From Candidatus Poribacteria bacterium (lineage in GTDB: Bacteria > Poribacteria > WGA-4E > UBA9662), in the NCBI GenBank assembly GCA_036339735.1, contig JAYZAL010000042.1, positions 1 to 54,893 on the forward strand: a DNA stretch of 54,893 bases. The letters are read 5' to 3'. The notes under the pieces are model-generated. The model was not told the origin of the DNA and made no database searches. It saw only the letters and a list, made by a program, of their open reading frames with translations. Below, in pieces: positions 1-54,893 of this stretch; the first letter of the stretch is position 1; the number at the start of each line of letters is the position of its first letter. Made by a program: the position numbers and the translations under genes.

Positions 1-130
1 TAGCTAAGGTGAATCTACCTAACAGTACCACAAGAAATCATTGCTCCACTGTCGAGAGTTTTTCTCTCTGATCACGTAAAAACCTCAATGTCGAATCGAA
101 CAGTGGCACAATAATCCTTGTTCACTTAAT

Positions 131-910
131 TCATTTTTTTAATTTTGCCCAGGTCGTTGCCAGTTTGTCTATCTGATCTACAGACAACAGAAGCTGGAGC
201 CCGGAGTTCATAACTGATACAATTTCTTTCTCGTCCAATGCACGATTCCACATCGCGACATCATCCATTATTCCATTCCAGGTAAAATTACGACCGTCAT
301 TAAGTTCCCCAACCCAAACGGGAGATTTATCGTCTTTTAAAACCTCTTTTGCTGGGTGATTGGTTTCAGCTTCCATTTTGCCGTTTATAAAAAGTTTAGC
401 TTTTCCGCCACCCTCAAAAGTATAAACCACGTGGTACCAATTTCCATTTTCTAGGGCCGTCGAAGAGCTTATTTCACCTTCGCTATTCACTCGAGCGTAT
501 ACCTTCTGTCCTGTCCAGGTAAACAAGTTATAGCAATCACCATCCTTATGAGCGAATCTTTTAGAGACAATTGACATACCGTCTGCACCTTTGATTCCAT
601 TAGGCTTAACCCAAGCAGCGATAGTTAGTTCTTTCATTCCAGAAAGTTTATCCACAGATGGAACTTCTACTACATTGTTTCCTTTTCCGTTGAATCGAAG
701 AGCCTTACCAAATTTTCCGTTTACATGTTCTAATTTTCCATTTTTCTTTGGCTTAGCAGGTGATTCGGAATGATCTACTGGATTGCCTGCCTCCTCAAAA
801 GGAAGATATAGAATTAGACCTCGATTAATCGCAGCTTCCGAAGTCGTCAAGACCAAAAACCCAAGTATAAAAAATGAAATTAGAAATAGTTTACCGACAT
901 GTATCTTCAT
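131..910 (-). CDS. Secreted LamG-like jelly-roll (concanavalin A-like) domain protein with short C-terminal KL-x3-W-x2-LK tag
   Basis: LamG_3-type motifs (GKFGKALRFNG, LTIAAWVKP, WYHVVYTF, WNGIMDDVAMWNRAL). Start moved from 955 to ATG 910 (MKIHVGKLFLISFFILG...SEA, signal-peptide-like) because AAGGAGA lies just upstream. Ends SVDQIDKLATTWAKLKK. Confidence 0.9.
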   Translation of the reverse strand: MKIHVGKLFLISFFILGFLVLTTSEAAINRGLILYLPFEEAGNPVDHSESPAKPKKNGKLEHVNGKFGKALRFNGKGNNVVEVPSVDKLSGMKELTIAAWVKPNGIKGADGMSIVSKRFAHKDGDCYNLFTWTGQKVYARVNSEGEISSSTALENGNWYHVVYTFEGGGKAKLFINGKMEAETNHPAKEVLKDDKSPVWVGELNDGRNFTWNGIMDDVAMWNRALDEKEIVSVMNSGLQLLLSVDQIDKLATTWAKLKK

Positions 911-1036
911 GCTTATCTCCTTATAAGTACAGAAGTAAATTGATAGAGCTGGCATATCATTGTGAGACCTAATTGGTGTAATGTCATCGTATCCAAATCG
1001 CCTGCGAAATTTCTCCTATTGTAATCAGATAAATTG

Positions 1037-1861
1037 TCATTTTAAATCAGATTTATTCAAGGGTTTTGGCTGATTGGTCCAATGACCTGATATATCAGTT
1101 CCTCTTGCAATGATAGAGTTTTTATTCCAACCTGTTAAAGCTTTCACTTCCGGTGGAACAAACCGCATGGTTAGTCCACACCTGCGTCGGTCAGATTGGT
1201 TAGGGGCTGAACCATGAAGTAAGAGATCAGAGTGAAGTGAGATCTGACCAGCTTTAATCTCGAAATCTACCGGAGCCAAACCATAATCTTCCGCGTCTTT
1301 CACCGTCTGACCCAATACATTCTGCTCTTCTTTACGACTATGTTCGAAAACAATCTGTCCGTGTAAATGAGATTTGGGAATGACTCTCATTGCTCCATTT
1401 TCCGTGTCTGCATCGTCAATTGCTAACCAGACAGTCACTGTTTTACTGGGTGTAATTGGCCAGTAGGAAGCATCTTGATGCCAACTAACTTGTTTAGTAT
1501 CTCCCGGTAATTTACAAAAGTAGTGCGTGCCCCAACAGATTAGGTCAGAACCAAGTAAATCTTCTAAATAATCTAAGATACGACTATCTGTTACTAAGTC
1601 GTAAATTTCAGATTGTTTACTGTGCCATCCATTAATTGAATATGCATCTTTCCCTTCATTTATTTGTTGTTCTATTAACTGATCGAAATATGCTCGGTGT
1701 GTAGCAATCTCAGTTTCACTAAATACATCCAGCGGAAATATATAGCCTTTTTGGTTGAATTGCTGAATTTGTTGGGGGGTCAAGCTTTTTGGTTGATCAT
1801 TTTCAACAGCAAAAAATTGGATATTTCTTTTCAATTCAGGCATAGCATCGGCTATAGGCAT
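1037..1861 (-). CDS. Phytanoyl-CoA dioxygenase (PhyH) family Fe(II)/2-oxoglutarate dioxygenase
   Basis: WHQD...LLHGS...RRCG iron and 2OG ligands; TVWLAIDDADTENGAMRVIPKSH family motif; purine-rich RBS upstream. Confidence 0.93.
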   Translation of the reverse strand: MPIADAMPELKRNIQFFAVENDQPKSLTPQQIQQFNQKGYIFPLDVFSETEIATHRAYFDQLIEQQINEGKDAYSINGWHSKQSEIYDLVTDSRILDYLEDLLGSDLICWGTHYFCKLPGDTKQVSWHQDASYWPITPSKTVTVWLAIDDADTENGAMRVIPKSHLHGQIVFEHSRKEEQNVLGQTVKDAEDYGLAPVDFEIKAGQISLHSDLLLHGSAPNQSDRRRCGLTMRFVPPEVKALTGWNKNSIIARGTDISGHWTNQPKPLNKSDLK

Positions 1862-2010
1862 ATCAACTTTCCCCCTGAGCAGGTTGTCATTTTTTGTTCT
1901 CTAATATATACGGACAATAATTTTTGGACACATGAAAAAGTAATGATGGATCCAACGTTCTTTGAGACAAGTAGGTTTTTTACGACGTCCTCTTTCCGCG
2001 CGTTACCTCA

Positions 2011-2293
2011 TTAAGTCTTCCTTTCTCGTAATATTTGAATCTTTGATGCCAACCTGACTTCTAATTTTCCCGAATGGAATTGATGACTGATTTCAGTAAA
2101 CCATCTCTGGGTGTGTAATAAATCCAGGATTGGTATCTTGCCAACCATCATACTGTTATGATCAATTGTAAATCCATAACACTTTGGCTTTCTATCATCA
2201 CAGAATTCGGAGTTCCTGTATTATTTTCTTTGTTGGAAAATTTGAACTCTTTATCTGCTTTTTTTTTAAATCTTTTCGAATTTCTGCGAGCAT
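2011..2293 (-). pseudogene. Possible eroded gene remnant (weak resemblance to the N-terminus of AlkD-like DNA alkylation repair proteins)
   Basis: Manual translation across frameshifts gives MLAEIRKDLKKK / ADKEFKFSNK / KPKCYG...MMVGKIP...FHSGKLE, with a shift at an A-run near 2258-2267. Resemblance judged by eye only. Confidence 0.2.
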
Positions 2294-2492
2294 TCCTGAT
2301 AGTCAGAACAACATCTTATATTCAATAGTTACATGAACAATGATCCAACCTACTACGATAAATTCTAACAAAATTTTTCTTTTTGTTACAGGAAGCACTT
2401 AGATTTTTTCAATACAAATCCAATTTATGAAGTTAGATATATCAATCAGGCCCTAATACAGCCTCAAATTATCGAAAACTGGAATTCCTACG

Positions 2493-4136
2493 CTAGTCGG
2501 AATAAGAAGGATGATAAAAAACTACTTCTTTTCGGGTTGGGGTCTTGATAACTTCGCTGTGGGTTCCATCCTGCCACTGGACCCAAACACGGACAAAGTC
2601 GGCATCTTCTAAACCGAAAAGTAGCCTCGTGTCATTGTGTGAGACATAACTTCCACCACTCTGAGCCTCATCAATTTGACTTAATCCGTCGTCTGTTTCT
2701 ACAAAAACACGTGCCATCAACGATTGTGCGGGAGGACGAATAGAGACTCTAATCCAGCTACGATCGTTTCCTCCATCATTTCGAAGAAGAGTAGCCAATC
2801 CCTGTAGGTTATTTATCAGAATGTCTATATCTCCATCATTATCATAGTCTCCAAATGCTGCACCACGGCTTACCTGTGGCTCGATTAACGCTTTGCCACT
2901 TTTAGATGACATATCTAAGAATGTACCCGTTCTCAAGTTTCGAAATAGCTGTTTAGGTTGGGCATAATCACCAATATCATCGAATTGGTCAATATTGTCG
3001 TGTATGTGCCCGTTTACCACAAATAGATCACGCCAACCATCGTTATCCACATCAACAAAACCGCATCCCCAGCTTAGTAAAGGGAAACTCGGTAACCCCG
3101 TACCTGACACGAATGAAACATCAGTAAAAAAACCGTCTAGATCATTACGGTAAACTGTATTAACCTGACTTTGATAGTTGGTAACGACCAAATCCAGGCT
3201 ACCATCGTTGTTGTAATCTGACAGGTCAATACCCATCCCATTCCCGACAGTTCCGTCCTCGCTCAAGGCCACTCCAGCCAAAAAACCAATTTCTTCGAAT
3301 TGACCATCTCCATTATTTCTATAAAGAAAATTTGGACTTAAATCGTTAGCAACAAAAATGTCCCGATCTCCATCATTATCATAATCTCCTGTAATAACCC
3401 CAAAACCACGGCCGGAATGAACCAAGCCGGCTGATATTGAGTCATTTTGGAAGGTTCCGTCACCATTATTTCGGTAGAAACTATCATTTGCTGGTGGGTA
3501 ATTATCAGGTCCGCAATAGACTCTTAGGCTTTCCAATTGGCAACCATCAGTCTCAACTGAATATATCAGATAGTTAGCAACATATAGGTCCAAATCTCCG
3601 TCACTATCAGCATCGAAGAATGTCGCTGATGTACTCCAACTGTGTTCTTCAACGCCTGATTTTTCTGTCACATCAGAAAAAGTTCCGTCCCCGAGATTTC
3701 TATAGAGAACATTTTTTCCAAAATTACATATGTAGATATCTTCCCAACCATCGTTATCATAATCACCTACACATATACCCGAACCGAAGCCGGTATTACC
3801 AACTCCTGCTTCTTTAGTAAGATCCGTGAATGTATCATTACCATTATTCCGGTACAAGGCATTTGGTGCATTCGGATTCTGAAAATTTCCGCTATTCACT
3901 AGATAAATATCCATCCATCCGTCTGAATCATAATCCAAGAAAGCACAACCAGCGCCGTTAGGTTCGGGAAACAGACGTTTTCCTGTAGCACCATTACGGT
4001 GAAGGAAATCTATACCAGCAGCTTTAGTATTATCGGTAAATTCCACCCAGGCCCATAAGGGGCTGGTGATAAGAAAGGGACAAACTATAACTAAGATGCA
4101 TAGACTATGAAAAGAGCGATTAGATGACAGAATCAA
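2493..4136 (-). CDS. CRTAC1-family protein (FG-GAP/VCBS repeats plus C-terminal ASPIC/UnbV domain)
   Basis: Repeated DYDNDGxxDI Ca-binding motifs, YRNNGDGTF repeats, SRGAAFGDYDNDGDIDI, GGSYVSHNDTRLLFGL; signal-peptide-like N-terminus. Confidence 0.93.
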   Translation of the reverse strand: MILSSNRSFHSLCILVIVCPFLITSPLWAWVEFTDNTKAAGIDFLHRNGATGKRLFPEPNGAGCAFLDYDSDGWMDIYLVNSGNFQNPNAPNALYRNNGNDTFTDLTKEAGVGNTGFGSGICVGDYDNDGWEDIYICNFGKNVLYRNLGDGTFSDVTEKSGVEEHSWSTSATFFDADSDGDLDLYVANYLIYSVETDGCQLESLRVYCGPDNYPPANDSFYRNNGDGTFQNDSISAGLVHSGRGFGVITGDYDNDGDRDIFVANDLSPNFLYRNNGDGQFEEIGFLAGVALSEDGTVGNGMGIDLSDYNNDGSLDLVVTNYQSQVNTVYRNDLDGFFTDVSFVSGTGLPSFPLLSWGCGFVDVDNDGWRDLFVVNGHIHDNIDQFDDIGDYAQPKQLFRNLRTGTFLDMSSKSGKALIEPQVSRGAAFGDYDNDGDIDILINNLQGLATLLRNDGGNDRSWIRVSIRPPAQSLMARVFVETDDGLSQIDEAQSGGSYVSHNDTRLLFGLEDADFVRVWVQWQDGTHSEVIKTPTRKEVVFYHPSYSD

Positions 4137-4143
4137 AACTTGA

Positions 4144-5763
4144 TCATTTATTTTTATTTAATTGTTGGTAGATACGATTTCGCCATGCCACGATGTCAGG
4201 ATTTTCTGGATCTTTCTGGTACGCATGCTCAATTTCGGCCTTGGCTAGCTGAAATTTGCCCTGACGAAAATAGATGGAAGCCAGTAAAGATTGATATTCC
4301 GGCGCAGATTCAAGATTAACAGCAGATTTAGACCATTTCAGCGCTTGATTGAGATCTTCTCCTGTTCGTACTAATAAGCAAGCCAGAGAATATTGGGGGG
4401 CGGCAATAGTCGGTGCAAGTCTTATAGAAGTACGAAAATCTTCTTCCGCTCCCTCCAAATCGTCGTTCTCGTATCTAAGTCGACCTCGCCATAGATAACC
4501 AGGTGCCCAAGATCCATTTTGAGAAATTCCCATAGTGTAGGCCGATTCTGCTCCGGTCAGATCACCCGTTTTTCTGCGCAAATCACCTAATTCTAGATAG
4601 CAATCTTGGTATTCAGGAACCAGTTTTATAACTCTAAGAAAAGATTGCTCCGCTGACTTTAATTGGCCTAAAGCGATTTCTGTCATTCCAAGATAATACA
4701 GAGATAAATAGTCCCCCGGATCGATTCCAAGGACATACTCATATCCTTTTTTGGCTGAGTCATAATCTCCGAGATTCATTTTTACATAGGCAAGGTATCG
4801 TTTAGTATCAGTATAGGTAGGATCAGTTTCTTCTGCCTTTTGCAAACGCACTAAAGCCCCATTCCAATCCGATTTCATTATCATCTGACGACCTTCGTTA
4901 AAATGTAACTTAGCTTTATTACGTTTATAAGCAGCTAAATGTTTTTGTCCTTCTTCATGGTTATTGAGTCGAAAAAAAACTTGAGCCAGTGAATGATGAA
5001 AATTTGGGATTTCCGGTGATAACTCAATCGCTCGAAGATAGTAGTCTCTAGCTGCAACAAAGTTTCGTCTTTTGGAACAAACTTGTCCTTTCCCAAAAAG
5101 TGCAGATGCCATATTAGAATCAAGTTCCAAAGCAGCGTCAAAATAGTCATCAGCTTCATCAAATCGATTTAACTTAATCAGAATCGTACCAAGATTGTGA
5201 TAAGCCACCGTAGAAGTTGGGTGTAAATTTATAGCCATTATGTAGTGTTGTACTGCTTTGTCATGATTTCCTCGTTCAGTTTCTAATAAACCAAGTCCAA
5301 TATACCATGCTACAGGAGCCTTCGACTTGGTACCCTTAATTGCTTTCAGGTACCATTTTTCTGCTTGGTCAAATCTTTGTATTTTTCGATAAACATCAGC
5401 AAGCTCTCCTTGCACACCAGTAGCATTGGGCATCAATTCCACAACCTGATGAAATGCTTCTAACGCTAATGGAAAATTTTCTAATTTGGCAGCAGATAAT
5501 CCAATTCCGACTTGGGCGGCAGTAATTGCGGGGAACTCTTCTGCTAATTGCTCGTACATATATAGACTCTGATCCCATTTCTTACTTTTAAAAGCTTGGT
5601 TTGCTTGCAGAAAGCGAGATTCCGCCTCTTTGGGGTATGGTTGAACTGACTCCTCTTTAACCGACTGAGATTGAGCGTTAAAAGACAAAATTAGGAAAAA
5701 GAAAGTTAGAAATAAAAAAAATAATCGATACCGTTTAGATGTTTTCATCAATTTTATTTTCAT
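4144..5763 (-). CDS. Secreted tetratricopeptide repeat (TPR) protein
   Basis: Many TPR units (AYHNLGTILIKLNRFDEADDYFDAALELD, SLYYLGMTEIALGQLKSAEQSF); hydrophobic N-terminus ending FNAQS; 7 bp upstream of the CRTAC1 gene, so probably co-transcribed. Confidence 0.92.
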   Translation of the reverse strand: MKIKLMKTSKRYRLFFLFLTFFFLILSFNAQSQSVKEESVQPYPKEAESRFLQANQAFKSKKWDQSLYMYEQLAEEFPAITAAQVGIGLSAAKLENFPLALEAFHQVVELMPNATGVQGELADVYRKIQRFDQAEKWYLKAIKGTKSKAPVAWYIGLGLLETERGNHDKAVQHYIMAINLHPTSTVAYHNLGTILIKLNRFDEADDYFDAALELDSNMASALFGKGQVCSKRRNFVAARDYYLRAIELSPEIPNFHHSLAQVFFRLNNHEEGQKHLAAYKRNKAKLHFNEGRQMIMKSDWNGALVRLQKAEETDPTYTDTKRYLAYVKMNLGDYDSAKKGYEYVLGIDPGDYLSLYYLGMTEIALGQLKSAEQSFLRVIKLVPEYQDCYLELGDLRRKTGDLTGAESAYTMGISQNGSWAPGYLWRGRLRYENDDLEGAEEDFRTSIRLAPTIAAPQYSLACLLVRTGEDLNQALKWSKSAVNLESAPEYQSLLASIYFRQGKFQLAKAEIEHAYQKDPENPDIVAWRNRIYQQLNKNK

Positions 5764-6063
5764 CTAGATTGATCAGTTTTCTAACAATCTTTATTATCCT
5801 GATAGAAGTAAACTTTAGTTGTTATTCCATAATAGCTAGTATTCAGTAATGATGGCTGATTCTAACATTTTTCTTTACTTTTGCAATAGGATAGAGAAAA
5901 TATCTGTAAATATCCTAATTTCAATTAGGAATATCGAATGAACAACTGGTTGAACATAATCTCGATTTAGCTCATCATTCGTTCGTTTATACTAAATACA
6001 TAATGTCAGAATCTTTTGTAAACGTATATTTGAGGACAATTTAGCCAATAAATTCCCACTATT

Positions 6064-7335
6064 ATGCACTTAAGGCTATACTGGAAATCACCCTTTTTCT
6101 ATATCTTTGTCATCCTCTTTTTCTTCGAACCTTTTTACTCTCTTGCTCAGGAGAAAAAAAACAACCCCCAATTACTTCGGGCTGAATCCGAATTCCAACG
6201 AGGTAATTGGGAATCGGCTTTCTCTATTTACAAAAAATTGGCCACAGACGATCCAAATTATCTGGCCGCGCAACTTGGGATGGCTAGTTGTCTCGTTGAG
6301 AAAAGGAGATATCCATCAGCTATTTCGACATTTTTACGGGCTATCGAAATTAGTCCAGATCATCCTCAAATACAAGCAGCTTTAGCGAGTACATATTTCA
6401 AAAACAAACAATCCAAGGAGGCAGTTAAGTGGTATGAAAACGCTATCGATTCATCTACCTCCAAAGTACAGCTATCTTGGTACCTAAACCTAGGTACGAT
6501 AGAAGCAGATCTAGGTAATATCGAACGAGCTAGGCAAATTTACAATCTTGCGGTACAGCTATATCCTCAGTCAGTTCCATCTTACTATAATCTGGGTATT
6601 ATTTTACTAAGACAGAATCGTCTTGATGAGGCGGACGCGTGTTTCTACGCAGCCTTGGAATTAAATCCGGATTTTGATCCGGCGTTATTTAGCCGAGGTG
6701 AAGTAGCAACAAAAAAACATGATTTTATGTTGGCTGAGGAATTTTACCGTGCGTCTATCCAACTTAATCCAAGAAAAGCATCGTATACCTACGCCTATGC
6801 CCAGAACCTACTGCGTCAAGGGAAATCAGAGGAAGGGAAACGACAGTTAAAACAGGCAAGGCGCCTAAAAGCTGAAAAACATTCGCGTCAGGCCCATGAG
6901 TGGGCTGAAAGAAAAAATTGGCAGGAAGTCTGTCGAAATCTTCAACTTGCCGTCGAAGTAGATCCGACATTCTTGAATGCGATTGAGGAATTAGCATACG
7001 TACATGCCGAACTTGGCAATCTAAATCAAGCTAAATCTACACTCAGTATTGGCTTGTTAAATGTACCAAACTGGGCGCCCGGTTACTGGGAAAGAGGGAA
7101 AATCAAACAACGTACCCAAGAAATTGAAGGTGCAAAATTAGACTTTCAAAAAGCAATAATTTTGTCTCCAGAAGCTATCCCACCCAAGATTTCTATGGCT
7201 AAACTCTTATTGGAAACAGAAACTGACTTACCAACTGCGTTACAATTAGTTCAGGTGGCTATCGAATTGGATCCACGACCGGAATATCAGCAGATATTGA
7301 GATTGATAGAAGAGAAATTAGATTCTCGAAAATAG
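6064..7335 (+). CDS. Secreted TPR protein
   Basis: TPR units (SYYNLGIILLRQNRLDEADACFYAALELNP); signal-peptide-like N-terminus ending SLA-QE; segments homologous to the 4144-5763 protein. Confidence 0.92.
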   Translation: MHLRLYWKSPFFYIFVILFFFEPFYSLAQEKKNNPQLLRAESEFQRGNWESAFSIYKKLATDDPNYLAAQLGMASCLVEKRRYPSAISTFLRAIEISPDHPQIQAALASTYFKNKQSKEAVKWYENAIDSSTSKVQLSWYLNLGTIEADLGNIERARQIYNLAVQLYPQSVPSYYNLGIILLRQNRLDEADACFYAALELNPDFDPALFSRGEVATKKHDFMLAEEFYRASIQLNPRKASYTYAYAQNLLRQGKSEEGKRQLKQARRLKAEKHSRQAHEWAERKNWQEVCRNLQLAVEVDPTFLNAIEELAYVHAELGNLNQAKSTLSIGLLNVPNWAPGYWERGKIKQRTQEIEGAKLDFQKAIILSPEAIPPKISMAKLLLETETDLPTALQLVQVAIELDPRPEYQQILRLIEEKLDSRK

Positions 7336-7343
7336 ATTCTTAG

Positions 7344-9137
7344 ATGATAAACCTTGATTCGCAAATTGATAAATCTTCGTACACAACTATGGTTTTAGCC
7401 AACAAGCCTATCAGTCTAGGTTTGGGATTCAAAAAAATCGTATTTCTTTCGTTGCTTATCATACTCAGGGAAATATTTCTCCCTACTGGTTCGACGACAG
7501 AACTTGCCAAATTTACAGATGTGACATTGGAAGTCGGAATTAATTTTCAACATGAAAATGGTCGAGGAAAAGAAAGATACTTTATTGAGACGATTGGATC
7601 TGGGTGTGCTTGGCTAGATTATAATAACGATGGCAATCTCGATATTTATTTAGTAAACGCCACATCAATGGAAGATTCCCCATCAAATTCTACAGGTCAA
7701 AAACAGTCTACTAATGCGCTTTATCAAAATAATGGTGATGGGAAATTTCTTGACGTGAGTAATATTGCTGGGGTTGATCATGCTGGATATGGTACAGGAA
7801 TTGCCGCTGGCGATTATAACAACGATGGGTTTATTGACTTATACTTAACCAATTTTGGCCCTAATGTTCTCTATCGAAATAATGGTGATGGAACTTTCTC
7901 TGATGTCACCAAATCAGCTATGGCTGATCAGCCCGGCTGGAGTTCAGGTTCTTCATTCGGTGATTATGACAATGATGGAGATCTAGATTTATATGTATCC
8001 AGTTACTGTAATTTTAAAATCAATCAGCATCAAAAATGTTATGCCACTGATATTTTGGGCCAAAAGAAACATGTTTACTGCCCAGGAGAACAGTTTTCTG
8101 GGAAAGCAGACACCCTTTATCGAAATAATGGCGACGGTACATTTTCAGATGTCACTAAAGAAAGTGGAGTTTACAATCCAATTGGTAGGGGGATGAGCCC
8201 TTTGTGGTCTGATTATGACGACGATGGAGACATTGATCTGTTCGTTGCAAATGATGCAACTGAAAATTTCCTATACCAAAATAATGGTAATGGAACCTTT
8301 CAAAATGTAGCTTGGGAGACGGGAATTGCTGGTGATAGTAGTGGAGAACTACAGGGTTGTATGGGATTGGATGTGGCAGACTACGATAATGATGGGGACT
8401 TTGACTTGATTATGACTAATTTTCAAAATCAGCCAAACGTTCTTTATCGAAACGAAGGAAACGGTTTTTTTGAAGATATTTCATTTGCTGTCGGTTTTGG
8501 ATATTCACTTCCTTATGTAGGCTGGGGAGTTGGTTTTTTTGATTTGGATAATGACGGACTGAAGGACCTATTTATAGCAAATGGACATCTGGAAGATTTG
8601 ATCAGCGATTTGGAAACTGGAACAACTTATGCTCAAACTAACGATTTACTAATCAATAACGGTAACAGTGGCTTTACTAGAATTGTTGATGATGACACCC
8701 TCAAAGATTTACAAGCCAGTCGGGGGGCAGCATTTGGTGATTATGACAATGATGGGGATATAGACATACTAGTATCTAATGAGCATGCTGCACCATGCCT
8801 ACTTAGGAATAATAGTCAGACGGGTAACCAATGGTTAGTGGTGAAGGTTATTGGTGCGTGCCCTCCATTTGGTAGTAATCGAGACGGAATTGGTGCCAAA
8901 GTAAAACTTACTGTTACTTCAGTTGATACCGTTAGGACCTACGTTTCAGAGGTTCGATCCAGTTCTAGTTATATGTCCCAAAACGATCTACGTATTCATT
9001 TTGGTTTAGGATCCGATGTAAAGCATATACATCTACTGGAGGTTTCCTGGCCAAGTGGAATCATCGATACCATCCGAGATGTAATTCCAAACTCACTCAT
9101 ACAAATAAGAGAAGGCGAGACAGAAAGTAAGCTTTAA
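7344..9137 (+). CDS. CRTAC1-family protein (FG-GAP repeats plus ASPIC/UnbV)
   Basis: ETIGSGCAWLDYNNDGNLDIY, multiple DYDNDGD repeats, SNRDGIGAKV, SSYMSQNDLRIHFGLG. True start may be downstream (e.g. MVLANK). Confidence 0.93.
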   Translation: MINLDSQIDKSSYTTMVLANKPISLGLGFKKIVFLSLLIILREIFLPTGSTTELAKFTDVTLEVGINFQHENGRGKERYFIETIGSGCAWLDYNNDGNLDIYLVNATSMEDSPSNSTGQKQSTNALYQNNGDGKFLDVSNIAGVDHAGYGTGIAAGDYNNDGFIDLYLTNFGPNVLYRNNGDGTFSDVTKSAMADQPGWSSGSSFGDYDNDGDLDLYVSSYCNFKINQHQKCYATDILGQKKHVYCPGEQFSGKADTLYRNNGDGTFSDVTKESGVYNPIGRGMSPLWSDYDDDGDIDLFVANDATENFLYQNNGNGTFQNVAWETGIAGDSSGELQGCMGLDVADYDNDGDFDLIMTNFQNQPNVLYRNEGNGFFEDISFAVGFGYSLPYVGWGVGFFDLDNDGLKDLFIANGHLEDLISDLETGTTYAQTNDLLINNGNSGFTRIVDDDTLKDLQASRGAAFGDYDNDGDIDILVSNEHAAPCLLRNNSQTGNQWLVVKVIGACPPFGSNRDGIGAKVKLTVTSVDTVRTYVSEVRSSSSYMSQNDLRIHFGLGSDVKHIHLLEVSWPSGIIDTIRDVIPNSLIQIREGETESKL

Positions 9138-9379
9138 TAATTAACAGTGTTGTCAAATTGTCGGAAGTAGAACTTATGTGTAAAAATATGACTTTTATCA
9201 CCGTTATAAAAGACTAATTGATGTTTCGTGATCTAGAAAATTGATCATATATCTTTATGCAATAATTTGTTGCTCTTGGCTTAACTGATCTGATTTTTAA
9301 AATATGTTGTGAATGTTGTGATTTTTGAAGACATATTACTTTTTCTAACAGTTAGGATCGTTGTGGAATCAACGTATTT

Positions 9380-11215
9380 ATGTTGACACGAAAAATTTGC
9401 TTCTTTTTTTTCTTTCTTATTTTTATTTGTCCTTTTTCTTCAGCAGAGAACTATGCCTTGTTGGTTGGTATCAACAACTACCCTGACGATATCAGCCCAC
9501 TACGCTATTGTGTCGCCGATGTCTTATCTTTTCGTGATGAGTTAATTAATTTGGCTGGGTTCAAAAGGGATAAAATACTTCTAATGACTGATGATACCAA
9601 AGGAAATATGGAGCCAACTCACATTAATATCATCATGCAATTAGGCCTTTTAGCCAAACAAATTCAGCCTCCAGACACCTTTATTTTTTACTTTTCAGGG
9701 CATGGTATTGCCAATGAAGTTGGCTCTTTTCTTTTGTCCTCTAATAGCAATATTGTGACTCAAGATACGTTAGAGATGAGCGCAGTTCCCTTGGATCGTG
9801 TCAATAAAATTCTATCTTCTCTTAAAGCACAACAATTATTGGTAATTATTGATGCCTGTCGTAACAATCCGGAAGTGAACCGCGGCATTGAAGATAACTT
9901 TTTGACTGATAACTTTTCTAAAGGGTTTCAAATTCATCGTCGCAATCTTGATAATCATCAGCCTCGAGTCAGTGCTATCTTTTATGCCTGTAATGTTGGT
10001 GAGAGAGCTTACGAATGGCCAGATAAAGGTCATGGCGTTTTCAGCTATTATTTGCTACAGGGGTTGAAAGGTGAAGCCGCTAACGAGAACGGTGAAGTTA
10101 CCATTACCGATTTGGCAGACTACACGCGAAACAAGGTACTGAATTGGGCTAAAACTTACCGGGGAAAAAAGCAAACGCCGTGGTTGAACCTAACAGGTGA
10201 AACTAGATTAGTTTTGGTCGATAAAATAAAGCCAAGATTACTATCAAATGATGGTTCCAGCGTAACTGATCCGGAACTTGAAGCCTGGAAGGTCGTAAAA
10301 GACTCAGCCAATATATTAGATTTTGAAGATTTTTTGTCTGTTTTCCCCGATGGAGATCTATCGGATGTAGCACGACTGAAAATCAAGAAACTAGAGAGAG
10401 TAATTAAACCTCAGCAAGTAACCAAGCCCCTTTCTCAGCAAATACAGGCGGAGCTAGATTTAGCCCGACAACGATTTAATTTAGCAAAGAAGAATAATGA
10501 TACTGTTGCACAGGTCATATATCGTCAAAAGGAAGCACAATTATTAGCGAAACTGCGTCAAGCTGAAGCAAAGGAGAAGTTAGAAAAGCAACGCAACTGG
10601 CACAATTCTAGATTACGACAACCATATCGGACCGGTTCTCAAAACCGGTCCGATATGGTTCTAATACCAGCCGGTCCGGCCACATTGTCTTTTTATCTGG
10701 ATAAGTATGAAGTTACCAATGCCCAATATAATCGATTCGTACAGGAAACCGGACACCGAAAGCCTTACTACTGGGATGATGAATATTTCAACCAGCCGAA
10801 CCAACCCGTTGTAGGCGTTAGTTGGTATGATGCATCAGCTTATGCAAGATGGATTAACAAACGTCTGCCTTCTGAAAATGAATGGGAATGGGCAGCTCGT
10901 GGTGGTTTAAAAAACAAGCAGTATCCTTGGGGAAATCAGGAACCTAATACTAGTCGGGCCAACTACGGCCGTGATGTAGGAAAATCAAGCCCTGTCGGTA
11001 GTTACCCTGCCAATGGGTACGGATTGTACGATATGGCCGGAAATGTTTGGGAATGGTGCCATGACTGGTTTAGCCTTGACCGAGATGGAAAAGTAGTACG
11101 TGGTGGTTCCTGGTACAGTTATACTTATTCTCTGAGTGTAGAGAATCGAAACCAACTCAATCCTGATAGTCTCGATAACTTCTTCGGGTTTAGATGTGCC
11201 TCAGAATCAAATTAA
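9380..11215 (+). CDS. Secreted caspase-like (peptidase C14) protein fused to a C-terminal FGE-sulfatase (C-type-lectin-like) domain
   Basis: Signal peptide ending SSA-EN; YALLVGINNY, FYFSGHG (His) and IIDACR (Cys) dyad; GHGVFSYYLLQGLKG; C-terminal EVTNAQY, RLPSENEWEWAARGG, GLYDMAGNVWEWC, RGGSW, GFRC. Confidence 0.93.
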   Translation: MLTRKICFFFFFLIFICPFSSAENYALLVGINNYPDDISPLRYCVADVLSFRDELINLAGFKRDKILLMTDDTKGNMEPTHINIIMQLGLLAKQIQPPDTFIFYFSGHGIANEVGSFLLSSNSNIVTQDTLEMSAVPLDRVNKILSSLKAQQLLVIIDACRNNPEVNRGIEDNFLTDNFSKGFQIHRRNLDNHQPRVSAIFYACNVGERAYEWPDKGHGVFSYYLLQGLKGEAANENGEVTITDLADYTRNKVLNWAKTYRGKKQTPWLNLTGETRLVLVDKIKPRLLSNDGSSVTDPELEAWKVVKDSANILDFEDFLSVFPDGDLSDVARLKIKKLERVIKPQQVTKPLSQQIQAELDLARQRFNLAKKNNDTVAQVIYRQKEAQLLAKLRQAEAKEKLEKQRNWHNSRLRQPYRTGSQNRSDMVLIPAGPATLSFYLDKYEVTNAQYNRFVQETGHRKPYYWDDEYFNQPNQPVVGVSWYDASAYARWINKRLPSENEWEWAARGGLKNKQYPWGNQEPNTSRANYGRDVGKSSPVGSYPANGYGLYDMAGNVWEWCHDWFSLDRDGKVVRGGSWYSYTYSLSVENRNQLNPDSLDNFFGFRCASESN

Positions 11216-11412
11216 AATAACTGCTTGCATATTATTACTTGTCTGTGCTTTTACCTCTACTAGCAAAATAGCTAGTTAGTCAAGCATAAAATGGCTTTAC
11301 TTGGTCGGTTGGCGGTTCAAATTCAATCCGTTCTTTGTCTGCTATGGCGTGGTAATCGTAGATCCAATGATTCAACCAATCTCTCATATAGAAGGATGAG
11401 GATATTTCTGTA

Positions 11413-11745
11413 ATGGATTATCTTAGAGACATTAGTAAGAAAGTCAAAAATAAACTGTCAGAGCAAGATCAATCAACCCTGCAATATGAACAAAAGAAAA
11501 ACGAGTGGGTGAAATTACAAATAGAAAACCAAAATTTATATCATGATTGGAAAAATATGATGCTAGACCAGGAACCCGAGAGATGGTCAGATATCAACAG
11601 TTCCAACAGAAGCAGTCTGCCTTTCGAGGAATATGGATATTTACCTTTTCATGAACACTTAAGGCTTGGGTATGAAATATATGATCGGGATATCAAGGAT
11701 TTTAAGAAGTACCTAAAAGAACAAAATACCAATTCAAATGGCTGA
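11413..11745 (+). CDS. Hypothetical small soluble protein (110 aa)
   Basis: ATG start with AGGATGAGG upstream, charged protein-like composition, no overlap with other genes; no recognisable domain. Confidence 0.6.
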   Translation: MDYLRDISKKVKNKLSEQDQSTLQYEQKKNEWVKLQIENQNLYHDWKNMMLDQEPERWSDINSSNRSSLPFEEYGYLPFHEHLRLGYEIYDRDIKDFKKYLKEQNTNSNG

Positions 11746-11974
11746 TGGAAGTCTCGAAAATTACAAATCAATCTTGAGTCAGATTTGATATTATTACCCA
11801 CTAAGAATGGTCAAAATCCTATCTAATTTTCCCTAATTGTATTAGTCGAACACTACATCTTGACTCATACAATTTATTCCAATTTTTTCGTTGTTTATAA
11901 TTCGTTTAGTGAATTTAAATAAGAAATCATATCTCGTAGGAACAAGACTAATCTTCGATTTCGCTTGTCGCGAT

Positions 11975-13645
11975 CTATTCTAGATTTTCTGGTTGTTCCA
12001 AGGTAAGAATTTGTCTAGCGGGTATGTTATTCAATATTTGTTCACTTCCATCTGGCCAGCGAATGTTGACCTCTTCCACTACATCCACATCGCCAAGACC
12101 AAAGTGAAGACGAATATCGTTACTAACGAGGTAGCTAGATCCACTAATTACTTCACTCGTTTGAGTTAATCCATTTGTACTTATTCTTATTCTTGCACCG
12201 ATAGCATCTGTATTTTTACTTTTTCCAATAAGGCGAAACATAATCCAAGATTTGAGGTTGCCTAGATCGTTTCGAAGTATAACAGTCGGTCGGTTAGACT
12301 GGCAGACAATCAAGTCAAGGTCTCCATCATTGTCAATATCTCCACGAATTAGACCACGAACGACATAATTGGCTGGTAGAAGGTTTGTGCTAAACTTTCT
12401 TTCTTCAAATTTTCCACTTTTATTATCGAACATCTGAAGTGGCTGCGCATAAGTCATGGTCGTATCGATTAAATGGACATTATCCCAAATATGTCCGTTT
12501 CCAACTACCAAATCCGGCCATCCATTGTGATCATAATCCATAAATAGTGTACCAAAGCCAAGTAAATGAAACGAAGGTTTTGCCAATCCTAAATCAAAAG
12601 ACAAGTCTTCAAAATAGCCAGTTCCATCGTTGACCAAAAGGCAATTTGCCTCAAGAGAGAAATTTGTTACCCATAAATCAACATCTCCGTCATTGTCATA
12701 ATCTCGTGCGTCAACTCCCATAGAGGCATTGATTAATCCCTCCCCATCATAGGCAACTCCCCTTAATACTCCCTCCTCAACAAAAGTACCATCTTTCTGA
12801 TTGATATATATATTGTTTTTGTTCATATCATTCGCAACATATATATCAATCCAATTGTCATTATTCAAGTCTGAGCAGACTACGCCCAATCCGCGAGAAT
12901 CAGGTTCATAGATTCCGGCTGAGATAGTGATGTCAGAAAAAGTACCATCCCCATTATTTTGGAAGAGACGGTCACTAACACCAGAATATTCAACTGGCCC
13001 GCAGTAAATCGGAATATCCTTAAAGAAACAACGCTTCTCATTTTCTATTTCGTAGCTTACATAGTTGCAAATGTAGAGGTCAAGATCACCATCTGAGTCG
13101 ATATCGGTCCAAGCCGCGCTCGTACTAAAATCTGAACAGATCGCACCAGCTTGTTGGGTAACATCAGAAAAGGTTCCGTTACCATTATTTCGATACAGGA
13201 TATTTGGTCCAAAGTTGGTCAGATACAGATCGCGAAAACCATCTCCATCATAGTCGCCAACAATCACACCGAGACCATACTGACTGTCACCTAAACCAGA
13301 TTTCTCAGTAACATTGATCAGTTGATCACCATCGTTGCGATAAAGTTTGTTTGTTAAGCTCTGGTCTAATTGGGTTATATAATTTCCTTGTACGAGATAG
13401 AGATCTAAATCTCCGTCATTATCAAAATCGAAGAGTGCTCCACCACTTCCAATTGTTTCCACAAAATGACGCTGATCCGAGAATCCACTGACGTGGCGAA
13501 AATCTAATCCTAATTCTTTAGTAATATCATTGAAATGTTCCGGTTTTGCTGATCCGTGGTCAAGGAAATGGAAAAAGAGCAAGCCGAGAACGATCAAAAC
13601 CCGTGCCAGCATAAATATTCGAAGGTTAAATATATCTGTTATCAC
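11975..13645 (-). CDS. CRTAC1-family protein (FG-GAP repeats plus ASPIC/UnbV)
   Basis: ETIGSGGALFDFDNDGDLDLY, YRNNGNGTFSDVT, NTDAIGARI, GSSYLVSNDIRLHFGLG. Likely start MLARVLIVLG (signal peptide). Confidence 0.93.
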   Translation of the reverse strand: MITDIFNLRIFMLARVLIVLGLLFFHFLDHGSAKPEHFNDITKELGLDFRHVSGFSDQRHFVETIGSGGALFDFDNDGDLDLYLVQGNYITQLDQSLTNKLYRNDGDQLINVTEKSGLGDSQYGLGVIVGDYDGDGFRDLYLTNFGPNILYRNNGNGTFSDVTQQAGAICSDFSTSAAWTDIDSDGDLDLYICNYVSYEIENEKRCFFKDIPIYCGPVEYSGVSDRLFQNNGDGTFSDITISAGIYEPDSRGLGVVCSDLNNDNWIDIYVANDMNKNNIYINQKDGTFVEEGVLRGVAYDGEGLINASMGVDARDYDNDGDVDLWVTNFSLEANCLLVNDGTGYFEDLSFDLGLAKPSFHLLGFGTLFMDYDHNGWPDLVVGNGHIWDNVHLIDTTMTYAQPLQMFDNKSGKFEERKFSTNLLPANYVVRGLIRGDIDNDGDLDLIVCQSNRPTVILRNDLGNLKSWIMFRLIGKSKNTDAIGARIRISTNGLTQTSEVISGSSYLVSNDIRLHFGLGDVDVVEEVNIRWPDGSEQILNNIPARQILTLEQPENLE

Positions 13646-13705
13646 GGTATATTCGGTAGGTAGTGTTTACCGCTCCTAGATTCTTTCTGAAACCGTAATC
13701 AAAAT

Positions 13706-14605
13706 CTAGAAGTCAGAGGTCTTGGGTATCTTTGAGGAAGGTCGGACCACACGAAACCCGATAGAATGGCTGGAGTCAAGTGGGAAAAATTTGAATCTCA
13801 AGGCCGAACGAAGAAAAACCCGTCCACTATCCCAAGCCCCACCGCGAATTACTCGAGGGTATAGAATATCACGATGACGCAGGTTGATTGGATTCTGGCT
13901 GGGTCCGTTATGGTAAAAATCCGCGTCGTATTCATCCATACACCACTCCCAAACATTACCTGCCATATCTTCTAACCCTTCGGCAGTTGATCCTTTTGGG
14001 AATTGCCCAACAGGCATTGGACCGTCATATCTTCTGGCAAAATTGGCATGTTGACGAGATCGAGGTGAGCCGTTTCCCCAAGGGTAGGTATTCCTACGTT
14101 TGCCACGAGCAGCACGCTCCCATTGTGCTTCGGTAGGCAGGCTACCTCCGATCCACTCAGCAAACGCTTGTGCATCAAACCAAGTGACACCAACAACAGG
14201 TAATTGCGAACCAGCAAACTTTTCCTCTTGCCAAATATCCTGTCCTTGATTGCCTCGAGGTTTAGGTCGTCTATTTTCTTCCACAAATAACTTATATTGA
14301 GCATTAGTAATTTCATGCTTAGAAATATAATAAGTTGGTAGGTAAACCCGGTGTAGTGGCTTTTCAGAATCAAATGCGTGTTGTAAGTCCACCATAGCTC
14401 CCCGAAAACTAGCTTCCAGATCCAGAGTAGAAACTTCTTCAGTCTCGGAGCCCATCAGGAAATTTCCGGCAGGAATCTCAATCCATTCTATTGAATTCAA
14501 CACTTCGTGGATAGTTGTGTTAATCTGGGTGGAATCCGTCGCACCCAGATTAACACAAAACCAAAATGGAACTAATCCAAACAGAACCGTCAAGGAATAG
14601 TTCAT
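13706..14605 (-). CDS. Secreted FGE-sulfatase (SUMF1/EgtB/PvdO-like) domain protein, lacking the FGE catalytic cysteines
   Basis: IPAGNFLMGS, EITNAQY, LPTEAQWERAARG, DMAGNVWEWC, RGGAW, IGFRVV; no cysteine pair after RGG. Confidence 0.9.
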   Translation of the reverse strand: MNYSLTVLFGLVPFWFCVNLGATDSTQINTTIHEVLNSIEWIEIPAGNFLMGSETEEVSTLDLEASFRGAMVDLQHAFDSEKPLHRVYLPTYYISKHEITNAQYKLFVEENRRPKPRGNQGQDIWQEEKFAGSQLPVVGVTWFDAQAFAEWIGGSLPTEAQWERAARGKRRNTYPWGNGSPRSRQHANFARRYDGPMPVGQFPKGSTAEGLEDMAGNVWEWCMDEYDADFYHNGPSQNPINLRHRDILYPRVIRGGAWDSGRVFLRSALRFKFFPLDSSHSIGFRVVRPSSKIPKTSDF

Positions 14606-14613
14606 TTAATCTA

Positions 14614-15402
14614 CTAATCTGATTGGAGTCGTCCTTTGATGGCTCCCCAAGAGACTGGTAATTTTTGTTTCGGCAAGACTACAAATGGTTCTAGGTTATC
14701 CCTGAAATATTCATATTGAATATCTCCTTTCCCTACGGCCTCGCAATTACCAGCGTAGATGCCAATTTCGATCGGGTCTTTCAAATCCATGGTTTTGGTT
14801 TCTTGAATTTCATTCCACTCATCACCTTCTTTTTCTTTCCACCATGTGGTAAAGGTTTTGCCTTTCCGAGCTAACCGGATATAGACATCCATCGGCTTTC
14901 CAGCTTTAGGCTTAAAACCAGGAGCTTCGTTTTGTATCCCTCCTTCTCTAATTTGGAATTGGAGGATGGCATCACCGCCGCGGCCCCAAAATTTCATAGT
15001 AACCCACTCAGGCTTTCCACCTTTACCCAGAGTCGTTTGAGATAGTGCTACGACACCAGAAACAATACTTTGGGTAGCATATTCCATATAAACGTGCGTC
15101 TCAACATCGAAATCTCCACTATGTTCCTGGTAAAGTCGATTGGTGGTATCCGCGTTCCATAGATTTCGATTCGGTGCAGCGTCTATGTGAAGCCAACCTT
15201 CTTTAGTTTTTCCAACATCCCATTTTTCAGGTTCTGTACCTTCGTCCTTATTTCTGTCTTTCCATTTCCACTCAGGATTTTGCAATTTATTCCCATCAAA
15301 AGGATCGCCTAAAGACTTGGCCATCAAGCTTGGAGCCACCAAACAAAGAAGACAAACCACAAATATCGCTGAGATTTTCATAGCGATTTTTCCAATAAAC
15401 AA
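14614..15402 (-). CDS. Secreted beta-sandwich (concanavalin/DUF1349-like) protein with C-terminal KL-x3-W-x2-IK tag
   Basis: GGAGG 7 nt before a TTG start; signal peptide; GDFDVETHV, YIRLARKGKTFTTWW and IEIGIYAG resemble DUF1349-type folds; ends VVLPKQKLPVSWGAIKGRLQSD. Confidence 0.75.
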   Translation of the reverse strand: MFIGKIAMKISAIFVVCLLCLVAPSLMAKSLGDPFDGNKLQNPEWKWKDRNKDEGTEPEKWDVGKTKEGWLHIDAAPNRNLWNADTTNRLYQEHSGDFDVETHVYMEYATQSIVSGVVALSQTTLGKGGKPEWVTMKFWGRGGDAILQFQIREGGIQNEAPGFKPKAGKPMDVYIRLARKGKTFTTWWKEKEGDEWNEIQETKTMDLKDPIEIGIYAGNCEAVGKGDIQYEYFRDNLEPFVVLPKQKLPVSWGAIKGRLQSD

Positions 15403-15705
15403 AATTTTACCTCCATCGTATCATCGAGTACTGATTTTCTTGTACATAACAAAAGTGTGTCAAGAAAATAACAATAAGACCCGTATTCTGTCAAAATTCT
15501 ATTGAATGGTCAAGTTGAAAAATGAAAAATTAAGATAATAACGGCGTTCAAATTAAAGCACACAATTAACATTTACGAAAATTGCGAGATTCACGGCTAA
15601 GTGTTATAGGAAAAGAGAATGAACTCGTTTGGACTTCAGTAAAAATTTAATTCTTCAACCAAACTAAGATTTTTCATTCTAGTTCTAAAGAATATTAAGA
15701 ACGTT

Positions 15706-15775
15706 TTCAGAAAGTTTCCGAGTCATTCCATATAACTCGGAAAAACAGAAGGAACTGCTCTGATGAGTTTCTGAA
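15706..15775. other. Nested inverted repeats (possible terminator or structured RNA)
   Basis: TTCAGAAA (15706-15713) pairs with TTTCTGAA (15768-15775) and encloses TTTCCGAGT (15715-15723) / ACTCGGAAA (15735-15743). Confidence 0.4.
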
Positions 15776-15785
15776 CGATTTGGAA

Positions 15786-15971
15786 CTAGAAAATCAGCTT
15801 AAAGACTAAATCAACCATTCGATCGAACAAATCAGAGTCTAGGATCAGCACGAAAATTATAATACTAAGCCCCTGGCCAAAAATAGTAGCCAAACACGAC
15901 TGGCTTAAGAAATTCAAAAATCTGACCCAATCAAATTGAAAGACAACGACTACAAGTATAAAGAGCCACAA
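15786..15971 (-). CDS. Possible small hydrophobic (two-TM-like) protein
   Basis: 61-codon ORF with two hydrophobic stretches, co-oriented with both neighbours; TTG start with no clear RBS, so it may be spurious. Confidence 0.25.
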   Translation of the reverse strand: MWLFILVVVVFQFDWVRFLNFLSQSCLATIFGQGLSIIIFVLILDSDLFDRMVDLVFKLIF

Positions 15972-16047
15972 CGACCTAAACCATTGAATAGCTGGGTTAA
16001 ATTCGTATTCGAAGCCAATTAACTTTATCAGTTTTTCAAATACCGAC

Positions 16048-17472
16048 TTACTTCAGGATTACCATTTTTCTGGTTTTAATATAATTACCCGCTTGTAACT
16101 GATAGAAGTAAATACCATTAGCCGCTACTTCGCCTTTATCTGTTTCTCCATTCCAGTAGGCCGACCGGCCTGAAGTTAAATATCTACCGGCCGTTACCAT
16201 GCCTAGTTCCAGTTGTCGAATCAATTGACTCTTAACATCATAGATACGGATGATTACCTCTGTGTCTTGACCTAATTCAAAAGGTATCCACGTATCAGGG
16301 TTAAAAGGATTAGGATAATTAGCCAACAGTTGCGTTGTCGTCGGTAATCTTTCTAGCAGAACGGATTGTAACCATCTTAATACTACCTCTTCGGCAACTG
16401 AGCGTTGTGAACTGACTAACAGTTGATCCACCACAAAAGCTAGATCTCGCTTTTGCTGAGTAGTTAGCATAATCTCGGAGGCCGTCGACGGCGAAACTAA
16501 TAATTGACCAAAACTACCAGCGATTATTACCAGATCAAAGATATTGACCAGATTATCTCCATTTACATCGCCAACCAAGTCAGTTCCCATTTTTCTAAAT
16601 GAACCAACTGCTATCACTAAGTCAAAGATGTTGACTATACCATCTTCGTTAATATCACCGATTAACGCTCCCACCTGTTTGGTTCTAACACTTGATACTG
16701 TTCGAAATCCAGATAAGCTATATCTAACCGATGGGGCATGGTAACTGCGGTGAGTTAGTCGCAGGGTCTTCTTATAATTATTCCAAGATCCACCCCGCAA
16801 TACTCTTATTTCGCCGGTATTTGGTCCTGTTGGGTTACTTGCTGGCGAGCTTTCATAGTAGCCTTTATCATACCAATCAGCACACCATTCCCATACATTT
16901 CCGACCATATCGTATAAACCATACCCATTAGGTTTAAAACTACCTACTGGTGAACAAAGGTCCCACTTATCTTTACCGCCAGTTCCAGAATAGTTAGCGT
17001 AATCACGTGCAGCATCCCAATTATCTCCCCATGGATACTGTTTACCGACGAGACGACCCCGGCACGCATACTCCCACTCAGCTTCGGTTGGCAAACGCTT
17101 ACCCGCCCATCGAGCATAGGCACTGGCGTCATCCCAATCCAGTCGGACCATCGGATAATCATCTGCTGGCGAATACTCCGCTACCTTACTCCAGAGATGT
17201 GCCGGATAATCATAACCGCTCTGATTGATAAATTGCCTGAACTGACCTACGGTTACCTGATGTTTGTCCATGTAGAACGAATCTAATTCGACTCTATGTA
17301 CAGGACGTTCGCTTATATCCCCGTCGTTCAAATGATCGCCCATCTCAAATGCCCCGGATGGTATCAAAACCATTTCTGCTCCATCCTTCGGCCAAGTGAT
17401 TTGTTGCTGGCCTGTGACAAATAATGAGAAGGAAAGTAACAAAAATAGGGACTGAAAAAATAAGATTTTCAT
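16048..17472 (-). CDS. Secreted FGE-sulfatase-domain protein with dockerin-like repeat and C-terminal FlgD-Ig/T9SS type A-like sorting domain
   Basis: Signal peptide; KDGAEMVLIP, RLPTEAEWEYACRG, RVLRGGSW; duplicated GDINEDGIVNIFDLV / GDVNGDNLVNIFDLV; NYPNPFNPDTWIPF...WNG...GIYFYQLQAG...TRKMVILK. Confidence 0.92.
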   Translation of the reverse strand: MKILFFQSLFLLLSFSLFVTGQQQITWPKDGAEMVLIPSGAFEMGDHLNDGDISERPVHRVELDSFYMDKHQVTVGQFRQFINQSGYDYPAHLWSKVAEYSPADDYPMVRLDWDDASAYARWAGKRLPTEAEWEYACRGRLVGKQYPWGDNWDAARDYANYSGTGGKDKWDLCSPVGSFKPNGYGLYDMVGNVWEWCADWYDKGYYESSPASNPTGPNTGEIRVLRGGSWNNYKKTLRLTHRSYHAPSVRYSLSGFRTVSSVRTKQVGALIGDINEDGIVNIFDLVIAVGSFRKMGTDLVGDVNGDNLVNIFDLVIIAGSFGQLLVSPSTASEIMLTTQQKRDLAFVVDQLLVSSQRSVAEEVVLRWLQSVLLERLPTTTQLLANYPNPFNPDTWIPFELGQDTEVIIRIYDVKSQLIRQLELGMVTAGRYLTSGRSAYWNGETDKGEVAANGIYFYQLQAGNYIKTRKMVILK

Positions 17473-17828
17473 TGTAGAGTAACTCGTTTATCAAGTCATA
17501 GAATAAGTCAGGAGATTATCTAACAGGTCAGGTAACGAAATCAATGCACATTCAGATGGTTATTTTTTTTAAACGGACAAAGAAGGTACAGATAACAGGA
17601 AAAGTACGACAAATCATTAAATAGGAAAAACAGTAAACACAACCTTCGTGTCCCTAACTTGATTAGCCCTTCGAATTTTATATCTTGTTAACAGAAATAT
17701 TATATTAAAATACGATTGATCATTTCGTATAATTTGATAAAGATCAGGTTTGGAAGGCAATGGAGTATCTAATTTGTGGCGTTAATCCTGCCAAAGTTGA
17801 AGGGATTGTAGTTTAACTTTTTGGTAAG

Positions 17829-17985
17829 TGAGGTGATGATGGGTCGAAACCTGAGACGAGGTTTTGTTAGTCGGTAGTGGTGTTATCGGTTATTTACCTC
17901 ATTGTAGAAAGTGAAACGACCGACAGAGGCCAAGCGTAATATCGGACCTCAGTCATCCTCTGTCGTTATCCGACTTAATTAAGTC
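17829..17985. other. Cluster of inverted repeats in a long divergent intergenic region (candidate structured RNA or regulatory element)
   Basis: TGAGGTGA/TTACCTCA, AAACCT/AGGTTT, CGACAGAGG (17921-17929)/CCTCTGTCG (17957-17965), and perfect palindrome GACTTAATTAAGTC (17972-17985). Confidence 0.4.
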
Positions 17986-18172
17986 AAACACTTATTTTAT
18001 TTTTGCCATTTTCTCGTGCGTCTTTATAGATTTGCCAAGCCCTAGTCATGGGTTAACTATATATATTAGTTCCGTTTATTAACTTTTTCATTAGGCCAAA
18101 ATCAAAATCTGAAAATCTACATTTTCAAAATTTAAAAACTAAATATATAATTTGATAAAAGAGGTAGAAATT

Positions 18173-19150
18173 TTGTCAACTATACGATGGGGCATTATAG
18201 GTTGTGGAGATGTTTGCGAGGTTAAAAGTGGTCCGGGTTTTCAAAAGGCGAGTTCTTCGGAATTAGTAATGGTAATGCGTCGAGACGGTAACAGAGCTAA
18301 AGACTTCGCCGAACGACATCAAATACCAAAATGGACTGATCAAGCCCAAGAGGTAGTCGACGATCCAGATGTAGATGCAGTCTATATTGCAACACCTCCT
18401 TCATCTCATTGTGAACTGGCACTGAAAGTTGCGGATAGCAATAAGCCATGCCTCGTAGAAAAGCCAATGGCAATCAATCATAAACAATGTATTCAGATGA
18501 CAAAATCGTTTCATACAAAGAATATACCACTTTTCGTTGCCTACTACCGACGAGAATTGCCACGCTTTTTGAAGGTTAAAGAACTACTACAAGCCGGAGT
18601 AATCGGCAAAATTACATCAGTCCATATTGTTCAATATGGACCTCTAGCAGTGGGAAAAGTTGCCCAAAATTGGCGTTACGATCCAGAAATCGCCGGAGCT
18701 GGAGTCTTCCTAGATTTGGCCTCACACGGGTTGGATATTTTAGATTTTATACTAGGTCCAATTAGTAAAATACAAGGGTTCTCAGTAAATACGGGTGGAA
18801 GATATAAGGCAGAAGATGTGACCGGCGCATCAATGGAATTCGAGTCAGGATGTATTGGAACTGGAATCTGGAATTTTCATGCTGATCATTCTGGGGACCA
18901 GATTATTTTTACAGGTGCTGAAGGCGAACTAAAAACTCCAGTATTTTCGGACACCGACATTATTTTAAAAAAAAATGGGCAAGAAAAATTCATTTCAGCC
19001 CCAAACCCACTACATGTACATCAGCCCTTGATTCAGACAATTGTCGATCAACTTTTGGGAAATGGGCGCTGCACTTCAACAGGTGACAGTGGAGCTAGAA
19101 CTTCATGGGCAATGGACCAGTGTTTAGTCACATACTACGGGAGTCGATGA
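18173..19150 (+). CDS. Gfo/Idh/MocA family NAD(P)-dependent oxidoreductase
   Basis: IRWGIIGCGDVCEVKSGPGF, VYIATPP, LVEKPMA, AYYRR, DLASHGLD. Start placed at TTG 18173 behind GAGGT (track start 18152). Confidence 0.92.
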   Translation: MSTIRWGIIGCGDVCEVKSGPGFQKASSSELVMVMRRDGNRAKDFAERHQIPKWTDQAQEVVDDPDVDAVYIATPPSSHCELALKVADSNKPCLVEKPMAINHKQCIQMTKSFHTKNIPLFVAYYRRELPRFLKVKELLQAGVIGKITSVHIVQYGPLAVGKVAQNWRYDPEIAGAGVFLDLASHGLDILDFILGPISKIQGFSVNTGGRYKAEDVTGASMEFESGCIGTGIWNFHADHSGDQIIFTGAEGELKTPVFSDTDIILKKNGQEKFISAPNPLHVHQPLIQTIVDQLLGNGRCTSTGDSGARTSWAMDQCLVTYYGSR

Positions 19151-19272
19151 GTATTCAAAACAAATGAACACATAGTTAACGCTTAATATACTTCAGTAAA
19201 ACAATATTTGAACTAGATCAAATATACTTTGAGATCCAAATGAGAACTTTGTCTACCTGCAATACTCGAAAA

Positions 19273-19929
19273 TCATAAGGTGTTAAATTCTAGATTTTCC
19301 AACATATTTTCGAAAGCTTCTCGACCTATATCTGCTTCCTCGCTTTTAGCCCTATAAAGAAGTCGGTAAACTCTTCTTGTATTACGACTCGAGCGAATGA
19401 AATAAGCAATGCCGCCTTTGATACCCGATGCACGATGGGTATAGTAGAACTTATATCCACTATACGAATCTTTAGTCCTGACTCCCTCTTTTTCATAATA
19501 TTCATTTTCTGGATAGCTTTGCATAAATCCATTACTAAAGTCTTCGGCTGATCTTTTATCAGTCTTCGTCTGAGTTTCCATACCTATTTCAAGATCGGCC
19601 AATATCCCGTTGGATTCATCAAGTCTACTTTGGTATTCTTTCTTTGGATAGCTGGCTAATAACAGCACAACAAACTGATTGGTGTTCGTATCTTTAGCAT
19701 AGTCTAGTGTTAATTCTGAAATAAGTGGGTGATTGTCCGCATAAATGGCCCAGTTATCGACTGGCAAATTGGAGATTTTAAAAACCAGATTTTTATTGCG
19801 ATATGTGTTACCAGCCAATCCATAGGGTGTATCATCCACTTCTTTGGTTTCTAGTATATCCTTGGTGACATTTTGCTGCCCACAACTAAACAAAAAAACT
19901 GATACCAACACCCAATAAATTCTTTTCAT
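19273..19929 (-). CDS. Hypothetical lipoprotein
   Basis: MKRIYWVLVSVFLFSC lipobox-type N-terminus; start at ATG 19929 behind GGAG; mature part not recognised (possibly PsbP-like by eye). Confidence 0.7.
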   Translation of the reverse strand: MKRIYWVLVSVFLFSCGQQNVTKDILETKEVDDTPYGLAGNTYRNKNLVFKISNLPVDNWAIYADNHPLISELTLDYAKDTNTNQFVVLLLASYPKKEYQSRLDESNGILADLEIGMETQTKTDKRSAEDFSNGFMQSYPENEYYEKEGVRTKDSYSGYKFYYTHRASGIKGGIAYFIRSSRNTRRVYRLLYRAKSEEADIGREAFENMLENLEFNTL

Positions 19930-20245
19930 GATAAGCTCCAAGAATTTCTTATAGACAAAAATAGATTGTCGAACTAACTACCAACGATTAATATACAGAA
20001 TACGAACACACCAAATTTACGAAGTTGCTGGAGCTAGTTTTCAAATCCAGACTAACTCCGTTGGGGTAATCCTTTTTCTATCATACATTTTTCTTAATTG
20101 ACAGATCAATCAAAAGGAATTTTTTTTACAGTACCGAGTCTAATTAAGCGACCTATTAAAGGCTAGCTCAATAAATCAGAATGTTTACCAGGCAATGGAA
20201 TTACATTTTGTAATTGGTTACAGGTTTATAAGGATAAAATAATAA

Positions 20246-21466
20246 ATGAAACAGAAGTTAAGTTTACAATCAGAATTTGGGGACCGATCAAAACTGAAAT
20301 TCGTGACTGATGATATTTTTGCAATTTGGTGGGAGGAAAAATTCGATCACCACTCGGATACCGAAATAATTTTCAAACATCTCAAAGCCGTACGCCAAGA
20401 TTGTCTTCATAATCTTGGTATGGAGGACCCTCCGAATCCCAAAGCTGGATTTTTCTACAATGTTTATATTCACCATGGCGAAGAGGATGATTTCCCTTCT
20501 GAGTGGGGAAACGGTCAAGGAACAGATAAATATAGATTACCTTTCTTAACCTTACCTGTCGGTGTACACACTTCCGAGTCAAACCTTTACCATGAAGGAT
20601 TTCATATTTTCCAGTATCAAGCAAACTCGCCAGGATTCGCTTACCAAGGCGATTCGCAGTGGTATATCGAGGCTTCGGCCCAGTGGTATATGTGCCAAAA
20701 TAAACCTGAGGGAATTAATACTTTTGTCGAAGCTGGTGCTATCCTCGCCAATCCACATTTGTCATTATGGCATAGTTTCAGCAATCAAGCTGAAAATGAT
20801 CCTACTGACTGGCTTTATCAAGTTCGACAATACGGGATGCATACCTATCTTCACTATTTAACCCAAGTAAAAAATGTTTCACCTGATTTGATCACTAAAG
20901 GTTTCTATCAGGGAATAGATATTAGCCCTCAAGAATACCACTATAGAGAGATAGGAGCAGATTGTCTCCGTAAATATTTTGCCGATTGGGCAGCACAAAA
21001 TACGGTTGGGCTGGATTACCTAAGTAAGGAACAAATCGACAGAGCAGAATTAGAGATCCAGAACGTTGCAGACTCTACAAATTTGCACCCATACGTATGT
21101 TCATTCGATAATCCAGATCAAATAAAAAACTGGATTTCTCCACCGGAATCTATGAAACCGAGAGGTTGGTCTTATAATGTTATTCGATTTAAAAATTGCC
21201 CTGTTGGTAACTATAAGATTGAAATAAAAGGGGATTTACTTGGGAGCGAGGGAGCTAATTCTCACTTTGAAGGAAGGATCGTTATCAATTCTAAAACTCA
21301 GAAAGAATATAAAGGTATTGAGATGATCGATTCAATATCAGGCTACACTACTGTCGGAACAATTGATCAAGACAGCGATTTGTTTTTAGTAGTAGCTTCA
21401 GTCCCAGAGCACTTTGGCGGAACACAAAGTTATGGCTATAAGGCAAAAATTGAAGTTGGTTCGTGA
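20246..21466 (+). CDS. Putative zinc metallopeptidase (HExxH; DUF6055-like)
   Basis: LYHEGFHIFQY followed by WYIEASAQW (third-ligand Glu); GFFYNVYIHH and PRGWSYNV motifs; AAGGA RBS. Confidence 0.75.
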   Translation: MKQKLSLQSEFGDRSKLKFVTDDIFAIWWEEKFDHHSDTEIIFKHLKAVRQDCLHNLGMEDPPNPKAGFFYNVYIHHGEEDDFPSEWGNGQGTDKYRLPFLTLPVGVHTSESNLYHEGFHIFQYQANSPGFAYQGDSQWYIEASAQWYMCQNKPEGINTFVEAGAILANPHLSLWHSFSNQAENDPTDWLYQVRQYGMHTYLHYLTQVKNVSPDLITKGFYQGIDISPQEYHYREIGADCLRKYFADWAAQNTVGLDYLSKEQIDRAELEIQNVADSTNLHPYVCSFDNPDQIKNWISPPESMKPRGWSYNVIRFKNCPVGNYKIEIKGDLLGSEGANSHFEGRIVINSKTQKEYKGIEMIDSISGYTTVGTIDQDSDLFLVVASVPEHFGGTQSYGYKAKIEVGS

Positions 21467-21612
21467 TTCAGGTAATAGAAATAATTCAATTAATTAGACT
21501 TGGGTTTTGTTTCCTTAATTTTACTAGGGAGATTAAATTATTTTGTTGGAATGAATAGAGCAATTGGGACTAAAATTTGAAAAAATCCGATTGGATTGGT
21601 ACTACCTGATAC

Positions 21613-22455
21613 TTACTGACAGGGGCCACCACTTCTATCAACCAGTATATTACTGACTTTATTTCCATCCATATCAAGGATGGGATGATAAAATTTGGCT
21701 AACCTTTCTGTCATACTATCTACATAATGTCCGATGAAAGTCCGCCGACTACGTGTCAAAGATTTATTAGGGGAGGAACCATGGATTAACTGGCCATTAA
21801 AAAACAAGGTTTGACCCCGTTGCATATAAATCGGAACAATTTCTGATCTTTCAACCATTTCGGCGATGGCGTTTGTTTCTCCTTCTCTTGGTGGGCACAA
21901 AATTTTTGTATTGTGTGAGCCTCGCACTACCTTAAGACATCCGTTCTCTTCATCAGTATCATCAATAGGTGTCCAAGCCGCAATGCATGTAGCTGGTGTC
22001 GATAACAAATAAAAATTATCTTGATGCATTCCTTGCCCAACAGACTGAGGTGGTTTGTAGTAATACATCGTCTGGGCTCCAAGTGCGGGGCAACCTAGTA
22101 AATTCATTAGTATGAATCCTATTTTCGGATGCAAATACCATTTTTTCACTTTCTGGCTAAAGCGATGTGGATGCATAGCTCGCAAGAGTTCCTTTGAAGG
22201 GTCAATCTCACTAAAATTGAACGTATAATTCTCTTCCCACCCTTCATCTGTACTTATAGCATTACCAAAAGCATTGTGATCATGGTTCTTAAAATCTTCA
22301 AAGAATGTCTCCATTTCATCCAACTCAGCTCCTGAGTAGACGTTATCAACAACACAATATCCTTCCTGATCATATTGTTCCTTGATTCGTTCTAAAACTG
22401 TACTATCAACATCCGCTTTTGGAAACAAGTGGCTCGTAATATTTTTACTTTCCAT
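21613..22455 (-). CDS. PhyH family Fe(II)/2OG dioxygenase
   Basis: QTMYYYKPP, MHQDNFY, WTPIDDTDEENGCLKVVRGSH, LIHGSSPN, RRTFIGHY. Confidence 0.93.
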   Translation of the reverse strand: MESKNITSHLFPKADVDSTVLERIKEQYDQEGYCVVDNVYSGAELDEMETFFEDFKNHDHNAFGNAISTDEGWEENYTFNFSEIDPSKELLRAMHPHRFSQKVKKWYLHPKIGFILMNLLGCPALGAQTMYYYKPPQSVGQGMHQDNFYLLSTPATCIAAWTPIDDTDEENGCLKVVRGSHNTKILCPPREGETNAIAEMVERSEIVPIYMQRGQTLFFNGQLIHGSSPNKSLTRSRRTFIGHYVDSMTERLAKFYHPILDMDGNKVSNILVDRSGGPCQ

Positions 22456-22968
22456 AATCTTTGCTCGATATTCACCGATTATTCAATCTTTTTTCTAAAT
22501 TTAATTGAGATTTTCCATATCCAACAAATAAATTTCTTGAAGTGATTTTTTTCATTGGTTTTCAAAATAGATCAAGTTGTTAAAACTAGTCCATTTTGTT
22601 TAGGTTTCGAGTAATTAACAGCCCAATATTGTCATGATCTTAATATTATTCCTACAATCTATCAAGTCAAAATTGTTATCTTTTCCACTGAGCACGAACA
22701 TTATTCTACAATATTATCTGTTCAAATTTCATTTTGGTGGTAGAAGATTTTGAAAAAACTTCAGGAGGACAAGAAAGAAAATAATCTCAAGAATGGATTT
22801 TAATTTGATTCAACTTGTATTAGCTAGTTATTTAGTGGAAACTTTTTCAATTCTGGCTTACGTCTTGAAGCTAAAAATTATTATTTCCTAAACAATTGGC
22901 ATAAAAAATCAGATTATAATGCAAAAAAAATGAGCGACAATAGCGGCATTTGCATCTTCTTTCTACTG

Positions 22969-23003
22969 AAATAGCTGAGCGTTTTTCCGCTCAGCTATTT
23001 TTT
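22969..23003. terminator. Rho-independent terminator-like hairpin, possibly bidirectional
   Basis: Perfect 13-bp stem AAATAGCTGAGCG (22969-22981) / CGCTCAGCTATTT (22988-23000), 6-nt loop, T-run on the + strand; lies about 330 bp downstream of the Bat operon. Confidence 0.75.
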
Positions 23004-23336
23004 ATGCCACTGAAACTAGTTTCTCCAATTCATTAGACTTCTACTGTAATTCTTGTTGGCCGAATGTATCTCGCTTATTCAATCTACCATCTGCCGTTTA
23101 TTTTTCTAATTGGACAATACACAAGGAATAAGAAATAGCAGGTATGGTTACAACGGAAGGTGATCAGTAAAATGAACATCAAACGATCAAATAGACATAA
23201 GAAGTCTAGATAGCCAGTCTGTACTTACTGAGCAGCTCGCAAGATATCATTTGGGGTAATAAGATTTCCCCAAATAACGTTTCAAGAGACATCAGACCAG
23301 AAGATGACAAGGCTGCTATTCCATTGACACTTTCAT

Positions 23337-24167
23337 CTACGATTTTGACAGAAAAGTCAAACTTCGAATACTCAACCAAGCTTCTCTTCGATTAGAAAGT
23401 ATAACCCGAGCCCAATCGCCTCGTTCTTCTAGAACGACGACTTCGACACCGGCTGGTAGTGGTTGAGAAAAGCTTTGTGGAGAATTAATCGAATCGGAGA
23501 CTCTAGCAATAGTGTCATTGACCGTAACTACGGCCTCCTTTCCATCACTAGAATTGATTTCGATGACATAAGATGTGATAAGTACTATCCAAATAAAAAG
23601 AGGTAAAAACGACAGGTTTCTGACCGCTCCTATCCGCCAATATATTGAGATAGAAAAACCAATAGATGAGACAAAAAAGAATATGGCTGCCAATCCTGTG
23701 CGCTCACTAGTTGATATTGATTTGTTCCACGTAAAGAAGCTATCCAAGATGTTTTCATCAGTGGGTTTAGGTACCCAGTTGGGAAGGAGTTTTCTTGCTT
23801 GCTTCAGGTTCTTTAGGGCTTTAGGGTAGTCTGGGTCTAATAGCAATGCACGCCGGAAAGACAGGACTGCATCACCTAAATTTTCGGCCTGCAAGGCCGA
23901 CGTTCCTATGTTGGTGTATAAGGCAGGAGTATTAACTCCTTTATCCGATACATAGCTGAAAAGACGTTGAGCTTGTCTGAACTTTTCCATGCGCTCTTCT
24001 CGATCGGTTGAAGATTGAGCTTCAGCATAAATTTCTATTGCCTGTTGAACTTTTTCTTGTAGTGGCTCAGCCACGATAGATGTCAAATTAACTGAGAAAA
24101 AACATAATGTAACTAACAGAAAATGTTGATTCATTCGTTTTTTGATTTGGGGAAGATTATTGGTCAT
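23337..24167 (-). CDS. batE: BatE-like protein (TPR, two TM helices, C-terminal SH3-like domain)
   Basis: LYTNIGTSALQAENLGDAVLSFRRALLLDP TPR; TM pair; LPAGVEVVVLEERGDWARV...REAWL SH3b-like; last gene of the MoxR operon. Confidence 0.8.
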   Translation of the reverse strand: MTNNLPQIKKRMNQHFLLVTLCFFSVNLTSIVAEPLQEKVQQAIEIYAEAQSSTDREERMEKFRQAQRLFSYVSDKGVNTPALYTNIGTSALQAENLGDAVLSFRRALLLDPDYPKALKNLKQARKLLPNWVPKPTDENILDSFFTWNKSISTSERTGLAAIFFFVSSIGFSISIYWRIGAVRNLSFLPLFIWIVLITSYVIEINSSDGKEAVVTVNDTIARVSDSINSPQSFSQPLPAGVEVVVLEERGDWARVILSNRREAWLSIRSLTFLSKS

Positions 24168-24227
24168 AATTAAGATCTTCGTTCAGTCTGAGGAAAATGA
24201 AGAACTATTGAAAATCTAGACACCATC

Positions 24228-26027
24228 TCAGTTGGGGCGATCAAGTATTTCGTCCACGATGGTTAGGCCACGATTGCGAAGCTCCACATCTAATTTGTTA
24301 GATATATTTTTTTCGCGAGCATATTGAAGAGTGTCACAATCAGCTAATAGTGATTCGAATTCCTTTCTAGAAATGATTTCAGTAACTGAAGCAACCCTTC
24401 TTAGTGCGTTACTTAATTCTTCTACACTATTTGCCTTATTGATTACTTCGCGTTGCAATTTCAGCTCATTCAACTTAGCCGTGATCTGGGGGTCGATTTC
24501 TGACTGACGTCTCATTAAGGTAACAGCAAATACTAAAATCATTGCTAGGCCATAGCTAAATGTTTGCTGCCACCAACTGCCTAGAATACCACTGGATGAT
24601 TTCGTCAGTAATTTGAGATCTCGATTAATGGATAAGTCAGCATCAATTAAAGAAAATTTCCTATTTGTTTGAGTGGATACCGCCGGTTCTTCTTGATTTG
24701 ATAGCTCTGGCGATGTTTGAGAATCCTTACTAGAACGAACTACATCCTGGGCGGAAATCATTTGTGCACCTTTTACGGAAAGAGCAATAGGTAGAGACTG
24801 AGTCGTTTGAAAAGATTTAAGGTCTGGATCAAACCAGGAGTAGGAAATCGGTGGTATTTCACTAACCTTATCACTTAGTACTCGGATAACTATTTCAAAC
24901 TGTTTTTCCCCATCGATATATTTTCCTGCAATTTTACCCGATGGTAATCGAAAGTCGGTATCCGGCAAATCACCTGTCATAACAGGAAGGGATGCGTTAG
25001 CAACCTCGGCGTCTCCTTTCAGTTTTAGAGTCAATTTAATAGGATCACCTGCCTGTACTACAGAACGATCAGCACTAACTTCGAGTACGAATCCTTTGCC
25101 CACAGCACCGGCAAAACTGGGCGGTCGATTTTGTGTAGGCAAAGAAAGAACCCTAAATTTTACTGGTTGACTGCTGGTACGTAATTTACGAGACTGTGTC
25201 ACTGAACGTCTACCAAACAGGTCACTTTGCCATCGTAACCCTTCATCCACGTTTACTGTAGCTGATGGGATATCAAATGTGCCTGCCTTTAGTGGTACCA
25301 TTATTCTCTCAACTTTCCATACTAAGTATGATTTTCCATCCAATTGATTGGAGCTGACAGTAGCCGGAAATTCTTTTTGACCTGATTTAAGCGTGACAGA
25401 AAATTTATTGTCGCTATCTTTCTCTTGGTCGTAAAATTGAAAATCATCTTGTTGATCGAAGAGCGGAACATTTGCTTGTTGACTTATCAGATTTTCGACT
25501 CCATCAGCTTCTACCCACCATTCTAAACGAATTGGAATGCGTTGACCTATATAAATATTGCTATCAGGAATAATTAACTTCAGCTTTTGATTAGTCGCTG
25601 CAGGAACGTTTGTTACTTCTATGCTAACGGCAGCAATTTTCTTCTCAGCATTACCTTGGGTCAATCGGATTGGACCTACTTGGTAACGGCCTACCTTTGA
25701 AGCTAAAAAATTTAAACGGTAGTTATAGACAACACTTCGACTTTGCGTCATGCGTCCATTAATAATCTGGATGCTAGAACTGACACTGGGACTGACTCCT
25801 ACCAGATTCAGAGAAGCACCTTCTGGCTGATTAAATTGGATTTCAGGTTGTGGGGATTCCTTAAAGCCTTCAGCTATGACCTGCAACTCGAGAGGAACAC
25901 CTGCGTAGTACGGTGGGCGTTGAGCCGTTTGCAATTTCGCTGACTGTGCCCAGCTAGTCGAAAGTCCATCTACCAAGAACAAAGCAGCCCACAGAGAAGC
26001 CAAAAAAGTTATATATTTTAATCTCAA
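24228..26027 (-). CDS. batD: BatD family protein
   Basis: SSSIQIINGRMTQS, PLKAGTFDIPSATV, RPPSFAGAVG, GDPIKLTLKLKG, IPPISYSWFDP, C-terminal TM. Start placed at TTG 26027 behind AAGGGA to remove the overlap of the track start (26141). Confidence 0.88.
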   Translation of the reverse strand: MRLKYITFLASLWAALFLVDGLSTSWAQSAKLQTAQRPPYYAGVPLELQVIAEGFKESPQPEIQFNQPEGASLNLVGVSPSVSSSIQIINGRMTQSRSVVYNYRLNFLASKVGRYQVGPIRLTQGNAEKKIAAVSIEVTNVPAATNQKLKLIIPDSNIYIGQRIPIRLEWWVEADGVENLISQQANVPLFDQQDDFQFYDQEKDSDNKFSVTLKSGQKEFPATVSSNQLDGKSYLVWKVERIMVPLKAGTFDIPSATVNVDEGLRWQSDLFGRRSVTQSRKLRTSSQPVKFRVLSLPTQNRPPSFAGAVGKGFVLEVSADRSVVQAGDPIKLTLKLKGDAEVANASLPVMTGDLPDTDFRLPSGKIAGKYIDGEKQFEIVIRVLSDKVSEIPPISYSWFDPDLKSFQTTQSLPIALSVKGAQMISAQDVVRSSKDSQTSPELSNQEEPAVSTQTNRKFSLIDADLSINRDLKLLTKSSSGILGSWWQQTFSYGLAMILVFAVTLMRRQSEIDPQITAKLNELKLQREVINKANSVEELSNALRRVASVTEIISRKEFESLLADCDTLQYAREKNISNKLDVELRNRGLTIVDEILDRPN

Positions 26028-26055
26028 TCTAATTTTCCCTTTAATCAGGTATTTT

Positions 26056-28680
26056 TCACCAATCTTTCTCCACAGGCCTATATCCCGAATTCTTCCTCTG
26101 TCTCTCCTGTTGATTCTGACGACGTTGTGCCTCACGATCACGTACCCCTTGAAGCATTTGGCTCATATCGCCTTTTGTCATTTTTTCAGATTGACCTTGT
26201 TGACCTTGTTGACCTTGTTGACCTTGTTGACCTTGTTGACCTTGTTGATCTTGTTGACCTTGTTGATCTTGTTGACCTTGTTGACCTTGTTGATCTTGTT
26301 GATCTTGTTGATCTTGTTGATCTTGTTGCTGGTCTTGTTGTGGTGGCTGTAGTATATTCAGGGCCCGGATCAGGTCCTCTGATGCAGATTTTTGTTGAGG
26401 GCCAATTTCTTCTAGTGAAATTTTCTCGTCCGTCATCATCGATGCTGCACCATACATTTTCACGGTAGCTTCGCCTACTAGTTGCCCTGCCTGGGCATAC
26501 TTCTCACTCATCTGACTTGAGGATCCATTGGTTCCATTTTGCTTCGCCTCTTGTTGTACGATTTGTTGAGATTCCTTAGCTAAGGCTTCAGCAATGGTAC
26601 CAGATATATTCGATAAATTTACTTGTCTAGATGACAATGGATTCATTCGTGAAGCAGTTTCATCCTTAGTTTCTGTCTTAGCCAAAGCAATTGCATCCTG
26701 CGTTTCATCACCCAGTTCTACTTGTTTCTGAGCTGTTTCTCGGAGGTGCTCAACTAAAGAAAAAAATAAACGACGTAATTGTTCTACGGTTTTAACGGAA
26801 TCCTTGACAGAAGATCTAAGTGGTTTGAGGATAGAATTCGAAAGATCACTTTTTCCTGATTTGGCGATAAGGCCCGTTAGAATTTTTTGATTATACTCGA
26901 ATTCAGTGAATGCCTTTTTCCTCAATTTTTCTGCTTCTTTTAACCGTTCTGATTGCGCAGTAAGCTGCTCTTTGAGTTGATTCTGTTGAGGTAAAATGGT
27001 TTGCGGTTGATTTGGGGTTGAAGTTTGCAAGTTTTGTTGAGTTTCTAGTTGCTGCTTCATATTCTCCTGTTCGGTTACAGCTAAGTCTATTAATTTTTTC
27101 AGACGTTTAGTTCGACCCAAATTTTTCTGCTGAAATTCTTCGATCAAGGGTAAGTATTCGGATACTACTGCTAACGACGCTTTTTCAGTTGGTAGATTAT
27201 TGCTCGTATTTTTACCACCAACACCAGTTAAAGATGACGGAGCCAACATTTGACTCGAAGATGGGTCCAGATAGTACTGAATGCGTAATTGGTCCTGATA
27301 GACTACTTCAACTAGTTGACGAAGATCTAGAAAAATTTCGCGGGCAGAAACTAAGGCTTTTATTCCTTCATTTTGCAACACAAATGATTCATCGAATCGT
27401 GACTGTTCAAGTTGATTCTTAGTCTGATCGAATTTTTCACTTGATTTTTTTAGCCATGGCAGAGCTAAGCGTAAATTTTCAATTAGCTGTTTTTGTTTAG
27501 GGTCTTCCACTGATTCACCTGAAAGACCAGCGTTTAAACCATTATGCAATTCTTGCACACGCTCACTCAAGCTTGTCTGACTTTCTACTAAGTATTCTTG
27601 TGTTAACCATTCGGGGAATTTTTTTTCATTTTGTATGGCTAACTTACCCATTTGGTTGTCAGCTTTGATTGCTATATGCCGAATAGATTCGGCACTGTCA
27701 TTCAGCAAGGCATCAATCCGAGACACTGGGTCCAGCAATTGGTCTCGACTTCGCTTAAGCTCTGCCAAGGCGATGGCTGAACGACGATAAGCACGCTCAA
27801 TTTGTGAAGTCCGTAACCGACGCCGAGCTTGACCCATCCGTTCTTGGGATCGATGAAGGTAATGTAAAAATCCTTCTATTTGAGCAACCCTCATCTGATC
27901 TTCCGGGGTTTGTTCACTTTCCAATTTTCCTCGAAGTGTATCACCTTCACGAGCAGCTACTTCTGTCAGTTGTTGACTTTCCGATAAAATATCTAACTGC
28001 TGTACGGCTAACGATCTAAGTTGAGTTCGCAACTGTTCACTGGTGTAAGCTTCGACTTTTTCTATGTCAACTTCTTTCCTGAGAATATCCAAAAATTCTC
28101 TTTGTGTGCTGATATTTTGGTTTATTCTGGACAATAGGTCTCCAGCTGTTTTTTTTTGCAAAGAATCCGCTAGAACCATTGCTCTTTGTAACACTACTTC
28201 CAAGTTATGACGTGCATCGATATCATCTCGCAGAGCAATCGATTCCCTGAACCAATCTGCCGCCCTATATAAAGATTCAAGAGCTTTATCTGGTTCTTTT
28301 TCTAGCATTTCATCCGCGGTTTTTACATCTACCCATCCTAGATTGTAAGTAGCGTTAAATCTAACTACGCCATCAGTTCCAGCCATCCTTCTAGCCTCTT
28401 GAAATAGTCTACTAGATTGCTCCCACAACTTATTATTAAATTTCTCCAAAGCCTCGTTGTATAACGCCCTAGCATCTTTATCCGATTCTTCATCATTTTT
28501 ATTTTTTACTGTGTCATCCTGCTCATTTTCTACCTCAAGTATTTCATCGGCTTCATCAGAAAAGATCACAACGGGCTTTTTTTCTTCTTGCTGTGCAAAC
28601 GAAGAACTCGAAAAAAGAAAAGGCAAAACCGTAATTACAAAACTCGTTAAATTAACAAGAACTAGTATTTTATGAATCAT
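26056..28680 (-). CDS. Large BatC-like protein: signal peptide, TPR, long helical/coiled-coil region, Gln-rich repeat, terminal KDW
   Basis: ATYNLGW and DARHNLEVV are BatB/BatC-type TPR motifs; QQD/QQG repeat; ends RPVEKDW like BatC; sits between the vWA gene and batD. Confidence 0.8.
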   Translation of the reverse strand: MIHKILVLVNLTSFVITVLPFLFSSSSFAQQEEKKPVVIFSDEADEILEVENEQDDTVKNKNDEESDKDARALYNEALEKFNNKLWEQSSRLFQEARRMAGTDGVVRFNATYNLGWVDVKTADEMLEKEPDKALESLYRAADWFRESIALRDDIDARHNLEVVLQRAMVLADSLQKKTAGDLLSRINQNISTQREFLDILRKEVDIEKVEAYTSEQLRTQLRSLAVQQLDILSESQQLTEVAAREGDTLRGKLESEQTPEDQMRVAQIEGFLHYLHRSQERMGQARRRLRTSQIERAYRRSAIALAELKRSRDQLLDPVSRIDALLNDSAESIRHIAIKADNQMGKLAIQNEKKFPEWLTQEYLVESQTSLSERVQELHNGLNAGLSGESVEDPKQKQLIENLRLALPWLKKSSEKFDQTKNQLEQSRFDESFVLQNEGIKALVSAREIFLDLRQLVEVVYQDQLRIQYYLDPSSSQMLAPSSLTGVGGKNTSNNLPTEKASLAVVSEYLPLIEEFQQKNLGRTKRLKKLIDLAVTEQENMKQQLETQQNLQTSTPNQPQTILPQQNQLKEQLTAQSERLKEAEKLRKKAFTEFEYNQKILTGLIAKSGKSDLSNSILKPLRSSVKDSVKTVEQLRRLFFSLVEHLRETAQKQVELGDETQDAIALAKTETKDETASRMNPLSSRQVNLSNISGTIAEALAKESQQIVQQEAKQNGTNGSSSQMSEKYAQAGQLVGEATVKMYGAASMMTDEKISLEEIGPQQKSASEDLIRALNILQPPQQDQQQDQQDQQDQQDQQGQQGQQDQQGQQDQQGQQGQQGQQGQQGQQGQSEKMTKGDMSQMLQGVRDREAQRRQNQQERQRKNSGYRPVEKDW
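26191..26340. repeat. 9-bp tandem repeat TTGA(C/T)CTTG, about 15 copies plus a degenerate one, encoding (QQG/QQD)n on the minus strand
   Basis: Read directly; units differ at one position (GGT vs GAT codon). Confidence 0.97.
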
Positions 28681-28704
28681 TATGAATTAGAAAACACCCT
28701 AATA

Positions 28705-29763
28705 TTAATTATTCTTAGTCATAGTAACCGTCCGACGCTGCACCGACGGATCATAACCACTACCAATCGTACTTATCACGGCTCCTAGTAAACACAATAA
28801 CCCCAATAGTAGTGTGATTTGAAATGCGTCATTTCTGACGGTTCTACCACGGCCGTCCATTTTTCCTCTAGTTAAACCTGCAATATGGTTGTCAAATATA
28901 GACTTCAAATCCAGAACGCCAGTACCTGCCGGTATGTAGGCACCTTCGGTCAATAGAGCAATTTCACGTAACAGCTCACCATCTAAACGGCTCTTTACAA
29001 TCTCGCCATTACTATCCCGTAATATACTACGAGCGCCAGTTTCTGGATCGCTCATCATAATCTGACTACCATTTTCATCACCGAACCCAATAGAAAGAAC
29101 TCGAATACCTCGTTCTGCTGCTTCTTTGGCTGCTTCCAAGGGAAATGAATCGTGGTCTTCACCGTCAGTGATTAGTAAAATGGATCTTGAAACATCAGCA
29201 GTATCTCCAAACCCATCTATCGCTTTCCGAATTGGTTCCTCTAATCGTGTACCTCCGCGTGTTACACTGTGGGGACCGGATTGGTCCAATACCAACCTCA
29301 AAAAACCAAAATCGGGAGTTAATGGAGATACAACTGAGGCTCGGCCAGCAAAGGCAATTAAACCCACCTGATCTCCGCCCAGATAGGCTAGGAGGTCAAC
29401 TAATTCCGCTTTGGCACGCTCTAGTCGACTTGGTGCTACGTCTTCGGCTAGCATAGATTTCGATACATCCAAACAGACCATGATTTCCGCTCCAACTCTC
29501 GGGGTTGTAATGAATTTGACGCCCCATTGTGGTCGCATTAATGATAGAACTAGGAATATGCAACAAAGACTAAGTAAGATTATACGTATATATCTCCTAT
29601 TTGGAGGAATTGATCGTACTAGCCGAGACTGTAGCAATGGGTGTATAAATTGGGAGAGGTCCCCGCCTGCACGCGTCTCCAGCCAGATCATTATTCCTAC
29701 AAAGGCCACGATGCCCAAGAACAGAGGGGACCATTGTGGTTCAGCAAAATAAAGATTGTTCAT
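28705..29763 (-). CDS. batB: BatB-like vWA domain membrane protein
   Basis: N-terminal TMs, LMRPQWG, MIDAS DVSKS, PSRLERAK, ITDGEDH, C-terminal TM. Confidence 0.88.
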   Translation of the reverse strand: MNNLYFAEPQWSPLFLGIVAFVGIMIWLETRAGGDLSQFIHPLLQSRLVRSIPPNRRYIRIILLSLCCIFLVLSLMRPQWGVKFITTPRVGAEIMVCLDVSKSMLAEDVAPSRLERAKAELVDLLAYLGGDQVGLIAFAGRASVVSPLTPDFGFLRLVLDQSGPHSVTRGGTRLEEPIRKAIDGFGDTADVSRSILLITDGEDHDSFPLEAAKEAAERGIRVLSIGFGDENGSQIMMSDPETGARSILRDSNGEIVKSRLDGELLREIALLTEGAYIPAGTGVLDLKSIFDNHIAGLTRGKMDGRGRTVRNDAFQITLLLGLLCLLGAVISTIGSGYDPSVQRRTVTMTKNN

Positions 29764-30791
29764 GGCAACCTCCGTAGCATTGTACCTCCAGCTAGTACTG
29801 ATAACGAAATGAATATCAAAGCCAGTAAAACAAATGTACTAAAGTGCTCTCGATACTGCAAGTAACGAATTTCGGTTACTTCGCTGCGTTCTAACGCATC
29901 TATCTCCTTGTAAACTCTTTTTAACCCGTCAGCATCACGTGCGTGAAAATACTTACCACCTGTTCTAATAGCAATATCTTTTAACGTATCCTCATCGATT
30001 TCCACTCGGGCACTTTTCAGGGCGACCCTACCGTCAGCTAAATTAACAGGGAACGGAGCATAACCGGTAATACCAGCTCCTATCGTATATACTTTTATGT
30101 CATTGGCGGCAGCCAAGTTGGCTGCTTGCAAGGGCTGTATTTCTCCTGCATTACTAACACCATCCGTGAGTAATATCACCACTTTAGATTTGGCTTGATG
30201 CTGTCGTAACCGCTCCACAGCCAAAGCTAAACCTTCTCCCACGGCAGTGGCTGCTTCTGATTGTTGCCGGGCAACTTCTATATCATCCATAATGGATATC
30301 AAATTCCCATGATCTAGTGTCAACGGACACACCCCATCAGCGTAGGTACCGAAAGTGATTATGCCAACTAGATCGTTGGGGCGACCTTCTCCAGATTGTC
30401 CACCTAATACAAATTCTTTCAGTACATTCTTGAGGGCTGATAATCTACTAACACTGTCATCTCCCTCAACGAAATCACGTGCGTTCATAGAACCTGAACG
30501 ATCGATTGCCATAATCAAGGCAATACCTTCTCTTTTAATTTTGCTGGTTGCATCTCCCGTTCTAGGACCAGCTAAAGCTAATGCGATACACAGTTGAGCT
30601 AGCGCCAGTAGTATAGCCGGCAAATGAGATAGATAAACTCGAATAGTACGTGGAGCTTGATTAGGCAAATCAAGGCTAGAATATGTAACCGAAGACGGTA
30701 TACGGACAGAAAGCCAATAAACTAAGGGGGCAAGCAAACCTACTAGCAGAAAAAGTGGATCACGAAATTCCCATCCTATTGAACTAACCAT
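29760..30791 (-). CDS. batA: BatA-like vWA domain membrane protein
   Basis: ALAGPR, MIDAS DRSGSM, PLTLDH, TAVGEGLALA, KSKVVILLTDG, IKVYTIGAG, TGGKYFHA; 4-bp overlap with the next gene. Confidence 0.92.
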   Translation of the reverse strand: MVSSIGWEFRDPLFLLVGLLAPLVYWLSVRIPSSVTYSSLDLPNQAPRTIRVYLSHLPAILLALAQLCIALALAGPRTGDATSKIKREGIALIMAIDRSGSMNARDFVEGDDSVSRLSALKNVLKEFVLGGQSGEGRPNDLVGIITFGTYADGVCPLTLDHGNLISIMDDIEVARQQSEAATAVGEGLALAVERLRQHQAKSKVVILLTDGVSNAGEIQPLQAANLAAANDIKVYTIGAGITGYAPFPVNLADGRVALKSARVEIDEDTLKDIAIRTGGKYFHARDADGLKRVYKEIDALERSEVTEIRYLQYREHFSTFVLLALIFISLSVLAGGTMLRRLP

Positions 30792-31989
30792 TATTTTGCC
30801 TTTTCTGTTCTGATACTGTACTCGTCGATTCGTCTATAGCGACAACAGAGTAATCATTTTGCAATGATCTGTCTCCATTTCCTTTTTTTTGTGATTCAAG
30901 ATGCTCCTCTAATAGAGGAGCATCTTGCTTTGTTTGCTCAAGAAAATTGGTAGCTGAACTTAGTGCATTATCAATCGAATGAGCATCTGGGATGTGTTGG
31001 GCGAACTTGACTTGATCAGCTTGACGCAAGAATTCTTGCAGGAAGCTTTTATGTTCTGATGTTAAGTCGGGCGAGGTAGCAGCCACTTCTAAAAACTCTT
31101 CTGTTGTTAACTCAGGTGCATGTAAGTTAAACCGATCTTCTAAATAGCGACGAACAATATCTGAGAGTTCAACAAAAAAGATGCCAATTTCTTCTTCTCT
31201 AGGTTTGGGTCGAGATCTCAGTCTACTTAATCGACTATTAGCGATATCATAAGCACTTCTTCGACGTTTACCAATTCGGTGCTGTTGCCATAAACGTAAT
31301 AAAAAGGGCAGCCCTATTAGCAAAATCCCTAACCCAACAATAGCAATCCAAATTGGAGTTCGAATTGACCCCAGTGGCTTTAGCTTTCCAAGTGGAGCTT
31401 TTAACTCTTTCGAGGCGCCACTTGGAACGACTGACTTGACATTAAATTCAATTCGCTCCGTCAATATTTCATAAGCATCTTCACCTTCGGGTGCTAATCT
31501 ATTCCCTGATCGTCGATCAACGAATTCGATCATCAGAGGAGGAATAGATTGCGGTCCAGACCCTGATGTTTGTAGTCGGTATCGATATGTGACTATCGTT
31601 TTACCTTGATCATCAATTACCTCTCTAGGAACGAAGTCTAGAATAGTGAATCTTTCTAGGGATTGACCGAACTCTGGCATGAGCAGTTCCACCTCAGCCT
31701 CGGCACTGACCTGAAGCGTTAAGGTTAAAACATCCCCTATAGTTGGTTCTGACGGCTCTAACTTCACTTCAGTCTTCACTGGGCCACGCTGGGTAATTTT
31801 CTCAATTTTTTTATTAGAACTCGATTTGATCAGATTTTGTTGATCTTTTTTTGAGATCTTTTCTTCCGCTGATGTCAAGTTTTGGGCAAATGTATGTACA
31901 GTGAAAAGAAAGGCTAAGGATATATAACAAGCGGCTAGGTAACCGTACGCCGTTATATTATCAGTAAAATTTGAAAAATTAGTAATCAT
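30784..31989 (-). CDS. Bat-operon membrane protein (BatD-like Ig domain, TM, DUF4381-like C-terminus)
   Basis: TIGDVLTLTLQV, single TM, LSDIVRRYLEDRF...ELTTEEFL...ADQVKFA conserved in genes between DUF58 and batA. Confidence 0.8.
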   Translation of the reverse strand: MITNFSNFTDNITAYGYLAACYISLAFLFTVHTFAQNLTSAEEKISKKDQQNLIKSSSNKKIEKITQRGPVKTEVKLEPSEPTIGDVLTLTLQVSAEAEVELLMPEFGQSLERFTILDFVPREVIDDQGKTIVTYRYRLQTSGSGPQSIPPLMIEFVDRRSGNRLAPEGEDAYEILTERIEFNVKSVVPSGASKELKAPLGKLKPLGSIRTPIWIAIVGLGILLIGLPFLLRLWQQHRIGKRRRSAYDIANSRLSRLRSRPKPREEEIGIFFVELSDIVRRYLEDRFNLHAPELTTEEFLEVAATSPDLTSEHKSFLQEFLRQADQVKFAQHIPDAHSIDNALSSATNFLEQTKQDAPLLEEHLESQKKGNGDRSLQNDYSVVAIDESTSTVSEQKRQNNG

Positions 31990-32990
31990 CGACGTGACCG
32001 TTTTTCTCGCATTCTGAAGAATTTGACCAGAGGGTCGACTACTGATCCTGAGGCATCAATGTGGATGAAATCAATTCCTCTTTTTCTCAAATTTTGTTCT
32101 AGTTCTGAAATTCGCTGTTTTCCAGCAAGGGTCATTGAGGTTTTAAAAGAACTTGAACTTGTGTCATACAAACGGGTGCCCCCATTTTCAGAATCCTTTA
32201 GTGCTATTAAACCGATAGAAGGCATTTCCAATTCTCTAGGGTCGCTTATCAATACCGAAACAACATCATGTTTTCGGTTAGCCGTCATTAACGACTGTTG
32301 ATAATTTTCATCCATAAAATCACTTACTAAGAAGCAGACGGATTTTCTCTTGGATACAGACAATAAAAACTCCATTGCTTGGCTAATATCAGTACCGCGA
32401 TCAGCAGACCTCAGGCGACCTGTATGTGAAGACTTCTTATCCTGTGTACTTTTTTTCCAGTTATTAAAAAGCCGTTGCCACAATTTTAATTTTGCATCTT
32501 GGTTTTGTTTCTTATTGTCTGGTAGGTTTTGACCGTGAGCTAAAACCTCACGAACGACGCGTAGAGCGTGTTTTTGACCTTTTCTTGGTGGTATAAATTG
32601 TTCAATCCCTCCGTGAAACAGGCACAAACCTACTTTGTCATCATTTTGAATAGCCGAAAACGCCAGCAACGCGCAGAGCTCAGCTGCAGCATCTCGCTTA
32701 CTTCGTTGGCTAGATCCAAATTCTTGGGATGGAGAAATATCGGCAATTAACATTAATGTCAGTTGTCTTTCCTCGACATATCGTTTCACGAAAGGTTCAC
32801 CTACACGTGCCGTCACATTCCAATCGATTGAGCGAATATCGTCACCAGGTATATAAGGTCTTACCTCATCAAACTCAATTCCTCCACCTTTAAAAACAGA
32901 TACGTATTCTCCTGCTAATACGTCAGCCACATGCCTACCAGTACGTACCTGAATTTCCTTAACTCGGCGGATAATCTCACTTGCTAACAT
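31986..32990 (-). CDS. DUF58 domain protein
   Basis: GEYVSVFKGGGIEFDEVRPYIPGDDIRSIDWNVTAR, VKRYVEER, NDDKVGL, LVSDF. Confidence 0.95.
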   Translation of the reverse strand: MLASEIIRRVKEIQVRTGRHVADVLAGEYVSVFKGGGIEFDEVRPYIPGDDIRSIDWNVTARVGEPFVKRYVEERQLTLMLIADISPSQEFGSSQRSKRDAAAELCALLAFSAIQNDDKVGLCLFHGGIEQFIPPRKGQKHALRVVREVLAHGQNLPDNKKQNQDAKLKLWQRLFNNWKKSTQDKKSSHTGRLRSADRGTDISQAMEFLLSVSKRKSVCFLVSDFMDENYQQSLMTANRKHDVVSVLISDPRELEMPSIGLIALKDSENGGTRLYDTSSSSFKTSMTLAGKQRISELEQNLRKRGIDFIHIDASGSVVDPLVKFFRMREKRSRR

Positions 32991-33005
32991 TATTTACAAC
33001 CAACA

Positions 33006-33992
33006 TTATGGAACTAAAACCGAGTCTAAAATTACCTGAATAATATCTTCTGCAGACTTTCCTTCAGCCTCGGCTTCATAACTGAGCATTATACGATGCC
33101 TGAGCACATCGGGTGCAATAGTTTTAACATCATGTGGAGTAATGTAATTTCTTCCCTGTAAAAATGCATGCCCTTTAGCTCCTTGCATTAGAAAAATCGA
33201 TGCTCGAGGGCTAGCACCATATTCAATCATACCTTCGACTTCTGCTGGATTCTGACCTGATTCTACTCGGGTGGCTTGGACCACATCTACAATATAATTT
33301 CTGACCTTTTCATCAACGAAGACTTGATCGACCATTTGCCTGGCGGCAAAGATTTCTTCAGGATTAGTTACTTTATCCACTTTGGGTTGAGACTGACTGA
33401 TAGTCATACGATCCAATATTTTCCTTTCTTCGTCTTTATTAGGATAGCCAACTTTAATCTTAAGCATAAAACGGTCTACTTGGGCTTCAGGTAAAGGGTA
33501 AGTTCCTTCTTGGTCAATTGGATTTTGAGTCGCTAGTACCATAAAGGGTTGATCCATTTTGTATGTTTGCCCACCGATTGTTGCTTGCTGCTCCTGCATC
33601 GTTTCTAATAGTGCTGCTTGTACTTTTGCTGGAGCTCGATTAATCTCATCTGCTAAGACAAAGTTAGAAAATATCGGACCTTTCTTAATGCTATAAGTAG
33701 CTTCTTTAGGATTGAATATTTCAGTTCCAACGACATCTGCAGGTAACATGTCCGGAGTAAATTGGATACGAGAAAAACCTGTATCTACGGCTTCTGCTAA
33801 GACTTTGACTGCTGTTGTTTTGGCTAAACCTGGCATTCCTTCTATCAGGACATGGCCACCAGCTAATATTCCTGTTAACAAACGGCTAACCATGGTTTCT
33901 TGACCGACCAAAACCTTGTTAATCTCGTTGATAAGTTTGATTCCAAAGTCCTTTAGATGATCGGGGTTTTGTTTTTCAGTTTCAGTACTCAT
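33006..33992 (-). CDS. moxR: MoxR family AAA+ ATPase
   Basis: Walker A GMPGLAKT, RIQFTPDMLPAD, Walker B LADEINRAPAKVQ, ATQNPIDQEGTYPLPEAQVDRF, GASPRA; GAGG RBS. Confidence 0.96.
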   Translation of the reverse strand: MSTETEKQNPDHLKDFGIKLINEINKVLVGQETMVSRLLTGILAGGHVLIEGMPGLAKTTAVKVLAEAVDTGFSRIQFTPDMLPADVVGTEIFNPKEATYSIKKGPIFSNFVLADEINRAPAKVQAALLETMQEQQATIGGQTYKMDQPFMVLATQNPIDQEGTYPLPEAQVDRFMLKIKVGYPNKDEERKILDRMTISQSQPKVDKVTNPEEIFAARQMVDQVFVDEKVRNYIVDVVQATRVESGQNPAEVEGMIEYGASPRASIFLMQGAKGHAFLQGRNYITPHDVKTIAPDVLRHRIMLSYEAEAEGKSAEDIIQVILDSVLVP

Positions 33993-34277
33993 TATGTGAA
34001 CCTCACAAATTAGTAATTATGTTTCTTTTAGCAGTCTATAACAACTTAGTTTTCTCTAATACTGGTGCTAAAACCTGTACTTGAACACTAGATTATCATT
34101 GTTATTGTTAAGTCTAAGAACTTAATCGCAATTCATATTTCTTTACAGGATAAAGTCCAAAGATTGGTGTGCCAATTTCACTTTAGTTTTTTGATTCCAA
34201 ATTTGACCAATTTTTAAAATGAATGATCGAGTTTACCCGAATACAGTTTCTTAATAAGTAAGTAGTAAGGATGATAA

Positions 34278-35231
34278 TTAATGTTCAACGTGTTTTGAAG
34301 ATTTCTGATATTTTTTGACTGCTAGTAAATTCTTTTTTCTTCTTTTTATTTTTTTATCTTCACTGGACATGATTTGGGTGTAGTATTTCTTGTTACTGAT
34401 TACTCTTCCACACTTCAAGCTACAAGAGTTTTGTCTAGAATTAGTGGGAGAGAATGTTGCCTGGCACTCAGGACAAATTTTTAATTTGCACTTTTCCGAC
34501 ATTAATATTTTTTCATGCAATTGCTTATATGCTAAGGCAACTAAATCTCTGTGATTGCTAACTTGGCGAATGGGCTTGTAGTCCCCAAATGAGTCTTCAA
34601 ATTCGATTTTAGTGTCAATCCTTTGTAAATGACTATTGATTTCATCTAATCGTGAACGCTCATTGTTTACTGAATTATCAGGTTGAAACTTTCTTTTTAA
34701 ATTTGACTCCAGTATTTTGTATAATTCTGAATCCGGCAAAACATCTTTTTTTAAATTGAAATAAGAATACTGATCAGCAAAATCAATCTGGTAATTCCAC
34801 ATTTGATCGACAGAAAAAATTATCGTCGGATGATGAGTATCCATCCAAGTATAATCAACATGATCGAATCCCCACCTGGTCATGAAATTTACCGCCTTTC
34901 TTTTTTCAATTTCAATCGTAGTCGATTTTTTAATGTAATTTGGCTTTCTTAGATTAAAAAACTCCTCGTAAAAATTATTCAAATTAGGTTTATCTGTTCT
35001 TTTTTCTTCAGACTCTCTATCATATTTTATTAATTCAACATACGCATCATGTTGAATTTGCCTAGCTCTACAGGATTTATGACTAGATCGAGGTTTAACC
35101 AGACCGGGAACGACGGAATCATATCCTACATCCTGCTCCTCCCATTCCAATCCATCCCAGTCGATGATCCAACTGAATTCTCCGGGACCTTTTTGTACGT
35201 AATCGCCCCATTTCATAATTTTAATAGTCAT
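34278..35231 (-). CDS. Hypothetical protein with C-terminal CGNR-like zinc finger and basic tail
   Basis: LKICPECQATF...QNSCSLKCGR (CxxC...CxxxC) followed by a Lys/Arg-rich helix; N-terminal 240 aa not recognised. Confidence 0.7.
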   Translation of the reverse strand: MTIKIMKWGDYVQKGPGEFSWIIDWDGLEWEEQDVGYDSVVPGLVKPRSSHKSCRARQIQHDAYVELIKYDRESEEKRTDKPNLNNFYEEFFNLRKPNYIKKSTTIEIEKRKAVNFMTRWGFDHVDYTWMDTHHPTIIFSVDQMWNYQIDFADQYSYFNLKKDVLPDSELYKILESNLKRKFQPDNSVNNERSRLDEINSHLQRIDTKIEFEDSFGDYKPIRQVSNHRDLVALAYKQLHEKILMSEKCKLKICPECQATFSPTNSRQNSCSLKCGRVISNKKYYTQIMSSEDKKIKRRKKNLLAVKKYQKSSKHVEH

Positions 35232-35669
35232 AAAAGCTATTCATCAGAACCTCAATCGGGCAGTATTATATCTTATGAATTGGTGAAATCAAGAAACTGT
35301 GAAATTAGATTGTCCATCCATCTAAAAAATAGTTCAAGTTACATATTCTAACTCATACCCAAATAGAGCGTAATTTTACCCACTTCACTTTGTAACGAGC
35401 AGTTTTTCTATTGGTTTGCATGCAACAAGCAGTCGAGACAATTATGAACTTAGAAAAGTCAGATAAAATATCATTAATCAAGAAATCTATCACCGAAAAA
35501 ATATTAAGGTAAAGCGAAAAATGTGTTTTTTCATAATTCAATAGTAAAGATCTGAATTATAAATTGTGAAATGGTTATGCTAGTATAACCACGGAGGGGT
35601 CATTGGCTTAATCAAAGAACAGGTACTAATCTTTACACCGATATCTATTTTGATTGGCGGTGATTAGTA

Positions 35670-35686
35670 AATTGATTGAATCAATT
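35670..35686. promoter_or_regulatory. Perfect 8-1-8 palindrome AATTGATT-G-AATCAATT (candidate operator)
   Basis: Read directly, in the divergent region between the zinc-finger gene and the metallophosphoesterase; AT-rich, so chance occurrence is possible. Confidence 0.35.
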
Positions 35687-35829
35687 AGCCTAAGCCTAAC
35701 AAGGAAAGTGGAATGATATTTTTGTTTTGTTATCAGAAAAACCCCTGATTAAATATTCAAGTAATTACGCTTACTCTCACTATTATCGTCAAAATAAAAC
35801 ATGATCAAAAACCGATCGGAGATAAAATC

Positions 35830-36810
35830 GTGCTCAATAAACACTTATTGGATCCTTTGTTGGAAGATAGTCTAATATGTCAAGGTACTGAGAAATCTAA
35901 TTCACTCGAATCATCAAAAAATAGTGTTAGTTTCAAGGAGAACCCGATTCGATTCGGGGTTATTGCAGACTTACACCATGACTTGATGCACGACGGTATT
36001 GATCGTATGAAATCATTTCTGAATAGAATTTCAATGAATCCAGTGGATGCAATCATACAACTCGGGGATTTTGCTTATCCCAATGCAAAAAACGCGGATA
36101 TCATTAACCTATTCAATCAAGCACATGAACACTCCCTACATGTAATTGGAAACCATGATACCGATTCCGCACACACTAAACAAATGTGCCTAAACTTTTG
36201 GGGGATGCCTTCCCCTTATTACACACAACAAATTGGCGAATTCATATTTCTAGTCCTGGATGGGAATGAGTTGGGTTCACCAACATACCAAGGAGGTTAC
36301 CCGTCTTATATTTCTGGCGAGCAAATGGACTGGTTAAACGAACAATTAGAAATCATAGAGGGACCAATAATTATTATTTCGCATCAGCCGCTTGCAGGTA
36401 ATTTCGCTATTGATAATGCCGTTGAAGTGCAATCGGCTTTGGAGCGGTCGTCAGACAAAATTATCCTCGCTATCAATGGACATTCCCACATAGACGAAGT
36501 GCTAAACATCAACGGCATTTCATACATTCATGTCAATTCAGCTTCGTATTACTGGGTTGGTGATCCTTATAAACACGATTCATATCCACAAAAAATACAC
36601 CAAAACTTCCCTTGGATTTCTTATACTTGTCCTTACAGAGATTCTCTTTTTGCGATTTTTACAATTGATCTAAATAGCCGGTCAATTGAGATTGAAGGAC
36701 GACATAGTCAGTGGGTTGGGAAGTCACCTTTCGACCTTAATTACCAAACAACTCCTGATTTGAAACATAACCATCAGATTACACCAATGATTAGAAATCG
36801 TTTTTTATAA
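35830..36810 (+). CDS. Calcineurin-like metallophosphoesterase
   Basis: ADLH, LGDF, GNHD, SHQP and GHSH metal motifs; GGAG before a GTG start. Confidence 0.92.
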   Translation: MLNKHLLDPLLEDSLICQGTEKSNSLESSKNSVSFKENPIRFGVIADLHHDLMHDGIDRMKSFLNRISMNPVDAIIQLGDFAYPNAKNADIINLFNQAHEHSLHVIGNHDTDSAHTKQMCLNFWGMPSPYYTQQIGEFIFLVLDGNELGSPTYQGGYPSYISGEQMDWLNEQLEIIEGPIIIISHQPLAGNFAIDNAVEVQSALERSSDKIILAINGHSHIDEVLNINGISYIHVNSASYYWVGDPYKHDSYPQKIHQNFPWISYTCPYRDSLFAIFTIDLNSRSIEIEGRHSQWVGKSPFDLNYQTTPDLKHNHQITPMIRNRFL

Positions 36811-36930
36811 TATAAACCACAACGTGAGTCAGTCGGTTATCTGTCTGTATTTCTGCAAACAAAAATTTTTTGAAATGTGGTCAAGATCCCTATTTTAACC
36901 AGGCTTTATTTTTATCAGGAAATTATGCCT

Positions 36931-38523
36931 TTAGTTGATTATAGAACTGGTGATAGCTGAAATGAATTTTTCATGATTATTCTCAAAATTTTCTCCTGCC
37001 CTTGCACGTGTCATAGAAATTACGAGTTCGTTTTTCAAATCGACCCGCAAAGTACAAGATGATGCTGAACCATGCCCAATAGTTTTTTTGCTAAGACCTC
37101 CTTCCTCAAATTCGGTCAATCCGATTCCCCAAGTAATATCAGTGTTTGGCCCCAAAATCGAATTTAATCTCTGTGGCAACATTTGCCCAAATTTTTCCTC
37201 ACTGAAAAATAAATACTTGTTATAAGTTCCTCGATTACAAAGCATTTGGCCTATGATGGCCAAATCATAGGCATTTGACCAAGTCAACGCTGAACCATCA
37301 ACTGATTCAATAGATTGACAGCCCAAGGGCCCAAACAAGTATTTTTGATAAAGGTCTGGCAGAGTCATTCCAGTGATGTACTCAAGGGCTTTGAGCGCAA
37401 TGCCAATACTCGTCCCGTTGTACCGATGTTCTCGGCCGATATTTAGATATGGGTATGCTTCACCGTAGATTTGTTCTAAATCATTCCAAGTGTCTGTGAA
37501 GTGCTCATCCATATCAGCCGTATGAGTAAACAAATGACGAAAGGTTACAGGAGTTTCGATCTTTTTATCGGAAAATTGTGGCAAAATATTACTGACGGGA
37601 TCATCCAATTTAACTAATCCTTTTTCCACAAAAATCATAAACAATGTACCTGATATTGCTTTAGTTATGGAATAAACCAAATGCTTAGTATCTGGAGTTA
37701 CGGGTTCTCCATTTCTTTCACCATACCCTTGGTTGAAAAATAATATTCCTTTTCTGGCGATACAAACGTTAAATGGCTCTGATGATTCTTTTAACCAAGT
37801 ATTTAGGATTTTGTCTAGTTTTTGAATAATTCCTGATTCCATCCCCGCTGTATTTTCTGTTCCTTCGATTAAAAGTGGAAATGATGTGTTGTTTTCTGTT
37901 CTAGTACTAACCGGGATCTCAGACACACGGCTTTCACTACCATTTATTTTTTGTTTTAGCTTTAACCACCACCTTCTGTCTCTGGTGATGGCGCTATCTA
38001 ATTGAGAAAGTGATTGGCAACCAGAATCTATTTCACTCAGGCCAGAAAGTAAAATTGCAAACTCATGAGATCGGTTTTTATCTCGTTCAATAGCTGCGGT
38101 AATGAATGTATTTATGGTCTGACTCTGATTTTTCCAAATCGAAGAATCTAATCCTAAATATTTCGGGAAAAGGATTGCTCCTTCTAGCGGATCATCTACC
38201 AAAATCGGTTTAGTTTCTTCACATCTAAATAGAGTTCTATATCGAATGTATTCTATCCCATCTTGGGCCGTAATTTTCACCACAGCTCCATACCTACCCG
38301 GATCCTCGGCTGTTTTGACTATTTTAAATTCCTTTGAGTAGAAAACGACGTCAATCTTATAGTCTCCTAGCAGCGCCTTTGCCTTTTCAGTATTTATGAA
38401 TTTCCCCTTGGGGAACTCATTGTCTTCACTAGGTGAGAAGACACAGGGCTGAAAGACAAAATTTAGGTTGATCATTTCTCTGAATCTGTTTTCAGGTTTC
38501 ATAAAAGTAGGGTCAATATTCAT
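36931..38523 (-). CDS. Serine hydrolase (beta-lactamase/class C-like) with unknown N-terminal domain
   Basis: SxxK (YSITK), LDDPV, TFRHLFTHTA, RYNG, IGHGS; no signal peptide. Confidence 0.88.
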   Translation of the reverse strand: MNIDPTFMKPENRFREMINLNFVFQPCVFSPSEDNEFPKGKFINTEKAKALLGDYKIDVVFYSKEFKIVKTAEDPGRYGAVVKITAQDGIEYIRYRTLFRCEETKPILVDDPLEGAILFPKYLGLDSSIWKNQSQTINTFITAAIERDKNRSHEFAILLSGLSEIDSGCQSLSQLDSAITRDRRWWLKLKQKINGSESRVSEIPVSTRTENNTSFPLLIEGTENTAGMESGIIQKLDKILNTWLKESSEPFNVCIARKGILFFNQGYGERNGEPVTPDTKHLVYSITKAISGTLFMIFVEKGLVKLDDPVSNILPQFSDKKIETPVTFRHLFTHTADMDEHFTDTWNDLEQIYGEAYPYLNIGREHRYNGTSIGIALKALEYITGMTLPDLYQKYLFGPLGCQSIESVDGSALTWSNAYDLAIIGQMLCNRGTYNKYLFFSEEKFGQMLPQRLNSILGPNTDITWGIGLTEFEEGGLSKKTIGHGSASSCTLRVDLKNELVISMTRARAGENFENNHEKFISAITSSIIN

Positions 38524-38778
38524 TTCGCTCTCTCTTCTGTATCGGGAATCGGTAATAATGAGATTTTAAATTTGGGAGGATACGACATAACTGGCGGTCC
38601 GTGATAACATATCACAAGCAAGTAAGAAACTCTACGTCGGCTGGTAGGCAATTACATCCAATAATATTGGTTGGCACATGGAGGGAAACAAACTCAAGTA
38701 TCAGAAGTTTCTTGAAGGTCCCAAATAGGAAAAATCGTTATCAAGTTGTGCTGATCATCAACAAATAACTAATCTAGT

Positions 38779-39720
38779 CTATCGATTCAAAGTTTGATTG
38801 ATAGTTTGTAGCAGAGAAGTTTGATCCGTGGTATCCTGTCCTATCTCCCAAATCATTATTCCTGCTAATTTTTTCTGTAATGAATATTGAACTTTCTTAC
38901 GAACAAGTTGTTGTCCGTTGAAGTATATTCCTCCTACCAAATCAACGTCCTCTGATAGATCGAACTGTCTGACCAAATCTGAGTAGGCCATCGCTTGGTT
39001 CCAATTTTGGAGAGATCTACCATAGAAAGGGATACCTAAACACAGTTTTCCGGGCTGAATACCAAATCTTAATTGTTGTGAAACATCCGATAAACTCTGC
39101 TGATAAGTTGAGTGTTGGTCTGGATGATCATAGGACATAAGATGAATATAATCAATGATTTGATATACAGATTCGCCTAATTTTGTATGTGGATTAACCG
39201 CAACAGTAACCAACAGTCGAAATTTAGAGAAAACAGATTTAGTCTCGATTAATAATTTTTCGTACGCACTAGCCTCTTCTTGGCTTTTGGGGAATTCCCA
39301 ATCAAAATCAACGCCATCGATCTTCTGGAGTAGACAGAAATTTTTCAACTGATGGATGAAGTTCTGGCGTAAATCCTTATTGAGTGCCATACCGGCAAAA
39401 CCTTGGCTTCGTCCCCAGCCTCCGATACTTATCAAAAATCGAACATTATGTTTTCGTGTGATCTCTCTCAAAGTCCCGAAAGATGATTCGTTAATACGAC
39501 TCAGATCTAACCCGCCTGACTCATCTGGCTCAATTGAAAAGTAAATCAGGTCCGTTAGTAGTTTAATCCAAGATAAATTTAACTGATCGACTCGGTAGTC
39601 AGGTAAATATCCAACCACACGAAATTGACGATTGCATTCCGATTGACTATCTAAAATTTTAAAATCAGAAGTCATCAATAAAAACAGGAAAATTACAGTC
39701 AGAGGTCGTACGTATAACAT
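38779..39720 (-). CDS. Glycoside hydrolase family 18 (chitinase-like)
   Basis: SIGGW, intact catalytic DGVDFDWE (DxxDxDxE), LMSYD, GIPFYGR, GIMIWEIGQD; hydrophobic N-terminus. Confidence 0.94.
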   Translation of the reverse strand: MLYVRPLTVIFLFLLMTSDFKILDSQSECNRQFRVVGYLPDYRVDQLNLSWIKLLTDLIYFSIEPDESGGLDLSRINESSFGTLREITRKHNVRFLISIGGWGRSQGFAGMALNKDLRQNFIHQLKNFCLLQKIDGVDFDWEFPKSQEEASAYEKLLIETKSVFSKFRLLVTVAVNPHTKLGESVYQIIDYIHLMSYDHPDQHSTYQQSLSDVSQQLRFGIQPGKLCLGIPFYGRSLQNWNQAMAYSDLVRQFDLSEDVDLVGGIYFNGQQLVRKKVQYSLQKKLAGIMIWEIGQDTTDQTSLLQTINQTLNR

Positions 39721-40011
39721 TTTTATTTGATCTATTTATACTTCCGATAATATTTGTGACATATAGTATAACTTGGGTTTAAAACGGTTGTTGTTGATCA
39801 GATCTGGTCACGGATTGCAGTTTGACATCCCATTTTTGAAATGGTCTGTACTAGCTTGCAGCCAACAGGAAAGACAGAAATTTTTTAATTGTGCAAACAG
39901 AAAATTCCAGGTAGCTAAATTTGGAGAGAGTATATGCAGTCATAGTTAGTTCTATATTGTCAAAACCGCTATGTCTACTTTTTGGTCTTCACCAGTAATG
40001 ATCATTTAAAA

Positions 40012-41001
40012 TCAGCCAAATACTTGGCAATAAAAACTATCTCGCCCTAGTCTATTAAGATATTGTATCTTTCTTTGTTCATAGAAACTGCTACTATTCC
40101 CTCTTTCGAAAAACCATAAACAATCAATCAAGACACTCAATTTATAAACGTCAAAGAAGTATTTTTTTTCAACTGAATTTAACGGTCGGAATTTTTGATA
40201 TTCTGATACTGTTCTTTTAACACTTTTAAAATTGAATATTTCATCATCTAAACCGAAGTGATGCCAAGTATTCCAGCCAAAAGACGGGATGAATAGATTG
40301 ATATCGATGAGGCAAGCTAAATCAAAGGTTAAAAAAGTATAGTTCGCATCATCAAAATCCAGTAATGCACAAAAAGTATTGCCTTCAAAAAGAACGTTCG
40401 AGAAATGGAAATCACAATGGCAAATGCCTTTTGGTAAAGACATCGGCAATACTAATTCTGATAATTGACGTCGATACCAAATCAATTTCTTTTGCGCGCT
40501 CTCTGTTGCTAATTCAGTAGCTATATTCTCTGCTAGTATTTCACACAGTTCAATTCCATAATTCCACCGATGTCGAGTGTAAGTTGGTCGATAATTCTTG
40601 GTCAAATTCTGTAGCTGAGCTACTTTTTCGATTAACCGTAGTCGTTGTTTTTCATTTGGTTGCTCGATATGTACGCCCTCAATAAATTCGAAAATAGCAT
40701 ATGGTTTATTCTTGAAATATGCAGCAAATTTACCTCTCTTATTTCTCAAAATGTCGGGGCACGGGTATTTTCTCTTTTTGAGATACTTAATTAGGTTGAC
40801 TTCAAATAGGACCGAGTGAAATGACCTATTTCGCTCATAGTATCTTAGTACGAACCTTCCACGCGTTGTGTAAACTAGAATGTTTGTTTGAACCGTTCCA
40901 GCCTCAAAAGAATCAAAACTTTTAACCTCACCAAGGTTATAGTTTGTAAATATTTTTTTTATGTCGCAGCTTTTTATCGTCGATTTTTTAGTGGGTAACA
41001 T
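40012..41001 (-). CDS. Phosphotransferase (APH / homoserine kinase type II-like)
   Basis: GTVQTN, FVLRYYE, CHCDFHFSNVLF catalytic loop, LLDFDDA. Confidence 0.85.
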   Translation of the reverse strand: MLPTKKSTIKSCDIKKIFTNYNLGEVKSFDSFEAGTVQTNILVYTTRGRFVLRYYERNRSFHSVLFEVNLIKYLKKRKYPCPDILRNKRGKFAAYFKNKPYAIFEFIEGVHIEQPNEKQRLRLIEKVAQLQNLTKNYRPTYTRHRWNYGIELCEILAENIATELATESAQKKLIWYRRQLSELVLPMSLPKGICHCDFHFSNVLFEGNTFCALLDFDDANYTFLTFDLACLIDINLFIPSFGWNTWHHFGLDDEIFNFKSVKRTVSEYQKFRPLNSVEKKYFFDVYKLSVLIDCLWFFERGNSSSFYEQRKIQYLNRLGRDSFYCQVFG

Positions 41002-41215
41002 TTTTGTTTGCTATTTATTTGGTCTCCGAATGTTTAATGATAATTCTCGAATCATCATAGAATTCACCGAACGAAAACAGGGGGTGCGATATTAGCAAGT
41101 TAATGTCTCTAAAAATACTTGACTCGACTATCAACCTTATTGACATAGATGTGAGTATGTTTCAGGATTGTCTCTTCACCGAAAATAATAATTATGTATA
41201 CTGCTTCCGAGACGA

Positions 41216-42292
41216 TTAGCTAATTGTAAGGATTGTATCTAGATCGGGATAAATCTTTCGCTGAAAATCACGATTAATTTTTTTATGGCGAAAATGAAAA
41301 TCCATAAAATCTAATAAGGCAGTGTAGTCTTCTAATAAGTGAGCATGCCCACTTTCTCGATAAGACCAGCCAATAGATTTTTTTTGCTTCAACATCTGAT
41401 AAACTTGCTGTGCAGAAATCGCTGCAGCATAAGTGCCGGCTGGATTGGCAGCATGGTCTTCATACGCTTCAGTAAGCAAAAGCTTTCTTGGTGCGACCAA
41501 AGCATGCAAGTAGTGATTATCGTACGGTAACTGATCGTCCCGGTCTCGGTAGGATGCAAATTTTTCACCGAACCAAAATATATTTCCCGAATCAAAGAAA
41601 CTATCGATGACTTCACTACCCTTCATTTTCAAACGGTTTGGCGCAGCACCTCCTACGCCTGAGTTATTCGGATTAGTAATGGCCACGCGTTCATCTGTCG
41701 CACCTGCTAGAAGAGCAGTTTTCCCGCCTCTAGAATGACCTGTGATGGCAATAGCTTCACTATTCACTCTTTCAATTGTTATCAAAGCATCAACAGATCG
41801 ATGAACAGCCCAAGCCCAGGCAGCACACACGCCAAATTTTGCACTGGGAAATAATCGGTACAAGCCAGTATTCCGGTAAGAATCCTTATTGTCTGCTGCA
41901 ACTTGTGTACGGTCAATACTTGCGGCGATATAACCCCGCTTCAAGATATTATGGATGACTTGGTCATTAAAATAACGCCAGCAACCATCAATATCTAGCA
42001 CTGTACAAAAAGGGCCATCACCAAATGGTATCCAAAGTGATATTGTTAGAGAAATCGGACGTATGTCATGAAACCAAATATCGATTTGGTAAGTAGCATA
42101 CTCAGCACCATCCCAATCGTGAATTCTGTTGTTGGCACGACGGATTACATCGACGTTTGTGGGCTTTGGTGGCATGCCACCAAATTGGTGCGATATGATA
42201 GCTGCAGCCAATTCTTGGCGTCGAAGAACCCAAGAACTTTTTTCAACCGGTGAACCATCACTATGAACAAGAAGATTGGGCGTTAATAACAA
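41216..42292 (-). CDS. Alpha/beta hydrolase, CE15 glucuronoyl-esterase-like
   Basis: AAWAWAVHRSVD, nucleophile motif GHSRGGK, GATDERVA, NSGVGGA, LPYDNHYLHALVAPR, SGH. Confidence 0.88.
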   Translation of the reverse strand: MLLTPNLLVHSDGSPVEKSSWVLRRQELAAAIISHQFGGMPPKPTNVDVIRRANNRIHDWDGAEYATYQIDIWFHDIRPISLTISLWIPFGDGPFCTVLDIDGCWRYFNDQVIHNILKRGYIAASIDRTQVAADNKDSYRNTGLYRLFPSAKFGVCAAWAWAVHRSVDALITIERVNSEAIAITGHSRGGKTALLAGATDERVAITNPNNSGVGGAAPNRLKMKGSEVIDSFFDSGNIFWFGEKFASYRDRDDQLPYDNHYLHALVAPRKLLLTEAYEDHAANPAGTYAAAISAQQVYQMLKQKKSIGWSYRESGHAHLLEDYTALLDFMDFHFRHKKINRDFQRKIYPDLDTILTIS

Positions 42293-43073
42293 AGCTTTAA
42301 CTTTCCTTTTTAATTATAAATTTACTGAAACCGTTGTACTTGCTTAGTAAATCTGCAAACATTCTAAAATATTAGATCCTAAAACATCCTCTGATCAACT
42401 ATACCTAAATCTCATTTACTTTTATTACCAAAAAGTAGCAGTTGTAATAACGACTAGCTTAATCACCCCCACTATTATGAAATGACAAACTATTCTCGAC
42501 ATACGCTGACAGTCTAAGTATATTTCAATTCTGTAGTACTGAATATGCAATTTTCTTAACTTTTACACGTATCTTGAAAACAGATTGAATATCCTCAGGG
42601 GTAATCATAAACGAAGGGACAAGAGTAAATGACTACTAAATAATTCAACATTTGGTTTAGAGGTTTTATTCATGAAATCAAAAGCGTAAGTAGAGATGTT
42701 TGCTACAAGCACGAGAATTAGAGAGAAATATTTTATTCTTCATTTGTGGACTTGGTATATATTTCCATGCCCTTAATCGGTTTTTCTTAGAATGTATGTC
42801 GACTAAATGCATAATCAAATCAGTTTTAAATAGCCGTATTTTCTTAGATGGTAAGGTGATTATGATGAGTTTACCAATACTGTTTACTACAGAAAATCTA
42901 GTTGAAATTTTAAGCGGTTTCTATAAGAATGGGGGTAACCACATGAGAGATGTGCGAACGAAATTTAATCAGATAATATCCTTCATTGTTTCCTCACTTC
43001 GTGAGTAAGAACGGATGTTTCGTAGTTTACCAACTCATGAGCTTAATTATATTCATAGATTAATGGAATTAGA

Positions 43074-43994
43074 ATGTCAGTAAATGAAGCGTACGGTTCA
43101 AACAAAGTTGTTATCAGTATACTCAATTCAATGGCGGGTTCATCATTTGAAACTGCCTTAGACCAACATGTCTTGTGGGGGATTAATTACTTAGATTTAA
43201 AAGATTGTATCTGGGGAAAAAGTATTGTTGAGTTGACCATTGATGAAGCCAGAAAGGCTGCTCAAATTATTAAAAGAAGAAGTTTATCGGTCTATTGTTT
43301 ATCAACCGTCTTATTCGGTGGAGACATCGAGTTAGGACAATCATACTTTCAGTCTAATTATTTTAATAGAATCAATCATCTAATCGAAATTGCTAAAATA
43401 TTTCAGCCCCGGTTCATACGTTTACTGGCAGCTAAAACAGCCTGCAGAAGTATGATCAGTCACAGTGTAGATTACCTTCAACAAAAACATGAATGGTTAA
43501 TCCCATTATATATTGCCGCTATTGACCGGATTCAAGAAGGATATTTTTCCTCTTTAGCATCTCAGTTTCACCATGGTACAACTATCGAAAATGAAGCGCA
43601 CAATTGTATCTTCTCAAATCCAAAGGAGATTGTCGATTTTTTTAAACTACTTGATAGGCCTCAATCGGTTGCATTAACTTGGGATGTACAAAATCTGTGG
43701 CAAATGGGAACATTTCCAACAATTGATGTTTATTATCAGCTCAAGAATCTAATCCGTTATTATCATTTGAAGGGTGGACAATTCCGAGGAGGCAGTCAAA
43801 GTTTGTATTGGAAATCAAATTTATCAGATGCATCTTGGCCCGTGGTTGAGATCACACGGCAAGTTGTTATCGATGGTATCAGTCCCGTAATTTGCTTGAA
43901 TCCTTCCCATGGTCAAGCCAAAAGCGGATACGACTATCATAATTCTAGCATCAGAGATATCAAGTTTACTCGTCGACTAATTAGGGAAATATAA
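43074..43994 (+). CDS. Xylose isomerase-like TIM barrel protein (sugar phosphate isomerase/epimerase superfamily)
   Basis: YLDLKDCIWGKSIVEL, FIRLL, IENE, TWDVQN and YHLKG metal-site-type motifs. Confidence 0.75.
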   Translation: MSVNEAYGSNKVVISILNSMAGSSFETALDQHVLWGINYLDLKDCIWGKSIVELTIDEARKAAQIIKRRSLSVYCLSTVLFGGDIELGQSYFQSNYFNRINHLIEIAKIFQPRFIRLLAAKTACRSMISHSVDYLQQKHEWLIPLYIAAIDRIQEGYFSSLASQFHHGTTIENEAHNCIFSNPKEIVDFFKLLDRPQSVALTWDVQNLWQMGTFPTIDVYYQLKNLIRYYHLKGGQFRGGSQSLYWKSNLSDASWPVVEITRQVVIDGISPVICLNPSHGQAKSGYDYHNSSIRDIKFTRRLIREI

Positions 43995-44380
43995 TTGTAG
44001 GGTTATTTTCCTCCGATCTAAAATTTTCATTATTTCCTCAGCAAGATCGAACTATGCCAAATTACCTCCCCATAACTGATTTTCACGCACATACACCAAT
44101 AAACTTATAGAAAATATTATGTAGAGAAATGGTCTGCCATGACAAGCCAACGATGGTCTATACCCATAAGTGATTTAGAATAGAACTGTCGATACGAATG
44201 GGAATTATTTTTCGCAGAGATTGTCGAATTACCAATTGGTTGGTCCGTATAGAAGTCAAAACGAGTCACAATCACCTCCACGTATTGATTCTGCACTACA
44301 TTTTCTAATCTGAAGGTAGAATTCTGGTATGTACAACGGTTTACCAGCGTGAACAAATTGAAGTCAAAATAGGACGGAGA

Positions 44381-45427
44381 TTAACCGACAGCGAGTAATT
44401 CCCCTTTTGACAATAAAGCAGATTCGTAAACTTCCATCAGGTGAAAAGCAAACTTCAATGAACCGAGTTGAGCAGGTGTCTGACTCAAAATACATTGGCA
44501 AAAATAGTTCATTTCCTGATAGAACCCTTGAGTGAATAGGGCTTTATTTTCCAAAGTGGCTAATCCATTCTGAGGTTCCCACATAATGGCACCGCTATCG
44601 AATCCTTCAGGAACATAGTCAGTTGTACTCGTATACTGAAAAGGGATGCCACGTTGCCAAGTAATTCGCAAATTATTGTCAATATTAGCTTGGCTACCAT
44701 CACCAAAAAAACTATATTGCTCAATTGGCTGCCCACTTCCACCACCAGCTGCCAGATGTAGATTGCCGACAACTCCTGAATCGAAGGACAAAATACACAC
44801 ACCTCCTCCATTTTTACCCCGATGTGTTAATACTGAATCGACGGTACCACCAACTGCCAACATTAGTGAGAGAGGATGACAGCCGTTTTGCAACCAGTTT
44901 GTATGGATGTGTTCATCTAAAATTTTTTCTCCGTTTGATGGAATCGTCATCGGATAAATAGCCAACATGGATTTCAATTGACCAAATTCTGATTGGTTCA
45001 CGATTTCAATCACTTTTCTGGTGCTCGGCATAAAGACTTTTTTGAACCCGACGACTACCACTTTCCCTTGCTGTTTTTCTATCATCTGCTGAACTTGTTC
45101 AGCTCTCATCGCAGGTGGTTTTTCCAACCAAACATGCAGGCCTGCATCCAAAGCCTGAATCGTCAGTTGCGGGTGTAGTCGAGGTGGTGCAGCAATGAAG
45201 ACTGCGTCCAAGCACTCTTTTGTTAGCATTTCCTCGATTCGTTGATAACAATTGGAAACACCATATTGGCGAGCCGTAATTCTAGCTCGATCTAAATCCA
45301 CGTCACAAAATGCTTTTAGTTCGACTGGCAGAAAATTCATCGTTGGGAGGATATTTCGGTAGGCATGAGTTCCGACACCAACCAAACCAACACTTAACTT
45401 GTTTGAAAAATCTCTTTGATAGCTCAT
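44381..45427 (-). CDS. Gfo/Idh/MocA family oxidoreductase
   Basis: VGLVGVGTHA, LDAVFIAAPPRLHP, WLEKPPA, VGFKKVF, NGCHPLS. Confidence 0.92.
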   Translation of the reverse strand: MSYQRDFSNKLSVGLVGVGTHAYRNILPTMNFLPVELKAFCDVDLDRARITARQYGVSNCYQRIEEMLTKECLDAVFIAAPPRLHPQLTIQALDAGLHVWLEKPPAMRAEQVQQMIEKQQGKVVVVGFKKVFMPSTRKVIEIVNQSEFGQLKSMLAIYPMTIPSNGEKILDEHIHTNWLQNGCHPLSLMLAVGGTVDSVLTHRGKNGGGVCILSFDSGVVGNLHLAAGGGSGQPIEQYSFFGDGSQANIDNNLRITWQRGIPFQYTSTTDYVPEGFDSGAIMWEPQNGLATLENKALFTQGFYQEMNYFCQCILSQTPAQLGSLKFAFHLMEVYESALLSKGELLAVG

Positions 45428-45718
45428 TATAAATTCAATTAAATATAGTCAAAATCCAATAAAATGATGAAGAGTAAAAACTCTTCCACGCATTACAAAA
45501 ATCACCAACGACTACAATTTTTTCAGTCAAAGTAGAACAAAAGTAGATTCCGTTTTCACAGAGCAGATTGATTATGATCTGATACTCAGTGACCTTTGTA
45601 AAAATAAGGCGATCGTAAATGAAGCTTCTTTTCTATTTTTGATCCTTTTTTTGCAACCATAGTAACGCTACCAAGTTTTTTAGTACTAACAGATCCATTC
45701 TGGTAAAGATTTGCACAG

Positions 45719-46519
45719 TTACTTATCTAGAATAGGACGATTTAACCGTGAGTGGTAAGGTGGTTCCATCACACTTCTCTGGCGGTTGTCAGCCCATTCT
45801 GGTACTGGATAAGCCGGTACATATGCCAGATTTCCCGCCGTATATCGCGTTAAAATTGACCTTCTGTCCTGTTCAGATTTCCAAGGAATAGCACCATGTG
45901 TAACTGCCTCGGTAAATATCACCACACTACCAGCTTTGCAGGCTACTTGTCGTACCTGTTTCTGATGCTTTTGATAGCGGCGAATAGAATCAGGACAAGC
46001 TATATTGCTTTTGTGGCTACCTGGAATCAAGACCAATCCGCCATCACCTTCATTGACATCGGTTAATTGGAACGCAACCACCGTCAGGCCATTGTGCATC
46101 TGACCATTACGGAAGATATAATATTGATTGGGATCGAAACCTGGGCCAGAAGAACCGTGAAAAAGATGGCCCTCGGTTCCCTTATCCATTGACAATAGGA
46201 AGGGATGATGATCCATGCGAAAACCCTGGCCCAGAATTTCATTTAGGTAAGGTACAATTTTGGCGTGGGCTAACATAAGGCGAAACGGATCGCACCAGGG
46301 AGGATCTAACTTCAGCAATCCTCCCATTTCACCTCGGCCATGCTCCCCGCTCAATTCTGCTGAATTGCCATCCAATCGTTGATCCCGAGATCGAATATGC
46401 ATCCTATCCAAATTCTGGTCAATAGCTTGATTGGCAGTGGTAATTTCTTCTTGAGTCAAAACATCTTCAATAACCAAATATCCATTCAAATCAAAGAGAT
46501 AAAGTTCTTCTTGATTCAT
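45719..46519 (-). CDS. PhyH family dioxygenase, variant without the HxD aspartate
   Basis: ELYLFDLNGYLVI, FHGSSG, GGLVLIPGSHKSN, FTEAVTHG, RRSIL; GAGGA RBS. Confidence 0.88.
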   Translation of the reverse strand: MNQEELYLFDLNGYLVIEDVLTQEEITTANQAIDQNLDRMHIRSRDQRLDGNSAELSGEHGRGEMGGLLKLDPPWCDPFRLMLAHAKIVPYLNEILGQGFRMDHHPFLLSMDKGTEGHLFHGSSGPGFDPNQYYIFRNGQMHNGLTVVAFQLTDVNEGDGGLVLIPGSHKSNIACPDSIRRYQKHQKQVRQVACKAGSVVIFTEAVTHGAIPWKSEQDRRSILTRYTAGNLAYVPAYPVPEWADNRQRSVMEPPYHSRLNRPILDK

Positions 46520-47067
46520 ATAAAAGTCCTCTTTCAGATAATCAGTTCTGAAAATCTTCCCTTTAAGAGAACAAAAAGATCTTCAGAAGTTTAGACAAAA
46601 ATCGACATGCTGGACGGCTAACTTGAACCCATTATAGAAATAAAGACAATAGGATCTATGAACCTATAGAAATTATAAATTTGGCTTGTTGGTTTTCTCC
46701 TTCAAGCCAAGTTCGCAGGCTAATAGTAGAAAATTCTCAATATTTCTGTCAGATATTTACAGCATATAGTCTTTAATCCAAAACTCTTCCGTTGTTGATG
46801 ATTTTAGTATTAAGATTAGCGCAACAGATCAAGTATTTCTGGAAAACCTTTCTTTCTTGGGCAATCTCATTGTAAGCTAGCATATTATAGAACTAAGCAG
46901 AAATCAACATTCAACCGGAAGCGACCGACAAAATAAGTATTTAGCTTACGAATTCTAAGATCACACGATTACTGATAAGTCATTTTATGATTTTTCTCCC
47001 TCAATCAAGGGAAAAAATGAGATGATGTAGAACTCGACACAACTAACGCATTTGACTTTTTGCTCCA

Positions 47068-47125
47068 AGACTGGCAGAATCGAAAACGATCCGCTGGCCG
47101 ACATCGTTTTCGATTCTGCCAGTCT
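47068..47125. repeat. Perfect 23-bp inverted repeat with 12-nt loop
   Basis: AGACTGGCAGAATCGAAAACGAT (47068-47090) is the exact reverse complement of 47103-47125; loop CCGCTGGCCGAC; no poly-T tail on either side. Confidence 0.95.
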
Positions 47126-47257
47126 GTGTGCTCGCCGTTTTGGTTCTGAAATAAGGATTGTGGTGTGTATCAATCTACATTACGAAATGGTCTCGGGGTA
47201 CTATTCAGTAGGTACTATCTGAAATGGTGGCACATGCGTCAATGCATACTATCAGTA

Positions 47258-47291
47258 ATAATTTGTCAATAATTGGTGGTTGACAAATTAT
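47258..47291. promoter_or_regulatory. 12-10-12 palindrome ATAATTTGTCAA-N10-TTGACAAATTAT containing outward-facing TTGACA hexamers
   Basis: Read directly; 85 bp upstream of the sulfatase start. Confidence 0.6.
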
Positions 47292-47376
47292 GAGGAAACA
47301 CCCAATTTAGGTAGAAGGGAAAGTTTTCGTTCTGTCACAATACTGGTTCAACCGCCAAAAAACATAGAAATATCTG

Positions 47377-48738
47377 ATGAAGAATAACGAAAAGCCCAAT
47401 GTGGTTTACATTTTAACAGATCAATGGCGCGCCAAAGCGACGGGTTATAATGGGGATCCGAATGCAATCACGCCAAATATAGATCAGCTGGCTGCTGAAT
47501 CAATTAATTTTGCCAATTCCATTAGTACTTCTCCCGTTTGTACACCCGCACGAGCTGCATTGTTAACTGGTCGTTTTCCTACAACCACGGGCATGTTTAT
47601 GAATGATGTACCATTGTCACCTGAGGAGAGGAGTCTTGCCAAAGCTTTCAAAACAGGTGGTTATGATACGGCATATATAGGTAAGTGGCATGTGGACGGA
47701 CATGGTCGTGCCAGTTACATACCACCTGAACGGCGGCAAGGTTTTGATTATTGGAAAGTTTTAGAGTGTACGCATGACTATCAAAACTCTGAGTATTATG
47801 ATAACGATGACCAAGACATTAAAATATGGCCTGGATATGATGCTTTCGCACAGACGGATGATGCTTGTGCCTATATAAACCAACACTCCGAAAACCCATT
47901 TTTCTTGGTTTTATCACTTGGGCCGCCACATTTCCCGCATCATAATGCTCCCCCCAAATTCCAAAAAATGTTTTCACCCGAAGAAATCATATTCTCACCT
48001 AACGTAGCATTCGATGATTCAAAATCAGAAGCATTCACCCGAAAAGAAGCGGCGGGCTATTATGCACATATTGCGGCGTTGGACCAATGTGTAGGCGACA
48101 TCGCAGAAACACTAAAGGCTAAAGGGTTAGAAGAAAATACTATTCTCATTTTTGCCTCTGATCACGGAGAAATGTTAGGGTCTCATGACAAAAAGCCATT
48201 TACGAAACAAATCTTCTGGGATGAATCCTGTCGCGTACCTTACCTGTTGCGCTACCCTCCATTTACTTCTGAATACCAGAACCGGAAAGTGATGACCCCA
48301 TTGGGTACGGTTGATATCATGCCGACATTACTGGGATTATGTGAACTGGAAATTCCCGATACAGTCGAAGGTAGTGATTTGTCAATCTGCGTTCGCAATC
48401 CAGTTGAACTAGAAGATCATGTTGCACTTTATATGAGCGTATCGCCGTTTAGTGAAAGAAATTATCTGGATGCTGCTTATCGTGCGATTCGAACGAACCG
48501 TTATACTTTCGTTCGAACAAGTGATGGTGAGTATTATCTCTTTGATGATGTAGAAGATCCCTATCAATTAAATAATTTGGTCGGCACTCCTGAGTTGGCA
48601 GATGTTCAGAAGGATTTAGAGCAAGAGTTGTCGAAACAATTGGAAAAGATTGGTGATCCTTTCAAGAAGAAGGAATATTATCTGGAAAAGTGGGAATATG
48701 AAGTTGGTGATTTTGGGGATGTACCTTATTCGAGATAA
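47377..48738 (+). CDS. Formylglycine-dependent (Cys-type) sulfatase
   Basis: KPNVVYILTDQ, signature CTPARAALLTG, GKWH, PPH, SDHGEM; no signal peptide. Confidence 0.96.
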   Translation: MKNNEKPNVVYILTDQWRAKATGYNGDPNAITPNIDQLAAESINFANSISTSPVCTPARAALLTGRFPTTTGMFMNDVPLSPEERSLAKAFKTGGYDTAYIGKWHVDGHGRASYIPPERRQGFDYWKVLECTHDYQNSEYYDNDDQDIKIWPGYDAFAQTDDACAYINQHSENPFFLVLSLGPPHFPHHNAPPKFQKMFSPEEIIFSPNVAFDDSKSEAFTRKEAAGYYAHIAALDQCVGDIAETLKAKGLEENTILIFASDHGEMLGSHDKKPFTKQIFWDESCRVPYLLRYPPFTSEYQNRKVMTPLGTVDIMPTLLGLCELEIPDTVEGSDLSICVRNPVELEDHVALYMSVSPFSERNYLDAAYRAIRTNRYTFVRTSDGEYYLFDDVEDPYQLNNLVGTPELADVQKDLEQELSKQLEKIGDPFKKKEYYLEKWEYEVGDFGDVPYSR

Positions 48739-49030
48739 ATTCAATAACAACTCTGTTCGGATTTAACCTTTATTTACGATCGTTTAAGTAAGGTTTTATA
48801 TATTTTACAATGTAGCCGAACCCATTACACTACGCATATTCTGTTTGCAGAAAAGATTAAGAATCTGCGGTATAAGATATATTTGCTTTGGCATGTTGAT
48901 AGTTAACAGTCATCATATTCTATTTTAATTAAGTGTAATTTACAGATACTTTAGAGAAAAAGGTTTGTCTTTTGTTAGTAATTAGTTAAAAGAAGATACT
49001 GCGGAGCTAAACCGACAACTCGAGCAAATT

Positions 49031-50083
49031 CTACTGATCAGATTTCAGTTTGCCTGCATAACAGAGTTGGTCCCATTGAGTTGCTTGAAATATCGGTTGT
49101 TGGCCTTCAATAACCGACAAGGCATCTTGACAGGCATGTGTGAAACAGCGTCGATGGCAAAAGTCAGTTCCACCTGCAATATGGGGTGTCACTAGTACGT
49201 TCGGGTGCCGCCGAAACCAAGCGTCTTTAGGAGGAGGCTCAGGGTCAAAAACATCAATAGCCGCGGCCAATTCATTAGCCCTAATCCTCTCCCATAATGG
49301 CTTCTGCTCAACTACTGCCATACGTGTAACTAAAACAAACAACGCTCCCTTTGGTAACGATGAAATCACCTCTCGATTGATAATTTCTAGAGTATTTGGT
49401 ACCGGAGGGAGACCTACGACAAATATTTCTGAATTTGCTGCTAATTCAATCAAAGATTCAGAACGCTGAATATTGTGATTATCGAATACGTGATCAGCTA
49501 CAAAGGGATCGTAACTATGAATAGTGCACCGAAAAGGTTCAAGTAATTCAGCATAACGCCGATTGATACTACCAAATCCTGCTAAACCGACTCGGCGACC
49601 AGTTAAATCACCGTAGATGAAGTTTGGGTGATTCCAGGTTACATCACCTCTCCAATTACCGTTTTGTGTCGAATTTAGCGACTCAGGAATGTGGCGAATT
49701 AGATTTAGTGTCATTGCTAACGCGAATTCGGACACCGAAGGTGTCATTCCACGCGATGTATCAACTACAGTAATACCTGTTGAATTGAGTACATCAATAT
49801 CGATCCAGTTCGCAAACCTATTATCAAAGGTTCCGGAAAAAACTTGCAAATTTTTAGCGGACTGCCAGTGGTGAAGATCAATCGATGGTCGATACCAAGG
49901 CCCGATAATCGCACCATGGGCTGTTTCTAAAGCCTTGTAAAATCTATCTAGAGCCGTTGCTTCTTCTCCTTTGGAGACAACAATCTGTTCTACAGTTCCC
50001 TTACTACTCAGTAGATCGCACCCAATACTATGATAGTTTCTGACAATATCCGGCTGTTCTCTAAGTAATGTTACAAAATTCAT
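49031..50083 (-). CDS. D-isomer-specific 2-hydroxyacid dehydrogenase family protein
   Basis: SVSEFAL, GLAGFGSI, YDPF, VTR (Arg), IDVFDPEP (Glu), TPHIAG (His); GAGAGG RBS. Confidence 0.92.
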   Translation of the reverse strand: MNFVTLLREQPDIVRNYHSIGCDLLSSKGTVEQIVVSKGEEATALDRFYKALETAHGAIIGPWYRPSIDLHHWQSAKNLQVFSGTFDNRFANWIDIDVLNSTGITVVDTSRGMTPSVSEFALAMTLNLIRHIPESLNSTQNGNWRGDVTWNHPNFIYGDLTGRRVGLAGFGSINRRYAELLEPFRCTIHSYDPFVADHVFDNHNIQRSESLIELAANSEIFVVGLPPVPNTLEIINREVISSLPKGALFVLVTRMAVVEQKPLWERIRANELAAAIDVFDPEPPPKDAWFRRHPNVLVTPHIAGGTDFCHRRCFTHACQDALSVIEGQQPIFQATQWDQLCYAGKLKSDQ

Positions 50084-50453
50084 AGATGTACCTCTCTTGA
50101 AACCTATTAATAGGTAATATCTGTAGAACAGATTGGAATTTGTTTTTCAAAATTGGATTTTTGCCGATTTAGATTACTTTCTCAAAAACATAATGGAAAT
50201 ATTGTTTGACCTGCTATCGTAGCAGTACAAGTGTGGGGCTGACTTCCCAATATTTTAACCCTTTACTCGACGCTCAGGTAATTTTCATCTTTTGCTTAGG
50301 TTAAATTAGATCTGTTTTGAAATTAATTGAATATGGCGTAAAGAAAAGTGAAAATTACTATAGTTATTGATACTAACAACCGATGGAATATTATTTCATC
50401 AGCCTATCAAGAATACAGATCTATATCATCAAGTCTTCACTGACGTCTTTTTT

Positions 50454-51296
50454 TTATTCTAGCCAACAGTCTTCAGTGAAGGCTTGTCGTTCAAACATTT
50501 TTTTTCGGGCCGGATTAGCTTTTTTCATCCATTCCACTGGTATCTCTTGTGTGTAACGGTGTGGCGGACCAGCCTGTTTAAAAATATCGATCACGAATAG
50601 GCGGTAAGCCTGCGGCGAATTCCACGGTTTGGATTCAACTCCATGATATGTTCTAGCGTTCAAGTAAACCATGCTACCGGCGGGTAATTCTAGCCGGTGT
50701 GCTTCTAACTTTCTACCCGCTTCTTGGTCACATTCGCCCGACAGTAGCCTATCCGGGGATATACCCGGTGTCGGAGCTACCTTGTGACTACCTGGAATAA
50801 CCATCAGGTTTCGATCCCCCTGCTTAAAACCATTGGGATAATACAGAATTTGGATATACCATTTGTCTCGTTCCAATAAGTTAATCGGATTTTCATGAAA
50901 CCAATGGTGGTGGTCTTGATGGAAACCAAGTCGTTTAGCCCCACGGGGAGCAATATTCATAGCCGAGTGGCAAAAATGGTAATTTGAACCAATCGTGGAA
51001 TGTAATAAGGCTGTTACTAATGGTGCATCAATTAACCTATCGCCCCAGGGGCCTCTGTCATTCCAAGGCCTGACGAAGTAGCTCGAAGGATGTTTCGGAG
51101 GTAGATTATCAGCTTCTGGATTTGATTTAGATAGGGATTTGAAGTAATCTTTCACTTCTTGTAATGATAAGATCTCTTCAGTTAGACCTTTCAATCCTTC
51201 ATCTGTAAAAACTTCCGGTAGGATTAAGAAGCCATCTCGGTGGAAGGTCGAAACATCATCATCTGTTGGCTCGTCTAATCGAAATACTGGTTTCAT
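50454..51296 (-). CDS. PhyH family Fe(II)/2OG dioxygenase
   Basis: FHRDGFLILPEVF, FHQDHHH, VIPGSH, TYHGV; GAGGA RBS. Confidence 0.9.
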   Translation of the reverse strand: MKPVFRLDEPTDDDVSTFHRDGFLILPEVFTDEGLKGLTEEILSLQEVKDYFKSLSKSNPEADNLPPKHPSSYFVRPWNDRGPWGDRLIDAPLVTALLHSTIGSNYHFCHSAMNIAPRGAKRLGFHQDHHHWFHENPINLLERDKWYIQILYYPNGFKQGDRNLMVIPGSHKVAPTPGISPDRLLSGECDQEAGRKLEAHRLELPAGSMVYLNARTYHGVESKPWNSPQAYRLFVIDIFKQAGPPHRYTQEIPVEWMKKANPARKKMFERQAFTEDCWLE

Positions 51297-51421
51297 TCTC
51301 TATCCTCTTCAGTTTCTATCTTATTCAGCCTTCGTTTATCTACCACACGGACAATGTCAATAACAATCTTGTCTCACAACGAACCTATTTTCCGTTTTCG
51401 TCAATTATTTCATTTTATAAC

Positions 51422-52270
51422 TTACTGGATATAATCGCTCGGAGTTCGAGAATTAGCCGATACTTCGTGACTTTTACTAGCATTCTTGATAACTTCTGGA
51501 ACTGGTTCTGTCCACCAACTAGGTGGGTGAGGGAATGAAAACACATCATGCCAAGCTAGTAATAGAGTCCGTCGGTGTTTAGTTTGATTTGGCCAAGCCG
51601 CATGTATCAATCGTGCGTCTGCTATCAGCAAATCTCCAGCTTTCATCGGCACATCTACGGCATCTGGATAATCAGCAAAAGCCGGATGGGAAAGATCATC
51701 AATAGACTGAATTTCTGCACTATGAGCATCTGGAAGAATGTCATGTAGTAGATGACGTCTACGGTGTGTCCCTGGAATAGCACGCAAGCAACCATTCTGA
51801 CGGTTAGTATCAGTCAGGTAATAAGACAAGAACACACGTGTAGGCCAAGGAGTAGCAGCTTCTGGACTATTCCATTTCATAAAATCTTGATGCCAGTATA
51901 GTGGTGGTCCATAACCAGGTTTAGACAAGATTATCACCAAATCATCTGGATTCAGATTTTCCAACCCAATTAATTCACAAACTTCTTTCTGTAACGGTAA
52001 GTCGATGATTTTTTCGGCAATTGAATCAGGAAAATGATTGGGTTTTCGTTCTTTACCGTTTTCACCCCATCTTCGTTCCGTATGTACAAAGATATCACTA
52101 CCCTGATAGCGAATTTTTCGGTCGATATCCACACGGTCAAGAATGTTATCCGACCAGATGCGAAGTTGTTGGACTAAGGGTTTTGGCATAACTGTGGGTA
52201 CAGTAGTAAATCCAAATTCCACCAACTCATTTCTCTTTTCTAGAGCTTCTAGTTTATTTAATTTTTTCAT
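51422..52270 (-). CDS. PhyH family Fe(II)/2OG dioxygenase
   Basis: PPLYWHQDF, YLTDTNRQNGCLRAIPGTH, DARLIHAAWPN, RRTLL; start placed at ATG 52270 (track start 52312). Confidence 0.92.
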   Translation of the reverse strand: MKKLNKLEALEKRNELVEFGFTTVPTVMPKPLVQQLRIWSDNILDRVDIDRKIRYQGSDIFVHTERRWGENGKERKPNHFPDSIAEKIIDLPLQKEVCELIGLENLNPDDLVIILSKPGYGPPLYWHQDFMKWNSPEAATPWPTRVFLSYYLTDTNRQNGCLRAIPGTHRRRHLLHDILPDAHSAEIQSIDDLSHPAFADYPDAVDVPMKAGDLLIADARLIHAAWPNQTKHRRTLLLAWHDVFSFPHPPSWWTEPVPEVIKNASKSHEVSANSRTPSDYIQ

Positions 52271-52739
52271 TTTATCGTCTTTTGGCCAAAAAAATTTTGA
52301 TTGTAAAATCAAAAATCAAACAAATTTACTCCACTTTCATCTCGCTACTAATGTCTAAAGACTAGCGGAAGGTATCCTACGGTGAAATTTAATAATTGTC
52401 AACAAAGTGAGAAGCGAAAACTAGTTATATGAATGTTAAAGAGAGAAGGAACTATCCTCTGCAAGACTAGTTTGATTCTGGTATCGAATTTCTAATCTTC
52501 TACTGATTCTTATGTGCAATTTATTTTTCTTGTATCCGTTGCATACAACTGGTTATTCAGTGACTAGTAATAAACAGCGAGGGCTTTCGGTTTTTTGATA
52601 TTTATAAGCTTTGTTACCAAATATTTCTACTAAAAAATGTATCAGTTTAAGTAGAAATATTCGAGCAATTCCATCCTCTTAAAAATTTGCACTCCATGAC
52701 TTTATGATAACTTTTTGCATCTTTTTTGTAAAAAAAAGA

Positions 52740-52767
52740 TTGCCGACTTACAAAAATGTGGTAGAAT
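52740..52767 (+). promoter_or_regulatory. Putative sigma70 promoter for the LamG gene
   Basis: TTGCCG-16 nt-TAGAAT with TG one base before the -10 (extended -10), preceded by an A-tract. Confidence 0.55.
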
Positions 52768-52887
52768 CGCTTTGTACACAAATGGGTAGACGAATCGTAT
52801 GTTATTACCTGTCAGATACAATAGGACAACACTGATGGTAAACGATACAAATTGTACAAAATAAAAAAACGGAGTACTGTACTGGTC

Positions 52888-53682
52888 ATGGGTATGTATA
52901 AATTCTCAATCTCGTTGTTATCGTGTTTTATTATTTGTTTATGTCTTTCTTTGCCGAGTTTCTCTGCGGGATACGATGAGAAAACAGTGGTTGGACAATG
53001 GCTTTTTGACGACGAAGGAGAGAACGCTATTGATTCCTCTGGCAATGGACATGACGGCCAAATCAAGGGTGGGAATAATCGTGTTGATGGTAAGTTTGGT
53101 ACAGCCTTACAAGTTTCGGGTAATTGGGTGATGGTGCCGCCGGATGATAAATTAAAACTGACTGCATACACCGTTACTCTTTGGCTAAATACAAAAAGCG
53201 GTTGTGCCGACTGGTGTGGAATCCTATCAAAATCTATGGACAATCCAACTAGAACCTATTGTATGTATATTGATGCCAGAACTGGTGTAGCCGGCATGTC
53301 CATTGGTAACAAAAAAGCTGGCAAATGGAGTGACGTCAGTGGAAAAACCCAAATTAACAAAGGAAAATGGACTCACGTTGCCATCAGTTATGATGAAAAA
53401 GAGCAGGTGCAACGTATTTATACCAATGGGATACTAGAGGGTGAAGCTGAAGTTAAACATGACTTGCCACAAAATGACGCCAATCTAGTTTTCATGGCTT
53501 GGCATCATCCGGGTGGTAATGCTGGCATAACCGGTATGCTTGATGAAATTGGTCTTTTCAACACAGTTTTGGATGATGCTGTCATTAAAACTATTCATGA
53601 CAAGGGATTAGGAGAATCAATGGCTGTCGATCCAAAGGCAAAACTAGCCACCAAATGGAGTAAAATAAAGAACTCACCTTAA
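52888..53682 (+). CDS. Secreted LamG-like jelly-roll protein with C-terminal KL-x3-W-x2-IK tag
   Basis: VGQWLFDD, DSSGNGHDG, DGKFGTAL, WTHVAISYD, GMLDEIGLFNTVL; signal peptide ending SFSA; ends AVDPKAKLATKWSKIKNSP. Start ATG 52888 or 52894 (track start 52852). Confidence 0.92.
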   Translation: MGMYKFSISLLSCFIICLCLSLPSFSAGYDEKTVVGQWLFDDEGENAIDSSGNGHDGQIKGGNNRVDGKFGTALQVSGNWVMVPPDDKLKLTAYTVTLWLNTKSGCADWCGILSKSMDNPTRTYCMYIDARTGVAGMSIGNKKAGKWSDVSGKTQINKGKWTHVAISYDEKEQVQRIYTNGILEGEAEVKHDLPQNDANLVFMAWHHPGGNAGITGMLDEIGLFNTVLDDAVIKTIHDKGLGESMAVDPKAKLATKWSKIKNSP

Positions 53683-53899
53683 GAATTATTGACTAATTGA
53701 CATAAATATTATTGCTGTTGATTGCATAGAAAAATTAAATCAGGAAGGCGTCAATGATCCTGGTTTGCTAATTCTCGTTTCTATAGGTAGGGTTGATCTT
53801 CATTGGTTCAATAAGAATACTGCCTTCCCTATCTTGAATGTTGATCCAAACTTCCCCCTTTTTATTGGCTTGAGACATTCATTGACATTTACAGGTGAA

Positions 53900-54204
53900 A
53901 TGGACTATCTAACAAGTCTCTGATGTATCAATTTGATAAGCTTGTTTAAATGCATCGAGTCGTCTAATTTTGGATTTGTACAATCATAGAATCAACTATC
54001 TGACTGATCTTGATTGTACGATTGACTAATTTTAATCACAATCTACCTGTATGATATTTTTTCACCAAGCTGACTGAGTGGAATTTGGAACACAGCCAAA
54101 ACGCTAATAACATTAGTGTTTTGGCTAATTTGCTTGACTTGACTTGGTTAAGTCAAGTTAGAAACCCATTAGTAGACAACACTGGATCGATTATACAGAA
54201 GTAA
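53900..54204 (+). pseudogene. Eroded internalin-type leucine-rich-repeat gene remnant
   Basis: Fragments in different frames: QVSDVSI; LILDLYNHRINYLTDL; LTN/LITIYLYD; TKLTEWNLEHSQNANNISVLANLLDLTWLSQVRNPL (54064-54204), separated by stops and frameshifts. Confidence 0.55.
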
Positions 54205-54275
54205 GTTGGAGACATTGATATATCCAGACGATTACAGCGGTTATTTGGCATATTGAGCGCGTCTTTAGAAAAACA

Positions 54276-54893
54276 ATGTGGTTCCCTTGTTTGAATTATG
54301 TGTTTTTTATTTTTCTTTTAATATCCACCACCCTTGAATTACGGTCGACAACCATTAATGATACTGGGGGTGCCGATTTTTCAACTGCAATTACTGATTA
54401 CCATCAACGACTTGAGCTCGCACCTGAATCAGGGGAACTTCACCTTCAGTTAGCTCAATCATATACGGCAGTAGAAGATTTTGAAAATGCACTAACCCAT
54501 TATCATTATGCCTTAGAGTTAAATCCTAATCTCGAAATGGCTTGTTACGGATTAGGTGCTGTATATTCTCAAAATCGCGAATTCAGAAAAGCTATTCAGG
54601 CTTACCAACAAGCGGTTTCTTTACAACCGAGTATGGCCCAACTATATGTCGAACTTGGGTATGCCTACTCACAACTTTACCAATTTCCGGAAGCTATTAC
54701 TGCCTATCAGAAAGCAATTGAGCAAAAACCCAACTGGGGAGAGCCATTCTATCACTTGGGAACAATTTTTGCCAAACAAGGGTTAATAAAAGAAGCTCTT
54801 CAACATTTAAACCGAGCTATTTTATTAGAAGAACATCTGCCAGCGACTAATCGGTTAGCGGAAGCCTACTATCAGAAAGGCAACTTGCTGGTT
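54276..54893 (+). CDS. Secreted TPR protein, truncated by the window end (absent from the ORF track)
   Basis: Open frame from ATG 54276 to the end (206 codons): MWFPCLNYVFFIFLLIST...LHLQLAQSYTAVEDFENALTHYHYALELNP...ACYGLGAVYSQNREFRKAIQAYQQAVSLQP...PFYHLGTIFAKQG. Confidence 0.92.
   Translation, partial: MWFPCLNYVFFIFLLISTTLELRSTTINDTGGADFSTAITDYHQRLELAPESGELHLQLAQSYTAVEDFENALTHYHYALELNPNLEMACYGLGAVYSQNREFRKAIQAYQQAVSLQPSMAQLYVELGYAYSQLYQFPEAITAYQKAIEQKPNWGEPFYHLGTIFAKQGLIKEALQHLNRAILLEEHLPATNRLAEAYYQKGNLLV

Follow-up and report, generated by a model that had tools for sequence, protein, structure and literature searches.

A peptide tag of Poribacteria is described here that is real, strictly C-terminal, portable between folds, present throughout the phylum, without a curated model and located at a fixed distance before some of the C-terminal domains (CTDs) of type IX secretion (T9SS). 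The tag is read here as a docking or retention signal, acting at the mature C-terminus of its carriers and tied to the T9SS attachment pathway. This reading, to which a probability of roughly 0.45 is assigned, is favoured because junction cargo, in which the tag stands directly before a CTD, would after processing end as the proteins with the tag alone do.

The tag in the window and in the source genome

The window, i.e. the whole stretch of 54,893 nucleotides analysed, is an entire contig of a 4.32 Mb assembly of a marine Poribacterium (107 contigs, 40.6% G+C). The preliminary description had claimed three ORFs with a shared C-terminal pattern, and all three are present and end as claimed, with V-[DE]-P-x2-K-L-x-T-x-W-[GAS]-x-[IL]-K followed by one to seven residues. 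Protein 1 (131..955, reverse strand) consists of a signal peptide, a Laminin_G_3 body (Pfam, 2.6e-26) and the tag; its true start is probably the ATG at 910, as judged from the homologues, which begin at the second Met. The ORF ends in the tag itself, SVDQIDKLATTWAKLKK (134..184, reverse strand; 23.6 bits with the tail HMM), which extends one residue past the conserved Lys; the span 131-184 reported earlier takes in the stop codon. Protein 2 (14614..15402, reverse strand) has a signal peptide, a beta-sandwich body with a weak match to DUF1349 (Pfam, 3.8e-05, below the gathering cut-off) and the C-terminal end VVLPKQKLPVSWGAIKGRLQSD, in which the tag VVLPKQKLPVSWGAIK (14617..14682, reverse strand; 22.7 bits) is followed by the six trailing residues GRLQSD. 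In protein 3 (52852..53682, forward strand), the signal peptide is followed by a Laminin_G_3 body (Pfam, 4.4e-19) and the end AVDPKAKLATKWSKIKNSP, comprising the tag AVDPKAKLATKWSKIK (53623..53679, forward strand; 29.2 bits) and three trailing residues, NSP. The same window also encodes an untagged T9SS cargo protein (16048..17472, reverse strand) with a signal peptide, an FGE-sulfatase domain (Pfam, 6.4e-68), a helical pre-CTD module and a canonical type-A CTD at about 16057-16317, which matches TIGR04183 with 29.8 bits and also FlgD_ig.

A pattern scan of the 8,287 ORFs of at least 60 aa in the source genome (1,633,527 residues) with the loose pattern L-x3-W-x2-[ILVM]-K gave 64 matches within 12 residues of the C-terminus and 28 elsewhere, the chance expectation for the C-terminal zone being about 2 from the internal rate. 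With a stricter pattern, 60 matches were C-terminal, one lay 13 residues from the end and none was found deeper inside, and strict C-terminal location, a check proposed with the original observation, therefore held genome-wide. A tail HMM of 19 columns, built from the tails, matched 89 ORFs with the match ending at most 13 residues before the stop codon, which amounts to some 2% of the genes on the assumption of about 4,000 in the genome, as estimated from its size. A relaxed C-terminal search outside the 89 ORFs added seven diverged exported members and nine others that resemble chance matches. The one of the nine that was checked, an ORF of 309 aa lacking a signal peptide, has no regulator domain, and a variant of the tag at the end of a conserved regulator was thus not recovered in this genome.

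The consensus of about 17 residues reads [LFT]-[AS]-V-[DE]-P-x-x-K-L-[ATS]-[TVI]-x-W-[GAS]-x-[IL]-[KR]. Contrary to what had been supposed, this pattern does not close the protein: zero to seven residues (mode 3), and in a single case 13, come after it. Of 95 tails, one closes with the conserved Lys/Arg and 94 have a further 1-13 residues after it, the extreme C-terminal residues being variable and mostly polar or basic. The tail had been called short, basic and amphipathic, without a transmembrane helix. Its basic character is borne out by the net charge of the last 20 residues, +3 in the median; the Kyte-Doolittle mean over 15 residues, taken in the last 35 aa of 86 tagged proteins, has a maximum of 1.98 and a median of 0.48, with no hydrophobic segment. 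The amphipathic character could not be upheld, the hydrophobic moment being the same as in shuffled tails (helix 0.31 vs 0.28, strand 0.29 vs 0.28), and an anchoring amphipathic helix is not supported for the same reason.

The lengths of the tagged ORFs that reach 150 aa run from 196 to 346 aa, with a median of 261. A signal-peptide-like N-terminus was found in 81 of 86 of them, against 279 of 1,311 (21%) background ORFs of 190-350 aa, by a crude test in which the five tagged misses also resemble signal peptides by eye; the expected coupling of the tail to Sec-type signal peptides is thus evident. Among the 89 tagged ORFs, Pfam assigned Laminin_G_3 to 38, 3keto-disac_hyd (DUF1080) as the best match to six, DUF1349 to three (each below the cut-off), CBM9 and F5/8 type C to two each, and HmuY, a DUF3108-like family and a PD40 propeller (with a weak tail) to one each. 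Cohesin was found in one, besides a diverged 530-aa member with two cohesin stretches, and 31 have no Pfam family at E<=0.01. The view of the tail as a portable module is consequently correct for the genome, where it is found with at least nine Pfam families, and was not warranted by the window itself, because all three bodies there are concanavalin-like (DUF1349 being a family which we take to share the superfold of LamG). Two tagged proteins are cohesin-only and the tagged HmuY homologue has, by eye, no lipobox. An anchor holds the characterised relatives of cohesin proteins and of HmuY at the cell surface, and these tagged proteins hence lend circumstantial support to an anchoring role.

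In the AlphaFold model of protein 1 (50-row alignment; mean pLDDT 88.7), the LamG body exceeds 90 and tail residues 246-258 form a helix at about 50-55. An integral role of the tail in one fold is rejected on account of this low-confidence tail on confident bodies and by the nine or more Pfam families; the tag is a self-contained linear peptide, not part of the folds that precede it. In the same alignment, of 50 LamG homologues with a mean column identity of 29%, the Trp of the tail is one of only three invariant columns and its V, K and K reach a conservation of 90% or more, from which the tail is judged to be under strong constraint in these homologues. None of the 11 long LamG homologues examined has an internal tag, the search being one that did not target junction forms. 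A linear motif read by a partner is favoured over a structural element or a generic membrane binder, because the tail is modelled with low confidence, highly conserved and non-amphipathic.

Distribution in Poribacteria and association with T9SS CTDs

The HMM and pattern scan that had been recommended was extended from the 89 ORFs of the source genome to its relatives, of which 41 of 41 are positive with 14-146 matches each at E<=0.01, and to the phylum, where all of the 151 sampled genomes from nine families and 22 genera are positive (up to 57 candidates were scored per genome in this survey). A degenerate DNA pattern for V-D-P-x2-K-L-x-T-T-W-G-x-I-K was found in at least 136 stretches in a collection of 185,579 species genomes, the chance expectation being about 0.003. 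Among the matches listed (80), 77 are titled Candidatus or uncultured Poribacteria and three 'uncultured bacterium', the latter belonging to genomes with 29-79 tags each. When 5.8 billion proteins were searched with a profile of 60 tails, 107 matched, with the tail C-terminal in all of them, and the seven that name an organism are all Candidatus Poribacteria. The tag was proposed to be lineage-specific and, as far as seen, is confined to the phylum Poribacteria, the HMM having been run within this phylum and the DNA pattern and protein profile more widely; the suggested occurrence on 'FCB-related proteins' was not observed in any of the searches.

Genes of a T9SS-like pathway are likewise widespread in the phylum. 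CTD proteins occur in 101 of 101 sampled genomes, and the source genome has 42 type-A CTD matches, one of them in the window, on open frames of 82-7,432 aa (median 1,278 aa). A PorV-like barrel is matched strongly in each of the 41 genomes searched, 37 of which have just one such match, and PorU-like C25 peptidases give two to four matches per genome in 40 of 41, their domains residing mostly on open frames of about 1,650-2,500 aa and falling into anciently diverged groups. In Bacteroidota one PorU is known. A SprA-like frame of 2,176 aa has four collinear pieces that match SprA below the cut-off. In the source genome, the PorP/SprF model gives a weak match at most and the GldM and GldN models match nothing, and the pathway is therefore called T9SS-like only. 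The statement that the machinery reading the tag is not identifiable needs revision to the extent that a candidate pathway exists, in the form of phylum-wide T9SS-like genes and a motif fused before CTDs; it stands in that no reader protein was found.

The genes located within 4 kb of the tagged genes include no family enriched more than about two-fold. The observed and expected numbers are 20 vs 10.9 for PhyH, 13 vs 6.8 for sulfatases, 7 vs 2.3 for ASPIC and 8 vs 4.0 for an OPT-like transporter, besides others. Dedicated neighbouring machinery was not found, and the roughly two-fold enrichment fits general catabolic islands.

The association with CTDs was observed with the DNA pattern for W-[GA]-x-[hydrophobic]-K, one to ten codons and NYPNPF, which occurs at 50 places in 38 of 101 genomes, with an identical length and spacing of 51 nt at 48 of the 50 places. 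The places are spread over six of 18 genera, deep branches and two families outside the main order included; the same pattern read backwards, as a control, occurs in none of the 101 genomes. At all ten loci that were fetched, the motif directly precedes the start of a canonical CTD (e.g. AVEPTGKQATTWGRIK, six residues, NYPNPF), and the CTD is complete in nine, the frame of locus L203 stopping early. These junction proteins are larger, with bodies that are WD40-like, FG-GAP-like or other by reading of the sequences, and their tags have diverged, scoring 3-17 bits with the HMM of stand-alone tails and often missing the Leu. The junction form is also rare, with zero to five cases per genome against tens of CTD proteins. 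The exact pattern was not found in 63 of the 101 genomes, including the source genome, which has one degenerate junction with the same six-residue spacing and Phe in place of Trp; 41 of its 42 CTD proteins are ordinary ones without a tag. In an AlphaFold model of a junction C-terminus (shallow alignment of ten rows), the CTD scores about 90 and the tag below 50, and packing of the tag onto the CTD in cis was not seen in this model.

Probable role of the tag

The PorU cleavage sites measured in Prevotella intermedia are described as lying where the CTD begins on its N-terminal side, preceding motif B by 6-11 residues in short CTDs and by 19-30 residues in long ones (PMC11969387). Motif B was mapped, by our own reading, to the I-Y-x-x-x-G strand of the poribacterial CTD, and by analogy with this other phylum the cut in Poribacteria is expected to fall within the dozen residues that start just past the Lys of the tag. 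Tag-only ends would thus resemble processed T9SS cargo, because the motif adjoins the start of the CTD, where the cut is expected.

The proposed mechanism may be outlined as follows. Poribacteria would append the tag, about 17 residues long, to proteins exported by Sec, for the most part small, lectin-like and of a single domain, and the removal of the CTD from junction cargo would leave an end consisting of the tag and a few residues, like that of the tag-only proteins. The tag would then bind a common partner that belongs to the T9SS attachment step or acts after it, and this binding would hold the exported proteins at the cell envelope or surface. The surface location of the tagged proteins, the docking function and any role of the PorU-like and PorV-like proteins are what we infer. 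Since the CTD is described as both necessary for T9SS transport and sufficient for it (PMC12618676), the passage of tag-only proteins, which have no CTD, to the surface is the main difficulty, and they may stay in the periplasm. The rarity of the junction form, its diverged tags, the lack of matches to the GldM and GldN models, and the failure to find a partner or a neighbour enriched more than about two-fold are also counted against docking. A related and distinctly less probable version is that the tag provides a CTD-independent entry to T9SS surface attachment, in which small proteins exported by another route would be captured and fixed to the surface, either non-covalently or by one of the at least two phylum-wide PorU-like sortase paralogues; alongside them would be T9SS cargo in which the tag is uncovered only once the CTD has been cut off.

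Enzymatic or translocating functions for the tag have also to be considered. The tag may be the recognition element of a PorU-like C25 transpeptidase, the leaving group being the one to seven trailing residues or the CTD of junction proteins and the product a covalent link to a surface glycolipid as in Porphyromonas. This is held to be unlikely as a whole, even though the junction tag ends where cleavage of the PorU type, as described for Prevotella (PMC11969387), is expected, the trailing residues are short and variable (mode 3), and one of the two to four PorU-like C25 paralogues matched in 40 of 41 genomes could serve the tag. PorU is described as acting on CTD cargo after its translocation and as independent of sequence in P. 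gingivalis (PMC4804311), the tag-only proteins lack a CTD that would deliver them to the enzyme, and the tag is dispensable for CTD cleavage because 41 of the 42 CTD proteins of the source genome do without it. Little credence is given to the tag as a minimal signal for crossing the outer membrane, through a T9SS-like translocon or another secretion system. Its coupling to Sec signal peptides, its position next to the CTD in some cargo and its phylum-wide co-occurrence with a T9SS-like pathway would agree with such a signal, but known T9SS signals are described as folded domains, with about 100 aa for type A and 150-235 aa for type B (PMC12618676), and junction proteins carry both the tag and a CTD, which would be redundant if the tag sufficed.

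Two further explanations dispense with a dedicated partner or with sorting altogether. A generic basic, Trp-containing tail that sticks to anionic membranes or LPS would account for the median charge of +3 in the last 20 residues, for the invariant Trp flanked by Lys and for the failure to find a partner; it is regarded as very unlikely given a hydrophobic moment no higher than in shuffled tails and a conservation of V, K, L, a beta-branched residue, W, a small residue, I/L and K that is, in our judgement, tighter than such binding needs. The tag may also have no sorting role, being a relic of lost CTDs or a small element that serves oligomerisation, stability or proteolytic turnover. A junction form truncated just past the tag could give rise to tag-only genes, and the weak helix modelled by AlphaFold might pair with other copies. 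Such an origin or function is nevertheless considered quite improbable, since near-invariance on 14-146 matches per genome, in 151 of 151 genomes and 22 genera, is not expected of a leftover and the Trp of the tail is among the three invariant columns of a family with 29% identity.

If the estimate of about 4,000 genes is right, some 2% of the genes share one address label in an uncultured and ecologically important phylum of bacteria from sponges and seawater, and the tag can serve in practice as a marker when the exported or surface proteome is predicted from poribacterial genomes. Docking of lectin-like proteins at the cell surface by the tag, if real, would define how Poribacteria build a glycan-binding coat. 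Its fixed place before CTDs leads to the testable hypothesis that T9SS targeting information can sit outside the CTD and work without it, and if true, T9SS-type biology would extend beyond Bacteroidota. Should the less probable CTD-independent entry prove true, the tag would represent a new class of bacterial surface-anchoring signal, and T9SS 'secretion' and 'targeting' would be two separable sequence elements.

Relation to known sorting and anchoring systems

Searches of 60 tails against NCBIfam and Pfam gave no model that matched more than one of the 60, the single matches being noise, and no sorting-signal model of NCBIfam matched the three whole proteins of the window. The tail was suggested to be distinct from the characterised sorting-signal families, and the lack of a match in the curated NCBIfam and Pfam models agrees with this. 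No description of the tag was found in the literature that combines Poribacteria with laminin G, C-terminal or cohesin/dockerin, supplementary files excluded; in the paper on Poribacteria and type IX secretion that was read, T9SS refers to Bacteroidetes symbionts, and no description of the tag was found. The tag thus seems to be undescribed.

The T9SS type-A CTD resembles the tag in being C-terminal on Sec-exported proteins and phylum-wide here. It is a folded Ig-like beta-sandwich of about 60-100 residues with motifs B, D and E, whereas the tag has 17 residues with zero to seven trailing ones and is modelled as unstructured (AlphaFold pLDDT about 50, no strands). The carriers differ as well, the tag being mostly on proteins of 196-346 aa and the CTDs on open frames whose median length is 1,278 aa. 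The type-A CTD models (TIGR04183, PF18962 and FlgD_ig-like) match none of the 60 tails at E<=1 and none of the three window proteins.

Docking of dockerins to cohesins offers another likeness, namely a common terminal module on many binding and catalytic proteins, which could dock onto a shared scaffold. Dockerins, at about 60-70 residues, are folded modules that bind calcium; the tag, in contrast, is a linear peptide without a Pfam match, none of the 60 tails matches the dockerin model of Pfam, and two of the tagged proteins themselves carry cohesins. Cohesin domains are present in the genome, as are, by eye, dockerin-like motifs.

Three further C-terminal signals differ from the tag in their defining features. 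In the outer-membrane beta-signal, the extreme C-terminus of the beta-barrel protein is aromatic, whereas the tagged proteins have variable, polar or basic ends and bodies that are soluble beta-sandwich domains. Type I secretion signals occupy the last 50 or so residues of proteins without a Sec signal peptide, unlike the tag, which is found on proteins with a signal-peptide-like N-terminus in 81 of 86 cases. Lpp-type proteins are joined to peptidoglycan through a reactive Lys at the very end of the chain, a position held by the conserved Lys/Arg in only one of 95 tails.

The signals LPXTG (sortase), PEP-CTERM (exosortase) and GlyGly-CTERM (rhombosortase) are tripartite, the motif being followed by a transmembrane helix and a basic cluster, whereas no hydrophobic helix follows the motif of the tag; no sortase-type gene was found adjoining the tagged genes in the neighbourhoods examined. 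Like the tag, each of these signals is a short conserved C-terminal motif on many unrelated exported proteins of one lineage, and GlyGly-CTERM is likewise described as marking secreted proteins that are retained on the surface (10.64898/2026.02.05.703148), as the tag would do if it is a docking or retention signal.

Gene content of the T9SS-like pathway

As read from gene matches, a T9SS-like pathway is present in Poribacteria. Type-A C-terminal domains (CTDs) were found in all the 101 sampled Poribacteria genomes, with 42 in the source genome (GCA_036339735.1), and a PorV-like protein gave a strong match in each of 41 genomes, with a single such match in 37 of these. A 2,176-aa frame resembling SprA also lies in the source genome, which gave zero matches to the GldM and GldN models. 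In the literature examined, no paper ascribing such a pathway to Poribacteria was found; in one paper that names both Poribacteria and T9SS, the T9SS bearers meant are Bacteroidetes symbionts.

Exported proteins, pre-CTD elements and expanded families

Tagged protein 2 is flanked in the window by two exported proteins with the FGE-sulfatase domain, at 13706-14605 (minus strand) and 16048-17472 (minus strand), the latter a predicted T9SS cargo. The domain belongs to the same superfamily as the T9SS component GldK/PorK. In the comparison of C-termini by eye, about 14 of the 42 CTD proteins, including that at 16048-17472, had in common a conserved helical module some 50 residues long, the last of which form the motif L-P-x-x-T-x-L-L just before NYPNPF. 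As an alternative to the tag, this module would make up a second type of element preceding the CTD.

Two tagged proteins are made of cohesin domains (contig C104, 131203-132243; contig C91, 3754-5346, minus strand) and several CTD proteins show, by eye, dockerin-like D-x-N-x-D-G motifs, which together suggest a cell-surface cohesin-dockerin network.

Large paralogous expansions were observed genome-wide. BLAST clustering with one seed per family gave approximately 92 Gfo/Idh/MocA-like, 91 PhyH-like, 57 sulfatase-like, 42 FGE-sulfatase-like, 33 OPT-like transporter and 19 ASPIC/FG-GAP ORFs.

PorU-like C25 peptidases

The PorU-like C25 peptidase domain gave 2-4 matches per genome in 40 of the 41 sampled Poribacteria genomes, mostly within open frames roughly 1,650-2,500 aa long; in the source genome the loci lie at 117621-123827 of contig C38 and about 26.8-33 kb of contig C16. 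The matches fall into anciently diverged groups, the two main ones being 36-41% identical, and the single protein examined bears its own CTD. No more than one PorU, of shorter length, is known from Bacteroidota.
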